Origin: Escherichia phage vB_EcoP_SU10
Direction: 5' to 3' (one strand)
Sequence record: NC_027395.1
DNA: 64,000 bases
In this document: positions 1 to 64,000 of the stretch, piece by piece
Layout of the letters: every line of letters starts with the position of its first letter
How positions within the stretch are numbered: the stretch's first letter is position 1
Made by a program: the position numbers and the translations under genes
Notes under the pieces: model-generated
The model's database searches: none
Told to the model about the DNA's origin: nothing
Seen by the model: only the letters and a program-made list of their open reading frames with translations

Positions 1-65
1 AGCCTTTCTCTCACTCTTTAAAGGGGTACTAAATAAACGGGTAGTTAATGAATAGGATGGTATAC

Positions 66-99
66 ACGGGGAAATAACTACGGGGAGTAGGCACGGGGA
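66..99 (+). repeat. three direct copies of ACGGGGA (66-72, 80-86, 93-99) spaced 13-14 nt apart in a non-coding leader
   Basis: Read directly from the sequence. A related ACGGGTAG occurs at 47-54 and 516-523. No convincing ORF covers the region. Confidence 0.6.
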
Positions 100-252
100 A
101 AGGTGGAACGTTGAAAGGGAAGGTAAAGGCATTGCCAATAACCCTTTTTTAAATGAGGACTCCCCTTTTTTAGGAAACACGCGGGAAGCGGCTAGCCCCA
201 CTCAGTCAAATTGAAATTTTAAACTCTTATATATAAGGTTGAAAGAGAAATT

Positions 253-417
253 ATGTGGAAAATTAAGTTAATCATTAAGCAATTCAAATGCGATCATGAA
301 TACTATCGGATACGCAAAGCTTACGGGGATGAAAGAGTTCACACCCTTTATAAGTCCACTTGGAGATGTAGTAAATGTGGTAAGCTTAAACACAGCACAT
401 GGATGGATAGGCCTTAA
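253..417 (+). CDS. hypothetical small Cys/His protein (54 aa), below the ORF-track cutoff
   Basis: ATG at 253 preceded by AAAGAGA, stop TAA at 415-417. The KCDH...RCSKCGK spacing looks like a zinc ribbon. It competes with an antisense 60-aa ORF (268-450). Confidence 0.3.
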   Translation: MWKIKLIIKQFKCDHEYYRIRKAYGDERVHTLYKSTWRCSKCGKLKHSTWMDRP

Positions 418-470
418 CGTGACATGGCCTTTATGACTAAGCCTTAACATGAAGTCCCCTTTATGACATA
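411..470 (+). repeat. tandem imperfect 30-bp direct repeat (411-440 and 441-470), part of five CCTTTA(T/C) copies
   Basis: Units are gccttaacgtgacatggcctttatgactaa and gccttaacatgaagtcccctttatgacata. CCTTTAY copies start at 428, 458, 472, 511 and 538. Confidence 0.65.
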
Positions 471-568
471 CCCTTTACTTCAGCGTACACGGGTTGTTGG
501 TATGAGGTGGCCTTTACGGGTAGGTCTTATGATGTACCCTTTATACTCTTATTCAGAGGAGAAGAATT

Positions 569-823
569 ATGAATTTAGTATTAGACTTTTTATCAGAGAT
601 GGTGCCTCGGTTCAGAACAGAGACATACGCTTTCGTAATCAACAGTGACTCTGAAGAAGGGATGGAAGCTATATGCTTAGGTCGTCTTGTTGATTTAGAT
701 GATGAAACAGATTTCGATATTACAATTGATGTAAGTAGTTTTGGTTGGCTCTTCTTCAGAGCATTCCGCACTTACAGAAAAGAAACATACAAAGATTACA
801 GCAAGGGAGATACAAATGAATAA
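569..823 (+). CDS. hypothetical acidic protein (84 aa)
   Basis: ORF track. GAGGAG Shine-Dalgarno (SD) 8 nt upstream of the ATG. First gene of the plus-strand arm. Confidence 0.55.
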   Translation: MNLVLDFLSEMVPRFRTETYAFVINSDSEEGMEAICLGRLVDLDDETDFDITIDVSSFGWLFFRAFRTYRKETYKDYSKGDTNE

Positions 824-1448
824 TTTAATCCAAGCGATGGACCTTAACGATTACAATTCACAGCTATGTCGCTCTGGTTGTAGTTTACAGCATTTAGAAA
901 CTATGGGAAATGTTTCAGGATTGGCTGTACAAGATTTATATAGTGGAAGTATTCTTAAACCAACTATTACGGAGAAGAAAGATATGATGAGTTTAGTAGA
1001 ACAATACCGTGGACTTCAAGTCGGTACTATTGGTGATAAATATGAGAACTACTACAAAGATCGCTCAAAAGTACTTGAAGAAGTTGCACGGGCTAAGCCT
1101 TCTACTCTAGAAGTAGTTGAATACGAGTCTACTAAACATGACCATCTCCCTGACTATGCTCGTGCAATGATTGAGATGATTGAAGAAGCTGAATATGAAA
1201 TGCTCCATGACTACATTACCTCCAAAGATGAATGGCATCGTGATGTTCGAATCGAAGAAGATGGTACAGAAACAATTACGTGGATTCACAAGAGTGAGTT
1301 AGTAGACGACGCACTGCGAGACTACGAAAAATTTTTGGTCGACGGCTCTATTCTTTTAGAGGAAGAGAAGGGTGCAGAACTTCCGTGGGAAGGTGAGACG
1401 ATTGCTCTAGGTAAGATGTTTAACCTGTCCGTTGGTGATTGTAAGTAA
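816..1448 (+). CDS. hypothetical protein (210 aa)
   Basis: Internal ATG at 816 of ORF 741-1448 has an AAGGGAGA SD and overlaps the upstream stop by 8 nt. A hairpin terminator follows. Confidence 0.6.
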   Translation: MNNLIQAMDLNDYNSQLCRSGCSLQHLETMGNVSGLAVQDLYSGSILKPTITEKKDMMSLVEQYRGLQVGTIGDKYENYYKDRSKVLEEVARAKPSTLEVVEYESTKHDHLPDYARAMIEMIEEAEYEMLHDYITSKDEWHRDVRIEEDGTETITWIHKSELVDDALRDYEKFLVDGSILLEEEKGAELPWEGETIALGKMFNLSVGDCK

Positions 1449-1453
1449 TATTT

Positions 1454-1475
1454 GCCTCCGTTGGGAGGCTTTTTG
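1454..1475 (+). terminator. rho-independent terminator-like hairpin
   Basis: GCCTCC-gttg-GGAGGC followed by TTTTT, 6 nt after the stop at 1448. Confidence 0.6.
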
Positions 1476-1504
1476 TGTTGTTGATAATGTAGAAGGAGTA
1501 TAAA

Positions 1505-1978
1505 ATGTTTGGAGAAAACGGAGAACTCACGCCTGCACAGGTAGCTGAGATTACAGGAAGATTACCCGGAGTAACGGAAGAACTCGAAAGCCGTGGTATG
1601 AACCCAAGCAATGGGAAGTTTCAAAAGGGAAATAAATTCGGACGACCCAGAGGTAGTAGAGGTAAACTGACACAATTAATGTTGGACCGTGTTGCTGCAA
1701 GTCATTTGTCTCCTGATGAAGTGTTAATTCAAATTTACGAAGATCCTAATATTCCACCTGATCTTAGATTCAAGGCTGCATCAAAAGTTGCAGATCTGGT
1801 ATATCCTAAGGCGGCCTCTGTTGAAGTTAAGATTGAGGAAGAGAATGTAATCAACGAAGAATCATTGAATGCACAAATCAAGGACTTCTTGACTGGAGCA
1901 CTTGGTATCGACGTTATGCCTCCAGAAGAAGACAACTCTGAGGACGCTGAAAAGGGGGAGGAAGCGGACGAGAGTTAA
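1505..1978 (+). CDS. putative terminase small subunit (157 aa)
   Basis: Sits immediately upstream of the large terminase. Basic GNKFGRPRGSRGK segment and acidic tail. Assigned by position and composition only. Confidence 0.4.
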   Translation: MFGENGELTPAQVAEITGRLPGVTEELESRGMNPSNGKFQKGNKFGRPRGSRGKLTQLMLDRVAASHLSPDEVLIQIYEDPNIPPDLRFKAASKVADLVYPKAASVEVKIEEENVINEESLNAQIKDFLTGALGIDVMPPEEDNSEDAEKGEEADES

Positions 1979-2014
1979 GTAAAGGAAACAGGGAGCTGTC
2001 GAAGATCATCTGAT

Positions 2015-2034
2015 TAACAATCTAAGGATTGTTA
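2015..2034 (+). other. AT-rich hairpin in the 160-nt leader of the large terminase gene
   Basis: TAACAATC-taag-GATTGTTA followed by tagttttatt. A second hairpin, AAGGG-acttt-CCCTT plus a T-rich tail, lies at about 2101-2127. Confidence 0.35.
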
Positions 2035-2139
2035 TAGTTTTATTGCCACGATGTTCTTTTGCAGTGTACCCTTGTAGTGGAGAGGGGAGGTTCTTTGACG
2101 AAGGGACTTTCCCTTTTCTATTTTTAAACTGGAGGAAGT

Positions 2140-3681
2140 ATGTCATTAGATAAACAAATTTATGAAGCTCTAACTGGTAACAACCTTAGTGTAGAGGAAA
2201 AGAAAGCACTATTGAATATGTTGAAAGAGCGTGACCAATGGAGGAAGTATAATAAGATTTTGTCTTTCAAGGCGTATGACTTCCAAAAGAAATTTTATGC
2301 AGCAGGATTGAAGCATCGCTTTAGATTCTTGTGTGCAGCGAACCGTGTTGGTAAATCTTACAGCGAGGCATACGAGTTTGCTTGTCATGTCACAGGTCGC
2401 TACCCAACTTGGTGGACAGGATATAAATTTAAAAGACCTATCTTAGCATGGGCAGTTGGTATTACAGGGGATTCCACAAGGAAAGTATTGCAAAAGGAAT
2501 TGTTTGGTACACCTATCGGAAAGGATACAAATTTATTGGGGACAGGTGTCATTCCTCGTGATGCTATCGTCATTGACACGATAGAACGAGATGGTAACAA
2601 ACTTCAAATCGTACAAATCAAACATCAAAATGAAAGAGGAGAGTTTGACGGTTTAAGTACATTAGAATTCCGTTCAACCCAACAGGGTGAACACACATTG
2701 ATGGGTGCAACAGTTGACTACATTTGGTTAGACGAAGAAGATCCATACGAGTCTATGGCTATATTCGCACAGTGCGTCACACGTACACTCACAACTAAAG
2801 GTCTAGTTACAATTACGGCTACACCAGAGAACGGTTTAACTGAACTGGTAGATAAATTTATGAAAGGTGAAGGGGATGAGAACACAGGTTCTCTATATTT
2901 CCAGAATGCTTCTTGGTGGGATGCTCATGCAGACCTAGGTGGACATATCACTGACCAAGATATAAAAGATATGACTGAAGGTATTCCAGCGTGGCAGTTA
3001 GAGATGCGTTCAAAAGGTATGCCATTGTTAGGAAGTGGTTTGATTTATGATGTATCGGATGACACAATTAAATGTGAACCATTCGAAATTCCTGATACGT
3101 GGAAACGTGTCTGTGCAATTGATATTGGTATTGATCACCCAACTGCTGCTGTTTGGACAGCTTACGATGCAAACACGGATACTATCTATGTTTACGACTC
3201 ATATAAAGAAGGTGGCTTTACTCCAGTGTATCATGCTCCAGCTATTAATGGTCGTGGTCAGTGGATTCCTGTCATCCTACCGCACGATGCGGACAATATT
3301 GAGAAAGGTAGTGGCTCATCTGTTGCTCAATTCTATAAGAATGCAGGAGTTAACGTGCAGAGTGAGACCTTCTACAACAAAATTGGAATGGATGGTAAAA
3401 AGAACTTCTTTGTAGAACCGGGAATCACAGATATCAGAGAAAGAATGATGAGTGGACGCTTTAAAATCTTTAACACAGCCGCTAATGCTAAGCTATTCGA
3501 AGAGAAAGCTAGATATCACCGTAAGGTTGGTAAGATTATTAAAGAACATGATGACTTAATGGATGCAATGCGCTATTCAGCGTGCTCTGTTACACATCGT
3601 GGTCGCTCTAAACATGACGTTAGCTACGGAAGTGCTTCTCTGTATGAGGCAAACGTAAGCAGATGGAATCAGAGTTACTAA
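2140..3681 (+). CDS. terL: terminase large subunit (513 aa)
   Basis: Walker A-like CAANRVGKS and Walker B-like IWLDEED. C-terminal nuclease-type region (CAIDIGIDHPTA, DDLMDAMRY). GGAGGAAG SD. Confidence 0.9.
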   Translation: MSLDKQIYEALTGNNLSVEEKKALLNMLKERDQWRKYNKILSFKAYDFQKKFYAAGLKHRFRFLCAANRVGKSYSEAYEFACHVTGRYPTWWTGYKFKRPILAWAVGITGDSTRKVLQKELFGTPIGKDTNLLGTGVIPRDAIVIDTIERDGNKLQIVQIKHQNERGEFDGLSTLEFRSTQQGEHTLMGATVDYIWLDEEDPYESMAIFAQCVTRTLTTKGLVTITATPENGLTELVDKFMKGEGDENTGSLYFQNASWWDAHADLGGHITDQDIKDMTEGIPAWQLEMRSKGMPLLGSGLIYDVSDDTIKCEPFEIPDTWKRVCAIDIGIDHPTAAVWTAYDANTDTIYVYDSYKEGGFTPVYHAPAINGRGQWIPVILPHDADNIEKGSGSSVAQFYKNAGVNVQSETFYNKIGMDGKKNFFVEPGITDIRERMMSGRFKIFNTAANAKLFEEKARYHRKVGKIIKEHDDLMDAMRYSACSVTHRGRSKHDVSYGSASLYEANVSRWNQSY

Positions 3682-3685
3682 AGTA

Positions 3686-3713
3686 AGGGGGAGGTTTGTC
3701 CTCCCTTCTTTTA
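3686..3713 (+). terminator. hairpin after terL
   Basis: GGGGGAGG-tttgt-CCTCCC followed by ttctttt. Confidence 0.5.
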
Positions 3714-3742
3714 TTTAAGCTATCAACCGAGGGAGAGAATCG

Positions 3743-5986
3743 ATGGCTAAGCAAAAATATAGTGAAGAGGTGTTGGACGAGTTACGTGTTGACCTTCAAC
3801 GTCGTTTTAATTATGCTCAAGGCTACGTGGACATGGCTGTTAAGGGCTATGCTCGTGAAGCTTGGGAATATTTCTATGGTAACTTACCTGCACCAGTAAC
3901 TGCTGGCAGCTCTAGTTGGGTAGATCGTACTGTTTGGGAATCTGTTAACGGTACATTGCAAGATATTATTAACGTATTCTGTTCTGGTGATGAAGCAGTT
4001 ACTTTCGTAGCTGACAACCAACAGGATTCTGATGCTGCTGATGTAGCAACTAAATTAGTTAACCAAATTCTTCTGCGTGACAATCCGGGATACAATATTA
4101 TCTCTTCTGCTGCACAAGAATGTCTGGTTACTCGTAACTCTTTTATCAAGTATTATTGGGATGAACAAACTTCTACTCAAACTGAAGAAGCTGAAGGTGT
4201 ACCACCGGAAGCATTGGCTGCATATGTTCAGGGATTAGAAGCTGGTGGACTCAAGAATCTGGAAGTCTTCACTGAAGAAAATGAAGACGGTACAGTCGAT
4301 GTTAAAGTTACTTACGAACAAACTGTTAAACGTGTGAAAGTTGAATATGTTCCTTCAGAGCAAATCTTTGTTGATGAACATGCTACCTCTTTTGCAGATG
4401 CACAATACTTCTGTCATCGTGTACGTCGTTCTAAAGAAGATCTGGTTGCTATGGGCTTCCCTAAAGATGAGATTGAAGCATTCAACGACTGGACAGACAC
4501 GATGGATACCACTCAATCTACGGTTGCTTGGTCTCGTACTGACTGGCGTCAGGATATTGATGCTGATATTGGTACAGATACCGAAGATATCGCTTCTATG
4601 GTTTGGGTTTATGAGCACTATATTCGTACTGGTGTTCTAGATAAGAATAAAGAGTCTAAACTCTATCAGGTTATTCAAGCTGGTGAGCATATCCTTCACA
4701 CTGAAGAAGTAACTCACATTCCGTTTGTAACCTTCTGTCCGTATCCGATTCCGGGTTCCTTCTATGGTCAATCGGTCTATGACATTACGAAAGATATTCA
4801 AGATTTACGTACCGCGTTAGTTCGTGGTTATATTGATAACGTCAACAATGCTAACTATGGTCGATACAAAGCTCTTGTTGGTGCATACGACCGTCGCTCT
4901 CTGCTTGATAACCGTCCCGGTGGAGTGGTTGAAATGGAACGTCAGGACGCTATTGACCTGTTCCCATACCATAACCTACCTCAAGGTATTGACGGCCTTC
5001 TAGGCATGTCTGAGGAGCTTAAAGAGACACGTACCGGTGTAACCAAACTAGGCATGGGTATCAACCCTGATGTGTTTAAGAATGATAACGCTTATGCAAC
5101 CGTAGGCTTGATGATGAATGCTGCACAGAACCGCCTCCGTATGGTATGTCGTAACATTGCTCACAACGGTATGGTTGAACTGATGCGTGGTATTTACAAT
5201 CTTATCAGAGAAAATGGTGAAGTTCCTATTGAGGTACAAACCCCTCGTGGTATGATTCAGGTAAATCCGAAACAATTACCAGCTCGTCACAATCTTCAAG
5301 TTGTTGTAGCTATCTCTCCTAATGAGAAAGCAGAACGTGCACAGAAACTGATTAGCTTGAAACAGCTGATTGCAGCAGATGCACAGTTAGCACCTCTCTT
5401 TGGTTTGGAGCAAGACCGTTACATGACTGCACAGATCTTTGAGTTGATGGGTATTAAAGATACACATAAATACCTTCTGCCTCTGGAACAGTATCAGCCT
5501 CCAGAACCTTCTCCGATGGAAATCCTCCAGCTCGAGATGACTAAAGCTCAGGTTGAGAACGTACAGGCTTCTTCTCAGAAGATGATTGCTGATGCATTCG
5601 ACCAACGTGAACGTACTACATTCGAACAGCAGAAAGCTGCGGATGAATTAAGTCTGCGTCAGGAAGAGTTGCAGTTCAAGCAAGAAAATGCAGCAGATGC
5701 AATGACTCTGGAAAACCGTAAAGAAGATAACAATGCTACTCTGGAACAAGCTAAGCACAAGTTAGCTCTTATGCAACAGCAGGTCCGTCAGTATGAATCT
5801 GTACTGAAAGAATTGCAGATGGTTATGTCTCATCAGGTAGACCAAGAGAAGATTGTTCAGCAAGCTCGTGTTCAGGACAAAACTTTGGAACTCCAAAAGA
5901 AAGAAGCTAATGTAACTAAGAAAGAGCAACAAGCTTCTCTCAAAGATTCACGGATTCCAGGCAAACGTCTTGGAAGTAAAAAGTAA
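3743..5986 (+). CDS. portal protein (747 aa)
   Basis: Size, position directly after terL, and a long charged coiled-coil C-terminus. GGGAGAG SD. Confidence 0.8.
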   Translation: MAKQKYSEEVLDELRVDLQRRFNYAQGYVDMAVKGYAREAWEYFYGNLPAPVTAGSSSWVDRTVWESVNGTLQDIINVFCSGDEAVTFVADNQQDSDAADVATKLVNQILLRDNPGYNIISSAAQECLVTRNSFIKYYWDEQTSTQTEEAEGVPPEALAAYVQGLEAGGLKNLEVFTEENEDGTVDVKVTYEQTVKRVKVEYVPSEQIFVDEHATSFADAQYFCHRVRRSKEDLVAMGFPKDEIEAFNDWTDTMDTTQSTVAWSRTDWRQDIDADIGTDTEDIASMVWVYEHYIRTGVLDKNKESKLYQVIQAGEHILHTEEVTHIPFVTFCPYPIPGSFYGQSVYDITKDIQDLRTALVRGYIDNVNNANYGRYKALVGAYDRRSLLDNRPGGVVEMERQDAIDLFPYHNLPQGIDGLLGMSEELKETRTGVTKLGMGINPDVFKNDNAYATVGLMMNAAQNRLRMVCRNIAHNGMVELMRGIYNLIRENGEVPIEVQTPRGMIQVNPKQLPARHNLQVVVAISPNEKAERAQKLISLKQLIAADAQLAPLFGLEQDRYMTAQIFELMGIKDTHKYLLPLEQYQPPEPSPMEILQLEMTKAQVENVQASSQKMIADAFDQRERTTFEQQKAADELSLRQEELQFKQENAADAMTLENRKEDNNATLEQAKHKLALMQQQVRQYESVLKELQMVMSHQVDQEKIVQQARVQDKTLELQKKEANVTKKEQQASLKDSRIPGKRLGSKK

Positions 5987-5995
5987 GGACGTCGA

Positions 5996-6232
5996 ATGAA
6001 CATTAGGCATCAATTCAATAAAGAGCACGCCGCCGCTTTGGCGGCTCTCAATCTTAACGGCAGTCTTGACGCAGCATTAGAGGCATTGAAAGAAAGACTC
6101 ATGACAGAGATAGTTCAAACCGAACCTCATGAGAATAAGAAACGCGAAGATTGTTATCAAAAGTATAAAATGGTGGGTAGCTTAAAAGAGGTCATAAAAG
6201 CTGCTATCAATAGTGCAGGAGATGTTTCATAA
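5996..6232 (+). CDS. hypothetical head-module protein (78 aa)
   Basis: ORF track. Lies between portal and scaffold, with its stop overlapping the next start (TAATG). Confidence 0.5.
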   Translation: MNIRHQFNKEHAAALAALNLNGSLDAALEALKERLMTEIVQTEPHENKKREDCYQKYKMVGSLKEVIKAAINSAGDVS

Positions 6233-7308
6233 TGCCACAAGATAATTATATTGACCCGAACGATTTTAAATCTTTCCTCCAACTGGATGACCTGAAAGGT
6301 TCTTTCAAAGAAGAACTCGGTCGATTAGAATCTGAACAAGAACCAGAAGTGGACATTGACGATGAGTTCCCGGAAAAAGACGGTGACGATTTCGACTTTG
6401 ATACCGACCTTCTCGGTGAAAGCGATGAGCTTAAGTTCGAAGATGAAGATGGTTGGGAAGATCGTGAAGAGGAAGGCGAAGTCGAAGAAGATGAAGATGA
6501 ATCCTCTGAAGCAGAAGAACAAGAGGAAGAAGATTCAAGCGATGCAGAGTATGAAGATGATTCTGCTGACGGTGAAGGTGAAGTCTTTGATGTAGACTAC
6601 GAAACCGTTATCACCCTTCCTGATGGACGTGAGATGACTATTGAAGAACTTTCTAATGGCTATCTTACTGGTGCTGATATGACAGAACGAGAATCAACTC
6701 TTCAGCGTCATATGGAAGCATTCGAGGAACGTGTAGTAGGTTTGAAGGATGTATTAGAACTAGCGTCTTTAGAAGCAGACCGAGTAATTGAAGATTATAA
6801 CGGTTTTGATTGGGACAAGCTTGCAGTAGAAGATCCTCAAGCATATGTTGAAAACAAACGTTTCCTAGAGAAGTACACAGCTCGCCGTCAACAGCTTGAA
6901 CAGGCTCAGGTCCGTATTAAGCAGGAAGCAGCAGCTAAAGAGCAGGAAGCTTTCCAAGCCAAGAGTATTGAATGTGTTAATATTCTGAAACGTGAGATTC
7001 CAAATTGGGATGAAAACTTATATCAAAACTTAATGCAATACGCAATTGACTTAGGTGCTACTGAAGAAGAAGTATTGAAGGAAAACCGTCCGTCTATTTT
7101 CCTAGCTCTCCATAAAGCATACCAATTTGATAAAGGTAAGCAACAGGTGATGGCTAAGATTAAACGTCCCGGTGCTCCACGCAAGGTTGTGAAGTCTGAT
7201 GCTGCAAAGTCTCGCACTTCCAATAAGCCCGACAACGCTAAGGTTGCCAAGGCATTCGCAGAGGGTCGCGTTAGTCACGAAGACGCATTCAAATTCCTCG
7301 TAGATTAA
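6232..7308 (+). CDS. scaffolding protein (358 aa)
   Basis: Extremely acidic D/E-rich N-terminal third followed by coiled coil. Position immediately upstream of the capsid gene. Confidence 0.7.
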   Translation: MPQDNYIDPNDFKSFLQLDDLKGSFKEELGRLESEQEPEVDIDDEFPEKDGDDFDFDTDLLGESDELKFEDEDGWEDREEEGEVEEDEDESSEAEEQEEEDSSDAEYEDDSADGEGEVFDVDYETVITLPDGREMTIEELSNGYLTGADMTERESTLQRHMEAFEERVVGLKDVLELASLEADRVIEDYNGFDWDKLAVEDPQAYVENKRFLEKYTARRQQLEQAQVRIKQEAAAKEQEAFQAKSIECVNILKREIPNWDENLYQNLMQYAIDLGATEEEVLKENRPSIFLALHKAYQFDKGKQQVMAKIKRPGAPRKVVKSDAAKSRTSNKPDNAKVAKAFAEGRVSHEDAFKFLVD

Positions 7309-7349
7309 TCGACAAATTAAATTATTAATAGTATAGGAGCTAACATAAC

Positions 7350-8408
7350 ATGGCTAATCCAACTTTATTTGTATCGTATGACCAGAATGGTAAAAAACTT
7401 TCTTTTGCTAACTGGATTTCTGTTCTGTCCCCTCAGGATACTCCGTTCGTATCTATGACCGGTAAAGAGTCTATCAACCAGACTATCTTTAGCTGGCAGA
7501 CCGATGCACTGGCAAGCGTTGACGGTAATAACGCACACGTCGAAGGCTCTCGTGCTGAAGACGGTGAAATGAAACCGACTGTTATCAAATCTAACGTTAC
7601 TCAGATTCTGCGTAAGGTTGTTCGTGTTTCTGATACTGCTAACACCACCGCTAACTACGGTCGTGGTCGTGAACTGATGTATCAGCTGGAGAAGAAAGGT
7701 AAAGAGATCAAGCGTGACCTCGAGAAAATCCTTCTGTCCGGTCAGGCTCGTACCGATGTTCTGGCTGACCAGTATCTGACTAACTCCGCAGCTGATCCTG
7801 CTGTTGCTGGTCTGAATGACACCCATGCAGCTCGTAAGACTGGTGCATTCCAGTTCCTGTGTGCTCACGGTGGTCTGGCTGGTGGCGTTGTTGACAAGAC
7901 CAAGAATGGTCCTGCTGACCCGGATACTGGTGCAGTAACTGTTAAAGTTGCACAGAATGCTTCTAACCCGACCACTAACATCGGTTTTGATGAAGCTGAT
8001 ATCTTTGATATGACTCTGCAACTGTACACCGCTGGTTCTGAAGCAGATATCATCATGATTAACCCGGCTCATGCTAAGATCTTCGCTGGTCTGCAAGAAA
8101 ATACTCAGGGTTCACGTAAGCGTATCTTTGAGAACACCAAGCAGTTCATCTACGAAGTTAACAGCATCACTGACCCGCTGGGCCAGAGCTACAAAATCAT
8201 CGTTAACCGTTGGATGCCTACCGATGCAGTTTACTTCTTCCGTAGCGCTGACTGGACTCAGATGGTTCTGCGTGCTCCGAAACGTACTGAACTGGCTAAA
8301 GACGGTTCTTACGAGAAGTGGATGATTGAAATGGAAGTTGGTCTGCGTCACCGCAACCCGTATGCTTCTGGCGTACTGTTCACTGCTGCGGGAAAGGCGG
8401 CGGCGTAA
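7350..8408 (+). CDS. major capsid protein (352 aa)
   Basis: Strongly biased high-expression codon usage, position after the scaffold, size typical of an HK97-fold capsid protein, and a strong terminator downstream at 8941. Confidence 0.85.
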   Translation: MANPTLFVSYDQNGKKLSFANWISVLSPQDTPFVSMTGKESINQTIFSWQTDALASVDGNNAHVEGSRAEDGEMKPTVIKSNVTQILRKVVRVSDTANTTANYGRGRELMYQLEKKGKEIKRDLEKILLSGQARTDVLADQYLTNSAADPAVAGLNDTHAARKTGAFQFLCAHGGLAGGVVDKTKNGPADPDTGAVTVKVAQNASNPTTNIGFDEADIFDMTLQLYTAGSEADIIMINPAHAKIFAGLQENTQGSRKRIFENTKQFIYEVNSITDPLGQSYKIIVNRWMPTDAVYFFRSADWTQMVLRAPKRTELAKDGSYEKWMIEMEVGLRHRNPYASGVLFTAAGKAAA

Positions 8409-8430
8409 CAGTAGACACTGTCTACTGTTA
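8390..8430 (+). promoter_or_regulatory. candidate translational recoding cassette: in-frame slippery heptamer G_GGA_AAG (8390-8396), 9-nt spacer, 11-bp stem with 3-nt loop (8406-8430)
   Basis: Capsid-frame codons are GCG GGA AAG. The hairpin is TAACAGTAGAC-act-GTCTACTGTTA. Its 5' arm contains the capsid stop TAA (8406-8408) and a second in-frame TAG (8412-8414). Confidence 0.6.
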
Positions 8431-8933
8431 GCCCTGCGTCTTTAGCAAGCCTAGAGACAGGGGCTACTCGGCAGTTCACTGCAAGCGCGGAGAAAAGTGA
8501 TGGTTCTACCGAAACAACTGGCTTTACTTGGTCAGTGACAGGAGGTGGTTCTATCACTCAGTCGGGTTTGTATACTGCTCCGAGTGCGTCTCAATCCACT
8601 GATGTATCCATTACTGCAACTTTAGAAGGTGTTTCTGGTACAGCAATCATTTCTGAAATTGTTGCTCCTGCTCCTACTATTGTAGCTAAGGGTCCAATTA
8701 CGGGTAAAACTGGTGGTTCTTCCACTAACTTCACTACCATGTTTACTGTAACTAATTCTACTGCTGCGGATTACACGTTTGTTGTAACCCCTACAGAAGC
8801 TGGTACAGTAAGCGCAGCTGGTGCGTTAACCTTAGATGCTGCTGCAAGTGGCGAAGTTACTGTTCAAGCAAGTTTGACAGCTGATCCGTCCATCAATGCA
8901 ACATGCACTTTTACTGGTGTAACACCTGCTTAA
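8415..8933 (+). CDS. Ig-like (Big_2-type) two-domain ORF in the capsid frame, lacking its own start codon; probable recoded capsid extension or decoration protein
   Basis: The frame is open from the codon after TAG 8412-8414. The translation TLSTVSPASLASLETGATRQFTASAEKSDGSTETTGFTWSVTGGGSITQSGLYTAP is a canonical Big_2 start. No ATG, GTG or TTG occurs in frame before GTG 8535, which falls mid-domain and has no SD. Confidence 0.6.
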   Translation, partial: TLSTVSPASLASLETGATRQFTASAEKSDGSTETTGFTWSVTGGGSITQSGLYTAPSASQSTDVSITATLEGVSGTAIISEIVAPAPTIVAKGPITGKTGGSSTNFTTMFTVTNSTAADYTFVVTPTEAGTVSAAGALTLDAAASGEVTVQASLTADPSINATCTFTGVTPA

Positions 8934-8940
8934 AACTAGA

Positions 8941-8965
8941 CCCTGCCTTCGGGCGGGGTTTTTTC
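8941..8965 (+). terminator. strong rho-independent terminator after the capsid module
   Basis: CCCTGCC-ttcg-GGCGGGG followed by TTTTTT. Confidence 0.85.
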
Positions 8966-8992
8966 GTTTTAAGACCTATACAAGCAAGTGTG

Positions 8993-9001
8993 TAATGTAT
9001 A
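8993..9001 (+). promoter_or_regulatory. TAATGTATA motif (candidate phage-sigma -10-like promoter element)
   Basis: Exact 9-mer, intergenic, between the terminator and the ATG at 9035 (33 nt leader). The same 9-mer recurs at 25627, 36306 (+), 36234 (-) and 43026 (-). Confidence 0.55.
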
Positions 9002-9034
9002 TTCTTTGTCTACATATAACAAGGAGGACAACCT

Positions 9035-9787
9035 ATGGCAATGCCAGATGTTCAATACCCCATCAATACCTATGGGTGGCTAAAGAAGGCCGTGGCCCTC
9101 TGGGCAGATAGGGACGACGATGAATTTGTTAATCAAATTCCAAACTTTATTAACTTTGCAGAGAAAGAGATTTATCGTAACTTACGTATTCCTCCTCTGG
9201 AAAAAGAAGTGTATTTAGATATTAAAGATGGAGTAGCTTACATTCCTCCTGATTACTTAGAAGCTCAATGGATGATGAGAGCCAAAGATGGCACAATCTT
9301 CCAAGTAACCTCTCCTGAAGAGATTAGCTATCGTAGACAGCATGGAACAATTAACCCATCTCACTGGAATAACCAACCTGTCAACTTTGCTCGTTTCGGT
9401 AGTCGTTTCATTTTCTACCCTAGCATCGAAGCAGATACTCCGTACTACCCTGATGATGGAAGCCCTTTGATTCCAGCAGAAAACTCAGTGATTCTTAGCT
9501 ATTATGCAGACCCACCGGAATTCCATGAAGATACAGATACTAGTACTATTCTTACTATAGCACCAGAACTTCTTCTGTACTTCACCCTACGTCATGCTTG
9601 TCTCTTTGTTCAAGATGATAATGGTGTTCAGAAATGGTCAGCATTAGGAAAAGCTATCCTTGATGAAATGGTAGAACAGAATAAGAAACAAGAGTACTCA
9701 GGTTCACCTATCGCAATTCCGAATAACATGACTCGACTTCAGAGCAGCTTGCCTGATATTTATGGTATTCGTACTTCTCGTGTATAA
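9035..9787 (+). CDS. virion structural protein, possible head-tail adaptor (250 aa)
   Basis: AAGGAGGA SD. Position between the capsid and tail-fibre genes. Function inferred from position only. Confidence 0.45.
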   Translation: MAMPDVQYPINTYGWLKKAVALWADRDDDEFVNQIPNFINFAEKEIYRNLRIPPLEKEVYLDIKDGVAYIPPDYLEAQWMMRAKDGTIFQVTSPEEISYRRQHGTINPSHWNNQPVNFARFGSRFIFYPSIEADTPYYPDDGSPLIPAENSVILSYYADPPEFHEDTDTSTILTIAPELLLYFTLRHACLFVQDDNGVQKWSALGKAILDEMVEQNKKQEYSGSPIAIPNNMTRLQSSLPDIYGIRTSRV

Positions 9788-9796
9788 GGAGATAAT

Positions 9797-12157
9797 ATGA
9801 TCGTTTATAATAACCAAGCACCTGATGCAGTGAATAACGTTGGGCAGTTTGGTGCTACTGAAGGCTCTATTGGAGCTTATAAGCAAGCCGCAGAATATGC
9901 AGCTGACTCCAAATATTGGGCACTGTTAGCAGAGTCTAAGTTTGGTACAATTGATGACCTGATCGCTGAAGTAGAACGTTTGTATCAGCAAGGTGTTCTG
10001 ATGAAGCAGGATATCGAAGATCTTAAGCAGGACTTTAAAGATCAAGATGCTCGTCTGATGAGTTTGATTGCTCAAACTAACGCAGCGGTATCAGATGCGA
10101 ATAATGCTGTAGCTCTAATTAATCAGAAACTTATTGAAGTCCAGAACCAGCTTGACGTTCTGTTAGGAATGTCCGTTGATGTAACCACACTTCCTCCGGG
10201 AACTCCGGCTACTGGTTCTTTTAATCCTAACACTGGTGTAATTTCTTTAGGTATCCCAGAAGGCGAACCCGGAAAGGATGGTTCTGTTAAGGATTTAGAC
10301 ACAGCTCCTACTGGTGTTCCAGAGCTAGGTGACTTGGGTTTCTATGTTGATAAAGATGACAATACCGTCCATAAAACTACTCTAGAGAATATTGCTAACT
10401 TAACCCCATCTGTTCGTTCTGTTTCTGTTAATGGGGGACCAGCTCTTGATGGAGAGGTTGCTCTAACAATCAACAAAGAGACAGTAGGTTTAGGAAATGT
10501 TCTGAATGTTGCTCAGTACAGTCGTCAAGAGATTAATGACAAATTTGACAAGACTACCAAGACATACCAATCAAAAGCAGAAGCTTATGCTGATGCTCAG
10601 TATCGTCAAGTAGGTGAGAAAGTTTTAGTTTGGGAAGCTACTAAGTATGAATTCTATACTGTTGCTGCTAACAAAACATTGACTCCAGTTAAAACTGAAG
10701 GTAGAATTCTTACCGTTAACTCCCGTTCTCCAGATTCCAGTGGTAACATTGACATTACCATTCCAACAGGAAACCCTTCTCTGTATCTTGGTGAGATGGT
10801 GATGTTCCCTTACGACCCATCTAAGAATATCTCCTACCCAGGAGTTCTTCCTGCTGATGGTCGTCTGGTATCAAAAGAATCTGCTTCAGATTTAGGCCCA
10901 TCCCTTGTCAGCGGACAGCTCCCTGTTGTTTCAGAAACTGAATGGCAATCGGGGGCTAAACAGTACTTCTCTTGGGGCAAGTTAGCAGACGGTATTACCG
11001 ATGCGGATTCTACTAATTTTATCAACATTCGACTCCCTGATTGGACTGGAGGGGAGGCAATAAGAGCACCAGATTCTGATAAAGACTCTCAGTACAATGG
11101 GTCTGTACAGGCTCAGAAACCTTATGTTGTTACTGTAAATAACCAAGCTCCTGATGAGATTACTGGTAATGTGAACATCTCCAGATCAATTTTAGGTGCT
11201 GCTTCTTCTGGAGCAAACTCTGACATTACATCTTTATCTGGACTCACAACACCGCTATCCATCTCTCAAGGTGGTACTGGAGCTAAAGATGCTGCTAGTG
11301 CCCGATCTAACTTGGGGTTGGGGAGTGTTTCCACTCTAGATAACGTCCCTATCGCTAGTGGTGGGACAGGGGCTGGAGATGCTGCTGGTGCAAGGTTTAA
11401 TCTTGGGTTAGGTAACTCAGCCACAATGAATACCGGAACTAACAGTGATAATGTTCTTAAGGTTGGTGATTTTGGAATTGGAAGACCTGACGGCGCTCTT
11501 GTTTTTGATACTACTTCACAAGACCAACTTCTTGCTGGACTTGACACTTATGGGCTGTGTGTGTTTAGGAATAACCAACAAATAGCAGCACCTTGGGACA
11601 TATGGAACTACTCCTCAAACCTTTTCTTTAGGGCGGGTGACACATACAGTATGATAAGTATTCCGTTTGAGTCTGCTGGTAAGATAAAAGTTTTTGGTGG
11701 TGCATCGGGCAGTGGGTGGAAAACCTCAAGGACGGTATATGATACTGTAAATACAACTGTTGACGTCAATGGCTTTATCAAAGCAGCGTCACCAATAGTT
11801 AAGGTATTCCATGACGGAAGTTTTGAAACAAACGAACAATCTGATGGAGTTAGTGTTAAGAAAATCTCCACCGGGGTTTATTTAATTTCAGGGTGTCTTG
11901 GTCTTAATTCTGATGCAGGATGGGGTGGTGTAGATGGAGGTTTTGAAATCCCAATAGACCGAAACAAACAACCTAGAGTTTGGCTTGACTATGAGGTTAA
12001 AGAGGATGGTTCTCTTTTAATTAAAACTTATCATAGAACCCATTCAACATCCCCAGCTTTTGCTAGAAACGAGTTGGAAGGTTTTTCTGACGGAGACCCT
12101 GTTGACATTCCTAAGGATGCGTTCATTTCGGTTCGTGTTGAAATGCCTTCTAAGTAA
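9797..12157 (+). CDS. tail fibre protein (786 aa)
   Basis: N-terminal coiled coil. Repeated fibre motif SQGGTGAKDAASARSNLGLG / ASGGTGAGDAAGARFNLGLG. Confidence 0.75.
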   Translation: MIVYNNQAPDAVNNVGQFGATEGSIGAYKQAAEYAADSKYWALLAESKFGTIDDLIAEVERLYQQGVLMKQDIEDLKQDFKDQDARLMSLIAQTNAAVSDANNAVALINQKLIEVQNQLDVLLGMSVDVTTLPPGTPATGSFNPNTGVISLGIPEGEPGKDGSVKDLDTAPTGVPELGDLGFYVDKDDNTVHKTTLENIANLTPSVRSVSVNGGPALDGEVALTINKETVGLGNVLNVAQYSRQEINDKFDKTTKTYQSKAEAYADAQYRQVGEKVLVWEATKYEFYTVAANKTLTPVKTEGRILTVNSRSPDSSGNIDITIPTGNPSLYLGEMVMFPYDPSKNISYPGVLPADGRLVSKESASDLGPSLVSGQLPVVSETEWQSGAKQYFSWGKLADGITDADSTNFINIRLPDWTGGEAIRAPDSDKDSQYNGSVQAQKPYVVTVNNQAPDEITGNVNISRSILGAASSGANSDITSLSGLTTPLSISQGGTGAKDAASARSNLGLGSVSTLDNVPIASGGTGAGDAAGARFNLGLGNSATMNTGTNSDNVLKVGDFGIGRPDGALVFDTTSQDQLLAGLDTYGLCVFRNNQQIAAPWDIWNYSSNLFFRAGDTYSMISIPFESAGKIKVFGGASGSGWKTSRTVYDTVNTTVDVNGFIKAASPIVKVFHDGSFETNEQSDGVSVKKISTGVYLISGCLGLNSDAGWGGVDGGFEIPIDRNKQPRVWLDYEVKEDGSLLIKTYHRTHSTSPAFARNELEGFSDGDPVDIPKDAFISVRVEMPSK

Positions 12158-12166
12158 ATTAACAAT

Positions 12167-12185
12167 GCTCCCTTCGGGGAGCTTT
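12167..12185 (+). terminator. TTCG-tetraloop hairpin after the tail fibre gene (weak terminator)
   Basis: GCTCCC-ttcg-GGGAGC followed by ttt. Confidence 0.45.
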
Positions 12186-12197
12186 AAGGAGATTTAA

Positions 12198-14369
12198 ATG
12201 GCTAGAGAATTAATGCCCAAATCTGGTATAATGATGCCTCATGTGGTTGTAACCAGAGATGCGGCTGTTGTTGGTGTTTCTACCGTAGATGGACAGGCAG
12301 GGGCTATTGACCTCACTGGAAAGTATCTACAGAAAACTGACGCAGCTGCTACCTACCAGACTAAAACAGAAGGCGCATCTAAAGATTTTGTGCTGGATTC
12401 AATTCAACCTATTATGTCTGGTGCTTTGTTCCGAGAAGATCCTTGGGTTGTGAACGACACACCTTTCCGCTCTACTGGAGCTAACGGAGTAGAGTCAGTG
12501 GATATGATGAAGGTCACTCCTGATAACTCAATTAAGATTGGCAGCTATGCTTCCTCGGTTCAAGGCGTAGAAATTCATTCTGCTGGTCGTCTTCAGGTTG
12601 TTGACCAGAATGACAGTGGTGTAGAAACTAAGTATCCAGTTTATTCTAAACGTTATCGTCCCGAGATTGAGGATTTACCTTTCGCTGCGATTGGTTCTTA
12701 TGTTAAAGACTCCAAAGGTCGGACTATCGGTGTTACTCGTACAGGGATTAACTCTGATATCAAACAGCTTACTCAGAAAGTAACTTTTACCCAACCTGTT
12801 ACTGTAGCAGATGCTGTAGGCGATTATGATGCAGTGACACTGAGGCAACTTCGTAACAGTGGTGGCGGTTCTGGTGGTCCTACCATGAGTGGTATCTCAA
12901 ACTTTGGTATCGGTGATTTCCATCTTCGTGACAGTCGTGCTTTCATCCCCGCCTTCGAGGTTGTGTCGGATGGGCAGCTTTTGAATCGTGCTGACTACCC
13001 AGATTTATGGGCTTATGCACAACTGCTATCCCCAATTGAAGACTCTCTTTGGTTGTCTAATATCTATCAGAGGGGTAGGTATTCTACCGGAAACGGTACA
13101 ACAACTTTCCGTGTTCCTGACCGAAATGGCATCCAAGAGGGGTCACTGAGAGCTTTATATGGCCGTGGTGATGGTGGTAATTCTGCTGCAAACGGTCAAG
13201 TGTTTGATTCTGCTGCACCGAACATCACATATGCGTCCCCTCACACAATGGTAACACTAGCCTCCGCTCCTGGGCAGGTGGCGACTAACGGGGCAATTCA
13301 ATCAATCACCTCTACAGACGATGTGGCTCCAGTGGGGGCTGGAGGTAAATACATATCCACAAACTTTGACGCATCGCGTTCCAGTCCTATTTATGGTCGC
13401 TCCACTGATGAGATTCTGACCCGTAACTTTGTTGGTGTTTGGACTATCCGTGCTCATGGTGGTTTTGTAGCAGCTAATACTTCTTGGTCTGTTATCAACA
13501 GGGACAGCGCAGCTCCGGCTTTAAACACTTCTGTAGTTGGTGGTAAGGTGGAATCTAAATACACTAACCCAACCTCCTCTCAATATGCTCGTATGTATAT
13601 TTCCTCTTCTTGGGGGAGTGTTTGTTCTGCCGTGATTGAAGCACAAGGTACAAGTACTCACGCTTATAAGTTTTATGAGGATGGCACTGTTGATTTTAGG
13701 CAGTCTGGTAAGACAAACCCATTCCGCATGTACACACCAACTGGAATTTGGACTGGACTGACGGATGCGGGGCCAAACAATTTAACCACCAATGGAATGG
13801 ATAGGGTGGCGATTTCTAGTGGCTCTGACACAGTGGTGCGTGGGTACTCTATTGGAGGATCTAAACCTAATGGTTATCCAACCAAGGTTGGGCATCATAT
13901 GTATTTGCCGGGAAATGACGCCTTCGGTATCGCCTGTACAACTATTGGAGGAGACAACGGAAGGTTCTGTCGATATTTTTACGACATAGACGGGCAGATG
14001 TATGGCTCAACTGATTATGGAAACTTTAGCTATACAAAGAGTGGTGTCTCGGATGAAAACCTGAAACATAACATTGTTGATATTGATGCAGAAAGAGCTA
14101 TTGAAGTAATAAAAGGACTGAAGTTCAAATCCTTTGTTTACAACGATGATGAGAAGAATCGATCTCGTCGTGGTATCATTGCACAGCAGGCAGAGACGGT
14201 AGAACCTCTGTATGTTAAGACTCGCAAATACCCAGGAATGGAGAAAGGCTCTCCAGAAATTGAGCAGAAAGAGCTAGACACTACTCCAATGCTCCTTGAC
14301 ACTATGCAAGTAGTTCAAGATCTTCTGAAGCGTATTGAAGTTCTGGAATCGAAGTTAGCAGAGAAGTAA
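12198..14369 (+). CDS. tail fibre with collar-like domain and C-terminal self-cleaving intramolecular chaperone (peptidase S74-like), 723 aa
   Basis: Collar-like segment (DGQLLNRADYPDLWAY...TTFRVPDRNG). C-terminal SDENLKHNI...RGIIAQQAE...LESKL matches the endosialidase-type chaperone pattern from memory. Confidence 0.75.
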   Translation: MARELMPKSGIMMPHVVVTRDAAVVGVSTVDGQAGAIDLTGKYLQKTDAAATYQTKTEGASKDFVLDSIQPIMSGALFREDPWVVNDTPFRSTGANGVESVDMMKVTPDNSIKIGSYASSVQGVEIHSAGRLQVVDQNDSGVETKYPVYSKRYRPEIEDLPFAAIGSYVKDSKGRTIGVTRTGINSDIKQLTQKVTFTQPVTVADAVGDYDAVTLRQLRNSGGGSGGPTMSGISNFGIGDFHLRDSRAFIPAFEVVSDGQLLNRADYPDLWAYAQLLSPIEDSLWLSNIYQRGRYSTGNGTTTFRVPDRNGIQEGSLRALYGRGDGGNSAANGQVFDSAAPNITYASPHTMVTLASAPGQVATNGAIQSITSTDDVAPVGAGGKYISTNFDASRSSPIYGRSTDEILTRNFVGVWTIRAHGGFVAANTSWSVINRDSAAPALNTSVVGGKVESKYTNPTSSQYARMYISSSWGSVCSAVIEAQGTSTHAYKFYEDGTVDFRQSGKTNPFRMYTPTGIWTGLTDAGPNNLTTNGMDRVAISSGSDTVVRGYSIGGSKPNGYPTKVGHHMYLPGNDAFGIACTTIGGDNGRFCRYFYDIDGQMYGSTDYGNFSYTKSGVSDENLKHNIVDIDAERAIEVIKGLKFKSFVYNDDEKNRSRRGIIAQQAETVEPLYVKTRKYPGMEKGSPEIEQKELDTTPMLLDTMQVVQDLLKRIEVLESKLAEK

Positions 14370-14372
14370 GAT

Positions 14373-14391
14373 AAGCCCCTTCGGGGGCTTT
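14373..14391 (+). terminator. TTCG-tetraloop hairpin (weak terminator)
   Basis: AAGCCCC-ttcg-GGGGCTT followed by a short T tract. Confidence 0.4.
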
Positions 14392-14461
14392 AGTAGTAAG
14401 TACCCTTAGTAAGTAATGAAACTAATATATCCCAAGAGGTTAATATATAGGAGACACTCAA

Positions 14462-14680
14462 ATGAAAATGATGAAACAAGCTGCATATGGTTTAATATGT
14501 TTAGGCGCAGGTGTTGTGGTATCCACCGCAGTTCCTGTAGGCGCAGTTCATCCATTAGTAACTGTCCCTGCTCCAGTAGAGAAGCTCAGCTCTCAATGTA
14601 AGCAGAGAACAATTCAAAATAACTTAGTTGTTATTTGCCCTGATGCTGAATCTAACGCTCTGAGAAAGATACTACCTTAA
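14462..14680 (+). CDS. small membrane or secreted protein upstream of the endolysin (72 aa), possible holin-like role
   Basis: AGGAGA SD. N-terminal MKMMKQ followed by a hydrophobic stretch AAYGLICLGAGVVVSTAVPVGAV. Role suggested by position only. Confidence 0.45.
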   Translation: MKMMKQAAYGLICLGAGVVVSTAVPVGAVHPLVTVPAPVEKLSSQCKQRTIQNNLVVICPDAESNALRKILP

Positions 14681-14709
14681 TTTAAAGGGACTACAAAAGG
14701 AGGTTAGAA

Positions 14710-15201
14710 ATGGATAACGTCGCATTGCCACCTGTACAACTAAACTTAAGCCCAGCTGGAATGGAATTCATCATGAAGCATGAGGGTATGAGAACAAAGG
14801 CTTATAAAGATTCCGCAGGTATCTGGACGATATGTGTAGGGGCTACGCGCGATATGAATGGTTATCCGGTTAGACAAGGATTAACGTATTCTATAGAGGA
14901 TTGTCTAGCTCTGCTAGATAGAGACACACAAGACTCTGTTCGTGCTACTCAGAAGAACATAAAGGTTCCTTTACTAGTTCATGAGTTTGATGCACTCACT
15001 TCTTTCAACTTCAATGTTGGCAGTGGGGCTTTGAGCACATCTAAGTTAAGGAAGGTTATCAATGGAGAAGTGAAAGGGGATGTTTATTCCGAATTTCTTC
15101 GTTGGGATAAAATAACGGTCAGGGGAGAAAAGCAGAGAAGTCAGGGTCTTCATAACAGAAGGGTTGCAGAAGCTGATCTTTACACTGAAGGTAAATATTA
15201 A
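14710..15201 (+). CDS. endolysin, GH24 lysozyme family (163 aa)
   Basis: FIMKHEGMRTKAYKDSAGIWTICVG matches the phage-lysozyme catalytic E...D...T region. AAAGGAGG SD. Confidence 0.85.
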   Translation: MDNVALPPVQLNLSPAGMEFIMKHEGMRTKAYKDSAGIWTICVGATRDMNGYPVRQGLTYSIEDCLALLDRDTQDSVRATQKNIKVPLLVHEFDALTSFNFNVGSGALSTSKLRKVINGEVKGDVYSEFLRWDKITVRGEKQRSQGLHNRRVAEADLYTEGKY

Positions 15202-15213
15202 TGGAGGTGCCTT

Positions 15214-16017
15214 TTGGCTATCGAAACTAATGCGGTAGTTATTACCGACTTAAACCCGCTCTATCCTAGAGACAGGGATTACATCTACGAAGGGGCGGCT
15301 CAAATCCGCCTCATTAAGCAAACGTTACAGAACACATTCCCCAATGTTACAGAACCGGTTGATATAGATTCTGACACCTTTAAGATTATGTCAGAGAAGC
15401 TCAAGTTTACTGGTGATGCAATGGATGTTGGTGGTCTTATGATCAAGAACGTTACTCCGGGAACTGGTGACAAGGATGTTGTTACTAAAGGCCAGATGGA
15501 AGCGTTCATGAAGAACTGGATGGAGAATAAGCTCTATCGAATTGGTTCTTACTACATCACTGAAGAAGATATTAACCCCGGTGATTCCATCTCCTTAGGG
15601 TTTGGCTCTTGGGCTAAAGTGACTGGTGTTATCATGGGTACTGGTGTAGTAAACCCTGATGGTTCTGTCCCTAATGCTCAGAGAGTTGAGTTCCAAGCAG
15701 GTGGTACTGGTGGTCGTGTCTTCAATACTATTCGAACTGAGAACGTACCTTTGATGACAGTTAATGGCTCCAGCTTCTCTCTATCCAGTAATACTCATAG
15801 TCACAATATGGTGTTTGGTCGTGGAGATGCTAGTGGTCATAACAGCTCACCAAACTGGTATAGTCCGGGTGGTGGTTACAGCCAGAGAACTGATAATGAC
15901 ACACATACTCATACAATCTCTGGTAGTGTAAGTCTTGGTCGTGATGATATTTCTCGTCAACCTATTAACACTTTGCCACCATTCAGAGCAGCTCACATTT
16001 GGAGACGTATTAGCTAA
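15214..16017 (+). CDS. tail fibre-like protein with HxH motifs (267 aa), TTG start
   Basis: GGAGGTG SD 4-5 nt before the TTG. C-terminal NTHSHNM and DTHTHTISG resemble metal-binding HxH repeats of fibre tips. Confidence 0.55.
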   Translation: MAIETNAVVITDLNPLYPRDRDYIYEGAAQIRLIKQTLQNTFPNVTEPVDIDSDTFKIMSEKLKFTGDAMDVGGLMIKNVTPGTGDKDVVTKGQMEAFMKNWMENKLYRIGSYYITEEDINPGDSISLGFGSWAKVTGVIMGTGVVNPDGSVPNAQRVEFQAGGTGGRVFNTIRTENVPLMTVNGSSFSLSSNTHSHNMVFGRGDASGHNSSPNWYSPGGGYSQRTDNDTHTHTISGSVSLGRDDISRQPINTLPPFRAAHIWRRIS

Positions 16018-16026
16018 GGAGGAATT

Positions 16027-19000
16027 ATGGCGCTGTATCCAATAAAGTCACTAGGTGCTGTAGGCGTTATCGCTGACCAAGCTCCGACAGACTTAGCTCC
16101 TAATGCTTTCACTAATGCTATAAATGCTCGATTTGTTGAGCAGAGAGTATTTAAGACGGGGGGCAATGCCCCTCTTTCTTATGTAGATGAAGATAAGGAT
16201 TTAACCCCTCTGTCTTTCGTTTCTATGCCTTTCGATTATTATAGCGCAGGTAATAGCTTTCTTGTTGTAGGTACTAATAAGAAGTTATATAAACTGACAG
16301 ATGAAAGCTTGACTGATATTAGCCGTAAGGTTGCTACAGTCACTAAGAAGGCTTCTGCCTCAATTAAGATTTATCCAGTTGTTTCTCAGATCGTTCCTAA
16401 AGAATCAACTATCTCAATGAACTTCAATCAGACCAAGAATCTAGAGGTTTCTCTTCTCCCTGCTGATGCTAACAATACCAATCTTATTTGGGAGGTTAGT
16501 AACTCATCCTATGGAAGTATTACGGTAGACCCTAGTGACTCTAAACTTGCTACTCTAACATCTTTTGAGAAAGAGGGTAATCTTGTAGTAACTATCTCTA
16601 CTGCCAATGAATCCGTAGTGGCTCAGATTGCTGTTAATATCATCGATGGTGATTCAGGCATCTTCTTGAGTCAAGATACTGTTACAATTCGTAAAGGAGG
16701 GACTACTACTCTCACGGCTGTTACTGGTAAAACTCCTGTAACTTGGTCCAGCAATAATGCTTCTATTGTATCCGTAACCCCTAACGCCAACTCTTTAACT
16801 GCTGTCATTACAGCGAACGGAGAAGGTAATGTAACAATCACTGCTGATAACGGGACTAAGACTGCTTCTTGTGAGATTGTTTCTATCCCTCAGATTGATA
16901 GTATCTCTTTAAGCCAGTCAGATGTTACTGTGAGTAGAGGTTCTCAGTATATTTTAACTGCCACCCTTTCTCCTGCTAACGCCCCTAATCAAAATATTAC
17001 TTGGACCTCTTCTAACCCAAATATTGCAACAGTATCAGGGACTAGCACACAAGGGACGATCAACGCTCTGCTTGCTGGTTTTACTGAGATTACAGCTACC
17101 ACTGAAGAAGGTAACAGAGTTGCTGTCTGTACTGTACGTGTGGATTTAGCTGGAAGGACAATGAGAACAAGTGCTATGGCATTTGCCGCTCCTGTGTCAG
17201 AGTCAGTAGAAACTCAAGAGGAAGAAGTAGTAACTCCTCCTGAAAGTGAAGAGACGGTTTATTTTGCTGAGCCTACATCCGGTATTGATACGTCAGGGAT
17301 GTATGAAGGTAACAACTTCTATGACTACTCTAACGTGAATGATATTGAAGGTTTTGCAAGAGCTTCTTTACTGGCAACCCCTTTGTCATCTGTAACCTTA
17401 GATATTGTCAGCGCTTCTCTTGATGTTGGTGAAGAGATTGTCATTACAGCCACAGCTTCTCCAGAAGGTGAGTACTCTTATCAGTGGTCTGTTGATAAAA
17501 CTGGTTATGTTTCTACAACTTCAGTTACTGGTAAATCTATCAAACTGGTTGCTCTTCGTAAAGGAGAGATTAACGTAACATGTACTGTCAGTCAGATGAC
17601 TCAGAAAGATTACGATGCTTTTGATGACTATCCTTGGTATCACGCTGTTATCTCTAACTGTGCAGTTGCTACAACTCACTATGAAACTCCTCAGGTAAAA
17701 GAATTCGAATCAGAATACTTTGTAGACCTTCCGGGGTGGGGTGAGCAAACAGTTGTTGATAACGATGGAAACCCTTCAGTCAAGAAGTTTAACTGGAAAT
17801 GTGAAAGAGTAAGATCTTTTAACAACCGTCTTTTTGCTCTGAATATGAGAGAAGCTAATGCTTCTGGTGTTACCACTAACTATCCGCTTCGTCTTCGTTG
17901 GTCTAACTTTGCCAATGAGAACAAGGCTCCTACACTGTGGGATGACTTTGCCTATGATCGAGTTGTGTCTTCGGACTTAGCTTCTAACATCGTAGGGCAG
18001 ACTCAGGCTCTAGAGAATGGGTATGCTGGTTACATTGACTTAGCAGATTCTAATGGTAGCTTGATTGATATCCTACCTCTTAAGGATTACTTGTTCGTTT
18101 ATACAGAGTTTGAAACGTATATTGGTTCTCCGACTAATAACACGTACCAACCTCTAATGTTCAAGAAGCTCTTTAACGACTCTGGTATCCTTGCTCCCGA
18201 GTGTGTGGTTGAAGTAGAAGGTAGTCACTTCGTAGTTACTCAGAACGATGTAATCTTACACAATGGTGCAACCAAGAAATCAATTGCATCTAACCGTGTT
18301 AAGAATATGTTGATTAATGAGGTGTGTCTGGTTAACCCTCTAGCAACTCGAGTACACTTGCATCAGGATAAGAAAGAAGTTTGGGTTCTGTACGTAGGTC
18401 CGGGAGAACCAAAAGAAAGCTTCGCTTGTACTAAAGCTGCTGTATGGAATTATGAGTTTGATACTTGGTCTTTCCGTACTATTCCATATGCTCAGTGTAT
18501 CGGTCTTGTTGATCCTCCTGTTTTAGAAAGAGGTCCAATCTGGTCTGACTTCCAAGAAATCACTTGGGATGACCCATCTATTAAAGAACTCGTTTGGAGA
18601 AAGGATGCAACAAACTTTAGACAGAGGGTTACGATAGTAGGTTCATTCTTGAAGGGATTCTATCAAGTGGATGTAGGTGCTCTTGATTATTTCTATGACA
18701 GGCTAAACGATGTTGTTATAGAGAAGCCTCTGGAAATGAGGTTGGAGAGGACTGGTATAGATTTTGATAATGTGACTAATGAGTGGAATCAGAAGCATAT
18801 TAACAGGTTCCGGCCTCAGACAACCGGTTCAGGTACTTACATATTTGAAGCTGGTGGTAGTCAATTCTCAAATGAATATGGACACCCACACACATCGAAG
18901 ACTTATACAATTGGTGTTGACAGGCATGTCTCGGTGAGACTGAACCATCCATACCTTTTCTATAATGTTATAGATAATGATGTTAACAGTAATGCTGCTA

Positions 19001-19044
19001 TCAATGGTTTAACGATAGAGTTTGCTGTTGGCGGGCGGAGATAA
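16027..19044 (+). CDS. large tail structural protein carrying an internal array of four Big_2 Ig-like domains (1005 aa)
   Basis: Four Big_2-like units between about aa 113 and 520 (for example DTVTIRKGGTTTLTAV...VTWSSNNASIVSV), an acidic linker, and a large C-terminal domain. Confidence 0.7.
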   Translation: MALYPIKSLGAVGVIADQAPTDLAPNAFTNAINARFVEQRVFKTGGNAPLSYVDEDKDLTPLSFVSMPFDYYSAGNSFLVVGTNKKLYKLTDESLTDISRKVATVTKKASASIKIYPVVSQIVPKESTISMNFNQTKNLEVSLLPADANNTNLIWEVSNSSYGSITVDPSDSKLATLTSFEKEGNLVVTISTANESVVAQIAVNIIDGDSGIFLSQDTVTIRKGGTTTLTAVTGKTPVTWSSNNASIVSVTPNANSLTAVITANGEGNVTITADNGTKTASCEIVSIPQIDSISLSQSDVTVSRGSQYILTATLSPANAPNQNITWTSSNPNIATVSGTSTQGTINALLAGFTEITATTEEGNRVAVCTVRVDLAGRTMRTSAMAFAAPVSESVETQEEEVVTPPESEETVYFAEPTSGIDTSGMYEGNNFYDYSNVNDIEGFARASLLATPLSSVTLDIVSASLDVGEEIVITATASPEGEYSYQWSVDKTGYVSTTSVTGKSIKLVALRKGEINVTCTVSQMTQKDYDAFDDYPWYHAVISNCAVATTHYETPQVKEFESEYFVDLPGWGEQTVVDNDGNPSVKKFNWKCERVRSFNNRLFALNMREANASGVTTNYPLRLRWSNFANENKAPTLWDDFAYDRVVSSDLASNIVGQTQALENGYAGYIDLADSNGSLIDILPLKDYLFVYTEFETYIGSPTNNTYQPLMFKKLFNDSGILAPECVVEVEGSHFVVTQNDVILHNGATKKSIASNRVKNMLINEVCLVNPLATRVHLHQDKKEVWVLYVGPGEPKESFACTKAAVWNYEFDTWSFRTIPYAQCIGLVDPPVLERGPIWSDFQEITWDDPSIKELVWRKDATNFRQRVTIVGSFLKGFYQVDVGALDYFYDRLNDVVIEKPLEMRLERTGIDFDNVTNEWNQKHINRFRPQTTGSGTYIFEAGGSQFSNEYGHPHTSKTYTIGVDRHVSVRLNHPYLFYNVIDNDVNSNAAINGLTIEFAVGGRR

Positions 19045-19048
19045 CAAC

Positions 19049-19077
19049 AAGGGGCTTCGTGCCCCTTTTATTGTTTT
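19049..19077 (+). terminator. terminator-like hairpin
   Basis: AAGGGGC-ttcgt-GCCCCTT followed by ttattgtttt. Confidence 0.55.
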
Positions 19078-19087
19078 GGAGGAACTT

Positions 19088-20056
19088 ATGGGTGCAGGTG
19101 GTTTTCGTAAGAATACTGGTCGCAACAACACCACACTCCCGTACAACGTTGGGTTTCTCAATAATGTACAGGACACAGAAACATATAACGTAGCCGTGTA
19201 TGATGAATTACAAAAAGTTAGCACAGCTACTAACCAAATGTTCCAAGCTATAGATGAAATTCACGAAGAGATTGATGTTCGTATTAAAGCTCTTAATGCA
19301 ATGAATCTACAATTTGATGAGCTTGAGAATAGAATTACTACAGAGATAGAAACAGCTATTGCAGATATCCAAACCCAGATGGGGAACCTGTCCACTGAGG
19401 ACATTTGGGATAACTCTGTTCAACCTCCTGTAAAACTAGAAAGCACTGTATCTGGTTTTAAGACTAGCATCGAAGGCAACACAACTAAGATTCAGACAGT
19501 AGAAGGTATTGTTAATGATCAAGGTCAAGAGATTGCTCTTGTTCAGACAGAACTACAAAATATCAACGGAAGCCTCTCTCAGTATATGAAACTCTCTGAG
19601 TATGAAGCTACGTGGGGTGTTAACTCTACAGTCAACGGAAGGTATGCTGGGGTCAAGTTAACTAACAATGGAACAAACAGTCAATTCCAAGTAACAGCTA
19701 ACAAGTTTATTGTTGGTGATGGCAGCTCTGGTAACACACCTTTTGTGTTTGAGGGTGGTAGGGCTAGGATGGAATTCGCTGACATAAAGAACGTCAATAT
19801 CACAACAGCTCAGATTGCTAACGCTAGAATCCAATGGGCACAGATCGATAACGTATCCATCTCCAATGCTCAGATTCAGAACTTGTCAGCGGATAAGATT
19901 ACTGCTGGCTCTATGTGGGGTTCTAACTGGAGACTTACTGTTGGTGGGGACTTTGTTATGGGTGGCACAGGTGGGGCACAATTGTGGATGAATGGTAACA
20001 GAATAGACTTCTACGATGGAAGCGGTGCTCTGAGAATCAGGATAGGGAGTTGGTAA
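19088..20056 (+). CDS. tail or fibre-associated structural protein (322 aa)
   Basis: ATG at 19088 with a GGAGGAAC SD (ORF-track start 19022 rejected). Coiled-coil N-terminus and repeats NITTAQIANARIQWAQIDNVSISNAQIQNLSADKITAGS. Confidence 0.6.
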   Translation: MGAGGFRKNTGRNNTTLPYNVGFLNNVQDTETYNVAVYDELQKVSTATNQMFQAIDEIHEEIDVRIKALNAMNLQFDELENRITTEIETAIADIQTQMGNLSTEDIWDNSVQPPVKLESTVSGFKTSIEGNTTKIQTVEGIVNDQGQEIALVQTELQNINGSLSQYMKLSEYEATWGVNSTVNGRYAGVKLTNNGTNSQFQVTANKFIVGDGSSGNTPFVFEGGRARMEFADIKNVNITTAQIANARIQWAQIDNVSISNAQIQNLSADKITAGSMWGSNWRLTVGGDFVMGGTGGAQLWMNGNRIDFYDGSGALRIRIGSW

Positions 20057-20057
20057 T

Positions 20058-21089
20058 ATGGCATACGGAATATGGACACAACCAGTAGGGCCGGGGCCAG
20101 CAATCCCCGCTCCCTTATTTATTGATAGCGGAAGCACTTTCCCTCAGTTCAAGAATAGTATAAGAGGGAGTTTTAACTTTAATGGGGCTGGGAGATCTTT
20201 CCCTATTAGTGGATGGGATGGCAGTGGTCAGATAGTTATTGTTCCTACCGGTTCTTTATGCTGGCAATGGGAAGTCCCTCCTAACCTAGTTCCTGATGTT
20301 TATTGTGTGAATAATATCTACGTAGAAAACAGTTCCTCTTTTAGAGTTACTCTGAATCAGAACCCCGGCAGGAACCCCTTATTTGACTGTGGGTTCAACG
20401 TATATCAAATATGGCCTAGAGCGGATAGGAATTACGGAATTACCTTTTCTAATACAGCAGACTACTTCTCGATATCTGATAGTGGGGTCGTCGGTCAATG
20501 TATTTGGGCTTGGCAGGGGACCATAAACAATGCCCTTCAGATACCAAATATCGGTGGGTTCAATATGACCAATGCTGTTGTGTTTGCTAATTGGTCTGAT
20601 GGAGGGATAGGACTATCTTATACCTCTGATGACAGGGTTATTCGTGTTTATCAGAACAGACCTTACATAAACGGCAACACTAACGAGGGTGGTTCTGTGT
20701 TTGCTAGAGTTGCAGTATTCTGCAATGGAGCAGGAGTTCCGGAACATAATGGAGGTTTGAATATTTATTCTCCGGGTACCACGCAATGTGTCTTCTCTAC
20801 TAACAGAACACCTTTCACTGTGGATACTTTTATAGGCTCAGGAGGTGGTAACACTGGAATGACATACCCTATGATACCTCTTACCTCTGGAATAGGTGCG
20901 ATAAAAGGCCGAGGCAGTGGATGGAGATATCAGCAAATGAGATCTCACACCATGAGTGGTTCTACGATAGGAACGGGCTATGGAAGGTATTTATTTCAGT
21001 GGAATCAGAATTACGACCTAGGAGCTGATACTGTAGTTAATTTATCAGTTCCTGTAATAAATGCAGCTAAGGTTTTTGCTGGACTATAA
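20058..21089 (+). CDS. hypothetical virion protein (343 aa)
   Basis: ORF track, tightly packed within the structural operon. Confidence 0.55.
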   Translation: MAYGIWTQPVGPGPAIPAPLFIDSGSTFPQFKNSIRGSFNFNGAGRSFPISGWDGSGQIVIVPTGSLCWQWEVPPNLVPDVYCVNNIYVENSSSFRVTLNQNPGRNPLFDCGFNVYQIWPRADRNYGITFSNTADYFSISDSGVVGQCIWAWQGTINNALQIPNIGGFNMTNAVVFANWSDGGIGLSYTSDDRVIRVYQNRPYINGNTNEGGSVFARVAVFCNGAGVPEHNGGLNIYSPGTTQCVFSTNRTPFTVDTFIGSGGGNTGMTYPMIPLTSGIGAIKGRGSGWRYQQMRSHTMSGSTIGTGYGRYLFQWNQNYDLGADTVVNLSVPVINAAKVFAGL

Positions 21090-21101
21090 CAAGGAGATAT
21101 T

Positions 21102-21884
21102 ATGGCAATTAATATGGGTATTGAAGAACTAGACCCAATGGTTCAACAGGCTTCAAAGAAGTATGGGATTCCTGCTGCTTTGATTCATGCTGTAATCCAA
21201 AGAGAGTCTAGTGGTCGTCCTACAGTAGCCTCTGGAACTGGTCCTGTAGGTTTAATGCAGATCAGTAAAGGGTTGGCTAAAGACTACGGTTACAAACTAG
21301 AAGACAGACTTGACCCAGCAAAGAATATTGATATGGGTGCTCGTTATATTCGAGATAACTTAAAGGCTTTTAATGGTGATGTTAAGAAAGCAATGGTTGG
21401 TTATTCAGAAGGTATTGGTGGAGCTAAGCAAATGTTCGCTGGTAAAAAGGGATTTACACCTCAAGCCCTTGACTCAATGAACAACAAACACTTTCTTCCT
21501 TTCTATGGTGATGCAGCTTCTCAGATTGCTAACCCTGTTGGAGCTTTGCAAGCTGTTCAACCAGTCAACCAGTTTAGTTCTGACTTACTAGACAGAGAGA
21601 AAGCCGCACAAGCTCCAACTCAGGCAGAGATTGCTGCTTCTAAGACAGGTGCTTTAGGCGGAAATCCAGTAGAGTTTTACTCTGATGAAGTGCAGGAAGG
21701 CGAAAACCAGAAACCTCAACAGAACTTTGGTAATGCAGTATTAGGGGTAGCTGCTATGCTTGCTGGTAAACCTCCCACTTCTCAAACAGTTCAGAGGGCA
21801 AGTGCACCACATGCAGCAGGTTCTCAGTACAGTCCACAAACACAAGCAGTGCTCAGACGTTTGGCTAGCATTGGTGTAAAGTAA
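21102..21884 (+). CDS. virion-associated lytic transglycosylase (SLT domain), 260 aa
   Basis: AVIQRESSGRP...GLMQIS matches the SLT catalytic Glu and GLMQ motif. Confidence 0.8.
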   Translation: MAINMGIEELDPMVQQASKKYGIPAALIHAVIQRESSGRPTVASGTGPVGLMQISKGLAKDYGYKLEDRLDPAKNIDMGARYIRDNLKAFNGDVKKAMVGYSEGIGGAKQMFAGKKGFTPQALDSMNNKHFLPFYGDAASQIANPVGALQAVQPVNQFSSDLLDREKAAQAPTQAEIAASKTGALGGNPVEFYSDEVQEGENQKPQQNFGNAVLGVAAMLAGKPPTSQTVQRASAPHAAGSQYSPQTQAVLRRLASIGVK

Positions 21885-21903
21885 TAATCTTTAAGGAGGA
21901 CTT

Positions 21904-22956
21904 ATGTCTTTATTTGGAAAATCAGCTTCTAGCAAAACCACAGTGGCCCCTTCCTCTCAGGTTGATGCCCTGCTGAAGCAGATTGTTGCTAATGCTCAGA
22001 ATATGCAGAACAACGATCCGGGATTCATCTCCCAACAGCTGGCTGGGTTTAATGGCAACCAACAAGGTGCTCTGAACAACTTAGCAGCTTCTACTACTCA
22101 GAAGAAACTAGATGATATGTATACACCACGTACACAGCAAGGGTTGGACCAATTAAACGCTCTTGCCCAGCAGTATCAGAATATTGTTAATGGTGGTGGA
22201 GTAACAGCTGAAGGGGTTAATAACTTTAGTAAAGGTTTGAATAACTCAGCCCTTGCACAAGCTACTATCAAAGCAGCTTCTAACATCTCTCTTGGCAATG
22301 GTTCTGACTCTGGCTCTCTCCGTAGGGCTGCGGCTCAAGGGGCTGCTTTGAATGGCGCTAACACTAACCTGTCTCGTACTATCAGTGGTAAGAATATGGG
22401 TGTAAGTGCTCTGCAACAAGATCAGAACTTCCAGAGAGGGTTGCTTGGTGCTCAGTCTGGTTTAGCTGGACAGAACCTCAATCTTGGTGCTCAAGGCGTT
22501 CAGGCAACTCAACAAGCTATTCAGAATCAGCTGATGGCTGGTAATCTGCAACAGCAACAAGCTCAAGCTCAAGCTGATATTAATTGGCAGAACGCTATTG
22601 GCTCTCAGCAGTATGGGTGGAATCAGCTTAACAACCAACTTAATGTATTAAATAGTGTAAGCCCAATGGCTGGGTATACAATTAAGAATGCTGCTCCGGG
22701 GGTTAATACTGGACAACAGCTCCTAGGTGCTGGTATCACTGGTTTAGGTATTGCAGGTCGTATGGGTGCTTTCTCTCCTAACCAACAGACTCAGAATGCT
22801 TGGAGTTCCTATAACAACTCAGGTGGGCAATCTGGAATGGCTGGTCCTATGATTGGAGGTTCTAATCTTTCTCAACAGAGAGGTCAGTCTAACTGGTTAT
22901 CCACAGCAGGTAGTAATATCTTAGGTGGTGTCTTAGGGGCATTTGGAGCAAACTAA
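21904..22956 (+). CDS. Q/N/G-rich internal virion protein, paralogue A (350 aa)
   Basis: Shares MSLFGKSASSKTT and GFNGNQQGALNNLAAS with the next gene. Glycine-rich C-terminus. Confidence 0.6.
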   Translation: MSLFGKSASSKTTVAPSSQVDALLKQIVANAQNMQNNDPGFISQQLAGFNGNQQGALNNLAASTTQKKLDDMYTPRTQQGLDQLNALAQQYQNIVNGGGVTAEGVNNFSKGLNNSALAQATIKAASNISLGNGSDSGSLRRAAAQGAALNGANTNLSRTISGKNMGVSALQQDQNFQRGLLGAQSGLAGQNLNLGAQGVQATQQAIQNQLMAGNLQQQQAQAQADINWQNAIGSQQYGWNQLNNQLNVLNSVSPMAGYTIKNAAPGVNTGQQLLGAGITGLGIAGRMGAFSPNQQTQNAWSSYNNSGGQSGMAGPMIGGSNLSQQRGQSNWLSTAGSNILGGVLGAFGAN

Positions 22957-22968
22957 AGGAGATTTGAT

Positions 22969-23937
22969 ATGGGACTTTTCGGAGGCGGGGGTAGTAAAAC
23001 TACTTCCCAAATGATTCGCCCTGAATACATTCAACAGTATATTGACCAGCTTAACCAACAGATTGGTAATACTAGTTCAGGAGATTATGTCTATCGTGAC
23101 AATGTAGGGTTTAATAATAATCAGACAGAGGCACTTAATAACCTAGCACAATCTGGCGCTTTGGGCACTCTCTCACAGCAATACATGGATGCAGCAGGTC
23201 AAGGGTTAGGGTATCTGGATAATGCCTATAAAGGCTATCAGAGCCTTTCTGGACAAGGTGGGATTACTGGAGAACAGATTGGTGCTCTCGCTGGTCAACT
23301 GTATGATGATGACGCTGTGCAAGCAGCCATTACAGCTAATAATGAACAGGTTCAACAGAACTTGGCACGTAATGCTCTTCCTCAGTTAGCTCAACAGTTT
23401 GCTGGTCAACAAGGTTCAGGTGCTCGTATGGCTAAGTCTTTTGCCCAAGGCGATGCTCTGAATCAGATGCAGGGCCAAGCAACAGATATCACCAATAGTG
23501 CCTATAACTCGGCTATTAGCCAAGCTGAAAGCATCCTCTCTGGTAATAGACAGAATCAGGCAGCTGCTCTCTCTGGTCTTTCTAATATTGGTTCTAACCT
23601 TTCTAACCTAGGTCAGCAGGGTGCTAATTTGTCTCAACAGCAAATAATGAATCAATGGAATGCAGGGTTGCAGCAACAACAGCAACAACAGAATGAATAT
23701 GATAATGCCTACCAGAATGCTCAGAACGCAGCTAATTGGGGATGGCAAGATATCAATAACCAACTCGGTGCAGCAGGTGTACTTAACGGTGCTCTCGGAC
23801 AAACTACAACTACTAAAACATCTGGTGGCAAAGGTGGTTTCCTTGGTGGAGCTATGAGTGGTGCAGCAGCTGGCTCTTCCTTTGGACCTTGGGGTGCATT
23901 AGCTGGGGGTGTAATCGGTGGGTTGGCTAGTACTTAA
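22969..23937 (+). CDS. Q/N/G-rich internal virion protein, paralogue B (322 aa)
   Basis: MGLFGGGGSKTTSQ and GFNNNQTEALNNLAQSG. QQQQQQQ tract. Glycine-zipper C-terminus GGFLGGAMSGAAAGSSFGPWGALAGGVIGGLAST. Confidence 0.6.
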   Translation: MGLFGGGGSKTTSQMIRPEYIQQYIDQLNQQIGNTSSGDYVYRDNVGFNNNQTEALNNLAQSGALGTLSQQYMDAAGQGLGYLDNAYKGYQSLSGQGGITGEQIGALAGQLYDDDAVQAAITANNEQVQQNLARNALPQLAQQFAGQQGSGARMAKSFAQGDALNQMQGQATDITNSAYNSAISQAESILSGNRQNQAAALSGLSNIGSNLSNLGQQGANLSQQQIMNQWNAGLQQQQQQQNEYDNAYQNAQNAANWGWQDINNQLGAAGVLNGALGQTTTTKTSGGKGGFLGGAMSGAAAGSSFGPWGALAGGVIGGLAST

Positions 23938-23950
23938 TTAGGAGATAAAT

Positions 23951-25606
23951 ATGCAACAGACAACTTACGCTCAGGTCAGAAGTCGTGACCCGAGAAATAC
24001 TTTCTATGGTGTTAATCCGGGAGCGGCTTCGGCCTCTCCTTATATGGCTAGACCAACTCAGACAGCAGATATTTCTATGTATCAACGTCCTGCTGTACCT
24101 TCATCTCTTGCGGGTCTTGTCTCTCAGGCAGAAGAAGATCAGAATGCTATGATTAATCCGGGATTCCAGCAACGTCTTATGGAACAGCAGAATCAAGGAA
24201 CTCCTACCAGTCTTCAGGGTATTGATATTGGAGCACCGGCCCCTGTATCAGCTAATCCTAACCTATCCACTGATCAAGGTTTACAGGATGCTGGGCTTAT
24301 GCCTAGTGACCCTCTTCCGGTAACACCTCCTCCTAAACCACTAGAAGCTGGTCCTATGGAGTTTACTCCTTCTCAGGTGGAACAGGCACAAGGTGTGATT
24401 AATACTCTTGCTCAAGGACAAGACGCTGGTGATGGAATGACTGCTGCTACTCGTGCTAAAGATCAGGAACGCGTCAACAACGATATCTTGCAAGTTGCGA
24501 AAGCTAAAGACCCTTCGGAAGCTTGGAACAAACTACAGAAAGAACCATTCTATCAGAACTCTAGTTTCTACACAGGTTTGATGGGTGTAGGTCTTTCCAT
24601 TATGTCAGGTAAGTCTCCTATTGAAGCTTTCCAGATTGGTCAGGGAATGGCTAATCAAGATGAGACTAAGAAGCAACTGGAAGCTAACCGTGATGCTCTG
24701 ATTGAACAAGGCTTCTCTCAAGACTCGATCGCAGCTGCTATTGCTAACGGAGACCCATCTCTTCTGAAGATGAAAGCTGTAGACCCTGCTCAGAAAGAAG
24801 CTCTGTATGCTGCTCGTGAAGAACGTCAGAATGCTGAATGGGATAGACGTCAACAGATTCAAGAGCAGGCTATGCGTGAACGTGCCGAGGAAACTCGTCG
24901 TGCTGCTGAAAAAAGAACTGATATGAACTTTGAACGTCAGAAAGAGTTGATTGGCTATCGTGATAAAATTAAGGCTGAACGTGCTGAACAAGTTGCTCAA
25001 AGTTTCAACTTCCCCACGAAAGAAATTCGTAACGCTCAGAATACAGCTGAAGGTACTATCGCTAAGCAGTGGGCAGAGAAAGGTGGCCTGTTTAATCAGT
25101 CTAATAAAGACTTGGACTTGGCTGATAAAGCTGTTAAGGACAAAGACTATCAGACGGCCCGTTCTGCTTACATGCAGGCTATCATGAACTCCGCAAGGGC
25201 TGAAATTGGTTCTACTCGTTCTCTCACTGAAGAAGATTTGGGGCATTTTGCAGAAGACCCATCAATCATTATCCGTGTAGGTAACAAGTTTGCTCTGAAG
25301 TCTGGATGGCGTCCTACTGATGCTGCTCTTGCTTATGCTCGTAAACAGGCTAACGTCGGTCACACCTCTGCTATGAAAGGTGTTGCTGATGCTAAGAGAG
25401 ATACTATCAACGCTTATATTGGTTCTGGTATGGATAAGAAGAGAGCTACTGCATTGGTTAACCGTGCAATTCCTTCTGGTGGTTTCTATGACCCTCTTGG
25501 TGCTTTCTCTGAAGAAGCAGAGGAGGCAGTTGGTGGTGCAGCAACTAATCCTAAACTGAACGGTGCTTTATCGGCTGTCGAAGACACTAGCTGGTTCACG
25601 CAATAA
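23951..25606 (+). CDS. hypothetical internal virion protein (551 aa)
   Basis: ORF track, within the structural operon. Confidence 0.6.
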   Translation: MQQTTYAQVRSRDPRNTFYGVNPGAASASPYMARPTQTADISMYQRPAVPSSLAGLVSQAEEDQNAMINPGFQQRLMEQQNQGTPTSLQGIDIGAPAPVSANPNLSTDQGLQDAGLMPSDPLPVTPPPKPLEAGPMEFTPSQVEQAQGVINTLAQGQDAGDGMTAATRAKDQERVNNDILQVAKAKDPSEAWNKLQKEPFYQNSSFYTGLMGVGLSIMSGKSPIEAFQIGQGMANQDETKKQLEANRDALIEQGFSQDSIAAAIANGDPSLLKMKAVDPAQKEALYAAREERQNAEWDRRQQIQEQAMRERAEETRRAAEKRTDMNFERQKELIGYRDKIKAERAEQVAQSFNFPTKEIRNAQNTAEGTIAKQWAEKGGLFNQSNKDLDLADKAVKDKDYQTARSAYMQAIMNSARAEIGSTRSLTEEDLGHFAEDPSIIIRVGNKFALKSGWRPTDAALAYARKQANVGHTSAMKGVADAKRDTINAYIGSGMDKKRATALVNRAIPSGGFYDPLGAFSEEAEEAVGGAATNPKLNGALSAVEDTSWFTQ

Positions 25607-25626
25607 GACCTAAGTCCTGCCTTCTA

Positions 25627-25635
25627 TAATGTATA
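25627..25635 (+). promoter_or_regulatory. TAATGTATA motif upstream of the 1473-aa gene
   Basis: Exact 9-mer, intergenic, 38 nt before the ATG at 25674. Confidence 0.5.
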
Positions 25636-25673
25636 TAGGGGGTAGGACATTTTTATTTATAAAAGGAGACGTT

Positions 25674-28600
25674 ATGGCTAACATTAAACCGTGGGAAGAA
25701 GCTTCCAAAGCTCCTGCGTATCTGAATGCCTCTCCGGAGCAACAAGCTCAAATGAGAGAACAATATAAGGCAGCAGGTGGCTCTATTCCTGAGGAACAAC
25801 CAGTAGCACAACCACAACAAGAAGAACGTGGTGCTATAGGCGAGTTTGCTCAAGGTGTGTCAAATGCTCTTCAATCTGGTGGTGCAAATATTGCAGCTAG
25901 TGCTGCTAAAGGTATTGGTGGTTTAGTTGAGATTGGTGAGAATCTAGCTGGAGCACAGACTAGTTATGGTAAGCGTATCCAAGAGAACTCTCAGAACCTT
26001 CTGAAAGAACGTATGGATAAGATTGAGGATGGGATTGGCAAAACTGTTGGTCAGTATGCTGGCGTTGCTGGTGATATTGGTATGACTGTTGCTAACCCAT
26101 TGGCTGCTGCTGCTATCATCGCAGGTCGTGAGACGGGTCGTGCATATGCAGACCAAACCCCTGAAGAGGGAGAAGATAAGTCTATTCTAGATGCAGCCTT
26201 AGTTGGTGGTGCTAACTATGCGGCCCAGAGAATCCTTCCGGGTGCTGTCGGCACAGCTGAGTCCACACTTGGACGTATTGGTCAGAACGTTGCCAGTAAC
26301 GCAGTGGCTGGTGCTAAAGGTGGTGCTCTTGTTGGTGCTGCTGAAGTTCAGAACAAGTATGGGGATGACAATGATCTAGCTAAGACATTGGAAGGTGTTA
26401 TCGAAGAGGGGGCTATGGGTGCTGCATTTGGTGGTGCAGTTGGTGGGGTTCATGGTTTGATTAGCCGTCCGGATTCTGTTGTTTTCAAGAATACTCCAGA
26501 GTATGCGAAGACTGATATTGCTGCTGATGACGAACTGATTCGTAGTGCTAAGAATGTTGATGAACTGAAAGAGGCTTACTCTAAAGCTGAAACTGCTAAC
26601 GCTGCTTCTGCTCTGAACCTCCTCGATGAGAATGGGTTCCGTATTACAGATGCTGTTGCTGTAGATTCTCCTGCTGCTCAGCGTATTCTTAACACTGACC
26701 AAGCTCGTGCTGAGAAAGCTGCTTCTGTTCAGAAAGAACACTCCAACATTCCGGGCCTTAATCCTTTAGCTTCTCCTGCTAAGACTCGTGGTAAAGCTTT
26801 CGCTGATAACGAGCACAACCAGAAACAGGCTGTTGCTATGAAGGATGCGATGGCTGACTATACCAAGGATAACACTAAAGCTCTTACAGATGTTTTAGAT
26901 AACCTAGACCGTGAATTAACCTCTCTCCGAGCTTCTGGTGATTTTACTGGTAGTCCGATTGATATTAAGAATCGCACACAAGCTGACCGTGACTTCATTG
27001 ATGCTTACAAGACTTTCTACAATGAAGCAAATCGATTCAAAGCTCGTGAAGGTGAAGACTTCAATAACTTTGTAGAGAAAGCTGCTGAACTACAGAAGAT
27101 GGCTGATAATGTTTCTCCAGAGATGAAGAAAGCTATTGGCGGGTTGAAGAAACTGAAGGGTATGCCTGAAGGTTTTAATCCTATCCAAGATGCTTACACT
27201 CTGAACAATACAGCTAAATTTATGAGTAACCAAGATCGCGGTTGGACTTCCCTGACTGATGATGGTTTCCGTGAAGCTTCTTCTCCTAGCCTGGTAATGA
27301 ACACTCTCGGTGCTGCTAAGTATGCTCTGAATCGCTTCTCTTCTCAGCGTGCTCGTTCTCAACGTGTTAAGCAACAAGAGTCTAACAGTGAAGCTATCCG
27401 CTCTCTGGCTCGTGGTGATTTGGAAGTTGCTCGTGCTAAATCTACTGCTAATGAAGCTCGTGCTAAGATGGAAGAAGAACCAGCTGTTGATGACATTAAA
27501 TTTAAGACGCAAAATGATGTAGAAACCGAACCGGTTCGGGAGCCTTCTTCTAGTACTGTGACGGAAGAAAATCTTCCTTCTTCTGCTCCTCAAGAAACCC
27601 CTCTTACAGCTCGTGATTTAGTTGCGCAAAGACGTGCTATCCGTCAGGCTGAACAGCGTCGCGCTGAAGAAGAGGCAGCTGCTGCTCAAGAAGTTCCGGT
27701 TGAACAAGCTCCACAGGCTGAACCTCTCCCTGCTCGTAATCCTTTAGAGGAACGTCGTGCAATGGAACAGCAACGTGCTCAAGAAGAGGCCTCACAAGCT
27801 CCAGAACCAACCGTAGAGGAACCAACGGTCAAAGCTGAGCCATTACCTGCCCGTGCTCCTAAAGCTCCTAAGGAAGCTGTACAGGACGTTAAACCGGCAA
27901 GTGGTGTAGAACGTTTAGCTGCTATGTCTAGTGCTGCTCGTCAGGCTACTAAAGATCGTGCAGAACGCTTTGCTCGTTCTCTGTATTCTAAGGCTGCTAA
28001 GGCTAAAGCTACTGCTGAAAACTTCTTGGCTTATAAGGGCGATCCTAAGGAATTGATGCGTCGTATTCGTCAGGAAGATAATGCTATCAACACTGAACGT
28101 CATGAAGAAATGGCTCGTAACCAGCTGGCTTCTCAGCAAGGTATTGCTACTGCTAAGAACAACACTGTACGAACTAGTTTTGCTGAATGGGTTAAGGAAC
28201 GTGGTCTGCCAGAAGACATTGCTACTAAGGCATTACGTGCTGAAGAGAAAGGTTTAGGTGGGAACGTAACTAACTTGGATAGTCTGAAACGTCGTGCTGA
28301 AAGGTTGTATCAGAAGCAGCGTGAGGATGAGTTTGATAGATTATATCAACAAGCTCTAGAAGAGAACAAAGCTTTCGATAAGAAGGATGCTCCTAAACTG
28401 GTTGACCAGAAGAAAGAGCTTCAGTCTGAGATTGATGCTTTGATTGATTCAGAACCTTTACGTCCTGCTCAGAAAGATGCTATGCGTAAGCTGATGAATG
28501 ATTTTGTAGATGGGAAGTTTAAATCTTCAGAGAAGGCTGGTAGGGAAGAGGCTTTGGAAGTTGGTCAGATGAAGGATATTTGGGATGGGTTTATTAACAC

Positions 28601-30095
28601 CTATAACAGAGAAGTAAATGCCTTCAACAAAGCTAACAAGAACTCTCAGTACGAAGCTGCTGCTAAGCATTTACAGGCTCGTGAAGAACGTCTTGCTACC
28701 CTCAGGAAAAAGGCTCAGGCTCGTTCGGATGCTAAGGCTGCTGTTGAGAATGAACGTAAAACTCTAGAGGCTATTGCAGCTCAGAAGAGTGAGATTGAGA
28801 AGATGATGGAAGGTTTACCTAAACCTGTTCGTGAGGCTCAGGAATCTCGTACTCTGAAACAGTTGGCTGCTCACCACGATAAGAACTCTCCAGTTCCTCC
28901 AGAGAAGTTCCGTAGTTATATTGAACGTATCCACAATGCCGAGTCAGATTACCTTGATCGTCAGCGTCGTTTAACTGATGCAGAGGAAGATGCTCGTCAG
29001 GCTAAGTGGAACAAGATGTATGAGCAAGCGGAAGAGATGAACCGTAAGTTTGATGTGGACAAGAGAGTTAAGCGCAGTGAAGAGCTTAAAGCGGCCCAAG
29101 AGCGTGAGAATGATCTTATGGCAGTACAACGTCAACGTGATGACATTCATCGCCGCCTGATGCGTACTATGGAAGATAAGGGCATATCTAGAGAGGATGC
29201 TGAAGCGTTTGCCGGCTCCTATATGGATAACCGTTATGCACTTCTTGAGAAACCTATGACTCCGACTGAACATCAGAATGCTCGTTCTCGTATCGAAGCT
29301 GATGTTGAGAAATTCGCTAAGAAGTATGAATCAATGACTCCTATTGAGAAAGAGATTGTTAAGGTTACTGGAGATACTGAAGGTAAGCTTGATAACTTGG
29401 ATGCGGATACTAGGAAGGCTATTGAGGAGGCTCAGAAGGTTGACTCTGATATTAAGAAACTGCAAGAGGAAGAATTGGAGATGGAGAAGATTCGTTCTGC
29501 TCTGCCTGATGATGAAAAATCTCAAGCAAATTCTGATATCTTGGAAAGCATTAAACAACAGGAAGAGGTCTTTGCTGATAAAGTAGAGAAAGCTTTCTTG
29601 AGTGGGAAAAGCTTGGATGAGTTGGCTAGTGTGGCTGAAGTTTTAGACAGGGTTCATGGTGCAGATAAGGCTGGTAACAACCGTCGCTTTGTACGTGCAT
29701 TGCAGACTGCTGCTGAAAACAAGAAGAAGTATGGTGATAATCCAGTAGCTTGGTTTAGTGCTGATGATTACTCTGCCATTGCTAAACTTGGTGCTTCTTC
29801 CGCAGGTGGTAACAAATCCAGAGCACTGGAGAAGATCTTTGGTTCTACAGCTGAACAGGCTAAGAGTAAGTTGCTTGGTAGGGATGATGTAGCGAAGATG
29901 AGACGTGTGATTGAAGAGAACCCTGATATTAAGATTCCTTCTTACAAGACAACGAATCGTACTGAGTACTTGCAATTCTTGGAGAAGTTTAATGACGAAG
30001 GGAAGCCGAAGATTAAACGTGGCTCATTGTCAGAGAAGCTTGAACGAAGTAAGCGTCAATCGAGACTCCGTGTAAGAGTTCGACCTAAGGAGTGA
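25674..30095 (+). CDS. giant internal virion or DNA-ejection protein (1473 aa)
   Basis: ATG at 25674 with an AAAGGAGA SD (ORF-track start 25629 rejected). Gly/Ala-rich N-terminus followed by about 1000 aa of charged E/K/R/A coiled coil. Last gene of the virion arm. Confidence 0.7.
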   Translation: MANIKPWEEASKAPAYLNASPEQQAQMREQYKAAGGSIPEEQPVAQPQQEERGAIGEFAQGVSNALQSGGANIAASAAKGIGGLVEIGENLAGAQTSYGKRIQENSQNLLKERMDKIEDGIGKTVGQYAGVAGDIGMTVANPLAAAAIIAGRETGRAYADQTPEEGEDKSILDAALVGGANYAAQRILPGAVGTAESTLGRIGQNVASNAVAGAKGGALVGAAEVQNKYGDDNDLAKTLEGVIEEGAMGAAFGGAVGGVHGLISRPDSVVFKNTPEYAKTDIAADDELIRSAKNVDELKEAYSKAETANAASALNLLDENGFRITDAVAVDSPAAQRILNTDQARAEKAASVQKEHSNIPGLNPLASPAKTRGKAFADNEHNQKQAVAMKDAMADYTKDNTKALTDVLDNLDRELTSLRASGDFTGSPIDIKNRTQADRDFIDAYKTFYNEANRFKAREGEDFNNFVEKAAELQKMADNVSPEMKKAIGGLKKLKGMPEGFNPIQDAYTLNNTAKFMSNQDRGWTSLTDDGFREASSPSLVMNTLGAAKYALNRFSSQRARSQRVKQQESNSEAIRSLARGDLEVARAKSTANEARAKMEEEPAVDDIKFKTQNDVETEPVREPSSSTVTEENLPSSAPQETPLTARDLVAQRRAIRQAEQRRAEEEAAAAQEVPVEQAPQAEPLPARNPLEERRAMEQQRAQEEASQAPEPTVEEPTVKAEPLPARAPKAPKEAVQDVKPASGVERLAAMSSAARQATKDRAERFARSLYSKAAKAKATAENFLAYKGDPKELMRRIRQEDNAINTERHEEMARNQLASQQGIATAKNNTVRTSFAEWVKERGLPEDIATKALRAEEKGLGGNVTNLDSLKRRAERLYQKQREDEFDRLYQQALEENKAFDKKDAPKLVDQKKELQSEIDALIDSEPLRPAQKDAMRKLMNDFVDGKFKSSEKAGREEALEVGQMKDIWDGFINTYNREVNAFNKANKNSQYEAAAKHLQAREERLATLRKKAQARSDAKAAVENERKTLEAIAAQKSEIEKMMEGLPKPVREAQESRTLKQLAAHHDKNSPVPPEKFRSYIERIHNAESDYLDRQRRLTDAEEDARQAKWNKMYEQAEEMNRKFDVDKRVKRSEELKAAQERENDLMAVQRQRDDIHRRLMRTMEDKGISREDAEAFAGSYMDNRYALLEKPMTPTEHQNARSRIEADVEKFAKKYESMTPIEKEIVKVTGDTEGKLDNLDADTRKAIEEAQKVDSDIKKLQEEELEMEKIRSALPDDEKSQANSDILESIKQQEEVFADKVEKAFLSGKSLDELASVAEVLDRVHGADKAGNNRRFVRALQTAAENKKKYGDNPVAWFSADDYSAIAKLGASSAGGNKSRALEKIFGSTAEQAKSKLLGRDDVAKMRRVIEENPDIKIPSYKTTNRTEYLQFLEKFNDEGKPKIKRGSLSEKLERSKRQSRLRVRVRPKE

Positions 30096-30102
30096 TAAAA
30101 GA

Positions 30103-30134
30103 AAAGCCCTCGAGGAGAAATCCAAGAGGGCTTT
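30103..30134. terminator. bidirectional terminator between the convergent arms
   Basis: AAAGCCCTC-14 nt-GAGGGCTTT, with T-rich tails on both strands (tatttgttt on plus, ttttctttta on minus). Confidence 0.75.
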
Positions 30135-30187
30135 ATTTGTTTCTAAGTTTTAAAAACCATCAAATTCGTCATACATCCCAATTTTCT

Positions 30188-30280
30188 TCAGAAGTCTGGA
30201 TGTTCATCTTCAAAACATCCTGAGATGCCTCCGTAGAACCAATCTGATTTACTGCCAAGAATAACAACTTCTTCATTCAT
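30188..30280 (-). CDS. hypothetical micro-protein (30 aa)
   Basis: Hand-translated MNEEVVILGSKSDWFYGGISGCFEDEHPDF. AGGAGA SD. Below the ORF-track cutoff. Confidence 0.3.
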   Translation of the reverse strand: MNEEVVILGSKSDWFYGGISGCFEDEHPDF

Positions 30281-30288
30281 ATAATCTC

Positions 30289-30450
30289 CTAGATTGTGTT
30301 TATAAAATTAATAAGTTTCTCTTCACTTTCATCAAAAGCTTTTCCAGCTGCTTCCATCTCCCAAGTATTGGCATTGTCAATAAAGCTCTGAGCTTCTAAT
30401 AGATCGTGGATTAAGTCGAAGAGTTTATTTTTATCTGTTTGTGTGATCAT
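30289..30450 (-). CDS. hypothetical small protein (53 aa)
   Basis: Hand-translated MITQTDKNKLFDLIHDLLEAQSF... Fills the gap after the WYL-like gene. Confidence 0.4.
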   Translation of the reverse strand: MITQTDKNKLFDLIHDLLEAQSFIDNANTWEMEAAGKAFDESEEKLINFINTI

Positions 30451-30458
30451 ATCAGTTC

Positions 30459-30686
30459 CTAGATTAAATCGTAATACTGAATAATGTCAGAGAGTTTGAA
30501 CTCTCGAATCTCATCTTTCTCTATATCTATCGCTGTCATAATCCAACAAGGTTTGCCACCGTTATGAAAACGGGAGCTAGCAACGGAGGTTCGGAGTGGA
30601 ATAACGGACCGGTCAGCAATCTCGCCTCTCCAATTGCGATAGCGAAAGCGAAGCACTTGTTGCGTAGATTTTTGATCATCACTCAT
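30459..30686 (-). CDS. small stand-alone WYL-like domain protein (75 aa)
   Basis: ATG at 30686 overlaps the HNH stop by 8 nt. VLRFRYRNWRGEIADRSVIPL...CWIMTAIDIEKDEIREFKLSDI follows the WYL-domain pattern (Y..G....R.V.P...W.l.A......R.F.l..I). Confidence 0.45.
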   Translation of the reverse strand: MSDDQKSTQQVLRFRYRNWRGEIADRSVIPLRTSVASSRFHNGGKPCWIMTAIDIEKDEIREFKLSDIIQYYDLI

Positions 30687-31080
30687 TTCCTTTTTTGAAT
30701 TGTTTTCTTGCATCATTCTCTTCTTTTGTTTTAATCTTATGACAAGGGTCTTTACACAGAACCTGAAACCCTTCTTTCTCACACAGGGCACGAGAGATGA
30801 TTTCATCCCAAGTTGCTTCATGGTCAAGAGGAACTATAGGCTCTATGTGGTCAATAGCCATATCCTTTATAGGGTGGTCAGAACCACACATGGCACACTT
30901 AAAGTGCATTGCCAGTCTACCTGTCTTTGGATTAATCTTCTGCTCTGTCTTGGCGTCTGCTAGTGCATCGAACATGGGCTTCCACTTTCTAGTCAGAGAA
31001 CGAATCCCTGACTTGATGAAAGAGTTGTAACGAGCTTCAGTCCACATTCCACTACAGCGAGTCTTCTCAGACTTCGCCAT
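30679..31080 (-). CDS. HNH endonuclease (133 aa)
   Basis: CAMCGSDH...AIDHIEPIV...VLCKDPCHKIKT: HNH core with flanking Cys pairs. Confidence 0.75.
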   Translation of the reverse strand: MAKSEKTRCSGMWTEARYNSFIKSGIRSLTRKWKPMFDALADAKTEQKINPKTGRLAMHFKCAMCGSDHPIKDMAIDHIEPIVPLDHEATWDEIISRALCEKEGFQVLCKDPCHKIKTKEENDARKQFKKGNE

Positions 31081-31246
31081 AATCAGCTTCTTCCCAAACT
31101 CGTTTGTTTACACGATGACTCACTTTACCCTCACGAGGAATACGACCAGTTCGCTGATCAAACAGTTGATGTTTAATCTTTTGGTCTTTACGAGATTCAC
31201 GATTGGAGGAGTTTTCATCATATGAACGATAATCAAATTTACCCAT
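31067..31246 (-). CDS. hypothetical basic protein (59 aa)
   Basis: Hand-translated MGKFDYRSYDENSSNRESRKDQK... AAGGA SD. One codon below the ORF-track cutoff. Confidence 0.45.
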   Translation of the reverse strand: MGKFDYRSYDENSSNRESRKDQKIKHQLFDQRTGRIPREGKVSHRVNKRVWEEADYGEV

Positions 31247-31259
31247 TATAATATCCTTA

Positions 31260-32078
31260 TTACCAAGATTTATCTAACCATGTCCAGTCGAACAGGTCTT
31301 CCGGAGTCTGACCAACAAAGAGAAGCCGAGCATTCTCAAGCATCTTCTCTTCATCTTCAGTATCGAACTTCTTATAATATTCCATTCGTACTATATGATA
31401 CATGGTCCACTTGTCTGTAACACCAGCCAACAACTTAGCTGCTGCTTTCTTCCCTATTCCTTGACGTCGAAGCTGAAGCTTACCTCCCCACATAACTTCT
31501 TTACGTTCTCCACATCCGGGGATATTATCTGTACCATCTCCAACCAACATCTGATAGAAGAAGTTTTGCCATGAAACTAAATCAGATACGTAGTGAGGAG
31601 GAACCTCTTTTTGTCTTTCTCCACAAGCCCAACGGTAATGCCATCCGGGAGTTATCAACAAATCCTTGTCTCTCGTACAGATGATAGTGTTCTTATCTCT
31701 ACGTTGCCTTTCAGCTAATGCATCATCAGCCTCTCTCCCAAATACATCTATGTATTCATATTTACCTTTAATATAATCACCAACATTTTGCCAGTGAAAA
31801 GGTCTTTCTCCGGGAGGTCTATTTGCTTTGTAGTCTTGCTGTTTAGCAACATCAAAACGGAAGTTACCACCTTCGCTGAAGTAGAACACAACCTTGCTAC
31901 AACCCGAGCGAGCTATGATTGTATCGATCTTGTACTGAAGTCGTTCAATCATGAAATTGTAATCAACTGGAACACGTCCTGTGTCAAGGAAGGGATGCTC
32001 CTGAGTAAGAGCACCTACTTCATACCGAAGAACGTCAGCGTCCACTATAGCAACTTCAGGGAGCTTAACCTCTTCCAT
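31260..32078 (-). CDS. 5'-3' exonuclease / flap endonuclease (272 aa)
   Basis: QDYKANRPP, GREADDA and LVGDGTDNIPG motifs of the Pol I N-terminal/FEN family. ATG at 32078 with an AGGATGA SD. Confidence 0.8.
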   Translation of the reverse strand: MEEVKLPEVAIVDADVLRYEVGALTQEHPFLDTGRVPVDYNFMIERLQYKIDTIIARSGCSKVVFYFSEGGNFRFDVAKQQDYKANRPPGERPFHWQNVGDYIKGKYEYIDVFGREADDALAERQRRDKNTIICTRDKDLLITPGWHYRWACGERQKEVPPHYVSDLVSWQNFFYQMLVGDGTDNIPGCGERKEVMWGGKLQLRRQGIGKKAAAKLLAGVTDKWTMYHIVRMEYYKKFDTEDEEKMLENARLLFVGQTPEDLFDWTWLDKSW

Positions 32079-32954
32079 AAATATCATCCTGAGCTTGAGC
32101 AATAATCCAATCTAGATCTGATACTGCTGATTCAATAGTTGAGTCATTAAATAGTAGATATGTTTTTCTCTGCTCTCCTTCAATATATGAGCGAGAGTCT
32201 CCATCAAAAGAGCAACCATCTCTAAGAACTTGGACAACTTGGACATGGAAATTCTTTTCTAGTTCTCGTACCTCTGCATCAAAACCTCCGTCAGTAAACA
32301 TGACAATATCATCCTGACCTAACCCTTCTTGTTTGATGCTTTTTACAGCAAGATTCCCCATATGGTTGTTGCCAAACATAGGTTTTAAGAAGTCTTCACT
32401 TGTAGAAATCATCAAATCTCTTACAGACTTCCCTCCCCATTCTGGTCTAGGTTTTTCTTTCCATTCACGGTCTTCATAGCGTGCTAGAAAGTTTTCTAGA
32501 GGTATGCCTAGTGCAGCAGCAGCTACCTTGTACATTGGCTCCTTGAAGGATTTGGTTGAATAATTGTGATGGTATGAATGGGCATTGACCCAAGCATTGG
32601 CTATCGTATCTTTACCACAACCCGGAGGCCCATTAAGAATTACTACTAAAGGCTTATAATGGGAATCTACCACCATGTTGGTCAGTGCTGGATTGCCTTG
32701 AGATTCCATTTCTAATTGCTCCGTGTGGTCATGTGAGTAGTCTACTGGAGAAGTTTTGTTACCAGTAACTTTAGGTAAAATCGCTCTAGTTGTTTCTACG
32801 TATTTACCGCCATCAATATTGATTTGAAACTCTACAAGCTCATTCTGTAACTCATATCCTGATAAGTTGGATAGCTCCTCCAACTCATCTCTGATGAAAT
32901 TTAAATGTTTGATTTTAATTGCAAGAGCTTTCTTTAAAGCTTTTACCTCTTCAC

Positions 32955-32958
<4 letters not shown>
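32065..32958 (-). CDS. P-loop kinase-like protein, possible dNMP kinase, with a 110-aa coiled-coil N-terminal extension (297 aa)
   Basis: LNGPPGCGKDT Walker A. The downstream FKEPMY...SVRDLMISTSEDFLKPMFG resembles phage dNMP kinases from memory. ATGA coupling to the upstream gene. Confidence 0.5.
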
Positions 32959-34450
<1,492 letters not shown>

Positions 34451-34451
<1 letters not shown>

Positions 34452-34711
34452 TATTCTATTCCACGTTCTTTCAGAGCTTCTAACAATCCGTTGTGATTGG
34501 CAGCACATTCTGTGTACTGGTCCTGATACCACTCCAACGTAGTGGCTAGTGCTTTTCCTTGAGCACTCTCTAAAAGAGGTAGGTCAACCCTACATTCAGC
34601 TTTTAGGTTTGTTGGTAAGGGCATTGATTGCCTGCTGTTGTCGCTCGTTGAACAAGCTGACATACTCATCACTAGCGCAGACATTATAAAAAACTGGTTT
34701 AGTTTTCTCAT
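34451..34711 (-). CDS. o-spanin (outer-membrane lipoprotein, 86 aa)
   Basis: Signal plus lipobox MSALVMSMSAC. Starts inside the i-spanin gene in another frame and extends beyond it (overlapped architecture). Confidence 0.7.
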
Positions 34712-34946
34712 AATGCATCTCTTTATAAACGGTTTCCGTGTTCTTCTTCCAGTTAGATAAACCGGTAAGAACTCTCTGAGCAACTTCATCAGCTGCTCTA
34801 TTTCTTTCAATCTCTAACTCTTGCTGGTGCTTCTCTTTGTCCAGATTACTGCTGTCTGTTTGATATTCGTTAAACTTCATACCACCAAAGAATACAAGAG
34901 CTGAGAAAACGATAAACCCTAAGTTATCACTTAACGTGTTTTGCAT
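34596..34946 (-). CDS. i-spanin (116 aa)
   Basis: ATG at 34946. N-terminal TM segment LGFIVFSALVFFGG followed by charged coiled coil. Confidence 0.7.
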   Translation of the reverse strand: MQNTLSDNLGFIVFSALVFFGGMKFNEYQTDSSNLDKEKHQQELEIERNRAADEVAQRVLTGLSNWKKNTETVYKEMHYEKTKPVFYNVCASDEYVSLFNERQQQAINALTNKPKS

Positions 34947-34957
34947 GTTGTCTCCAA

Positions 34958-34982
34958 CGAAAAAAGCCACCCGGAGGTGGCT
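34958..34982 (-). terminator. rho-independent terminator (minus strand)
   Basis: Minus-strand AGCCACC-tccg-GGTGGCT followed by TTTTTT. Lies after the HNH homing endonuclease gene and 12 nt before the i-spanin start. Confidence 0.75.
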
Positions 34983-35004
34983 AAGCTATAACAAGGAGAG
35001 TTAT

Positions 35005-35418
35005 TTATATGAATTTCTGCATACCTTTGATACGAGGGTTATCATCACCAACTCTCGATTTACAGTAAGCGATAAAAGATTCAGTATTGAGGTTATCTTT
35101 TTGGGAACCCCACTGAAGGTTGTCTGCTCTATTGTTGCTCGGATTATCATCCAGATGCATAACAACAGCGTTAGGAAAAGGTTTCTCACCGTGAAAAGTC
35201 TCACACACTAAGATATGAATCCTTTTCTTAAACTTTCTTTTCTTGTTTACAAACACCATTCTTCCATCTTTCTCTCTATATCCGCTATATGGTTTTCCTA
35301 CGAAAAGCCTAACTCCACCATTATTCATTATGGCTGTGAAAGGCTTAATCTTAACTCTACCAAAAGATGATACGGAAAGGAAATCATAATAGGGGTGATC
35401 TTTCCAGACTTCTTCCAC
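35005..35418 (-). CDS. free-standing HNH homing endonuclease (HNH_3 type), GTG start (137 aa)
   Basis: HILVCETFHGEKP...VMHLDDNPSNNRADNLQWGSQKDN. The N-terminal W..HP.Y..Y.VS..G.V resembles a NUMOD4-like module. Confidence 0.75.
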   Translation of the reverse strand: MEEVWKDHPYYDFLSVSSFGRVKIKPFTAIMNNGGVRLFVGKPYSGYREKDGRMVFVNKKRKFKKRIHILVCETFHGEKPFPNAVVMHLDDNPSNNRADNLQWGSQKDNLNTESFIAYCKSRVGDDNPRIKGMQKFI

Positions 35419-35427
35419 TATTTATCC

Positions 35428-36174
35428 TCAAAATGGGCTATCGTTGTCGTCTTCGTAAGTAGAAGCAGGCTCTTTATCAATCGTAGGGATTGAAGGGGTA
35501 GCTTCTTTCTGTTCTGTTTCAGAAGCACGAGTAATTTCACGACCAGCCAGAGGCATGTTCTTAGCGTCATTAGCTTGAGTAAGCAGGTTGCGCTGGAACG
35601 GGAACATCAGTTGATAGGATGCTACGTTCTCATCGGTTTCAGCATATGGTTCGAAGAATACCATAGGACTACGAGCTTCACCAACTGCTGCACGATATTT
35701 GGTTGGGATTGGAGAAATGGTCTTGATGGAGTTTTTAACTTCACCAGCTTTGTTAGTGTAAGAGTTAACCAGAATGTTAACAGGCTGACCTAACAGCACA
35801 TCCTTGAACCAAGACAGATCACCTTTCAGTGCTTGAATACTTGGGTCAATCATCTTGCAAAGATCAAGAATACCAGAGTTCTTAGCTCGTGGGTTTACAT
35901 CATAACTCTTGAACTGGCAAGCCGGACGTGGTTCTAATGCCTTACCATCGGAATCTTTACCAGTAGCATCAACACCAATCAGCTCGAAAGCTAAATCCAT
36001 ACGGAAAGTCGGATTCTTAGGAGTTACTGCTTTGGTCTTCGGGTCAATCCAAGGGTCACGATTGTGAACACCCAAACCTACTACACGAACGATACGTGCT
36101 TCGTACTCACCATCAGGGATTACATCGTAGTTGGATTTACGGGAAGCAGTTGCGATAGTTGGAATCATAGACAT
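35428..36174 (-). CDS. single-stranded DNA-binding protein (248 aa)
   Basis: Acidic C-terminal tail ending YEDDNDSPF, as in SSB and T7 gp2.5 tails. Highly expressed codon style. Preceded by a promoter motif. Confidence 0.55.
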   Translation of the reverse strand: MSMIPTIATASRKSNYDVIPDGEYEARIVRVVGLGVHNRDPWIDPKTKAVTPKNPTFRMDLAFELIGVDATGKDSDGKALEPRPACQFKSYDVNPRAKNSGILDLCKMIDPSIQALKGDLSWFKDVLLGQPVNILVNSYTNKAGEVKNSIKTISPIPTKYRAAVGEARSPMVFFEPYAETDENVASYQLMFPFQRNLLTQANDAKNMPLAGREITRASETEQKEATPSIPTIDKEPASTYEDDNDSPF

Positions 36175-36233
36175 ATTTTAATTTCCTTATTTAATTTGAA
36201 AGATTGTTGCTCTCTTTGAGCGGTTATGTATAG

Positions 36234-36242
36234 TATACATTA
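36234..36242 (-). promoter_or_regulatory. TAATGTATA motif on the minus strand upstream of the SSB gene
   Basis: Plus-strand tatacatta. 59 nt upstream of the ATG at 36174. Embedded in the palindrome ttaTGTATAgTATACAtta. Confidence 0.5.
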
Positions 36243-36305
36243 CGCTTATACCGATAAGAGTACTATATAATATAAGTATCTTTGGTAGTAGATATAACAC
36301 ACTAG

Positions 36306-36314
36306 TAATGTATA
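36306..36314 (+). promoter_or_regulatory. TAATGTATA motif on the plus strand, divergent from the 36234 copy, with no downstream ORF
   Basis: Exact 9-mer. The plus-strand sequence downstream has no ATG-initiated ORF up to the inverted repeat at 36411-36476. Confidence 0.35.
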
Positions 36315-36410
36315 TATTGTATAGCTGATAAAGTTATTGCAGGCTTGTATATTGGGCAATTCACAGAATCCCTTGCAAGTACCGAAGGGCAGGAGACACC
36401 TGCGAGATAA

Positions 36411-36476
36411 AAATAGAGAATTAAGGAATCCTTGATTTAGGTTGTAGGGACTCCTAGGGACTTTGATTCTCTATTT
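36411..36476. repeat. 11-bp inverted repeat AAATAGAGAAT / ATTCTCTATTT with a 44-nt spacer; likely minus-strand terminator or structured RNA
   Basis: Arms at 36411-36421 and 36466-36476. On the minus strand the stem runs into TTTTTATCTC. The spacer contains tagggact twice. Confidence 0.5.
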
Positions 36477-36590
36477 AAAAGAATATTAATTACTTATTAC
36501 CTAAATAATTAACTAACTTACTTAAACCAAATTCAATAAGAATAGATAAAAAGATTATTCCTAAGAAAGCTAAGAAGTAAACAATATAAG

Positions 36591-36755
36591 TTACCATTCA
36601 AGTAAACCTTTAAAGTTAGATTGTTCTACTATCCTCTGATAACGAAGATTAGAATCAGCTTGTTTCTTTAACATCTCATTATATTGATCTCTGATAGAGT
36701 CTTTATGTACTACAGGTTCTTTAAATAACGAGATCTTGTTCTTTTCTTCTTTCAT
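36591..36755 (-). CDS. hypothetical small protein (54 aa)
   Basis: ATG at 36755 with a GGAAGG SD. Overlaps the end of the phosphoesterase gene by 35 nt. Confidence 0.35.
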   Translation of the reverse strand: MKEEKNKISLFKEPVVHKDSIRDQYNEMLKKQADSNLRYQRIVEQSNFKGLLEW

Positions 36756-37224
36756 CAAAGACCTTCCTAATCTCTTGCAGAGAAACAGCTTTATAGTTAA
36801 TTTGCTCCATTGATGTACAGAAATATCTCCAATCATCAATTACATGGTTGTGTGTATGAGCATAAATGTTAAACTTTCCTCTCATCTCATCAGTGTGAAT
36901 AGGGATATGAGTTACCCAAAACTCTTTATATTTATAATCACCAGAGATTCTACGGAAGACTTTCATCATATCAGGGAGAAGTTCTAACCTGTCATGGTTC
37001 CCTAAGACTAGATGCTTCTCTCCTTTTACTTCAGCGATGATATCAAGGGCATACTTTTCAAACACCCAATCACCGGTAAAGAAGATTTTGTCTCGCTTAG
37101 TTACATGATCAAATGCAGCTAGAATTGCTTTGTCATGTTCTTCGATGGTTTTAAATTGCTTACGAAAACTACAGATGTTGCGATGACCTAAGTGACCATC
37201 TCCTGCAAAATAAACTTCAGCCAT
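36721..37224 (-). CDS. calcineurin-like metallophosphoesterase (167 aa)
   Basis: GDGHLGH, GDWV, GNHD and AHTHNH motifs. Confidence 0.8.
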   Translation of the reverse strand: MAEVYFAGDGHLGHRNICSFRKQFKTIEEHDKAILAAFDHVTKRDKIFFTGDWVFEKYALDIIAEVKGEKHLVLGNHDRLELLPDMMKVFRRISGDYKYKEFWVTHIPIHTDEMRGKFNIYAHTHNHVIDDWRYFCTSMEQINYKAVSLQEIRKVFDERRKEQDLVI

Positions 37225-37233
37225 AAAGACCTC

Positions 37234-37449
37234 TTAGATAGTACACCCATCACAAGTTAAGTCACCTAGCAGGGACAGGGAAAGTAATCTGGATTGCTCA
37301 TCGCTGTATAGTTGATCAATCTCTTCTTTAAGTTTTGCCAACTCCATAAAGTTAATGAGCTGACCATGTTCGAGGCAGTCTGTTTTTAGTACGAACAAAA
37401 CTTCAGCGTCTGTTGAATCTTCACTTGAATATTTATCAATGTATTCCAT
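37234..37449 (-). CDS. hypothetical acidic protein (71 aa)
   Basis: ORF track. Confidence 0.5.
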   Translation of the reverse strand: MEYIDKYSSEDSTDAEVLFVLKTDCLEHGQLINFMELAKLKEEIDQLYSDEQSRLLSLSLLGDLTCDGCTI

Positions 37450-37464
37450 TTTTACTCCTATTAA

Positions 37465-37608
37465 TTATGACCAAGATTTAACTTTTACTTCGACGTATGT
37501 TTTAACTTCACCTTTCAAGACTTCCTGAGAAGCATTTGCACTTTCCTCAGAGTGGTGTACAACGGTGATCTCTTTCTTTCCAATCTTATAAGTGTGAATC
37601 CAAATCAT
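37465..37608 (-). CDS. hypothetical micro-protein (47 aa)
   Basis: Hand-translated MIWIHTYKIGKKEITVVHHSEE... ATGA coupling to the upstream gene. Confidence 0.35.
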   Translation of the reverse strand: MIWIHTYKIGKKEITVVHHSEESANASQEVLKGEVKTYVEVKVKSWS

Positions 37609-37772
37609 ACTTCTTCCTCATATTCCCAATTTCTTTCATAATATCCAGAGTTATAGTTTAGGGCGCACTTCTCGGCCTCTTCTATGTCGTCAGTGTTTAG
37701 GATATTTACCCATCCTCCAACTTCATCAAAACCTTCTTCTACTTCGTTAAACCATACACTATACTTTTTCAT
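37605..37772 (-). CDS. hypothetical small protein (55 aa)
   Basis: ATG at 37772 (MKKYSVWF...), ATGA-coupled to the upstream membrane micro-gene. Confidence 0.45.
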   Translation of the reverse strand: MKKYSVWFNEVEEGFDEVGGWVNILNTDDIEEAEKCALNYNSGYYERNWEYEEEV

Positions 37773-37945
37773 CGAGAGGTTCTTCCCCAATCTTTTACAT
37801 AGCATCGACCGTTAACCCACTTCGTCTCTGATTTAAACTCTTGAGACAATCTCATTTCACAGTCTTCTCTACTGGCATCTCCTCCGATATCAATCAGATA
37901 TAGGAATAGAGCTATACCTAAAGCCCAAAGAATTATCTTCTTCAT
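37769..37945 (-). CDS. small membrane protein (58 aa)
   Basis: Hand-translated MKKIILWALGIALFLYLIDIGG... (N-terminal TM). ATGA-coupled at both ends. Confidence 0.45.
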   Translation of the reverse strand: MKKIILWALGIALFLYLIDIGGDASREDCEMRLSQEFKSETKWVNGRCYVKDWGRTSR

Positions 37946-38334
37946 CGAATCACCAAAGGCTCTTCAGAGTACACAGGAGCGGCTATTTCTACAGGAGGTG
38001 CTGCCCTAAGGTCATTAAGTCTTACACCCTTCAGCATCCCATCTAGGTGGTCTTTCTTAGGGATTCCAACAGGGAAGTCGTCAATCCAGATATCTACAAA
38101 GAAACCTAACTGGCGACATACGTCATCTTTCTGAACACCATTACAAAAGATGACAGGGATTTGCAGAGTCTCTGCATCATAGAGGATATCCACGTTATCA
38201 TAACCATTAGGCTCTGAGAAACGGAAAGTCACGAATCTTACATCATGTCCATACCCTTTCATCAAACCTATCACATCTCTCCACAGTCGTCTGTCTGCTG
38301 TGTAAGTGTCATCATAATCTAAACCAATATTCAT
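37942..38334 (-). CDS. HAD-superfamily hydrolase-like protein (130 aa)
   Basis: ATG at 38334 with an AAAGGA SD gives MNIGLDYDDTY, with the DxDxT motif at the N-terminus. The TTG at 38352 was rejected because it abuts the terminator. Confidence 0.5.
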   Translation of the reverse strand: MNIGLDYDDTYTADRRLWRDVIGLMKGYGHDVRFVTFRFSEPNGYDNVDILYDAETLQIPVIFCNGVQKDDVCRQLGFFVDIWIDDFPVGIPKKDHLDGMLKGVRLNDLRAAPPVEIAAPVYSEEPLVIR

Positions 38335-38350
38335 GTCAAATCCTTTAGAC

Positions 38351-38373
38351 AAGAAAAGCCGCCCGAAGGCAGC
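38351..38373 (-). terminator. rho-independent terminator (minus strand)
   Basis: Minus-strand GCTGCC-ttcg-GGCGGC followed by TTTTCTT, 8 nt after the stop at 38381. Confidence 0.6.
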
Positions 38374-38380
38374 TTCTTAT

Positions 38381-38557
38381 TTAACTATTTACTTTAGCTT
38401 CAAGTGTTTCGTTTTCAATACTCAAGTCAATCACTACACCAGTAAGCCCAACGACTGCTTGGCGAAGGGCGTCTTTACCCATAGAGTGTACTTGAGATAA
38501 GAAGAAAGCTTTACCTTCTTCAGTGGATAGGGTTTCTTTTAATTCAGAAGCAGTCAT
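38381..38557 (-). CDS. hypothetical small protein (58 aa)
   Basis: Hand-translated MTASELKETLSTEEGKAFFLSQVH... AAGGA SD. Followed by a terminator. Confidence 0.45.
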   Translation of the reverse strand: MTASELKETLSTEEGKAFFLSQVHSMGKDALRQAVVGLTGVVIDLSIENETLEAKVNS

Positions 38558-38566
38558 TGATATTCC

Positions 38567-38734
38567 TTATGTTATGTTATAAATTCGCATGATTGTACCA
38601 CCATTGGCTTCAATAGCAGCAACCATTTGGTTTCGTTCTTCATCCGTGTAAACTAACACACTTCTAAACTCGCCTGTTGCATCAGTATAAAGGATGTTAT
38701 ATTTTGGAGGCGGTTTACGGTAAATACCTTCCAT
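38567..38734 (-). CDS. hypothetical small protein (55 aa)
   Basis: ATG at 38734 (MEGIYRK...) with a GGAGAAAGAG SD. Confidence 0.45.
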   Translation of the reverse strand: MEGIYRKPPPKYNILYTDATGEFRSVLVYTDEERNQMVAAIEANGGTIMRIYNIT

Positions 38735-38853
38735 CACTCTTTCTCCTCTCGTTCTTTCCACAGTTCGGCTAGCTCTAGATAGAACTCAGCCTCATCAGGA
38801 CGACCTTGTTCATTACAGATGGCGCTCTGACGATAACACCAATCCGATGGCAT
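38734..38853 (-). CDS. hypothetical micro-protein (39 aa)
   Basis: Hand-translated MPSDWCYRQSAICNEQGRPDEAEF... Its stop overlaps the next start. Confidence 0.3.
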   Translation of the reverse strand: MPSDWCYRQSAICNEQGRPDEAEFYLELAELWKEREEKE

Positions 38854-38917
38854 CTCTTCCACTTCAATCTCCTTGTTACGAACCAATCAATAAGAATAGT
38901 TCATTCGTCTTATTTAT

Positions 38918-39109
38918 TCACTCTACCAATGCAGGTACTTCTATCCGTTTAACTGTGAATGTCTTGTTTGGAAACTTTCGAACTAGCTCTGCTGCTTTGG
39001 TTATTGCTAAGTTCTCTGTCTCAAAGATACACAGTTGACCATTTAATGCTACGAGAGTGGAGCCACCACTGAAGACGGCCCAAGATTCATAATAACCACG
39101 AACACTCAT
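38918..39109 (-). CDS. hypothetical protein (63 aa)
   Basis: ORF track. ATG at 39109 overlaps the upstream TGA. Confidence 0.5.
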   Translation of the reverse strand: MSVRGYYESWAVFSGGSTLVALNGQLCIFETENLAITKAAELVRKFPNKTFTVKRIEVPALVE

Positions 39110-39474
39110 CACTCAACCTCAATACTATATAGAGTTTTCAGTGTATCTTTAATCCAAGCCCGTCGTTTTGGATTCTTATGATGTGCCCCGTTTTCCCTAT
39201 CTCTAAAATATTGATCACATCCGAATGGGTATGTTGGGTCCAAAAACTTTTCTTGATTAAACATATTCTTCATGTCGTCAATATCTAAATGCTTTGTGAA
39301 ATAGTAATACCTCTTATAACAGCGAAAGTTGAAGCATAATCCGTGATCTTCACTAAACCATTTTGGATAAATTCCAGTCTTAGTTATTTCATAATATTGG
39401 AGGAGGAAATCCTCCATCCCCCTCTCTTTAGCTAAACATCTCAATGTTCTGTAGATGATATTGGTTTCTTTCAT
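39109..39474 (-). CDS. hypothetical protein (121 aa)
   Basis: ORF track. ATG at 39474 with an AAGGTGA SD. Confidence 0.55.
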   Translation of the reverse strand: MKETNIIYRTLRCLAKERGMEDFLLQYYEITKTGIYPKWFSEDHGLCFNFRCYKRYYYFTKHLDIDDMKNMFNQEKFLDPTYPFGCDQYFRDRENGAHHKNPKRRAWIKDTLKTLYSIEVE

Positions 39475-39482
39475 CACTCACC

Positions 39483-41327
39483 TTAGTGTGTATGCATCCA
39501 GTTAAGTCCAATCTGACAATCAGATGCCAGAGGACATTCCATGTTCAGATACTCGCCAGCTTTCTTAACACAAAGCTCAGTGTGCTCTTTGAGTTTCTGT
39601 ACATCATTACGGTTTACTGAGAATTGACCTTCATCGTGCATATCAATTACCTTAGCACAACGAACCTTATCTTTCTCAATCCACTTGTTAAGGAACATCA
39701 TAGCATATTTCATAACAACAGCACCAGCACATTGCAGGAGTGTGTTAAGGGCTTTATGAACCATAACCTTACCAGTGGCATCCCGTCTCATTGTAATCTT
39801 ACGACCATCAACTCCAATCAAGTATCCTTGAGCAGCTTTCTCTGTCATACGATCAATGAGGATTGCAATACATGGGTTCTCTGCTAAGAAACGTGCTCGC
39901 ATCACTGAACCTTCGTCAGCCCCACCACCTACAATTGAACCAAGCTTAGCATCGCCAGCACCGTAGTTGAATGCATAGATAAACGTTTTAGCGTTGTCAC
40001 GAGTAGGAAGACCAGCAAGTTTCTGGTTATGGGAGTGGATATCACCTTCAAGGAGAATATCACGATACATAATAGCAGAAGCTAAACCACGTTCTGCCAG
40101 AGCTTTCTTAGCTGGGTTGTTCTCTTCTATTGCCTCAGCAAGCATATCCCTACACTCTTTAATGAGGTAGTGAGCTAGCATACGAAGTTCAAGTCCAGAA
40201 CCATCATACCCTAAGAACACTTCTTTACCAGCGGGTATGTAATATTTGTAAGCACCTATAGGTTTGTCTTTCTTCCCCGGCTTACCTTTCTCGTAAATTA
40301 CGTTAGTACCTTTTCGTATATAACAACCATCAGGAACAACGTTAGTAATAACGAAAGGACGAGAGTGATCACTGTCTGAGTTATAGTCAGACTCAAACAA
40401 ACTGCGACACTCGTGACCAAACAGACCACGGGAGGGAATATTAACCACGATACGATGTTTGAATCGAAAAGTCGGCGTAGCGCAGCTGTTAGCTTCTGCC
40501 GAAAGTTTACCATCTTCGCGTTCCTTTGCTATAAGTCCACTGATAAGACCTAGCCTGTGAGCCGCTACAACGCGTCTCTTAAGCAAACTTCCGACACTCC
40601 CTAGCTCACCCCCTAACCCTTCTTCAAGAGTCTCCTCGAGGTTTGTAGGAGCTGTAGGCCACTTGTTTGATGTGGCTAGTGCTTTCTTAATCTCATCAAA
40701 CGTTACAGGATTACGGCGATTAGGGTTCAACCCCAAACCAAATACGTAAGCCTTCATGTAATTCTTAGTCTTAAACCTGAAATGCTTTTCTAAGAACTTC
40801 TTAATATCAGCGTCAACCATCTCGGCTGTCTGCTTCTGCTTAGCATTGCCTCGCATCCAAGCAGTATACCATGCTTGGTATGTTCCATACTTTCTCATAT
40901 CTTTCTTAATTTCGAAAGTATTCCAAGGCTTCTTAGACACGTTAAACTCTGGAGGAAGAAAGCCCTCATCCATAAGAGCTTCTTTAACTCGTGCATCTTT
41001 CGATGGGTCAAAGTCTACGTATTCAACACAGGTGAAAGCTCCACCAATATCTTCTCTCTTCAGCCCAACCCTATCACAATAGGCTTGAGGCCACTTCTGT
41101 AAAGCTCCAGACTTCTTAAACGGCTTCATGTAAGTAGAGCCGTCTAATCTCATCTTAGGTAAGAGAGGAATCAACTCTCTGTCAATATTAACAATAATCT
41201 CTTTAAGGAGGTGAACATACCACCGAGCATTTCTTCGGTTGAAACTCACTCCGTGCTTTGCTTGCTTAGAGATTATATCAGCGACAGTCATCTCTGTCAA
41301 AAATGGAAGAGCGTCCGGGTTGCTCAC
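39483..41327 (-). CDS. family-A DNA polymerase, polymerase domain only (614 aa), GTG start
   Basis: Motif A YDGSGLELRMLAH, motif B RDNAKTFIYAFNYGAG, motif C VIDMHDEGQF. No exonuclease motifs in this ORF. Confidence 0.9.
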   Translation of the reverse strand: MSNPDALPFLTEMTVADIISKQAKHGVSFNRRNARWYVHLLKEIIVNIDRELIPLLPKMRLDGSTYMKPFKKSGALQKWPQAYCDRVGLKREDIGGAFTCVEYVDFDPSKDARVKEALMDEGFLPPEFNVSKKPWNTFEIKKDMRKYGTYQAWYTAWMRGNAKQKQTAEMVDADIKKFLEKHFRFKTKNYMKAYVFGLGLNPNRRNPVTFDEIKKALATSNKWPTAPTNLEETLEEGLGGELGSVGSLLKRRVVAAHRLGLISGLIAKEREDGKLSAEANSCATPTFRFKHRIVVNIPSRGLFGHECRSLFESDYNSDSDHSRPFVITNVVPDGCYIRKGTNVIYEKGKPGKKDKPIGAYKYYIPAGKEVFLGYDGSGLELRMLAHYLIKECRDMLAEAIEENNPAKKALAERGLASAIMYRDILLEGDIHSHNQKLAGLPTRDNAKTFIYAFNYGAGDAKLGSIVGGGADEGSVMRARFLAENPCIAILIDRMTEKAAQGYLIGVDGRKITMRRDATGKVMVHKALNTLLQCAGAVVMKYAMMFLNKWIEKDKVRCAKVIDMHDEGQFSVNRNDVQKLKEHTELCVKKAGEYLNMECPLASDCQIGLNWMHTH

Positions 41328-41343
41328 TTTATACTCCTTTAAA

Positions 41344-41757
41344 TTATTGGTAAAGTAAATCTGTAAATGCTTGGTTATCTTCTACTACATCCAATGATGT
41401 GGAATCAACAGCATATGACCTCATTGCTGCATTTGTTTGTGCCCAAGTAGATGGAGAATAAGAAGACCTAATCTCACGAGGCTGCTCTCGTACCAGATGG
41501 GCCACAACCCTCTGATTAGCAACTTCTTCTCTTTCTCTGATAGCTCTCTGAATGTAGGCCAGCTTCATGCCCCAAGCTTCTTCAAACTCTTGAGGGTGTT
41601 TATCACTGATAACCACATATTGACGTTCAGGAATACCAGAGCGAATTTCTGACAATAATTCATGGAACAAATCCAGTTCGTGCTCAGTGAGATTCATTTC
41701 GATATCATCCCACTTGAGAACTAAGAAACGGTTTTGGTGTCTAGCTGGTAATGGCAT
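41344..41757 (-). CDS. hypothetical protein (137 aa)
   Basis: ORF track, AAGAGG SD. Confidence 0.55.
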   Translation of the reverse strand: MPLPARHQNRFLVLKWDDIEMNLTEHELDLFHELLSEIRSGIPERQYVVISDKHPQEFEEAWGMKLAYIQRAIREREEVANQRVVAHLVREQPREIRSSYSPSTWAQTNAAMRSYAVDSTSLDVVEDNQAFTDLLYQ

Positions 41758-41760
41758 AAC

Positions 41761-42045
41761 TCAACCTCTTGGGAATGGCATCAAAAATTCCACAGCAGAT
41801 TTAATTTCATTATTGATTCTTGAATCACGATAAGAGATAAACTTACCTTTGCTATCACGTAACATCACATTAGTTCTGGCTGTTTTGTGAGGGAGTAATG
41901 TGACACTAGTTGGAATAGCATCAACCCCTACAGCGTATTTGTCAATAGTCTTACTTTCAGCCAACAGATAAGACCAAGTACGCGGTTTCTGCTCCGGGCG
42001 GTTAGGGTATGTGTCCCGAATCTGAACCATAGCTAACTTATTCAT
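41761..42045 (-). CDS. hypothetical protein, paralogue 2 of a tandem pair (94 aa)
   Basis: Shares TARTNVMLRDSKGKFISYR...AVEFLMPFPRG with the neighbouring gene. Confidence 0.55.
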   Translation of the reverse strand: MNKLAMVQIRDTYPNRPEQKPRTWSYLLAESKTIDKYAVGVDAIPTSVTLLPHKTARTNVMLRDSKGKFISYRDSRINNEIKSAVEFLMPFPRG

Positions 42046-42046
42046 A

Positions 42047-42301
42047 TTAAACTCCTTTAGGGAATGGGATGAGATTTTCTACTGCAACACGGAAAGATTT
42101 TTCTACGTTCTTATTCTTATAAGAGATAAATTTTCCATCAGCTCCTCGAAGGAGTACGTTAGTGCGAGCTGTATTTGGGGTTTGTTGAATCATAGAACGA
42201 ATGATGTTCTCTGAACCTCTATGCTTATTGGTGAATTTCCAACTGATAGTTTTACCGGTACGAGATACATCAATAATATTTACAATTTTTACAATAGACA
42301 T
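42047..42301 (-). CDS. hypothetical protein, paralogue 1 of a tandem pair (84 aa)
   Basis: TARTNVLLRGADGKFISYK...AVENLIPFPKG. Confidence 0.55.
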   Translation of the reverse strand: MSIVKIVNIIDVSRTGKTISWKFTNKHRGSENIIRSMIQQTPNTARTNVLLRGADGKFISYKNKNVEKSFRVAVENLIPFPKGV

Positions 42302-42333
42302 ATTTATTACCTAAGAAATTTAATTTGGTTTAT

Positions 42334-42364
42334 ATAAAAGAAAAGGCCACCTGATTAGGCAGCC
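42334..42364 (-). terminator. terminator-like hairpin (minus strand)
   Basis: Minus-strand GGCTGCCT-aatc-AGGTGGCC (two G-U pairs) followed by TTTTCTTTT, after the stop at 42371. Confidence 0.5.
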
Positions 42365-42370
42365 TTTGTT

Positions 42371-42664
42371 CTAGAGACGAAGCCAAGTTTGATAGTCAGC
42401 TTCAGTGTAATGGTTGTTTCGAGAGTTGTTTTTCATTTCCTTGAGAGTAGCTCTCAGGTCAATGTTATGCTCTCTCCTTGTTCTATTCGGGTCTGTATCT
42501 TCTAATAGATGTGAGTGATCACTACAAGAGTAGTGCTTATAGTGGTCCCTGTATCCTCTACTTGGAGAATACTTGGTCATTAAAGTTGCAACTCTTTTTA
42601 CACCCTCTGCTTTACAGAATTTACAATAAGTGTGAATTGTACATCTTTTTGTTTCTGCTGACAC
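42371..42664 (-). CDS. hypothetical Cys/His-rich protein (97 aa)
   Basis: ORF track. CTIHTYCKFCK...HYSCSDHSH. Confidence 0.5.
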   Translation of the reverse strand: MSAETKRCTIHTYCKFCKAEGVKRVATLMTKYSPSRGYRDHYKHYSCSDHSHLLEDTDPNRTRREHNIDLRATLKEMKNNSRNNHYTEADYQTWLRL

Positions 42665-42674
42665 TATAACCTCT

Positions 42675-42989
42675 TTATGAGCTTAAAGCTCCTTTGCGTG
42701 CTCCAGCTGCTTTTCCAGCTCGATCACCACTTTTGCCGCCGTTTGAACGGTTTGAGCTGACTGATTCAACACGTAAGTTGCTTGACGCATTAGAGCCTCC
42801 AGACTTGACAGCTCGTTTGTGTCCAACGTCTTTACCTCTGACAGCAGCTTTTCCATCGCGCTTTTCAACGATGCGACGTGCACGGTGGCGCTGAGCATCT
42901 CCGCTCTTGCTCCCAACGCCTGTCTCACCACGGGCAATTGCGGTACGTCTTTCTTGTGCATAATCTCTCTTTCCTACATGATCTGCCAT
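42675..42989 (-). CDS. hypothetical basic R/K/G/S-rich protein (104 aa)
   Basis: Strong AAGGAG SD. TAATGTATA motif 36 nt upstream. Almost completely overlapped by a second same-strand ORF (42683-42961). Confidence 0.5.
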   Translation of the reverse strand: MADHVGKRDYAQERRTAIARGETGVGSKSGDAQRHRARRIVEKRDGKAAVRGKDVGHKRAVKSGGSNASSNLRVESVSSNRSNGGKSGDRAGKAAGARKGALSS

Positions 42990-43025
42990 TTAAAACTCCT
43001 TAATATATCAGTGTACACTAAGGAG

Positions 43026-43034
43026 TATACATTA
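43026..43034 (-). promoter_or_regulatory. TAATGTATA motif on the minus strand
   Basis: Plus-strand tatacatta, in the intergenic gap between phoH and the 104-aa gene. Confidence 0.5.
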
Positions 43035-43045
43035 TAAGTTACTGT

Positions 43046-43783
43046 TTAAGCTTTCTTTTCCATTGCTTTAACAATCGCCTTACAGAAACCAGAACGAACA
43101 ATGTCATCCGATTCTCCGTCTACAATCTCAGCGAACTCATACAGATCATGTTCATCAATAAAGTTAGTAGCCCAAGTAAGACCACTCTCACGACCACGCA
43201 TATCATGCTGGTTTGTATCACCCATACAGAACAATTGAGAGGTTTCTCCCAATCGAGTCATGATGGAGAAGGCTTCATCCTTAGTTGTGTTCTGGAACTC
43301 ATCTACGATAACAATGGCATCATTGAAAGAGCGACCACGGAGATATTCCAGAGGTACAAATTCAATGTTACCATTTCCGATTTGGCATTCATAGAATCCC
43401 TTACCATATCGCTGAGTAATAACATCAATGATAGGCATCAGGTAAGGTTCAAACTTCTCACGCATTCCTCCCGGAAGTAACCCAAGAGAGTTTCCCATGC
43501 CAACCGAAGGGCGACTCAGAATGATCTTCTGAATCTTACCACTTTTCAGTGCATCGATAACCGTGGAAGTGATTACAAAGGTCTTACCACAGCCCGCAGG
43601 AGCGTCTGTGAACACAACTTGTTTAGTCTTAATAGCATTGAGTAGCTCAGACTGAAACTGGTTCTGAGGGACTACAGGCTTTGCTAAAACCACCTCTTCA
43701 TACTCTCGCTTACCCTTACGAGTAACAAGTGCTTCCCGACGAAGGTCTTTCCGTGATTCTTTCCGTGATTGACGACGACTCAT
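43046..43783 (-). CDS. phoH: PhoH-like ATPase (245 aa)
   Basis: Walker A APAGCGKTF, Walker B IVIVDEFQN, and overall PhoH-like layout. Confidence 0.85.
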   Translation of the reverse strand: MSRRQSRKESRKDLRREALVTRKGKREYEEVVLAKPVVPQNQFQSELLNAIKTKQVVFTDAPAGCGKTFVITSTVIDALKSGKIQKIILSRPSVGMGNSLGLLPGGMREKFEPYLMPIIDVITQRYGKGFYECQIGNGNIEFVPLEYLRGRSFNDAIVIVDEFQNTTKDEAFSIMTRLGETSQLFCMGDTNQHDMRGRESGLTWATNFIDEHDLYEFAEIVDGESDDIVRSGFCKAIVKAMEKKA

Positions 43784-43965
43784 TTACGCTCTCCAATTTC
43801 TTCGTAATGACACTCAGTAGTTAAACAGTCTTTACAGATTGCTGTATAAACCCTGACGTTAGTAAATCGTTTGTTCTTCCCTTTGGTTGGAGAGCCTTTG
43901 GCAAGCTCTCTGATAATCTTGTTACTTAAATGAAGGTTTGTTCCTTCGCATTTAGAGCACTTCAT
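43780..43965 (-). CDS. small zinc-ribbon protein (61 aa)
   Basis: CSKC...CKDC pairs. ATGA coupling. Confidence 0.5.
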   Translation of the reverse strand: MKCSKCEGTNLHLSNKIIRELAKGSPTKGKNKRFTNVRVYTAICKDCLTTECHYEEIGERK

Positions 43966-44281
43966 GGTTCATATCTTTATGAATCCTGTAAACAGCTGTC
44001 GCCATACAAGCAACAGCCTCATTGTGTGGGAGATGCATTCCTGTAGAACCATCCCAATCTTTGAACTCATTGTCAAAGACTCCGGTAGGCTCTGGATACA
44101 GAGCTTGCAGCTCCACTAGATCATTAGCAACTTGTTGCCATTTATCATCAGACCAGATAGGGTCATCCAACCAGTAATACAAATAGGAATGGATGATCAA
44201 TTGCCTTCTATGCCGATTGATTACTTCAGCGGGACTTATTTCACTTCCATTTGAAGTCCTAAATGTATTACTGTCAATCAT
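43952..44281 (-). CDS. hypothetical protein resembling NAD-dependent ligase domain Ia (109 aa)
   Basis: HSYLYYWLDDPIWSDDKWQQVANDLVELQALYPEP parallels the LigA N-terminal pattern H..YY..D.P..SD..YD.L...L..LE...PE (from memory). Confidence 0.4.
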   Translation of the reverse strand: MIDSNTFRTSNGSEISPAEVINRHRRQLIIHSYLYYWLDDPIWSDDKWQQVANDLVELQALYPEPTGVFDNEFKDWDGSTGMHLPHNEAVACMATAVYRIHKDMNHEVL

Positions 44282-44463
44282 TTCACAACCTTAAATTTGA
44301 ATGTTGTTGGGTGATAATAATGCAATCTATTGATAGTGTGTTTTGTTTCAAGATATATCCTGCAAGAGTGGCACATGACATGGGTCAGACCAGTTACAGG
44401 ATTAGGTTTAAAGTTGGCGACAGTCTTCTCTTTATTACAGAAGCTACAGACTTTCTTTTCCAT
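44278..44463 (-). CDS. small zinc-finger protein (61 aa)
   Basis: ATG at 44463 with a GGAGAAAAG SD. CSFC...CHSC. Confidence 0.45.
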   Translation of the reverse strand: MEKKVCSFCNKEKTVANFKPNPVTGLTHVMCHSCRIYLETKHTINRLHYYHPTTFKFKVVK

Positions 44464-44677
44464 CTTTTCTCCAGTGGTCAACGAATTGCTGAAACACTTT
44501 ACGATCAAATGTGAAATTACGAGCAATTCCGCATTCTCTAAAAGTGGCAGGCATATAATCTACATCACCTTCAGATGTATGACCATAGACTTGAATAAGC
44601 TTCTTAATCTTATCTTTCTCTCTTCGAGGAAGCATTCTAAATGCCTCCTGAATATCTGTAATATGTTTTATCTTCAT
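44444..44677 (-). CDS. hypothetical protein (77 aa)
   Basis: ORF track. Confidence 0.5.
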   Translation of the reverse strand: MKIKHITDIQEAFRMLPRREKDKIKKLIQVYGHTSEGDVDYMPATFRECGIARNFTFDRKVFQQFVDHWRKDGKESL

Positions 44678-44689
44678 AAGGAATTCCTG

Positions 44690-44824
44690 CTAATCCTCTG
44701 AGTTGTGGGAACAGCAATATTCACATACTCCGCAACATGGACAAATTTCTACACTTGGGTCATATGCATCATCAACTGTCATCCCACACTTGGTGCAGAA
44801 CACATCGTCATCTTCTTCCAACAT
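44690..44824 (-). CDS. Cys-rich micro-protein (44 aa)
   Basis: Hand-translated MLEEDDDVFCTKCGMTVDDAYDPSVEICPCCGVCEYCCSHNSED. TAATG coupling and a GGAGA SD. Confidence 0.4.
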   Translation of the reverse strand: MLEEDDDVFCTKCGMTVDDAYDPSVEICPCCGVCEYCCSHNSED

Positions 44825-45072
44825 TAATTCTCCAAACAAGAATCATTCATCAGTAGCTCCAAACTATCAAGTGTGTAGTAATAACCAAAGAATGGGGCTG
44901 TTGACTTGGAAACCTTTTTATCAAAAAGAGATTGAGAAAGATTTATTTCTACTCCAGCATCTTCAAGCTGTTGTTTTGTGGGGTATGTAATGAAAGAGCA
45001 AAGCACTTCTGTGTACTCCCCTCTGTCTGTCTCTTCAACACGACTCAGAATCCAAATACTTTTACTAGCCAT
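44824..45072 (-). CDS. hypothetical protein (82 aa)
   Basis: ORF track, GGAGAG SD. Confidence 0.5.
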   Translation of the reverse strand: MASKSIWILSRVEETDRGEYTEVLCSFITYPTKQQLEDAGVEINLSQSLFDKKVSKSTAPFFGYYYTLDSLELLMNDSCLEN

Positions 45073-45073
45073 T

Positions 45074-45730
45074 TTAACTCTCCAAAGTTTTCTTCAGAGC
45101 TGCCCACGAGATTGGGTAGAGTTTAGCCATCTCTTCATCTAGAGATTTAGCAAACACTCGAACTTCATATTGAGCGTGAGAGGAGAGTCGCTGACGGCAC
45201 AACTCAAACCAGCCATACAAAGAACCAGTCCACACCCACTCAGTGATCATCCCCTGAGGAAGAACAAATCGAGCTTGCTCTGGTGCAATAAATTCAATCA
45301 ACTTGTCATATGCTGCTAGAGAAGCTTCATATGCATCGTTAATCAGCATTAATGCTTCAGCTCGCTCTCCGTCGATGAGTTGAATCCCTGAACCTGCATG
45401 GAGGTCCGAAGGTCTCGCAAAAATCTCTTTAGGGATGAAGACTTCAACTGCTCCATCTTTATACCGCCGGGACATTTCGTTCCACGAGAATCCAACCTGA
45501 TGCTTGCCCAGCTGTCTCGCAATTGCGATAGGTGCTTTGCATCGGAAACTGACTTGCGGGTGTCGGAATGGGGTAACATGCCTCTCTCTTGCGAGGAAGT
45601 TGATGAGACGTTCATCACGTTCATTTAAATCACCTTCACGGGTTACGCCAAAGGAAACTCGAGCTGCGTTTACTACGCTACGATCACTTCCCATAGCTTC
45701 GATTAATGTTGCTTGTAGTTGTTCATTCAT
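45074..45730 (-). CDS. thyX: flavin-dependent thymidylate synthase ThyX (218 aa)
   Basis: VTPFRHPQVSF and SWNEMSRRY match the ThyX signature (RH...S....S.RY). Confidence 0.8.
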   Translation of the reverse strand: MNEQLQATLIEAMGSDRSVVNAARVSFGVTREGDLNERDERLINFLARERHVTPFRHPQVSFRCKAPIAIARQLGKHQVGFSWNEMSRRYKDGAVEVFIPKEIFARPSDLHAGSGIQLIDGERAEALMLINDAYEASLAAYDKLIEFIAPEQARFVLPQGMITEWVWTGSLYGWFELCRQRLSSHAQYEVRVFAKSLDEEMAKLYPISWAALKKTLES

Positions 45731-45745
45731 CCGTGAATATCCTTA

Positions 45746-46021
45746 TTACTTATTTCTCAGGGCTGTGTCCAAAAATGCTTTCAGGTTTGCTTCAGTCTGC
45801 ATACCGGAGAGGCTGTAGTGTGCACCACTGTTACGGTCAGGCACAACAAAAGCAGGGATGCTTCGTACACCATACTTAACAGCTTGTTCACGACCATCAC
45901 CTACAAGGATGTTAATCTCTTCCACTTCTACATCAAACTCCTTAACAACCTTCTCAAAGGTAGGAGCCATTGCTTTACATGGAGCACACTGATCACTATA
46001 AAACTTAATTACTTTAGACAT
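45746..46021 (-). CDS. thioredoxin (91 aa)
   Basis: CAPC active-site motif in a thioredoxin-sized protein, with the cis-Pro context SIPAFVV. Confidence 0.8.
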   Translation of the reverse strand: MSKVIKFYSDQCAPCKAMAPTFEKVVKEFDVEVEEINILVGDGREQAVKYGVRSIPAFVVPDRNSGAHYSLSGMQTEANLKAFLDTALRNK

Positions 46022-46029
46022 GTAAATCC

Positions 46030-55289: not shown

Positions 55290-57320
55290 TTAACCTCTAT
55301 TCAATGAACATTTAGGGGAATTACAATAAACTTGATTCATAGAACCAAGCGTACAACTTTCAGCATCGCGCCACGGAATCTGCTTAAAACACTCTGAGCA
55401 GTAGCCGAGGGTTGACCACATGGCTTTGGTGAAGTCAGTGCTTCGGTTTCCGTCGAAGCTGACAACAGTTTTGCGGAGAGTTGTTCGTGATTCAGGAAAC
55501 ACACCTGCTTTCTCAGCAGGTTCCTCCTTTTTTGGCTTAGTTGAGATTGCAAAAATACTGTTGCTACGTTTCTCAACATAAGCATCAACAACATCCTCCA
55601 GAGTGATGCCTGTCTGTTTCGCTGAGGAAGGTAATACAGTCATACGACCGATCATATCTTCAGTTACACGTAAAGCAAATTCAGGACGACGGGCGTTTGT
55701 TGTATCTGTTGCTTTAATCCAGATATAACCATCTTTGATCGTAGCATTAGATACTTTCTTCTTTACTTCTACAGCGCAGACTTTACAGATATCTTCACCA
55801 CGAAGACGACTGAGTTCCTCATCAAACTCATTCTCTGTTTTAACTTCACCACAGATTTCACAAACACCAATAGGAGTCTCCTCCTCTTCTTCCTCTTTAG
55901 GTTTAGTCAAACCTTCCAGACATTCAGGATGCCAGTAGCACTGATATGCGAAGACTGCTTTAGGTGCATCCTTCCAATCAATGTGCTTATCACAACCACC
56001 ACAATCGCCATGAGAGTGTGCTTCCCAGAATTTACGAGTGATAGTAACACCATTCTTGTTGACGAAACTATCATTCATATCAAAAGGGATATCATCATCA
56101 AAGTCAGCAGTAGTAGACTCAGGCTCCTTTTTCTCCAGAGATGGGTCAACAAAACGACCTGCTGTGATCACTAAGCGAACCATAGCATTAACTTCGGAGA
56201 TGCAGGATACTGTCCCACGGTAAACAATTTTAGGGTCTTTCAGGGCATCCTGATAAGCCTTAATGTCTACGTTATGAACATCACCTTCGATATACTCTTG
56301 AGACTTCTCATCGTAGATATAACCAATCATCTTACCACGAGAAGGAACAGCACCAGCAGTTGCATAAGGAACAAACTCATGCGGAGTGATTTCCACAGTC
56401 ATATCTCGGCGAATGTCAATGTTTCGATCGCTTGCGATTTTGTTTTGACTTACCACTGCGTTTCTTCGACGAACGTCTGCCGCTGTCACTCCCGGCTTCG
56501 TGTCGTAAGGATTGCTTGTATTGCTTTTTGAGGAACTTTGATAGTTGCTTTGGCTGTAGTTGTTCGAGTAATAACTGCCCCAACGATTGGCTACCGTAAA
56601 AACCGGAAGCTCGTGGGCGACCTCTTCAACCAGAGTCATGCTGTTGTTTGACATATCAAAGATATATTCTGTACCAACTTTACATTCAAAATGCTCATCA
56701 ATACGGTTCTTGTGAGATCTAGAACGCTTCAGAATCCACATCAACATGTCTTCTTCAGAAGCACCAAACCAATCTCTGTTACAACGTGCGAGGTGGAATG
56801 GACGCTCTTCGTTACGGATGATATGAAGACGGTTATCAGAAGCATCATGCCAGATTAAGGTGAAAGCACCATCCAGCTTTTGAATAGTCTCTGCTGCACC
56901 AATAGTGTTAATAGAGTGGCAGATGTTCTCACTGTCTACCTCGAAGTTTTTGCTGTCAGGTAACAGATCTTGGTCCATCAAGGTTCCATTATGAACCAGA
57001 GTGATGTTACCATGTTGGAAAGGATGGGCGTTCTTGGCGTTAACTGCACCTTTCGTTGCATGACGACTGTGACCAACAATCCATGAAGGTGCTACAGTGT
57101 AAGCTGTTTCACCAGTGGTGTGCTTCTTGTACTCATCTTGTAGGATGAATGCGAAAGAAGGAAGAGCTTCTTTATAAGTGAAGACTTCCTTAGTACTTTT
57201 ACGCTGACCAAAGATACCGGAGGAATGTTGTCCTCGGAATACTCCAGCATAAAAGAGTTGGTTAAATACGTCTAAATCAGTGCTTGACAGATTACCGCCA
57301 GCTAATACGATGCCACAAAT
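55290..57320 (-). CDS. class-II (Ntn) glutamine amidotransferase fused to a C-terminal region with three CxxC...CxxC modules (676 aa); apparent ATT start
   Basis: Hand translation upstream of ORF-track start 56981 gives (I)CGIVLAGGNLSS...VFRGQHSSGIF...GHSRHATKG...NAHPF...LVHNGTL, the Ntn GATase signature with Cys directly after the initiator. An in-frame TAG lies 2 codons upstream, and an AGGTGG SD lies 8 nt before the ATT. Confidence 0.75.
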   Translation of the reverse strand: MCGIVLAGGNLSSTDLDVFNQLFYAGVFRGQHSSGIFGQRKSTKEVFTYKEALPSFAFILQDEYKKHTTGETAYTVAPSWIVGHSRHATKGAVNAKNAHPFQHGNITLVHNGTLMDQDLLPDSKNFEVDSENICHSINTIGAAETIQKLDGAFTLIWHDASDNRLHIIRNEERPFHLARCNRDWFGASEEDMLMWILKRSRSHKNRIDEHFECKVGTEYIFDMSNNSMTLVEEVAHELPVFTVANRWGSYYSNNYSQSNYQSSSKSNTSNPYDTKPGVTAADVRRRNAVVSQNKIASDRNIDIRRDMTVEITPHEFVPYATAGAVPSRGKMIGYIYDEKSQEYIEGDVHNVDIKAYQDALKDPKIVYRGTVSCISEVNAMVRLVITAGRFVDPSLEKKEPESTTADFDDDIPFDMNDSFVNKNGVTITRKFWEAHSHGDCGGCDKHIDWKDAPKAVFAYQCYWHPECLEGLTKPKEEEEEETPIGVCEICGEVKTENEFDEELSRLRGEDICKVCAVEVKKKVSNATIKDGYIWIKATDTTNARRPEFALRVTEDMIGRMTVLPSSAKQTGITLEDVVDAYVEKRSNSIFAISTKPKKEEPAEKAGVFPESRTTLRKTVVSFDGNRSTDFTKAMWSTLGYCSECFKQIPWRDAESCTLGSMNQVYCNSPKCSLNRG

Positions 57321-57399
57321 TTTCTAATCCACCTGAAGGGTAAACCCTTTCATCTAATTAACCTTTAAATTGTGCCCCTTTGTCAGAGGCACCCATTGA

Positions 57400-58503
57400 T
57401 TACAGCGCTTGCTCTAACTGATTTTCCAGATGGTCTGGAATGTACCCTGTGATATTGCTATCACTGTGACCAGACTCACGTAGTAAGTCAAAAATAGCAC
57501 GAATACGTTGTTCTGGAGCGTGTCTTACTTGAGATAGGTCTGCTGTACGAAGCATAACCAAAATCTCTTGATACAAGTTGTTAGCGTTCCCTCGAACATA
57601 TCCAAGGAATCCATAGAAGTCTGACATAAGACGTAAGTCAACAAGAACCTCTCCGTTGGAGTTGGTTCGACGTAAACGAATACGACCAGACTGTTCTACT
57701 TCATGAGAACGGCAATACAAAACATCACGGGCCATACAATAACCTGAATGCAAATCAGATTCATCCAGATTGTAATCCAGAGGAAGGTAAGGAAGCATTG
57801 GGGCAAATCGTACAGTATTTAAATGCTCAATAAACTGATCATTGCTCATCTCTGCGTTATCTAAAGCCAGCTTCTTCAACATCAAGAAGCGGTTAACCAG
57901 ATTGAGAAGTTGACCACGTTTCCACTTAGGCTCACTGATACGGAACTCAATTGAACCGTATTGGGCAAGTGGCAGAAGGTTCAGAGATGTATATTTATCC
58001 CATGAACGAACCAGACGGTTGAAGAATTCTTCACCATCGTAGTTAAATGCGTCAGAGGCATTCATTACCTGTGCTTGTACCACTGCAAACGCAGGGCAGA
58101 AATTGCTACGGTAACGATGGTAGCCTGAACACTTGAACAGCATCTTTTCATAGAAGGTCCAAGCAAGGATGGTCTTCTTGAGGATATTACTATCAGCATC
58201 CCTCATATCCATATGAACGTGAGTAGAGCAACGCCAAGTCCCCTCGGCGTGCGATTCAGCTACTGCTTCACTCAGGTTGTTGATAGCGTCTAACAACTCC
58301 TGTCCGTTGTAAGGTCGTGAACATACCATTTCACAACCATTACGCAGGGAACCATCCTCTGTGCAATCCCACATATCTGCTTCGATATGTTCAGAACCTT
58401 CGAGTTCAAGTTCAATACCGACACCGCACTGAAGTGCAATTGAACTATGCGCCTCAGTTAAACGACCTTCTCGATATCCAAAAGTTTGCGCTACAGTTGT
58501 CAT
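57400..58503 (-). CDS. putative amidoligase (glutamine-synthetase-like carboxylate-amine ligase), 367 aa
   Basis: CGVGIELELEG...CSTHVHMD...GSIEFRISE resembles the putative amidoligase enzyme family (recollection of Pfam Amidoligase_2). Confidence 0.5.
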   Translation of the reverse strand: MTTVAQTFGYREGRLTEAHSSIALQCGVGIELELEGSEHIEADMWDCTEDGSLRNGCEMVCSRPYNGQELLDAINNLSEAVAESHAEGTWRCSTHVHMDMRDADSNILKKTILAWTFYEKMLFKCSGYHRYRSNFCPAFAVVQAQVMNASDAFNYDGEEFFNRLVRSWDKYTSLNLLPLAQYGSIEFRISEPKWKRGQLLNLVNRFLMLKKLALDNAEMSNDQFIEHLNTVRFAPMLPYLPLDYNLDESDLHSGYCMARDVLYCRSHEVEQSGRIRLRRTNSNGEVLVDLRLMSDFYGFLGYVRGNANNLYQEILVMLRTADLSQVRHAPEQRIRAIFDLLRESGHSDSNITGYIPDHLENQLEQAL

Positions 58504-59117
58504 AACGAATCCACCAACGTAATATTATAATTGCTAAGGTTTTCAGAAATGTGATGAAAGTGTTCCAGAAGTCGCATCGGTTGCTGACCGTAAGAGTCAC
58601 GAGGTGCTTCCAGATCTACTTGTCCTACCAGTGCACCTTTATAATGCACTTTACCATCTGTAGGATTGATGTAAATATAACGAGTAACCAATCCATCAAA
58701 TTCAGGATTGAACAGACTGTAAACCATTTCACCAGAGATCGAACGACCAATCCCCGGAGCGTTTCGAATCTTGTTACCCATCAAACCCTTCGCTCTCTGA
58801 CGAACAGGATTGATATGAGTCCAGCTTACAGTGTTACCGTTATGGAACAGATAACCAACATCAGGCGATTCAAGAATCAAGGTTGGGTCGAACACTGGAA
58901 TATTCATCGTAGTGTTTCGGAGATTCCCATGCTCGTTCTTGTACCACTGCTCTACAACAAAATACAGAGCCTGTTCTGCTTCATGCGAGAAGTCATCGCT
59001 GCGGAAGTTACCGCTCTGCTCAACACCAATCACAAAACACGGAAGGTTGATATTGCCTGCTCGTTTAGCAATCCATGTACCATTATAGTAATGAGAAAAA
59101 TCAGCTACTAAGCTCAC
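58500..59117 (-). CDS. hypothetical protein in the ligase operon (205 aa)
   Basis: ORF track, ATGA coupling to the amidoligase gene. Confidence 0.55.
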   Translation of the reverse strand: MSLVADFSHYYNGTWIAKRAGNINLPCFVIGVEQSGNFRSDDFSHEAEQALYFVVEQWYKNEHGNLRNTTMNIPVFDPTLILESPDVGYLFHNGNTVSWTHINPVRQRAKGLMGNKIRNAPGIGRSISGEMVYSLFNPEFDGLVTRYIYINPTDGKVHYKGALVGQVDLEAPRDSYGQQPMRLLEHFHHISENLSNYNITLVDSL

Positions 59118-59126
59118 GATAACCTC

Positions 59127-59933
59127 TTATGCTACCTGAAGGAGTTTGATCTGCTGGTCAGCTTCTTTAACGTTGTTCCCGTTAATGATTTCATGAAGCT
59201 TCTCAATCGGAAGGCGAGAGTGCAATGCCATCAGAGTGGACATATCACACTGCTGAACAACCTTGTCAACCTGATCGTAAACAAACTTACGGTTTTCACG
59301 ATCACTAATCCAGAAGTTAGACAGAGAACGGTATTCAATACCATAGTCTTTATAACGGATTGCAGATGCTTTACCGTAGAGTTCTTTACGGCGAGTATCT
59401 TTGTCCATAATCACTGCTGGGAGAGACAGGAAGTAGTCACACAGCACACCCAGCATCATCTGAGTTTGCAGAGTGATATCCAAAGCACCAACTACGCCAA
59501 GATGTACGTGACCACCGGCAGTACGAAGTCCCTTATTCTGAGAAGTCGGGGATGGGTTTTTCTGACCAGTGAAGGCGTTGAAATCAGGAGTGCACCCGAA
59601 GATGAACGCTGATTCATTAAAGGTCTTCATCTCTTCTTCAGTGAAGATGTGAGAGCTAACACCCGGAGCTGTTTCCATGTCCAGTTTGTTCAGGACATTA
59701 TTGGTGAGATCGATACCACGTTGCATGTTATCGTTAAACGCTTCAAAACCGCTCTGTGGGTCAATATCAAACTCAGCCAGTACGTTGTCCTCTTGGAGAC
59801 GAACATCCTTAGCCAGAGCGATCTTATCGTCCTTAGAGCAGCCTAATAAACCGGCTACAGAAGTGATGATACCATTTCTAGTACGAACAAACATTTCAGG
59901 GTCAGAGCCGATAAGGAATTTGCGCTTAGTCAT
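59127..59933 (-). CDS. COOH-NH2 ligase type 2 (GCS-like superfamily), 268 aa
   Basis: FLIGSDPEMFV...EFDI...GGHVHLG...GIEYRSLSNFW resembles the phage COOH-NH2 ligase family as I recall it. Confidence 0.55.
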   Translation of the reverse strand: MTKRKFLIGSDPEMFVRTRNGIITSVAGLLGCSKDDKIALAKDVRLQEDNVLAEFDIDPQSGFEAFNDNMQRGIDLTNNVLNKLDMETAPGVSSHIFTEEEMKTFNESAFIFGCTPDFNAFTGQKNPSPTSQNKGLRTAGGHVHLGVVGALDITLQTQMMLGVLCDYFLSLPAVIMDKDTRRKELYGKASAIRYKDYGIEYRSLSNFWISDRENRKFVYDQVDKVVQQCDMSTLMALHSRLPIEKLHEIINGNNVKEADQQIKLLQVA

Positions 59934-60897
59934 TGTAATACTCCACTAGTTCAGAAAAGAGAGATGAGATTGTGTTACCAACTTCTTCAAGAGTAAGACC
60001 GGAATCTGCTCCAGTTCTTTGAATCAGTCGGGCTGTAAAGTTTTGTACTGTAATGTTTCCCAACTTGTCGTCTATTGCTTCACGTTTGTGACCATAACAG
60101 TTGGACCAGAGTCTTAACCACTCTGACATTGTTTCATACTCGTCCGGGTCTTGATCTTTAGCACGAGCAAATCTTCGTAAGGCACCTTGGTTATGGTTAC
60201 GAACATAACCATTCTCGTTGTCGCCAACACCGAAGGGGTTTTGAACCCATACTTGCTTCGTGTATTCATCAGAGTCTACAACCAAAGGAAGGAATGCTGC
60301 TGCTGACATATTGTTGTTAATAACAATAGAGGTGCTCTCACTACTCCCATTGGCTCTTCCTCGTTGAGACCATCCACCGAAGAAGTCACGACCCAACCCA
60401 GCTAACACTAGAGCGATTCCGATGCGTTTACGCTTCAGCCACTCTTCCCTGTCTTCAATTCCTTCTGCTAGGAAATCCATTCCACGATATTGCCCTTCCA
60501 GAATACTACGAAAGAGCATAAGTCCTGTGAAGATCTGATCTGCTGGATGCTCACGAAGGTTGACAGCAACACTATTCGCTGAAGTGATCGTAAATACGTC
60601 ACGATAGCAAGACATGGAGTTCATAATGTCTGCTGTTTCAACCAAGTTCTTTTCAATATCAGATGCAACATGACCATGAAAAGAGTGAGTCCAGTAATTC
60701 AACATCTCCAGTTGCAAGTTGATATCACGGTTGAAGCGACGATAGCGCCCCTCTTCCGTGATAACTTCACCATTAATGTCATTTACACACTGGCCTTGCA
60801 TGTAGTTGTGGATACCGAAGCACCCACGACCTAAGAACTTCTGTTCCCCTAAATCCTGTTGAAGATTAAGAGGTACGATCGTTGTGGAGATTGACAT
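59926..60897 (-). CDS. hypothetical protein in the ligase operon (323 aa)
   Basis: ORF track, 8-nt overlap with the downstream gene. Confidence 0.55.
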   Translation of the reverse strand: MSISTTIVPLNLQQDLGEQKFLGRGCFGIHNYMQGQCVNDINGEVITEEGRYRRFNRDINLQLEMLNYWTHSFHGHVASDIEKNLVETADIMNSMSCYRDVFTITSANSVAVNLREHPADQIFTGLMLFRSILEGQYRGMDFLAEGIEDREEWLKRKRIGIALVLAGLGRDFFGGWSQRGRANGSSESTSIVINNNMSAAAFLPLVVDSDEYTKQVWVQNPFGVGDNENGYVRNHNQGALRRFARAKDQDPDEYETMSEWLRLWSNCYGHKREAIDDKLGNITVQNFTARLIQRTGADSGLTLEEVGNTISSLFSELVEYYND

Positions 60898-60907
60898 AAC
60901 TAACCTT

Positions 60908-62107
60908 TTATTTTCCTAAAAACAATCCGCTCATAATACCATCCCACTCAGAGGATGGAATCACTGAATACTCCGAACTTTGGTCCAGAGTCCCACTACT
61001 GAATCGCTGAACAATATTATAAATATTGAAAAAATCCTTAGTCTCAGCGCGATAAGCGTAGACTAATTTGTCAGCCGTTCTTTCATCTTTAGAAACTCGA
61101 CGAGCAAAGGTAACCAGAAGATTGTCACCTTTGAGCATTTCTGACCCATCTTTTACTAAATCAGGGTGCATCACTGGCAAGAACATTGAGTTGTTCACTC
61201 GTAATTCTGCTGTTTCATCATTCTCATAATGAATCCACTTAAAATCTTCATCACGAAAGTGACCGCACCCATCTCTGTATGACTGTTGACGCCAAGGCAC
61301 TTGAAATGCTTCAGCGTATTTATCAGCCATGCCGACTGTAAATAGCGACGCTGGAAAGATACAAGCATCCCAATCATTACCAACCAGAGTTGCTTTCGTT
61401 TCGCCCAAGAGGTTAGTGTAAGTGCTAACCATTCGTGAGTAAACATAAGCCTGAAGGATTGTCCAGCCTTCAACCAACCATTTATGGAGGAAGGTTTCAA
61501 CTTGACTCTCTTCATCTTCATAATAGAAGGTTCGGTCTAACATCAAATAGAACAGACAACGATCAGCAGGGATATTCTCAGTTGCTACCCCCATAAAACC
61601 TTTATCGTGCCAGCGTAAACAGGAGGGACGATCTTTGTCCACAAATGCTTCCATAGCTTCCAGTACAGCACGAGGTGTGGTTCGATGTTCAGGGTTTTTG
61701 TCGTTCCAACGTTCGATGTTATTCTTGGGAGGTGTGTCTTCATCTTCATACGAACACCAACTTAAAGCTTCAGCTACATGCTTTTCATCACGCCAACGTC
61801 TAAAACCTAACATCTTCATATGAGTTCCGGAGTTCCAGATATGCTTGATTTTACACATATCCATCTCTCGGCTTAACAAGAATTCTTCCCCGTCAGCACT
61901 ACGAACGTTGGCTTCTTCATGCCACACTCGAACGTGCATATTCCATCCATGAGTTGCCTCATACATGTTAGGGTCGAAGTAGTCATCATCTTCATCGTCG
62001 TTTTCATCAACGCCGCCATTATAGTTGCGAAGTTGAAGGAACCCATAACAAGGGGGGTTGACCGTTAAAACATTACCTTCAGTATCTTCTAATGTTACTG
62101 GAAACAT
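60908..62107 (-). CDS. hypothetical protein in the ligase operon (399 aa)
   Basis: ORF track, GAGG SD. Confidence 0.55.
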   Translation of the reverse strand: MFPVTLEDTEGNVLTVNPPCYGFLQLRNYNGGVDENDDEDDDYFDPNMYEATHGWNMHVRVWHEEANVRSADGEEFLLSREMDMCKIKHIWNSGTHMKMLGFRRWRDEKHVAEALSWCSYEDEDTPPKNNIERWNDKNPEHRTTPRAVLEAMEAFVDKDRPSCLRWHDKGFMGVATENIPADRCLFYLMLDRTFYYEDEESQVETFLHKWLVEGWTILQAYVYSRMVSTYTNLLGETKATLVGNDWDACIFPASLFTVGMADKYAEAFQVPWRQQSYRDGCGHFRDEDFKWIHYENDETAELRVNNSMFLPVMHPDLVKDGSEMLKGDNLLVTFARRVSKDERTADKLVYAYRAETKDFFNIYNIVQRFSSGTLDQSSEYSVIPSSEWDGIMSGLFLGK

Positions 62108-62118
62108 TATACCAACCT

Positions 62119-62481
62119 CTATTGGTTTTTAATCAACTCAATCGATTTACGAATATAAAGAATATCTCGGAAGTTTCGATAGTTGTTCATAAATTGATGC
62201 TTCTGGAAAGTAGCTTCTTCCAGAGCTTTCTTTGCGTCTGCGTAGCTTTTACGGGCAAGATGTACAACCCGTTCTGGTAACATGTTTGCATGACGGATGA
62301 CATACTTGTGAGCTTTCATGTTGCTTTGCTCACGAGCAATCTTACCTTTAGCAACTTTGATACCATTTGCAATCCAAGCAAGTTCTTGCTCAAGCTCATC
62401 GTTGGACATTCCACCGAGGTTTGATGCAACCTTGTTCAGAGTTTCAATATTAACGTTGCCCTTGATGGGACGTGTATTCAT
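62119..62481 (-). CDS. hypothetical helical protein (120 aa)
   Basis: ORF track, CAGGAG SD. Confidence 0.55.
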   Translation of the reverse strand: MNTRPIKGNVNIETLNKVASNLGGMSNDELEQELAWIANGIKVAKGKIAREQSNMKAHKYVIRHANMLPERVVHLARKSYADAKKALEEATFQKHQFMNNYRNFRDILYIRKSIELIKNQ

Positions 62482-62483
62482 AC

Positions 62484-62636
62484 TTACTCCTGTTGTTTAC
62501 ACTCGTCAATAACCCACTGATAAGTGGATTGCCCAGAAAAGAAACACTGAATAAATCCAGATGTTCTCTGCGTTACTAGTGCTAGTGAACAAATCACTAC
62601 CGCTGCTGCTAGCAGTTTTAAATCTAATTTAGACAT
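62484..62636 (-). CDS. small membrane or secreted protein (50 aa)
   Basis: Hand-translated MSKLDLKLLAAAVVICSLALVTQ... AGAGGA SD. Below the ORF-track cutoff. Confidence 0.4.
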   Translation of the reverse strand: MSKLDLKLLAAAVVICSLALVTQRTSGFIQCFFSGQSTYQWVIDECKQQE

Positions 62637-62654
62637 ATTTCCTCTCTTTGAATT

Positions 62655-62680
62655 TAAAAAAGGACTCTCCGAAAAGAGTC
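62655..62680 (-). terminator. rho-independent terminator (minus strand)
   Basis: Minus-strand GACTCT-tttcgg-AGAGTC followed by CTTTTTT. Confidence 0.65.
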
Positions 62681-62862
62681 AAGCTTTAAATACAAAAAGA
62701 TATTACCCAATATCTGTGGATAACCTGCTCTTAAAATATCTATCCGACGGATGTTCGAGGAATATTCCTCTCCCTAGCATCGGCCCCATACGGGAAATAT
62801 ATTAAGATTAGGTTAGTTGAGTCAGAATAACTCACATAGCCCTCCGAAGAAGGCTATAGATG

Positions 62863-63330
62863 TTACTCTATCTTAACTGAAGGACAATACTTCTCTTTCT
62901 TGCTGCGATACATAACAACAATCCAGTTTGAATCACGACGCTCTTTCTTACGTCGTTTCTTTTCAGCACGAGTTTCATATGTGCTAGTTCGGTGGTCACG
63001 ATATATTCCACGAAGTTCATAAAATGCCCAACCACCACCAAACACTACACCAGCCAAAGCAGCCAAAGATGAGGCACCAAGAGCAGGGGCAGCGAACCAT
63101 GTCCACCAGTAAAAGGTTGACACGTCGTTGTGCCCGAGAAGTGTCCCACCTACTCCAGTAAGTGCCGCACATATAACAGATAAGAATCCAGACAGTATAA
63201 CAAAACGCAAAACTGTTCGCCAGAAGTATTCACAAAAGTTAGTCATGTTGTCCCAATAGGAATCAGAGAGACTTGACGTAGCTTTGTTGAATCTGTGCAA
63301 CCATCCGTTCTTATTAACCTTAATCATCAT
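62863..63330 (-). CDS. multi-pass membrane protein (155 aa)
   Basis: Hydrophobic segments VLRFVILSGFLSVICAALTGVGGTLLG and WWTWFAAPALGASSLAALAGVVFGGGWAF, with a basic C-terminus. Confidence 0.6.
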   Translation of the reverse strand: MMIKVNKNGWLHRFNKATSSLSDSYWDNMTNFCEYFWRTVLRFVILSGFLSVICAALTGVGGTLLGHNDVSTFYWWTWFAAPALGASSLAALAGVVFGGGWAFYELRGIYRDHRTSTYETRAEKKRRKKERRDSNWIVVMYRSKKEKYCPSVKIE

Positions 63331-63560
63331 TCGCCTTTCTTAGCACGATCTTTGGCAGTTTTACCGGTGCGAATGCGATGGGAAACGTTAACCAGAGTGC
63401 CACCATCAACTACGGTAACGCTCTTGTTTTTAGCCAGATCGAACACAGTTTTCTCCGTGCCACCCAAGCGAATTTGCTTAGGCTCACTGAAGGTTTGGGT
63501 TGATTTGGATTGGAACTGGAACGGTTGACGGATTGCATCAATTGCACTTACTTTAGACAT
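63327..63560 (-). CDS. hypothetical protein (77 aa)
   Basis: ORF track, ATGA coupling. Confidence 0.5.
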   Translation of the reverse strand: MSKVSAIDAIRQPFQFQSKSTQTFSEPKQIRLGGTEKTVFDLAKNKSVTVVDGGTLVNVSHRIRTGKTAKDRAKKGE

Positions 63561-63666
63561 AGGGGAAATTCCTTAAAAAGTCATGGCTGCGTAGAGGGAA
63601 TTCCCTACGCAAATTGGGCCGCCCACAGAGAGGCGTCATAGTACTAAAAGGAGGAGAGAAGAGGGC

Positions 63667-63783
63667 TTATTTAGCTACCTTTTTCTGTCCGTTTACGAAC
63701 CAGATAATTGAACCGTCAGGCTGTCGTTGACCGAAGCCTTTCTGGTTAATCATATCGTCATAAGAATATGCTTTACGTCTCAT
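63667..63783 (-). CDS. hypothetical micro-protein (38 aa)
   Basis: Hand-translated MRRKAYSYDDMINQKGFGQRQPDGSIIWFVNGQKKVAK. ATGA coupling. Confidence 0.3.
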   Translation of the reverse strand: MRRKAYSYDDMINQKGFGQRQPDGSIIWFVNGQKKVAK

Positions 63784-63974
63784 TTGTTTTCCTGTGGAGT
63801 TAAGATAATTTCAGCTTTACTAAACTTCTCACCAACAACCATATCACCAGAGATGACACGCAGTTCTCCAGTGCCTAAGTTAACAGCTCCAGCAGGTTGA
63901 CAGCCCCTGCTCTTAGCTGTAAGCATATAAATCTTTTGATCCTTACATTCTTGGAGTGTGAATACGTCAGCCAT
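63780..63974 (-). CDS. hypothetical protein (64 aa)
   Basis: ORF track. Confidence 0.45.
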   Translation of the reverse strand: MADVFTLQECKDQKIYMLTAKSRGCQPAGAVNLGTGELRVISGDMVVGEKFSKAEIILTPQENK

Positions 63975-64000
63975 GCTTAGGTCTTTAACATGGAGGATTA

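Follow-up and report, generated by a model that had tools for sequence, protein, structure and literature searches.

The 3' end of the major capsid gene of Escherichia phage vB_EcoP_SU10 is most probably a conserved Kuravirus-type -1 frameshift cassette whose long capsid form was lost in SU10 by a template switch. We put the probability of this reading at about 0.8. The window analysed is a stretch of 64,000 nucleotides of the record NC_027395.1, and all positions are counted from its first letter. The loss in itself is known: a 2023 comparison (PMC9965538) noted that in SU10 a TAG in the -1 frame, 39 nt 3' of the heptamer, ends the extended isoform early, and that the loss of the long isoform is unique to SU10 within the group. 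The essential finding has thus already been published, and what the present analysis adds is the mutational mechanism, i.e. the template switch. A preliminary description of the region, made from the letters alone, had been unable to assign the architecture to a described case; this has to be corrected, since both the Kuravirus capsid frameshift and the premature stop of SU10 are in PMC9965538.

The capsid protein matches the Pfam family SU10_MCP (E 1e-76) as well as the PHROG major head protein, and the capsid region is 98-99% identical to that of the phiEco32-group Kuraviruses. The gene ends in GCG GGA AAG GCG GCG GCG TAA, i.e. the heptamer is in the X_XXY_YYZ register of the zero frame, as in the Kuravirus-type -1 cassette. 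The 2014 genome paper of SU10 already pointed to a 'potential ribosomal slippage (GGGAAAG)' in CDS9 at nt 8,390-8,396. The capsid stop (TAA 8406-8408) is followed by a second frame-0 stop (TAG 8412-8414), and both are included in the palindrome listed in Table 1. The predicted trans-frame product of a -1 shift at the heptamer is 360 aa long and ends in ...GKGGGVTVDTVYC. A -2 or +1 shift at the same site was rejected, as the +1 frame closes at TAG 8442-8444. For the short -1 product, the predicted diagnostic peptide is ...FTAAGKGGGVTVDTVYC.

Table 1. Features of the capsid/Ig region of SU10 (positions in the window)
Feature	Position	Strand	Remarks
Major capsid protein gene (SU10 gp9, 352 aa)	7350..8408	+	zero-frame ORF
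Slippery heptamer G_GGA_AAG, -1 programmed ribosomal frameshifting	8390..8396	+	read in sequence
Residual -1 extension, 11 codons (GGGVTVDTVYC), then TAG 8429-8431	8396..8431	+	
Extended stem-loop 3' of the heptamer, putative frameshift stimulator	8397..8437	+	folding
Perfect 25-nt palindrome TAACAGTAGAC-ACT-GTCTACTGTTA, 11-bp arms, loop ACT	8406..8430	+	
Orphaned two-domain Ig-like ORF (SU10 'gp10')	8415..8933	+	frame 0, behind TAA and TAG
Private mutation cluster 8418 G>C, 8422 +C, 8423 G>T	8418..8423	+	comparison with 8 relatives
Intrinsic terminator ending the capsid/Ig transcription unit	8938..8971	+	stem-loop 8938-8961 and T run

The ends of the capsid genes were inspected in 27 related loci. 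GGGAAAG is present in register, 6-21 nt 5' of the capsid stop, in 17 of 17 Kuravirus-like and in 2 of 2 Privateervirus loci, and in all 19 heptamer-bearing relatives the -1 frame extends into Ig-like domains for 169-503 codons, against 11 codons in SU10. The capsid frameshift of these phages (phiEco32 gp11/gp12, YF01 gp8, Privateer) involves the same gene, the same GGGAAAG and the same register as in SU10, and the position of the hairpin, the homologous Ig-like extension and the terminator are shared as well; unlike these cassettes, SU10 carries a 1-nt insertion that stops the -1 frame. The frameshift has been described in the literature for phiEco32, YF01 and Privateer and was likened there to T7 10A/10B (PMC9965538 among the sources). 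Passages in citing papers report a capsid-Ig fusion for phiEco32, and the Privateer record annotates a joined CDS with the remark 'frameshift from major capsid protein; verified via mass spectrometry'. In the relatives, a fraction of the ribosomes would shift to the -1 frame just 5' of the capsid stop and so extend the protein at its C-terminus by an Ig-like part of ~178 aa or more; as with T7 10A/10B, the expected outcome is a long capsid isoform in minor amounts.

In the alignment, the hairpins of phiEco32, ShigP1 and Bas91 are one base shorter than that of SU10 (ACAGTGT-GACTG vs ACACTGTCTACTG), and in these three phages the -1 frame runs on from the heptamer as ...AAGK-GGGVTVDSVTVSPASLASLETGATRQFT... 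The span of the junction is 100 nt in all 60 relatives listed vs 101 nt in SU10, and none of the 60 is identical to SU10. The layout in which the Ig-like ORF is in the same frame as the capsid gene, lacks a start and follows a stop placed in a hairpin was found in no relative examined.

The extended stem-loop of SU10 consists of a lower stem (GCGG.GGC / GCC.CUGC) and a core stem that begins 9 nt past the heptamer. The fold of 8397-8445 has a minimum free energy of -26.5 kcal/mol (z = -6.2) and none of 200 shuffled sequences was as stable; the downstream RNA structure expected of a -1 cassette, a few nucleotides past the heptamer, is present. Comparison with the relatives indicates that the perfect palindrome derives from an imperfect 7-bp stem with a 10-nt loop; the core hairpin went from -4.5 kcal/mol in the ancestral form to -12.9 kcal/mol in SU10, and the extended stem from -18.1 to the present -26.5 kcal/mol. 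A consensus structure of 14 pairs is kept in 11 relatives with zero compensatory double changes; note that the region is dual-coding. The position and the conservation of the hairpin at 8397-8437 suggest a putative role as frameshift stimulator.

Private differences of SU10, i.e. those absent from 8 close relatives, were scored over positions 7350-9034 (1,685 nt). There are five of them, and three lie within 6 nt, in the hairpin (Table 1). The other two, at 8369 and 8375, are in third positions of capsid codons and leave the amino acid unchanged (TCT/TCC, GTA/GTT/GTC). Across the junction (8382-8465), phage 4E8 differs from SU10 in the three-change cluster alone. If the loop and the right arm of the ancestral hairpin are swapped for the left arm plus loop in reverse-complement form (TAACAGTAGACAGT -> ACTGTCTACTGTTA), the sequence of SU10 is obtained exactly, so that one event accounts for all three changes. 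The features of a quasi-palindrome template switch are there: the ancestral repeat is imperfect, and the derived allele is the reverse complement with an inverted spacer. PMC8604942 and PMC7202029 describe this combination of arm homogenisation and spacer inversion as the mark left by a polymerase that switches templates between imperfect inverted repeats. The quasi-palindrome (QP) hotspots of E. coli likewise turn an imperfect repeat into a perfect one by a clustered multinucleotide change, which corresponds to the opposite arm plus spacer in reverse complement; unlike in these hotspots, the target in SU10 is the RNA hairpin of a frameshift signal, and the event is deduced by comparison. We infer that in SU10 a single template switch during replication, at the quasi-palindromic hairpin, replaced the right arm by a reverse-complement copy of the left arm and loop. 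This switch would have inverted the spacer from AGT to ACT, made the arms perfectly complementary and inserted one base.

The added base closes the -1 frame at TAG 8429 after 11 codons, and it puts the Ig-like ORF into frame 0 behind two stops. The cluster also destroys the GTG that annotators use as the start of gp12 in the relatives. The shared frame, the missing start and the stop in the hairpin all come from the template-switch event and are therefore three views of one lesion. A layout that stems from one private template-switch cluster cannot be an evolved recoding device. Because of the 1-nt insertion, the long isoform cannot be made in SU10 by the mechanism used in the family. Ribosomes would still slip at GGGAAAG but would yield just the 360-aa capsid variant, and the stronger hairpin may raise the slipped fraction. 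In comparison with the 8 close relatives there are zero private substitutions in the Ig region (8441-8933), which argues for a recent loss, and the Ig-like ORF would be a very recent, intact and untranslated remnant.

The Ig-like nature of this ORF is supported by a match to the PHROG 'Ig domain containing protein' (E 8.5e-81) and by the matches of its profile and homologues, whereas its earlier designation as a textbook Big_2 domain at the start of the ORF was too strong: against Pfam Big_2 the SU10 sequence scores 21.0 bits, under the cut-off of 22.8, and the match falls on the second domain. Big_2 is matched by 7 of 7 aligned homologues (E <= 0.01, best E 5.3e-9). Among solved structures, the homologue profile finds Ig-type matches for both halves: residues 2-76 match an Ig-type domain from teneurin-like proteins (E 2.6e-6), and residues 84-169 match T5 pb6 in its C-terminal, Ig-like domain (E 0.007). 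The single-sequence AlphaFold2 model (pLDDT 54.5) is all-beta and forms two blocks; it is too weak for a fold search. Codon differences between SU10 and its closest relatives are mostly synonymous in this ORF (e.g. 6:2, 9:3, 3:1), and we conclude from this that the Ig region is a real coding region in the family. The first ATG, GTG or TTG in the frame is GTG 8535 (ORF 8535..8933), from which the annotators of SU10 called a 132-aa CDS10. The terminator that follows is annotated at the same place in phage 4E8, and the 2014 genome paper puts a terminator between CDS10 and CDS11 of SU10. The Ig part gives just three or four usable tryptic peptides; QFTASAEK, TLSTVSPASLASLETGATR and GPITGK would be candidates for detection.

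The sequence features that the preliminary description had listed are all present at the positions it gave. The heptamer is in slippery register and is a real -1 recoding site shared with the relatives; the perfect 11-bp stem with its 3-nt loop and two stops is present; the ORF list and the upstream sequence show no canonical start before GTG 8535 and no Shine-Dalgarno sequence for it; the terminator is at 8938-8961 plus the T run; and, with the -1 frame closed by TAG 8429-8431, no single -1 shift could fuse the capsid and Ig ORFs of SU10. In the comparison with relatives, which it had proposed as a check, the heptamer is identical in 19 relatives, the dual-coding stem region has no compensatory changes, and the two GCG codons it had singled out are conserved, in different frames.

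In its table of mass spectrometry (MS) results, the 2014 paper on SU10 lists a '9+10' protein of 55.4 kDa, covered to 50.29% by 22 peptides and read there as support for a fusion; for gp9 the table gives 78.1% coverage and 23 peptides. Candidate fusions of 524-527 aa fit 55.4 kDa, and the coverage and peptide numbers match neither simple scenario (with or without Ig peptides) cleanly. Note that a hypothetical fusion entry in a search database gets 'identified' through the gp9 peptides that it shares. The 2022 cryo-EM study, in which the capsid protein was modelled up to residue 349 of 352, saw no density for minor capsid proteins, and its Supplementary Table 1 has for ORF10 (Ig-like domain) the entry 'in virion: no; detected by MS: no'. 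The authors weighed weak binding of gp10 or another function. Their MS covered the major gel bands only, so a rare isoform could be missed. Flexible Ig domains of low occupancy can vanish from averaged maps.

The 55.4-kDa form would also be accounted for if the sequence were an artefact or the stock mixed, i.e. if SU10 itself, or some of the phages in the stock of 2014, had the ancestral allele and made an ordinary -1 fusion; the deposited consensus would then be wrong or stand for one subpopulation. Hairpins can cause template-switch artefacts in libraries or by polymerases. The absence of the SU10 allele elsewhere is in line with this possibility: searches with exact and degenerate patterns gave 0 matches to the junction in viral_contigs and in metagenome_contigs, the metagenome scans having been run without a positive control. 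We nevertheless regard an artefact or a mixed stock as unlikely. The genome was assembled with Newbler from 454 reads at 978x, and two substitutions together with an insertion outside a homopolymer are improbable as a consensus error at this coverage. Moreover, neither the MS nor the density maps of the independent SU10 study of 2022 gave any sign of an Ig protein. The '9+10' entry may owe its identification to shared gp9 peptides, and the Ig part has few usable peptides.

It is less probable still that translation starts independently at CTG 8418 or GTG 8535 and turns the Ig-like ORF into a separate protein, either a free decoration protein or a non-structural one. The annotated CDS10 fits such a product, as does the thought of the cryo-EM authors about weak binding or another role of gp10, but neither codon has a Shine-Dalgarno-like sequence upstream and CTG 8418 is buried in the -26.5 kcal/mol hairpin. 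GTG 8535 lies within the first Ig domain, so the product from it would be truncated. In addition, the corresponding ORF of the relatives is not a separate gene but the -1 continuation of the capsid gene, and ORF10 went undetected by MS in 2022.

T4 gene 60 offers a precedent for joining separated reading frames: there, matched codons flank a gap of 50 nt, and a stop next to the take-off codon is located in the 5' arm of a hairpin. SU10 shares with it the matched GCG codons and the TAA in the 5' arm beside the take-off codon. Unlike in T4, the gap is 30 nt, no Shine-Dalgarno-like GAG or GGAG occurs in 8409-8435, a nascent-peptide signal is not evident from the letters, the perfect hairpin and the in-frame arrangement are found in no relative (there the Ig ORF is in the -1 frame), and no product was detected in 2022. 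The preliminary description had suggested that SU10 makes a capsid-Ig fusion, or else a decoration protein with an unconventional start. Its idea of a fusion is right insofar as the Ig ORF is historically a trans-frame extension of the capsid gene, but not as a new mechanism, and the suggestion that such a protein is made in SU10 is not supported, the layout being a private lesion and ORF10 undetected in virion MS. Hopping, double readthrough and re-initiation in SU10 have no support.

In particular, we hold it to be very improbable that the capsid and Ig ORFs are joined by unconventional recoding, be it a hop from GCG 8403 to GCG 8436, double readthrough, or first a -1 and then a +1 shift. 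The geometry is real: a strong hairpin has the stop in its 5' arm, and 5 nt past the hairpin an in-frame codon repeats the take-off codon; the Ig ORF is intact, and the '9+10' entry of 2014 would be compatible. Yet the layout is the by-product of a private mutation and is found in no relative, hence it was not shaped by selection. The GCG pair (8403-8405 and 8436-8438) is present but unremarkable as a hop signal, as the last sense codon recurs in frame 4-15 codons past the stop in 13 of the 64 ORFs of at least 100 aa in the window, which puts the chance of such a match at 20%. In the relatives the two GCGs are conserved but ordinary codons that lie in different frames, and no GAG or GGAG is found ahead of the landing codon within 8409-8435. 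Readthrough is negligible because TAA and TAG are consecutive. A +1 return shift before 8429 was rejected, as 8415-8428 contains no shift-prone +1 site. As for the other routes, the non-detection of ORF10 in virions (2022 MS) argues against this group of mechanisms. A GCG-to-GCG hop would give the junction ...FTAAGKAAA-SLASLETGATR, with the predicted diagnostic peptide ...AAGKAAASLASLETGATR.

We give least credence to the idea that the perfected hairpin, with its stop and the GCG beyond it, by accident allows a low level of ribosome bypassing or sliding, through which capsid and Ig would again be joined, now in frame 0; if true, this would explain the 55.4-kDa '9+10' species of 2014, and a gene 60-like hop could then arise from a -1 frameshift stimulator in one mutational step.

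Returning to the disabled frameshift cassette, a functional analogy outside the family is gene 10A/10B of T7 and T3, in which some ribosomes likewise enter the -1 frame shortly before the major capsid gene ends and so make a longer capsid protein in minor amounts. In sequence, gene 10 of these phages and the SU10 cassette are unrelated. The long capsid form of T7 is dispensable. The slip site and the extension of T7 differ from those of SU10, and T7 10B is not known to have an Ig-like domain. PMC9965538 ascribes an Ig-like domain to the extension of T3. The SU10 cassette is best described as a disabled member of the Kuravirus capsid frameshift type.

The finding is relevant because SU10 is the structural reference for the Kuraviruses: the smoothness of its capsid is probably due to the loss of the Ig-bearing isoform in this strain and not representative of the genus. 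The lesion in SU10 accounts for the difference between the fusion that was claimed from the sequence in 2014 and the cryo-EM and MS result of 2022. For genome scanning in general, an oddity in one genome that looks like recoding calls for a comparison with close relatives before a new mechanism is invoked. Finally, a template switch at a frameshift hairpin implies that such hairpins are fragile, and that one event can silence a recoded isoform.

Outside the mutation cluster of the SU10 hairpin, the only differences in the capsid and Ig region of the window (7350-9034) that are private with respect to 8 close relatives are those at 8369 and 8375, both of which are synonymous third-position changes. 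Both are close to the mutated hairpin, at most about 50 nt upstream of it. Phage IME267 has an insertion between the terminator region of the Ig ORF and the adaptor gene, namely an HNH endonuclease gene that is absent from the window and from the other close relatives.

In nearly all Kuravirus records the Ig ORF is given as a separate gene with a GTG start inside the hairpin loop, and a joined frameshift CDS is annotated only in the Privateer record. In ShigP1 the capsid ORF and the Ig ORF are both labelled 'major head protein'. We note that MZ417522.1 (24,953 bp, 'Mycolicibacterium phage J1') has 95% identity to the E. coli Kuravirus capsid junction, probably through mislabelling or contamination of the record.

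In the Lahexavirus-type relatives, i.e. four IMG/VR loci and Aeromonas phage LAh_6, the -1 frame has retained an Ig-like ORF (..GVTVSPATNNLAVGGTRQLTATV..), part of which is annotated in LAh_6 as 'putative tail protein'. This frame opens 61 nt upstream of the capsid stop and continues for 89-170 codons beyond it. An X_XXY_YYZ heptamer was not found at the capsid gene end of these loci, which reads ..CTG AAG GTA AAG GCG TAA, and its absence suggests that the slip site is non-canonical.

Salmonella phage 7-11 and Cronobacter phage GAP52 carry two tandem capsid paralogues. In 7-11 the extension is joined in frame (gp009, 585 aa). The route to a long capsid form is here gene duplication, not frameshifting.

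Features compared at the capsid gene end of related phage loci
Feature	Locus	Position	Remark
Annotated GTG start of Ig ORF	L001	2571	equivalent position in most Kuravirus records
Ig-like ORF	L009-L012, L018 (LAh_6)	around 3861-4430	-1 frame
Capsid paralogue pair	L017 (7-11)	1982-4758	
Capsid paralogue pair	L019 (GAP52)	2992-5129	
HNH endonuclease gene	L022 (IME267)	3183-3695	
-1 capsid extension	L020 (Bas88)		264 codons
-1 capsid extension	L023 (Bas87)		370 codons
-1 capsid extension	L024 (E20-1)		455 codons
-1 capsid extension	L025 (Ptacy1479)		503 codons

Across otherwise close Kuravirus-like phages the length of the -1 capsid extension ranges from 178 to 503 codons. This variation implies that Ig-type repeats are gained and lost as modules.

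Follow-up and report, generated by a model that had tools for sequence, protein, structure and literature searches.

A recurrent 9-mer in Escherichia phage vB_EcoP_SU10 corresponds to the gp36-dependent promoters of phiEco32 and points to a candidate seventh promoter

Introduction

Escherichia phage vB_EcoP_SU10 (NC_027395.1) carries the 9-mer TAATGTATA at positions 8993–9001 and again at several other places in its genome. This recurrence raises the question of what reads the sequence and whether all of its copies have the same function. Here, the question is addressed computationally for a 64,000-nt stretch of DNA, referred to below as the window. The window comes from a Kuravirus, a podovirus resembling phiEco32. 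Over 10 kb, the window shares 97% identity with phage CHD5UKE1, and a similarity search retrieved 99 related records. A preliminary description had proposed that the 9-mer is a phage-specific promoter element read by the sigma factor of the phage itself. The gp36-dependent promoters of phiEco32 were reportedly described by Pavlova et al. (2012, J Mol Biol 416:389), and their structural basis was published in 2025.

According to PMC4331800, the experimentally determined gp36 consensus is tAATGTAtA, the same 9-mer, which is located upstream of phiEco32 genes 6, 13, 26, 40, 58, and 68. PMC4281155 places the motif 6–8 nt upstream of the start points at three middle and three late promoters. Table S3 of PMC8948821 lists TAATGTAgA for P6, TAATGTATA for P13, P26, P40, and P58, and aAATGTATA for P68. 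Both P26 and P68 are transcribed in vitro by the core polymerase with gp36, and gp79, which inhibits sigma-70 transcription and co-activates the gp36 holoenzyme, stimulates this activity (PMC12276001). In the 3.4 Å cryo-EM open complex on P68 (PDB 9m7y), AATGTA is centered at −11.5, the gp36 N-terminal domain makes base-specific contacts to −14A, −13A, −12T, and −11G, and in the C-terminal domain R187 contacts −37G and Y186 contacts the T opposite −34A; mutation of the contacted bases abolishes transcription (PMC12276001).

Results

Distribution of the 9-mer in the window

An exhaustive scan of the window finds exactly five exact copies of TAATGTATA, at 8993 (+), 25627 (+), 36234 (−), 36306 (+), and 43026 (−), the same positions and strands that the preliminary description had listed as a minimum. 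The expected count is 0.49, which agrees with the earlier estimate of about 0.5, and five or more copies occurred in none of 100 dinucleotide-preserving shuffles. The class of one-mismatch copies is not enriched, with 18 observed in the window and 18.3 expected, and near-copies as a class are therefore noise rather than promoters in general. Only two of them are meaningful, namely AAATGTATA at 47195–47203 (−), which had been noted from the start, and TAATGTAGA at 1485–1493 (+), which the preliminary description had missed.

The window has a G+C content of 42%, and its intergenic DNA is A+T-rich. All copies had been claimed to be intergenic, and in the phiEco32 annotation this is true of 5/5 orthologous exact copies (P ~6e-6), where 8.9% of the genome, and 4.2% of its portion matching the window, is intergenic. 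Among the one-mismatch copies of phiEco32, 8 of 20 are intergenic (1.8 expected).

Six sites correspond to the published phiEco32 promoters

A scan of the phiEco32 genome (NC_010324) together with alignment matches six sites of the window one-to-one with the phiEco32 promoters. All of them are intergenic and lie on the coding strand:

P6, late promoter, 1485..1493, plus strand: TAATGTAGA, predicted +1 at 1500; orthologous to phiEco32 1677
P13, late promoter, 8993..9001, plus strand: TAATGTATA, predicted +1 at 9008; orthologous to phiEco32 9101
P26, late promoter, 25627..25635, plus strand: TAATGTATA, predicted +1 at 25642; orthologous to phiEco32 26014
P40, middle promoter, 36234..36242, minus strand: TAATGTATA, predicted +1 at 36227, ATG of the gene 40 homologue at 36174; phiEco32 36632
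P58, middle promoter, 43026..43034, minus strand: TAATGTATA, predicted +1 at 43019, ATG of the gene 58 homologue at 42989; phiEco32 42937
P68, middle promoter, 47195..47225, minus strand: GGTAGTAGATA (47225–47215), 11-nt spacer, AAATGTATA (47203–47195), predicted +1 at 47188, ATG at 47155; phiEco32 46862

Between about −60 and +45, P26, P40, and P68 match phiEco32 at every base, and P13 and P6 each show one difference; P68 thereby has the very sequence of the promoter in the cryo-EM open complex. The distances between 9-mer and ATG given earlier (33, 38, 36, and 39 nt, and 59 nt for gene 40) are correct. Among the six sites listed in the preliminary description, five are published promoters, while the copy at 36306 (+) is not one of the published six. 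The start sites are derived from secondary citations and from the numbering of the structure paper, by which the 9-mer occupies −15 to −7 and +1 lies seven nt past it (PMC12276001).

The window also encodes the two phage proteins that act at these promoters:

gp36 sigma factor gene, 33344..33991, minus strand: 215-aa ORF, 100% identical to phiEco32 gp36 and to PDB 9m7y chain F
gp79 gene, 53389..53637, minus strand: 82/82 residues identical to PDB 9m7y chain G

The ORF at 33344–33991, earlier called an ECF-like sigma factor, is thus real and is gp36; its match to the Pfam family Sigma70_r2 is weak, with a score under the curated cut-off. With an identical gp36, sites that are the phiEco32 promoters and a consensus that is the published one, the proposal of an element read by the phage's own sigma factor is borne out, and the phiEco32 consensus mentioned in the preliminary description is indeed the one given in PMC4331800. 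The copies of TAATGTATA almost certainly form the −10-like core, at −15 to −7, of the promoters for middle and late transcription in a phiEco32-like phage. The promoter behavior itself is carried over from phiEco32 to SU10 by sequence identity, as an inference from one phage to the other.

In SU10, as has been established for phiEco32, the host RNA polymerase core would accordingly be expected to bind gp36, whose N-terminal domain would read A-14, A-13, T-12, and G-11, with DNA melting from −11, while its C-terminal domain would contact the −35 region, on P68 at G-37 and the T opposite A-34. By displacing sigma-70 region 4 and stabilizing the gp36 C-terminal domain, gp79 would switch transcription from early to middle and late genes, with RNA synthesis predicted to start 7 nt past the 9-mer. 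The motif and its reading by gp36 are already known and not new. The main result is therefore that a regulatory code already in print has been correctly recovered from raw sequence, and no new biology follows from it; six promoters and two transcription-factor genes can be confidently annotated in SU10.

Several features of individual sites deserve mention. At P6, the predicted +1 (1500) is just 5 nt before the gene 6 ATG (1505), and an AAGGAG lies upstream of +1; an RNA started at P6 would therefore offer gene 6 almost no leader, or P6 would mainly serve the downstream terminase and portal genes. The P40 9-mer forms one half of an imperfect palindrome, TTATGTATA-G-TATACATTA (36224–36242), so that a one-mismatch copy on the plus strand faces it, and the palindrome is preserved in the phiEco32 and KBNP1711 haplotypes. 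The product of gene 40 (ATG at 36174) has no Pfam match, and the label “SSB” given to this gene in the preliminary description consequently has the annotation of one relative as its sole basis. Upstream of P58, the homologue of phiEco32 gene 59 is missing from the window and a PhoH-like gene ends directly before the promoter, at 43046, which explains the unrelated upstream flank of P58.

A further one-mismatch copy, TAATGTTTA, lies within the gene 37 homologue just upstream of the sigma gene (34055–34072, −). The bases immediately before it are TAAGGCCTA in the window and, at the orthologous phiEco32 position 34877, the late-promoter box TAAGACCTA; in both phages the box abuts the 9-mer, a spacing that does not fit a late promoter. 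The literature refers to a predicted sigma-70 promoter within gene 37. The “promoter” features annotated in phages SU7 and 4E8 do not mark gp36 9-mers and were set aside.

Terminators and leader structures at the promoters

The preliminary description had also claimed a layout in which a terminator is followed by a restart of transcription, and this is right in substance. Intrinsic-terminator-like hairpins precede P6 (1454–1469) and P13 (8938–8961), and the P26 9-mer itself lies in the upper part of a 15-bp terminator-like hairpin (25614–25648) that is followed by the T-run ATTTTTATTT (z = −4.4). Transcription from P26 is predicted to start at 25642, within the 3′ arm of this hairpin; read-through RNA would therefore carry the whole terminator, while RNA initiated at P26 would not. 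The hairpin arms vary between genomes by G·U/A–U exchanges which preserve the pairing.

In the P58 region (42989–43034, −), ACTCCTT is located past the 9-mer but ahead of the predicted +1, and it pairs with AAGGAG, the Shine-Dalgarno sequence of gene 58. The predicted unpaired probability of this Shine-Dalgarno sequence, computed for five genomes, is 0.00 in read-through RNA as opposed to 0.64–0.97 in P58-initiated RNA. Given this contrast in modeled accessibility, translation of gene 58 may be coupled to initiation at the gp36 promoter. The same effect is predicted for the P13 Shine-Dalgarno sequence in the window and in phiEco32 only (0.04 vs. 0.74). At P68, a helix joins ATAACTCTC, located before the 9-mer, to GAGAGTTAT, a segment overlapping the start codon of gene 68 (47155–47212, −; z = −3.8), and KBNP1711 shows a compensatory A–U to C–G change in this helix. 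Masking of the ribosome-binding site at P68 was considered and set aside as weakly supported; the computed effect on Shine-Dalgarno accessibility is small.

The −35 regions

The gp36 promoters have previously been described as “single-element,” and the preliminary description likewise spoke of a single −10-like element. The −10-like box is confirmed; a strictly single box is not, given that gp36 also reads the −35 region (−37G and −34A on P68). Within the window, P68 and the 36306 (+) copy carry GGTA at −37 to −34, and all seven sites have a purine at −37 and −36 and an A at −34, a pattern derived post hoc for the other five sites. The composite pattern RRNA-N18-NAATGTANA has exactly seven matches, the six published sites and 36306 (+), with 1.0 expected; it was partly built from the same sites and is therefore descriptive.

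Beyond these positions, the late promoters P13 (8970–8978) and P26 (25604–25612) each have TAAGACCTA at exactly −38 to −30, which is kept in all relatives examined, and P68 shares GGTAGTAGATA at −37 to −27 with the candidate promoter at 36306 (+), termed Px below. The sequences thus suggest that −35 regions may differ by promoter class, with TAAGACCTA typical of the late promoters P13 and P26 and GGTAGTAGATA of P68 and Px. Such class-specific −35 regions might bear on how the temporal classes, whose 9-mer is the same, are told apart.

Conservation in related phages

Phages SU7, ECBP2, and Bas88 (Suseptimavirus or related) and KBNP1711 (Nieuwekanaalvirus) have retained the six promoter sites, so that the 9-mers persist at orthologous sites across three genera while their flanks diverge. 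The clearest case is P58, where the 9-mer and the leader are conserved and the upstream flanks are unrelated between genomes. The P40 9-mer is exact in 16/16 genomes examined.

More distant relatives are represented by three metagenomic IMG/VR contigs (L014–L016, around contig positions 1355–1390), whose gene 40 product is 66–69% identical. Upstream of the gene 40 homologue, these contigs carry GGTAC-N17-TAATGGATA, or GGAAC-N17-AAATGGATA in the case of L016, with the first G of GGTAC/GGAAC 22 nt before the 9-mer and a G in place of T-10. The exchange of T-10 for G suggests a co-evolved sigma specificity. A divergent Px-like copy is absent from the three contigs.

A candidate seventh promoter in the gene 40–41 spacer

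The remaining exact copy, at 36306 (+), is located 63 bp from P40, in divergent orientation, and is directed into the 315 bp of non-coding DNA that separate genes 40 and 41:

Px, candidate gp36 promoter, 36284..36314, plus strand: GGTAGTAGATA (−37 to −27), 11-nt spacer, TAATGTATA (−15 to −7), predicted +1 at 36321

Phage phiEco32 carries a copy of Px as well, at 36704. Px is absent from the six-promoter lists (PMC4331800; Table S3 of PMC8948821), and the primary 2012 paper may have tested the site. In its makeup, Px closely resembles P68: GGTAGTAGATA has only two exact copies in the window, one at Px and one at P68, both exactly 11 nt before the 9-mer, and the first G and the A of the Px box occupy −37 and −34, where gp36 makes its contacts on P68.

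The arrangement GGTAGTA-N15-TAATGTATA is invariant in 16/16 genomes, and among 12 Px haplotypes the segments −38 to −31 and −15 to −5 are invariant, while the stretch from −27 to −16 has no invariant column. The distance between the Px and P40 9-mers varies (63, 62, or 52 bp, and ~181–183 bp in L010/ES17); the fixed spacing of GGTAGTA to the 9-mer next to a variable distance to P40 argues that the GGTAGTA box belongs to the plus-strand unit. The whole gene 40–41 spacer is well conserved, which makes conservation alone weaker evidence for Px.

Px thus has the 9-mer, GGTA at −37, the P68 spacing, and a two-box conservation footprint, together with a covarying hairpin that begins at the predicted +1; it is missing from the published lists. 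On the strength of these features, Px is probably a functional gp36 promoter built like P68. The further proposal that Px is an undescribed seventh gp36 promoter which produces a discrete, structured, and conserved non-coding RNA is more tentative and falls slightly short of being probable.

The predicted Px transcript

No protein-coding gene lies downstream of Px on the plus strand. The putative product is a non-coding RNA:

Predicted Px transcript, non-coding, 36321..36480, plus strand: 5′ hairpin (36321–36337), variable middle part, ~100 near-invariant bases, hairpin at 36411–36476

The predicted +1 (36321) is the first base of the 5′ hairpin, in which two of six pairs show compensatory double changes (UA to GC; CG to UA or AU) and one GC/GU exchange occurs in addition. 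The middle part exists in two unrelated versions of ~40 and ~65 nt. Owing to its G·U pairs, the hairpin at 36411–36476 is more stable as plus-strand RNA, by 5–8 kcal/mol in every haplotype; its plus-strand tail has 3 U only, so that termination at this hairpin is uncertain. The Px RNA would measure ~155 nt where the spacer is of the phiEco32 type and ~180 nt where it is of the other type, begin with the covarying 5′ hairpin, end near the hairpin at 36411–36476, and be transcribed against the direction of the middle operon, in the interval from gene 41 to P40. The Px element is conserved throughout the E. coli Gordonclarkvirinae examined.

There is no Rfam match at E ≤ 1 on either strand of 36150–36650, no tRNA or tmRNA in the window (ARAGORN), no similarity of the predicted RNA to E. 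coli genomes, and no conserved ORF in the transcript segment. Two small plus-strand ORFs past 36306 (21 and 32 aa, with TTG starts) were rejected; in other haplotypes they are replaced by unrelated sequence of different length. Nothing relevant was found in the literature on kuravirus transcriptomics, antisense RNA, or the replication origin. The RNA could have a regulatory role or could serve in the activation or priming of replication.

The apical part of the long hairpin contains the direct repeats TAGGGACT-CC-TAGGGACT (36444–36463, +). In genomes of the Bas88/ECBP2 type, both repeats lack one G (AGGACT...AGGACT), and this concerted loss suggests a paired binding site or a structural constraint.

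If Px is active, a gp36-driven non-coding RNA adjoining gene 40 has been overlooked in the best-studied kuravirus. It would also provide a second natural promoter with a P68-type −35 box, useful for dissecting promoter choice by gp36 and gp79.

Discussion

Alternative explanations

The repeats might be chance matches or an effect of A+T-rich intergenic composition without any specific function, a reading with which the composition of the intergenic DNA in a window of 42% G+C and the unenriched one-mismatch class (18 against 18.3 expected) would agree. It does not account for five exact copies where 0.49 are expected and none of 100 shuffles reaches that number, nor for the confinement of all five to the ~4–9% of sequence that is intergenic. 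The 9-mers are moreover kept at orthologous sites in three genera despite diverging flanks, and the published experimental consensus (PMC4331800) is identical. Statistics and orthology with experimentally mapped promoters thus exclude this explanation, which retains practically no likelihood. It is also very unlikely that host sigma-70 is the main factor at these sites, with the 9-mer serving only as a variant −10 box in promoters of the extended −10 or TATA-like kind. The SU10 genome paper notes that middle promoters may be read by sigma-70 as well (PMC4281155), and a 9/12 match (TAGATA-18-TATATT) overlaps the 36306 (+) copy; however, this match is lost in other haplotypes, and sigma-70 scan matches around the sites are no commoner than in shuffled sequence. 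Furthermore, sigma-70 transcription is shut off by gp79, in vitro transcription from P26 and P68 has been obtained with the gp36 holoenzyme, and the structure has gp36 residues reading −14 to −11 (PMC12276001). For phiEco32, it is reported that the gp36 holoenzyme initiates at these sites and that purified sigma-70 holoenzyme does not. Recognition by gp36 therefore remains the preferred reading of the six sites.

For Px alone, an explanation other than promoter activity is less easily dismissed, and we consider it a serious possibility that still falls on the unlikely side. Here, 36306 (+) would not be a working promoter and its conservation would reflect another role of the gene 40–41 spacer, such as a DNA-level element (a replication origin or protein-binding site), a decoy or insulator site for the gp36 holoenzyme that modulates P40, or an RNA structure on read-through minus-strand transcripts. 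The absence of Px from the six published promoters, as far as the lists cited above extend, and the lack of a downstream gene on the plus strand are consistent with such a role, as is the spacer itself, which is 86–99% conserved in records covering at least 97% of a 701-base query and 79% conserved in the 71% that aligns in ECBP2. The TAGGGACT direct repeats and an A+T-rich stretch also resemble what is seen at some origins. A promoter, on the other hand, would explain why the spacing of GGTAGTA to the plus-strand 9-mer is fixed in 16/16 genomes while the distance to P40 varies, why Px has the very bases, −37G and −34A, with which gp36 makes contact on P68, and why a covarying hairpin starts at the predicted +1; the G·U pairs that favor the long hairpin on the plus strand by 5–8 kcal/mol point to the same strand. 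An origin-like GC-skew signal is lacking at 36.3 kb, with the sole inflection at ~30 kb, where gene orientation flips; since orientation dominates the profile, the skew is uninformative on the origin. Promoter activity of Px is thus the more probable reading.

Comparison with known systems

The closest counterpart is phiEco32 itself, in which P6, P13, P26, P40, P58, and P68 have the same consensus (tAATGTAtA), identical gp36 and gp79, and orthologous positions. The flanks are identical or nearly so at P6, P13, P26, P40, and P68, and the division is the same, with late promoters on the plus strand and middle promoters on the minus strand. There is no essential difference at the six sites; only the upstream flank of P58 differs, the window being without a gene 59 homologue.

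In Salmonella phage 7-11, the gp47-dependent late promoters likewise depend on a phage-encoded distant member of the sigma-70 family that redirects the host core, and they occupy similar genome positions; their consensus, in contrast, is different and overtly bipartite (GTAAtg-N16-aCTA; PMC8948821). Phage 7-11 also lacks a gp79 homologue and a middle class, and sigma-70 transcription is not shut off there.

Bacterial ECF (group IV) sigma factors resemble gp36 in consisting of two domains, one sigma-2-like and one sigma-4-like, and the arrangement of two boxes at P68 and 36306 (+), with GGTA at −37 and AATGTA at −14, is also similar. Unlike in the bacterial factors, the −10-like box of gp36 is long (9 nt) and dominant, the −35 region varies by promoter (GGTAGTAGATA at P68 and Px, TAAGACCTA at P13 and P26), and the protein scores under the Pfam Sigma70_r2 cut-off.

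In phage T4, late promoters consist of a single TATAAATA box and are read by gp55 with gp33, while middle transcription involves sigma appropriation by AsiA and MotA. The analogy to AsiA/MotA has also been drawn by others (PMC12276001). The T4 and gp36 systems are alike in that a short A+T-rich −10-like box defines a temporal class and that a small phage protein disables sigma-70 region 4 and co-activates the next class. They differ in that the proteins are unrelated and sliding-clamp coupling is not involved in the gp36 system, and in that gp36 has a sigma-4-like C-terminal domain of its own which contacts the −35 region.

Follow-up and report, generated by a model that had tools for sequence, protein, structure and literature searches.

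The spacer upstream of the gene for the SSB-like protein of the analysed phage probably contains a divergent transcription hub. The known middle promoter P40 serves the SSB-like gene, and back to back with it lies a paralogue of the promoter P68, here called P_as, from which a structured non-coding RNA of about 156 nt would be transcribed. This reading is built on sequence features, their conservation among relatives, and covariation. The locus is best filed as a candidate seventh gp36-type promoter together with a new candidate family of phage non-coding RNAs.

The window, i.e. the whole stretch of 64,000 nt that was analysed (Escherichia phage vB_EcoP_SU10, NC_027395.1), belongs to a phiEco32-like coliphage (Kuravirus, Gordonclarkvirinae), and 97 phage records match the region, mostly with 95–99% identity. 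The plus strand carries the late genes, up to about 30.1 kb, and the minus strand carries the middle and early genes, from about 30.4 kb onward. The locus is the spacer between phiEco32 genes 40 and 41 (Table 1). It had been described as the largest non-coding gap, which is true for ORFs of at least 50 aa on the coding strand (416 bp); about 315 bp are left when gene 41 is counted. All motifs and coordinates of the preliminary description were correct when the sequence was rechecked, and its interpretation as a whole is partly supported.

Table 1. Features of the spacer between genes 40 and 41 and of its flanks. Positions refer to the window; phiEco32 coordinate = window coordinate + 398.
Feature	Position	Strand	Remarks
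Gene 40 ("SSB-like" protein, 248 aa)	35428–36174	minus	phiEco32 annotation
Small hairpin GCUC-AAAGA-GAGC	36209–36221	minus	5′-UTR of the SSB-like mRNA, downstream of P40
P40, known gp36 middle promoter	36227–36242	minus	TAATGTATA at 36242–36234, then TATACA
TGTATA copies	36227(+), 36234(−), 36309(+), 36318(+), 36346(+)	both	
P_as (candidate), upstream (−35 region) block TTGGTAGTAGATAT	36282–36295	plus	14 nt, identical to the P68 block
P_as (candidate), −10-like element TAATGTATA(TA)	36306–36316	plus	exact consensus
5′-terminal stem-loop AUAGCU-GAUAA-AGUUAU, 6 bp	36321–36337	plus	first base is the predicted +1
Variable hairpin domain, cassette type A	36342–36379	plus	from alignments
Purine-rich linker ACCGAAGGGCAGGAG(A/C)CACCUGCGAGAUAAAAA	36380–36410	plus	near-invariant
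Invariant core	36380–36476		from linker through long 3′ hairpin
Long compound hairpin, 66 nt	36411–36476	both	11-bp perfect inverted repeat 36411–36421 / 36466–36476
Direct repeats TAGGGACT	36445–36452, 36455–36462		inside the long hairpin
AT-rich stretch, 19% GC	36477–36590		mostly gene 41; outside the conserved module; from composition
Gene 41 (35 aa)	36490–36597	minus	annotated in phiEco32; matches PHROG 24970

The motif TAATGTATA is the single consensus of the −10-like element in promoters that are read by the host RNA polymerase with the phage sigma factor gp36 (PMC12276001, PMC4281155, PMC8948821). The window contains five exact copies, compared with 0.49 expected, and none of 100 shuffled sequences reached five. 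Two of the copies are located on opposite strands of the spacer, at 36234–36242 (minus) and 36306–36314 (plus), in agreement with the divergent promoter motifs noted earlier. Of the five, only the plus-strand copy in the spacer, that of P_as, is directed against the local genes, all of which are on the minus strand. The remaining four coincide with the mapped gp36 promoters P13, P26, P40, and P58 of phiEco32 and SU10; P68 has the variant aAATGTATA.

The minus-strand copy, which had been described as aimed at the SSB-like gene, turned out to be the published promoter of that gene. The entry "aagcgtaatgtatactatacataaccgctc" in SU10 Table S2, placed between CDS37 and CDS38, is the minus-strand string at P40, and P40 is one of the six mapped phiEco32 promoters. 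A palindrome surrounds its start site; the core TGTATA-g-TATACA of the palindrome reported before is intact, but the outer "tta/tta" flanks are complementary only in part. The hexamer TGTATA is not enriched across the window (23 copies found, 34 expected), and 5 of the 23 lie within 125 bp here. The copies of this "TGTATA cluster" exist, but the cluster is mostly a by-product, i.e. two copies belong to the promoters, one belongs to the P40 palindrome, and two (36318 and 36346) are not conserved as this hexamer among relatives.

The similarity of P_as to P68 extends well upstream of the −10-like element. The window has exactly two copies of the 12-mer TGGTAGTAGATA, one at P_as and one at P68 (47215–47226, minus strand), and at both sites it is separated by 11 nt from the AATGTATA core. 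The two promoters thus have in common TTGGTAGTAGATAT, the 11-nt spacer, AATGTATATA, −37G, and −34A, and in both cases a small hairpin is present at the (for P_as, predicted) transcript start. In the cryo-EM open complex of P68, a gp36/gp79-dependent promoter (NAR 2025, PMC12276001), gp36 contacts −12T and −11G of AATGTA as well as −37G and −34A, the latter two via its CTD, and mutations abolish activity. When the P68 numbering is transferred to P_as, G36310 becomes −11, G36284 becomes −37, and A36287 becomes −34. The last two precede the −11 G by 26 and 23 nt, as in P68. The same transfer yields A36321 as the predicted +1; at a gp36-dependent promoter, the RNAP–gp36 holoenzyme is expected to initiate 6–8 nt downstream of the element. 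P68 differs from P_as in that it reads into a gene, gene 68, in the coding direction, whereas the candidate runs counter to every local gene and lacks a downstream ORF.

The conservation of P_as was followed in 38 sequences, 23 of them distinct, from isolates, IMG/VR, and metagenomes. Both the −35 and the −10 blocks are invariant in the 23 distinct sequences, and the intervening 10–11 nt (36296–36305) are variable. ES17-type phages have an insertion of 130–145 bp that alters all of the upstream sequence, and GGTA at −37 to −34 is retained with its spacing. This pattern is what would be expected of a functioning promoter. P_as is missing from the published six-promoter lists, which were compiled from searches of the strand in the coding direction only, so that it apparently represents, provisionally, a seventh and previously unreported gp36-type promoter. 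In the coding direction downstream of P_as, neither a middle or late gene nor a conserved plus-strand ORF was found. The preliminary description had likewise stated that no ORF follows the plus-strand copy. A coding role is rejected because stops are present in all six frames and because the 1-, 2-, and 26-nt indels seen among relatives disrupt any frame.

The predicted transcript begins with a 6-bp stem-loop that starts exactly at the predicted +1. In the window sequence, it folds on the plus strand (−3.4 kcal/mol) but not on the minus strand (0 kcal/mol). It is the sole strongly variable part of the transcript region, and it varies by compensation. The arms read AUAGCU/AGUUAU in the window, with one G·U pair that forms on the plus strand only, AUAGCU/AGCUAU in SU7-type phages, AUAGUU/AACUAU in ECBP2, AGAGUU/AACUCU in SR02 and MN05, and AUAGAU/UCUAU in KBNP1711. 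Compensatory changes thereby affect two of the six pairs (UA to GC in one; CG to AU and CG to UA in the other), and a third pair alternates between GC and GU. The covariation score among 16 type-A sequences is 0.043; shuffles gave 0.019, with none of 500 attaining the observed value, and controls with slid partners did not exceed 0.009.

Changes that are symmetric within a palindrome might alternatively reflect the binding of a dimeric protein to DNA. More generally, the block might be an operator array for a phage regulator, in which palindromes and TAGGGACT repeats control P40 and/or the divergent promoter. The palindromes in question are ATAGCT..AGCTAT, GCAGG..CCTGC, AAGGAATCCTT, and the 11-bp inverted repeat. 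Several palindromes and TAGGGACT repeats phased by 10 bp, i.e. one helical turn, do occur in an invariant block, both repeats lose a G jointly in one clade, and covariation can be mimicked by symmetric palindrome changes. However, the change to the 5′ palindrome in the most frequent clade is asymmetric, so that a G·U pair on the plus strand is a mismatch in DNA symmetry; the block is 80–240 bp away from P40 and lies downstream of the predicted plus-strand start; no candidate regulator was found; and the replacement of one hairpin cassette by another, described below, is more typical of RNA domains. We regard an operator array as very improbable.

Downstream of the 5′ stem-loop, the predicted non-coding RNA would continue with an exchangeable and self-contained hairpin domain. 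In 12 of the 97 phage records, the type-A cassette is replaced by an unrelated type-B cassette of 63 nt with two hairpins, which was not found outside this locus. Type B contributes one further compensatory pair (UA to CG, MN05 versus ECBP2). A covariance check had been proposed, and it resulted in compensatory changes at three pairs, of which two belong to the 5′ hairpin and the third to type B, but more than 40 other pairs never vary, and most helices are therefore without covariation support.

The possible long-range helix between TTGCAGG (36337–36343) and CCTGCGA (36399–36405) does not vary in any relative, and a bulge interrupts it in type B. It has a local competitor, since the CCUGC of the linker can pair locally with GCAGG (36389–36393) or distally with UUGCAGG (36337–36343); RNAalifold selects the distal helix for type A and the local GCAGG/CCUGC hairpin for type B. 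The helix that had been suggested between CCCTT (36370–36374) and AAGGG (36385–36389) did not hold up, as it is absent from the MFE and RNAalifold predictions and type B lacks its 5′ arm. Within the linker, the only recurrent polymorphism is A/C at 36396, which falls within the loop of the local hairpin, and an A36405 to T change is present in one metagenome contig (L034). The core is conserved better than the neighbouring gene: positions 36388–36467 are 92–100% identical to relatives in which the SSB-like coding sequence is only about 70–95% identical.

The long compound hairpin at the end of the core has a folding energy of −23.5 kcal/mol as plus-strand RNA and of −18.2 kcal/mol as minus-strand RNA, with z values of about −3.2 to −3.3 in either case. 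The 11-bp inverted repeat of the preliminary description is present and encloses the duplicated tagggact, i.e. both TAGGGACT copies; on the plus strand, two G·U pairs lengthen it to 16 bp. The stems are invariant in the 23 sequences except for a single one-sided change, A36423 to G in XT18, which retains a G·U pair on the plus strand only. The invariance of both stem arms exceeds what base pairing needs and may indicate a constraint at the level of DNA or of both strands.

The plus-strand sequence after the hairpin reads UAUUU and then AAAAG. Because a U-tract is lacking there and the hairpin has an AU-rich base, placing the 3′ end near 36476 is a guess, and transcription might instead proceed further and yield a long antisense RNA. 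Homology to relatives that have different upstream genes stops just after 36476–36480, so that the conserved module can be delimited as extending from P40 to 36476–36480. An RNA of about 150 nt that stands alone on the plus strand, as envisaged in the preliminary description, would fit this end of homology as well as the conserved P68-type promoter, the covarying hairpin at the predicted +1, and the missing ORF.

The hairpin might also function on the gene strand only. In that case it would form, together with UUUUUAU, a terminator or an RNase III-type processing or stabilising site, and the plus-strand TAATGTATA would be silent or incidental. Such a site would separate the gene 57–41 transcript from the P40-driven transcript of the SSB-like gene. 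The minus-strand hairpin (z −3.3) is indeed followed by the invariant U-rich tail (36410–36404), it lies exactly between two transcription units, mosaic breakpoints are found at its edge, and an unrelated lineage with an SSB-like protein of 66–69% identity also has a conserved long hairpin upstream. However, a consensus terminator scan did not flag an intrinsic terminator at the hairpin on either strand, the stem is AU-rich with an interior of 44 nt, and about 95 nt are near-invariant, well beyond the need of a terminator. A function confined to the gene strand also leaves unexplained the complete conservation of the P68-type promoter, including −37/−34 in differing upstream contexts, and the covarying hairpin at 36321–36337, which has no minus-strand fold. 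Taken together, this makes it decidedly unlikely.

The reading that we favour, a divergent hub with a non-coding RNA, accommodates both strands. In the middle phase, the host RNA polymerase with sigma factor gp36, assisted by gp79, would initiate at around A36321 and produce a non-coding RNA that spans 36321–36476. The RNA would open with the 5′-terminal stem-loop, which may serve as a shield against decay that depends on the 5′ end, continue with the exchangeable hairpin domain and the nearly invariant purine-rich core, and end with the long hairpin. On the minus strand, the long hairpin and UUUUUAU would probably halt or process the gene 57–41 transcripts before transcription restarts at P40, and the hairpin would then be a shared bidirectional boundary.

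A 5′-terminal stem-loop guards E. coli mRNAs such as ompA against 5′-end-dependent decay. The candidate RNA resembles this principle in its hairpin from the first, here predicted, transcribed base, and it resembles the RNase III sites of T7 in its long imperfect hairpin between cistrons. It differs from both in that the sequence of the long hairpin is invariant, which neither ompA-type stabilisers nor T7 RNase III sites require.

The position of the locus in the genome bears on a further alternative, a transcript-primed replication origin. The P_as transcript would then form an R-loop or primer for leading-strand synthesis, and the core and hairpin would be a loading site for replication proteins. 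An origin is compatible with the proposed transcript and differs only in the purpose of the transcript. It is suggested by a predicted orphan promoter of the phage-specific type in non-coding DNA with no gene downstream; by the placement in the replication-gene block, adjoining the SSB-like gene and with the DNA polymerase gene 3 kb away; by the proximity to the middle of the 77.5-kb genome; by a GC minimum just downstream (29% at 36400–36799, the lowest in that part of the window, and 19% at 36477–36590); and by the invariance of the hairpin on both strands, which would suit a site at the DNA level.

In contrast, the AT-rich stretch starts 156 nt past the predicted start, consists mostly of gene 41, and is swapped for other sequence in many relatives (Paul, LAMP, ECBP2, and Bas86-type phages), while the structured part is kept. 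Neither DnaA boxes nor an iteron array are present, only two 8-nt repeats, and the cumulative GC skew has no inflection here and tracks the direction of transcription; neither point is decisive for a phage. An origin acting as DNA would have no use for G·U-specific pairing or for a hairpin placed precisely at the predicted +1, both of which are features at the level of RNA. In addition, the designation of gp40 as SSB goes back to a single GenBank annotation and an acidic C-terminal tail (...EDDNDSPF): the protein is of "unknown function" in PHROG, and neither Pfam nor a sequence search of the PDB gave a match. An AlphaFold model of gp40 made from the single sequence was unusable (pLDDT 37).

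Well-known phage origins provide a comparison, i.e. the primary origin (phi1.1A/B plus an AT-rich region) and phiOL/phiOR of T7, and oriF and oriG of T4, which consist of a middle promoter and an unwinding element. The likeness consists in a phage-specific promoter, a transcript with no obvious coding role, proximity to replication genes, and AT-rich DNA. In those origins, however, the unwinding element comes immediately after the promoter, and no conserved transcript fold is needed, whereas here a conserved structured segment follows P_as and the AT-rich DNA is not conserved. On balance, we consider an origin unlikely.

As to the possible function of the non-coding RNA, searches for known relatives and targets were performed. 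Rfam gave no match at the gathering threshold for the whole window, and in E-value mode the matches for 36150–36650 were at chance level (CRISPR-DR47, E = 2.7; DUF2815, E = 6.1). No tRNA or tmRNA genes were found. Neither a blastn search of 5,426 E. coli genomes nor one of the PLSDB plasmids resulted in a match, and an exact match to the core is absent from GTDB genomes. A covariance model revealed no second copy of the RNA in the window or in the loci of distant relatives, and no complementarity of at least 12 nt to an antisense target exists elsewhere in the window. Literature searches that combined phiEco32 with antisense, origin, or ncRNA returned nothing relevant.

The single-stranded core is invariant and no complementary target was found, and for these reasons our guess is that the RNA would be stable, act in trans, and bind a protein. 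It is possible, though not likely, that it represents a new effector RNA of the whole subfamily under control of the phage sigma factor, either a primer or licensing RNA of the Kuravirus origin or a stable decoy that titrates a protein. As a decoy, it would titrate a host or phage protein via the purine-rich core and the repeated (A)GGGACU/GGA motifs. A sponge of the CsrA type was also considered and is unconvincing, because the four GGA motifs in 85 nt, a mild enrichment only, are a count that is reached by 3% of windows.

Small phage RNAs with their own promoters are known, e.g. OOP of lambda, sar of P22, and pRNA of phi29. The candidate is similar to them in being short, hairpin-rich, and non-coding, and in having a dedicated intergenic promoter (here a predicted one) directed against the neighbours. 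In contrast to OOP and sar, which overlap their target genes, its conserved part overlaps no gene. It has neither sequence nor Rfam kinship to the three RNAs, and it lacks a canonical plus-strand terminator.

phiEco32 is a model for phage-encoded sigma factors and for the reprogramming of the host polymerase by gp79, and kuraviruses such as ES17 are under development for therapy. If the favoured reading is true, a seventh gp36 promoter without a gene, retained by all relatives, would mean that a transcription programme thought to be fully mapped also has a non-coding output, and a new phage RNA family would have been found with a core that is conserved better than the neighbouring proteins. 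If the origin interpretation is true, the locus would be a concrete candidate for the replication origin of kuraviruses.

The distribution of the element was also determined. Upstream of the SSB-like gene, it was not found in Proteus P59, Aeromonas LAh_8, Cronobacter GAP52, and Salmonella 7-11, and the Grimontviridae relatives and one intermediate lineage are without it. It is also missing from three IMG/VR contigs, those of the above-mentioned lineage with an SSB-like protein of 66–69% identity, in which a different hairpin is present. Pattern scans of IMG/VR and of metagenomes identified five and six loci, respectively, one of which is a chance match. The element is present in 97 of 97 phage records with an SSB-like protein of at least 80% identity. 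In the 5′-UTR of the SSB-like mRNA, the small hairpin at 36209–36221, which is mentioned for context and lies outside the plus-strand RNA, belongs to a block that is invariant in 16 relatives, and a change in KBNP1711 lengthens its stem.

The orphan promoter, i.e. the plus-strand gp36-type candidate in the spacer upstream of the SSB-like gene, and the 5′ hairpin at its predicted start may descend from a duplication of P68, the phiEco32 middle promoter with the same 14-nt upstream block. This possible source was considered because P68 too has a small hairpin at its start site. ES17-type phages carry an insertion between P40, the gp36 middle promoter of the SSB-like gene, and the orphan promoter. 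An annotated ORF of 47 aa sits within it, and the start codon of this ORF overlaps the −35 block of the orphan promoter. Despite this overlap, the GGTA at −37 to −34 is retained.

Features in and around the spacer and at P68
Feature	Position	Strand	Remarks
130-145-bp insertion between P40 and orphan promoter	L016 (ES17) 665-947		also in EcK-vB, myPSH1131, SDYTW1-F1-2-2_3
Small hairpin GCUC-AAAGA-GAGC	window 36209-36221	−	in the 5′ UTR of the mRNA for the SSB-like protein; P40 lies upstream
Small hairpin UACAA-UAAGAAU-UUGUA	window 47189-47173	−	right at the P68 start site (region 47173-47227)
HNH endonuclease gene	window 35005-35418	−	PHROG 959 match, E 4e-29

At window positions 36445-36462 (plus strand), the two TAGGGACT repeats are each short of one G, simultaneously, in a single clade (Paul, TH34, Bas88, NC-B, ECBP2, and XT18), so that they read AGGACT and TAGGACT; an extra A at 36427 is present in many cases. 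The simultaneous loss from both repeats looks like a concerted change. The small hairpin in the leader of the SSB-like mRNA is invariant and is followed by an A-rich leader; in KBNP1711, a substitution gives a longer stem.

For the product of the “SSB” gene (35428-36174, minus strand), no Pfam family and no sequence relative in the PDB were found, and the PHROG that it matches is of unknown function. Its C-terminal tail is acidic with Phe as the last residue (EDDNDSPF), and the putative identity as an SSB is based solely on the GenBank label and this tail. The HNH endonuclease gene lies directly 3′ of the SSB-like gene. Because the match of most relatives to the window begins only at 35432, with nothing before, and phiEco32 has no gene at this position, the HNH gene looks like a mobile insertion that is carried by a few phages, e.g. 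Ptacy1532.

One locus, 3828-3936 of the metagenome contig SDBV01056948.1 (L036), matches the pattern TAATGTATATA...AAGGGCAGGAG; its sequence is unrelated, and no alignment to the rest of the element was found. The match may be due to chance, or it may represent a different gp36-type promoter context in a phage that is as yet uncharacterised. Three IMG/VR contigs (L031, L032, and L033), with an SSB-like protein of 66-69% identity, have a conserved spacer that differs from that of the window, about 70-140 nt upstream of the SSB-like gene. It contains an inverted repeat, AAGCATCTAGC...GCTATATGCTT, with AAGCTA repeats inside. Just upstream on the gene strand lies TAATGGATA, with one mismatch to the gp36 element; if it serves as a gp36-type promoter, the hairpin would be situated in the 5′ UTR.

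Follow-up and report, generated by a model that had tools for sequence, protein, structure and literature searches.

The closest described counterpart of the gene examined here is phi32_83 of phage phiEco32 ('glutamine amidotransferase'; EU330206/NC_010324), which is the same gene within a 2.3-kb region of 98% identity; its leader and start are identical, and its CDS runs for 2031 nt from an ATT codon, by annotation alone. Reporter assays in E. coli place initiation at AUU at ~1–2% of the AUG level, and infC and pcnB are the two confirmed non-canonical starts in this species (bioRxiv 10.1101/063800). infC, encoding IF3, resembles the phage gene in having a conserved AUU behind a Shine-Dalgarno (SD) sequence, in using the same host's translation system and in the codon class, against which IF3 discriminates. 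However, AUU in infC is autoregulatory since the product is IF3 itself, while the phage enzyme is without such feedback logic. In pcnB an AUU start holds down the level of poly(A) polymerase I (PAP I), an enzyme that does harm when overproduced. Functionally, this is the nearest parallel to holding a free glutaminase at low abundance, although toxicity of the phage enzyme is hypothetical. Bacteria differ in their pcnB start (AUG, GUG or UUG; bioRxiv 10.1101/063800), but throughout the phage clade the ATT is unchanged. In Enterococcus faecalis ebpA, a rare ATT start is reported to attenuate expression (PMC4447247); as in the phage, sequence-based prediction pointed to an ATT although a downstream start (ATG in ebpA) had been annotated. 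ebpA differs in being a chromosomal Gram-positive pilus gene with an experimentally confirmed ATT, while the phage ATT is known from sequence.

A second set of relatives concerns maturation of the enzyme. B. subtilis PurF and the glutamate synthase large subunit belong to the same superfamily and likewise need a free N-terminal Cys. In both, an N-terminal propeptide is cut off autocatalytically to free that Cys, whereas in the phage enzyme loss of the initiator Met would expose Cys1: the frame is closed by a TAG two codons before the ATT, which leaves no room for an extension, barring stop read-through, and the upstream ORF running to a start codon that is found in propeptide-matured Ntn enzymes is missing. 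The first-pass annotation, which had taken exposure of the Cys by initiator removal as a rule for class-II amidotransferases, was right for this gene but not for the class as a whole.

The window analysed (64,000 nt of NC_027395.1) comes from vB_EcoP_SU10, a phiEco32-like Kuravirus. Positions are those of the window, and the gene and its start comprise the following features.

55290..57320, minus strand: full-length amidotransferase gene, orthologue of phi32_83; 2031 nt from ATT to stop (676 codons)
57318..57320, minus strand: ATT, putative initiation codon; no other near-cognate codon separates the in-frame TAG from Cys1
57315..57317, minus strand: TGT, predicted catalytic Cys, residue 1 after maturation (Cys1), from alignment to PurF
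57329..57334, minus strand: AGGTGG, SD 8 nt 5′ of ATT, read directly from the sequence
57324..57326, minus strand: in-frame TAG two codons 5′ of ATT, closing the frame upstream; also the stop of a leader mini-ORF

Re-reading of the minus strand gave TAG (57326-57324), AAA (57323-57321), ATT (57320-57318) and TGT (57317-57315), followed by GGC ATC GTA TTA GCT GGC GGT (translated from the TGT as CGIVLAGG), with the AGGTGG SD at 57334-57329 and a spacer of 8 nt (ATTAGAAA) between it and the ATT, all as placed by the first-pass annotation. That annotation was also correct that no canonical start lies between TAG and Cys. Codons 1–113 contain no in-frame ATG, GTG or TTG, and the first canonical starts after the TAG are TTG 56981 (codon 114) and ATG 56978 (codon 115). 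Initiation at TTG 56981 would, as had been argued, remove the catalytic part, with loss of Cys1, the conserved Arg (HSRHATKG) and Asn-Gly (VHNGT), and would split the Pfam GATase_6 match (residues 75–175). The phi32_83 CDS in EU330206 has the same length and position as the 55290..57320 gene. The locus thus combines absence of a usable canonical start with an SD at functional distance, as in near-cognate AUU starts.

The N-terminal ~250 aa correspond to a class-II (Ntn) glutamine amidotransferase domain, with an N-terminal catalytic Cys, glutamine-site residues and family models above threshold (Pfam GATase_6, 55 bits, cut-off 27; GATase_7, 27.4 bits, cut-off 25); the C-terminal ~420 aa (acceptor region) gave no Pfam matches. 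The protein also matches PHROG 4736 (E = 2e-201), where residue 1 falls on profile position 2, and Cys occupies position 2, after Met, in PHROGs 4736, 18128 and 14519. A PDB search with the single sequence returned no hits, but a 12-orthologue profile matched PurF, GlmS and AsnB among others (E-values 1e-7 to 1e-4), including chains of B. subtilis PurF; residues 1–120 align to residues 1–111 of E. coli PurF chain 1ecb, and in E. coli PurF chains 1ecb and 6czf it is residue 1 that corresponds to the Cys at 57317-57315. C1, R85, N110, G111 and D128 are invariant in the alignment of 12 orthologues (A1), and R85 (GHxRxAT), N110-G111 (HNG) and D128 (DSE) align with plant PurF and GlmS motifs; their catalytic roles are those established for PurF and GlmS. 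By homology the Cys is the predicted N-terminal nucleophile, and the protein is a putative glutaminase or amide-transfer enzyme.

Against three diverged lineages, codons 2–114 have dN/dS of 0.065–0.07 and pS of ~0.7, with equal values for codons 115–246; synonymous sites of the gene are saturated across diverged lineages and no stop has accumulated in codons 1–113 in ~100 genomes. Codons 2–114 are therefore under strong purifying selection as protein, so this region is translated. A search with a 60-nt query found the leader, ATT and first two codons in 95 independent phage records, with 100% identity over the aligned span (92–100% of the query, ATT covered every time). The same string was found in six metagenome contigs using a pattern that allowed any base at start-codon position 3, and T occupied that position in every one. 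A single T-to-G change would give ATG but was never seen in the 95 records or the six contigs. At the aligned codon, distant orthologues (Privateervirus, Crifsvirus, 7-11-like phages and others) carry ATG-TGT and other lineages have ATG, GTG or ATC, so that the ATT is either conserved or swapped only for other start codons. This outcome of the orthologue comparison, together with conservation in Aeromonas phage BUCT695 (see below), agrees with the start proposed in the first-pass annotation, and sequencing error, which it had left to be excluded, is ruled out by the identical sequence in 95 independent records and six contigs. Purifying selection, ATG in orthologues and identity of the ATT together exclude, on these comparisons, a pseudogene and a downstream start as well.

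Homology, selection, ATG in orthologues and fixation of ATT thus support the earlier proposal of a class-II amidotransferase that can start only at an ATT adjoining its catalytic Cys, and ATT 57320-57318 is very probably the genuine translation start. The AGGTGG SD would place the 30S subunit, with initiator fMet-tRNA pairing with AUU despite a third-base mismatch, and deformylase and methionine aminopeptidase would then strip the fMet, freeing the Cys1 nucleophile. The gene sits within an early amidoligase/ATP-grasp gene cluster. AUU is poor and disfavoured by IF3, which may lead to low or conditionally variable translation of one cistron; IF3-type control by analogy with infC would concern at most this cistron, and not the ligase operon as first suggested. 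ATT and a 56-nt leader block have remained unchanged while adjoining synonymous sites are saturated, suggesting that the choice of ATT was selected rather than accidental.

The ATT start is real yet already known, having been in GenBank since 2008, when the phiEco32 record gave phi32_83 as the sole non-canonical start among 128 CDS. The CDS is annotated from ATT in the records of phiEco32, LAMP and BASEL phage Bas93, but most other sampled GenBank records have a shortened gene model in which the catalytic half is missing, because gene callers disallow ATT as a start; annotations of BUCT695 and Klebsiella phage Klyazma contain the same truncation error. The protein is produced: nine amidotransferase peptides, equal to the count for the neighbouring ATP-grasp enzyme, were detected in SU10 by proteomics (PMC4281155, Table 2), but the truncated 63.8-kDa model was used, so N-terminal peptides were not reportable, and the supplements of that paper do not include a peptide list. 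CGIVLAGGNLSSTDLDVFNQLFYAGVFR is the predicted N-terminal peptide with Cys1, and EALPSFAFILQDEYK and GAVNAK lie in residues 2–113. Most phiEco32-like genomes sampled and the published SU10 proteome table therefore show the protein minus its catalytic half, which gives the corrected start its value for annotation. Initiation at AUU is usually very inefficient, but the peptide count in SU10 equals that of the ATP-grasp neighbour; either initiation is enhanced by the leader, or some other route adds to synthesis.

The region upstream of the ATT contains the following features, all on the same strand as the gene.

57313..57368, minus strand: invariant 56-nt block (leader, ATT, TGT and GG) shared by four divergent Gordonclarkvirinae lineages
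57324..57353, minus strand: leader mini-ORF, ATG AAA GGG TTT ACC CTT CAG GTG GAT TAG, from frame analysis
57334..57352, minus strand: small hairpin, UGAA(A)GGG-UUUA-CCCUUCA, in minimum-free-energy and centroid folds
57372..57392, minus strand: GC-rich hairpin just 3′ of the upstream amidoligase stop, from folding, with the stem kept

The 56-nt block, which includes the SD, stops sharply at codon 3, and the next-longest invariant stretch across the 1.8 kb compared (alignment A3) measures 20 nt. This invariance far exceeds the needs of an SD and start codon. The mini-ORF has nine codons (MKGFTLQVD*), is in frame with the gene, stops 3 nt short of the ATT and contains the SD that serves it. The small hairpin lies directly 5′ of the SD, shares its first base and pairs the UG of the mini-ORF AUG, but its folding energy is unexceptional (z ~0), and no exceptional RNA structure was detected in the leader alone (z +0.25 to −0.8), z reaching −2.0 only if the upstream hairpin is included. 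An SD-sequestering hairpin (GGUUUACC/GGUGGAUU) seen in a 131-nt fold was not supported, as both substitutions in BUCT695 break the pairing without compensation and shorter folds favour the AAGGG/CCCUU hairpin. An Rfam search of the leader found nothing close to any family threshold, and no second copy of the leader was found within the 64-kb window. Further upstream, the amidoligase gene ends at TAA 57402-57400, and the GC-rich hairpin that follows has arms of GTGCCTC/GGGGCAC or, depending on lineage, GCGCTC/GGGCGC, with variable loop length (A3). This hairpin is a candidate terminator-like or stabiliser element, its stem kept via compensatory changes; record MK373770 lists a 'terminator' feature somewhere under the 2.3-kb match. 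The leader was also considered as a possible phage gp36 promoter (consensus tAATGTAtA; PMC8948821): relatives have AATGTA upstream of the SD, where Kuravirus has AAGGTT, and the promoters that have been mapped do not include one for gene 83.

The leader is probably more than an SD, and ribosomes ending the mini-ORF may re-initiate at the ATT. That the ATT is reached mainly in this way, with the mini-ORF (57353-57324) translated and the SD holding ribosomes for an AUU restart, is possible though unlikely; in that case translation of the mini-ORF, and not the binding of free 30S subunits, would determine amidotransferase expression. The mini-ORF stop lies within a few nt of the restart codon, as in coupled cistrons, and AAGG is found 8 nt before the mini-ORF ATG, but this SD is weak and the ATG is partly paired in the predicted small hairpin. 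TAGATGAAAGG is also found in phage A24, with an SD-like AAAGGA 7 nt before the A24 ATG, and given this the Kuravirus leader ATG may be incidental. Retention of the mini-ORF in BUCT695 despite two substitutions would be consistent with reinitiation, but its conservation is uninformative because the entire leader is invariant. In the independent ATT lineage L049 the TAA of an upstream HNH gene lies 1 nt before the ATT, a comparable arrangement, but lineages L037, L038, L065 and Klyazma (ATT or ATC) have no stop codon within a few nt of the start. Reinitiation would also help to account for detectability of the protein. Direct initiation at ATT from the AGGTGG SD remains the preferred reading.

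The leader of BUCT695, the one Aeromonas record examined, is 91.5% identical to that of SU10, ATT included, although identity between the two proteins is just 33% over their length (52% for the N-domain) and that of BUCT695 is nested among ATG-type phages on an N-domain tree. Its SD is AGGCGG, the small hairpin differs in the loop only (UUUA to UUAA), and the mini-ORF is in frame as MKGLTLQAD*, both substitutions being non-synonymous. Five further phage lineages, ≤42% identical to the SU10 gene, BUCT695 and one another, lack any usable canonical start and have ATT or ATC directly before the Cys1 codon, with a GGAG-type SD 6–8 nt upstream, bringing near-cognate starts to seven lineages in total (~1/7 of those sampled). 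ATT, SD, hairpin and mini-ORF might form a 56-nt control module that is selected and mobile between Gordonclarkvirinae and Aeromonas Libingvirus, with AUU/AUC repeatedly favoured in phage Ntn-amidotransferases; we advance this broader proposal tentatively and consider it rather doubtful. If the repeated AUU/AUC preference is true, it could mean that free glutaminase is kept scarce, or reflect homing-endonuclease traffic at the conserved ATG-TGT-GGN-AT, and if recurrent ATT/ATC and the invariant leader are selected, phages would set the dosage of an enzyme within an operon via its start codon. The ATT alone is of small weight, as AUU initiation is already a known phenomenon. The gene nevertheless offers a natural test system for near-cognate initiation, in which the requirement for Cys1 pins the start to one codon and retention of ATT through saturating divergence adds to its value as a model; nearly identical natural genes with ATG (L046-48) and ATT (L049) are also available.

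A different origin for the pattern, which we regard as improbable, is mainly horizontal spread of ATT and leader, perhaps after homing-endonuclease activity, the start being a tolerated by-product or an immunity change. The 91.5% identical leader of BUCT695 beside a divergent protein nested among ATG-type phages points in this direction, as do HNH endonuclease genes adjoining the amidotransferase start in L049 (ATT), Klyazma (ATC) and UFV-P2 and an HNH-like remnant upstream of it in BUCT695; the sister contigs of L049, which have ATG and no HNH gene, diverge from it precisely at the start codon. However, an upstream HNH gene does not always go with a non-ATG start, as UFV-P2 has the HNH gene yet keeps ATG, and the Kuravirus leader shows no HNH remnant. 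The invariant block also ends at codon 3, where a co-conversion tract would be expected to reach into the gene, and ATG, restorable by one change, has never returned, which argues that ATT is maintained by selection.

Read-through of the UAG from the mini-ORF ATG, giving MKGFTLQVD-X-KI-Cys with a 12-residue propeptide removed autocatalytically, is very improbable. The mini-ORF does share the frame of the gene, with only TAG AAA ATT before the Cys codon, and class-II amidotransferases with propeptides exist, B. subtilis PurF being among the PDB matches. However, ATG orthologues read Met-Cys directly, with no propeptide, the SD is well placed 8 nt before the ATT, other ATT/ATC lineages have no consistent in-frame upstream ORF, and both BUCT695 substitutions change the peptide. 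Amber suppression by a phage tRNA was rejected, no tRNA, suppressor or other, having been found in the 64-kb window; phiEco32 encodes only tRNA-Arg. Least credible is the short ORF of most GenBank records and the SU10 paper (PMC4281155), with a start at TTG 56981 or ATG 56978, an untranslated relic upstream and a non-catalytic product, which is effectively refuted by equally strong constraint (dN/dS ~0.07, saturated synonymous sites) on both sides of that start, invariance of all catalytic residues, the position of the TTG inside the Pfam domain and 113 codons free of stops in ~100 genomes.

Other routes into the gene frame were also considered and rejected: neither of the other two frames offers an upstream start codon for ribosomes that might frameshift into the gene, slippage on the AAATTTG heptamer would lead into a dead-end frame, and a match to an astrovirus frameshift element, at 16 bits where the threshold is 70, is noise. 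The ATTTGTG at the start also holds a canonical TTG (57318-57316, +2 frame, 10-nt spacer) and a GTG (57316-57314, +1 frame), and these out-of-frame codons could compete for the same SD, giving predicted peptides of 8 and 4 codons.

The window represents a phiEco32-like coliphage (Kuravirus, Gordonclarkvirinae), and the 2.3 kb around the start of its class-II glutamine amidotransferase gene is 98–99% identical to phages CHD5UKE1, FH3 and phiEco32, with matches in 96 phage records. The start region, read on the minus strand as ...CAGGTGGATTAGAAAATTTGTGGCATCGTATTAGCTGGCGGT..., contains:

57334–57329 (−), Shine-Dalgarno sequence (SD), AGGTGG
57326–57324 (−), in-frame stop codon, TAG
57323–57321 (−), AAA codon
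57320–57318 (−), ATT codon, followed by the Cys codon
57317–57315 (−), TGT encoding the N-terminal Cys (Cys1), beginning CGIVLAGG...

The first-pass annotation had proposed that this gene can initiate only at ATT. Re-reading of the minus strand found every coordinate correct: ATG, GTG and TTG are absent in frame from the TAG to codon 114, the first being TTG at 56981 (codon 114), then ATG at 56978 (codon 115). Counted from ATT, the open frame runs 676 codons to a stop at 55290–55292.

Comparative evidence strongly supports ATT as the start codon. A 60-nt query comprising the leader (the segment 5′ of ATT), ATT and two further codons found perfect matches in 95 phage records (100% identity across the aligned 92–100% of the query, always including ATT) and matches of 91.5% identity in two records of Aeromonas phages. 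A metagenome scan with the last base of the start codon left unspecified recovered six contigs, and all six have T there. In more distant orthologues the aligned position reads SD-N7-9-ATG-TGT (among them Privateervirus, Crifsvirus A24, Salmonella 7-11-like phages, Aeromonas LAh_9 and LUZ24-like Pseudomonas phages, as well as Vibrio and Arthrobacter phages and IMG/VR contigs). The fixed ATT, the ATG at the aligned codon elsewhere and the selection on codons 2–114 described below rule out a sequencing error, a pseudogene or initiation further downstream. The single T-to-G step to ATG was unseen across lineages with saturated synonymous sites, so selection seems to favour keeping ATT.

Codons 2–114 were compared between the window and three diverged Gordonclarkvirinae lineages (82–85% amino-acid identity in the N-domain). 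With pN of 0.13–0.16 and pS of 0.70–0.77, the latter indicating saturation of synonymous sites, dN/dS is ~0.07, the same ratio as for codons 115–246; this pattern is unlike that of a relic or untranslated region and indicates that codons 2–114 are translated. Pfam matches to GATase_6 (55 bits) and GATase_7 span residues 75–192, so the TTG at codon 114 falls within the catalytic domain, bearing out the earlier claim that a start there would cost the protein its catalytic half. A profile of 12 orthologues matches structures of PurF, GlmS and asparagine synthetase, its residues 1–120 aligning with residues 1–111 of mature E. coli PurF. In this alignment C1, the GHxRxAT Arg, the HNG Asn-Gly and the DSE Asp do not vary, and in each of three PHROG family profiles the Cys corresponds to position 2, right after the initiator Met. 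Together these identify the TGT-encoded Cys as the predicted catalytic N-terminal nucleophile, as first suggested.

The ATT start in the phiEco32-type gene is already in public annotation and is a known kind of phenomenon. In EU330206 (phiEco32, 2008) and its RefSeq copy, the 2031-nt phi32_83 CDS starts at the same ATT, the only one among start codons extracted for all CDS of that record (112 ATG, 13 GTG, 2 TTG, 1 ATT), and the LAMP and BASEL phage Bas93 records likewise start at ATT. Among the 60-nt-query matches listed, only ~1/7 of annotated records have a feature covering ATT. Mis-annotation is systematic: most records sampled use an internal ATG or TTG, giving a protein without the catalytic Cys (EK010 and E20-1, both starting from an ATG at codon 11; SU10; phiEco32-like CHD5UKE1; BUCT695, at an internal ATG; and Klyazma). 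The SU10 protein was given as 63.8 kDa, i.e. the TTG model (PMC4281155). The gene is expressed, as nine peptides (23.7% coverage) were detected by SU10 proteomics (PMC4281155); its N-terminus is assigned here by comparison.

A 56-nt block (57368–57313, −) with ATT at its 3′ end is invariant in four divergent Gordonclarkvirinae lineages, in which synonymous sites of the adjoining gene have reached saturation. In the 1.8 kb compared no invariant run is longer, the second being 20 nt, and constraint on the block goes well beyond the needs of an SD and start codon. The block includes:

TTTAAAGGTTAATTAG
57353–57324 (−), in-frame mini-ORF of 9 codons identified by frame analysis, ATG AAA GGG TTT ACC CTT CAG GTG GAT TAG (MKGFTLQVD*)
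57352–57334 (−), small hairpin predicted by RNA folding, UGAA(A)GGG-UUUA-CCCUUCA, abutting the SD
57334–57329 (−), SD

RNA structure prediction on the leader gave nothing remarkable, and an Rfam search of it found no match. Further upstream, directly 3′ of the amidoligase stop codon, folding places a GC-rich hairpin (57372–57392, −), whose stem is preserved by compensatory changes (GTGCCTC/GGGGCAC vs GCGCTC/GGGCGC) around a loop of variable length; a clear T-tract is lacking. Somewhere under the 2.3-kb match, a ‘terminator’ feature is listed in MK373770. Relatives (L005–L008, L014–L016 and L019) carry TTTAAATGTAAA just 5′ of the amidotransferase SD; its AATGTA is the core of the consensus tAATGTAtA for phiEco32 gp36 promoters. 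The Kuravirus equivalent (57356–57368) is TTTAAAGGTTAA, and an ancestral middle promoter may have been lost or altered in Kuravirus at this site.

In the simplest reading, the SD would direct fMet-tRNA initiation on AUU, and Met would then be removed, leaving Cys1 as the N-terminal residue. Initiation from AUU reaches ~1–2% of that from AUG in E. coli reporter assays, and natural cases have been confirmed only for infC and pcnB (bioRxiv 10.1101/063800). Translation of this single cistron would thus be expected to be low or IF3-sensitive. The AUU start is shared with infC, but the amidotransferase gene, unlike infC, has no obvious feedback logic; pcnB, encoding an enzyme held scarce, is the better analogy. 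Termination-reinitiation from the leader mini-ORF is an attractive addition to direct initiation at ATT: its stop lies 3 nt before ATT, the SD is inside it, and such coupling, which the mini-ORF may provide, could account for ready detection of the protein, although comparison is uninformative here as the leader is without variation. A cleavable 12-residue propeptide produced by UAG read-through is unlikely, because no suppressor tRNA was found in the window, ATG-type orthologues lack the propeptide and a good SD stands before ATT.

The sequence ATTTGTG (57314–57320, −) holds three overlapping potential starts, one per frame, and the two out-of-frame codons may compete with ATT for the same SD:

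57320–57318 (−), ATT, frame 0, spacer of 8 from the SD
57318–57316 (−), out-of-frame TTG, spacer of 10, 8-codon ORF
57316–57314 (−), out-of-frame GTG, 4-codon ORF

A sigma-70-like promoter match (TTGACA-16-TACGAT, 10/12; 57284–57311, +) overlaps the first codons in antisense orientation and is directed into the leader; it is probably a chance match, the −35 hexamer being unconserved in E20-1 by eye.

Aeromonas phage BUCT695 (Grimontviridae, Libingvirus; NC_070977, 2497–2569) has the same leader, including TAG AAA ATT TGT, with SD AGGCGG, an altered hairpin loop, the mini-ORF MKGLTLQAD* and a promoter-like AATGTA element at its 5′ end. Its protein is 33% identical to that of the window overall and 52% in the N-domain. 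In an N-domain neighbour-joining tree, BUCT695 nests among ATG-type phages (68% identity to A24), whereas ATG-type IMG/VR contigs form the sister group of the Kuravirus clade. This placement makes the ATT-plus-leader module polyphyletic; it has been either horizontally transferred or repeatedly replaced, and that of BUCT695 looks horizontally transferred.

An IMG/VR scan with the amidotransferase family profile yielded 44 loci. The codon before Cys1 is ATG in 33, ATT in eight (five Kuravirus-type, L037, L038 and L049), ATC in one (L065) and GTG in one (L053), and was not assignable in one (L064). Klebsiella phage Klyazma (L071, OP125547) has GGAGGA-N7-ATC-TGT (ATC at 201), with no canonical alternative. 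L037 (Cys codon at 338), L038, L049, L065 (Cys codon at 401) and Klyazma are five further independent ATT/ATC cases, each with a GGAG-type SD and no usable canonical start. Counting the Kuravirus clade and BUCT695, seven lineages (~1/7 of those sampled) have ATT or ATC; these are ≤42% identical pairwise, except window–BUCT695 (53%), and intact frames follow in all. Near-cognate starts may seem overrepresented in this family partly through a visibility effect, since the Cys1 requirement fixes the start to one codon and makes recognisable here what would be annotated away in other genes. To our knowledge, no earlier work noted the invariant, mini-ORF-containing leader, the sharing of that leader with a distantly related Aeromonas phage, or the recurrent ATT/ATC starts in this enzyme family; these give the finding its moderate residual interest.

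Insertions of HNH homing-endonuclease genes, or a remnant of one, recur in the interval that separates the amidotransferase start from the amidoligase gene. L049 is ~96% identical to its ATG-bearing, HNH-free sister contigs (L046–L048) 3′ of the start codon and unrelated 5′; the breakpoint is at the start codon, with ATT in place of ATG, and the stop of an inserted upstream HNH gene ends 1 nt before ATT. HNH genes also lie right upstream in Klyazma (ATC) and UFV-P2 (ATG), and BUCT695 has an HNH-like remnant (2305–2395). The link to near-cognate starts is not strict, as UFV-P2 has the HNH gene yet keeps ATG.

The gene neighbourhood is the known phiEco32-type ligase cluster, with matches to Amidoligase_2 (upstream gene) and COOH-NH2_lig (‘phage phiEco32-like’); a third neighbour, an ATP-grasp enzyme in the phiEco32 annotation, has a weak match to that fold (Dala_Dala_lig_C, 16.6 bits, under the 24-bit cut-off). 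The C-terminal ~420 aa of the amidotransferase (55293–56549, −), in which a Pfam search found no domain, carry repeated Cys-rich motifs (CGGCDKHIDWKDA, CEICGEV...CKVCA and CSECFKQIPWRDA) that recur in BUCT695, and probably constitute an uncharacterised zinc-binding acceptor or targeting region.
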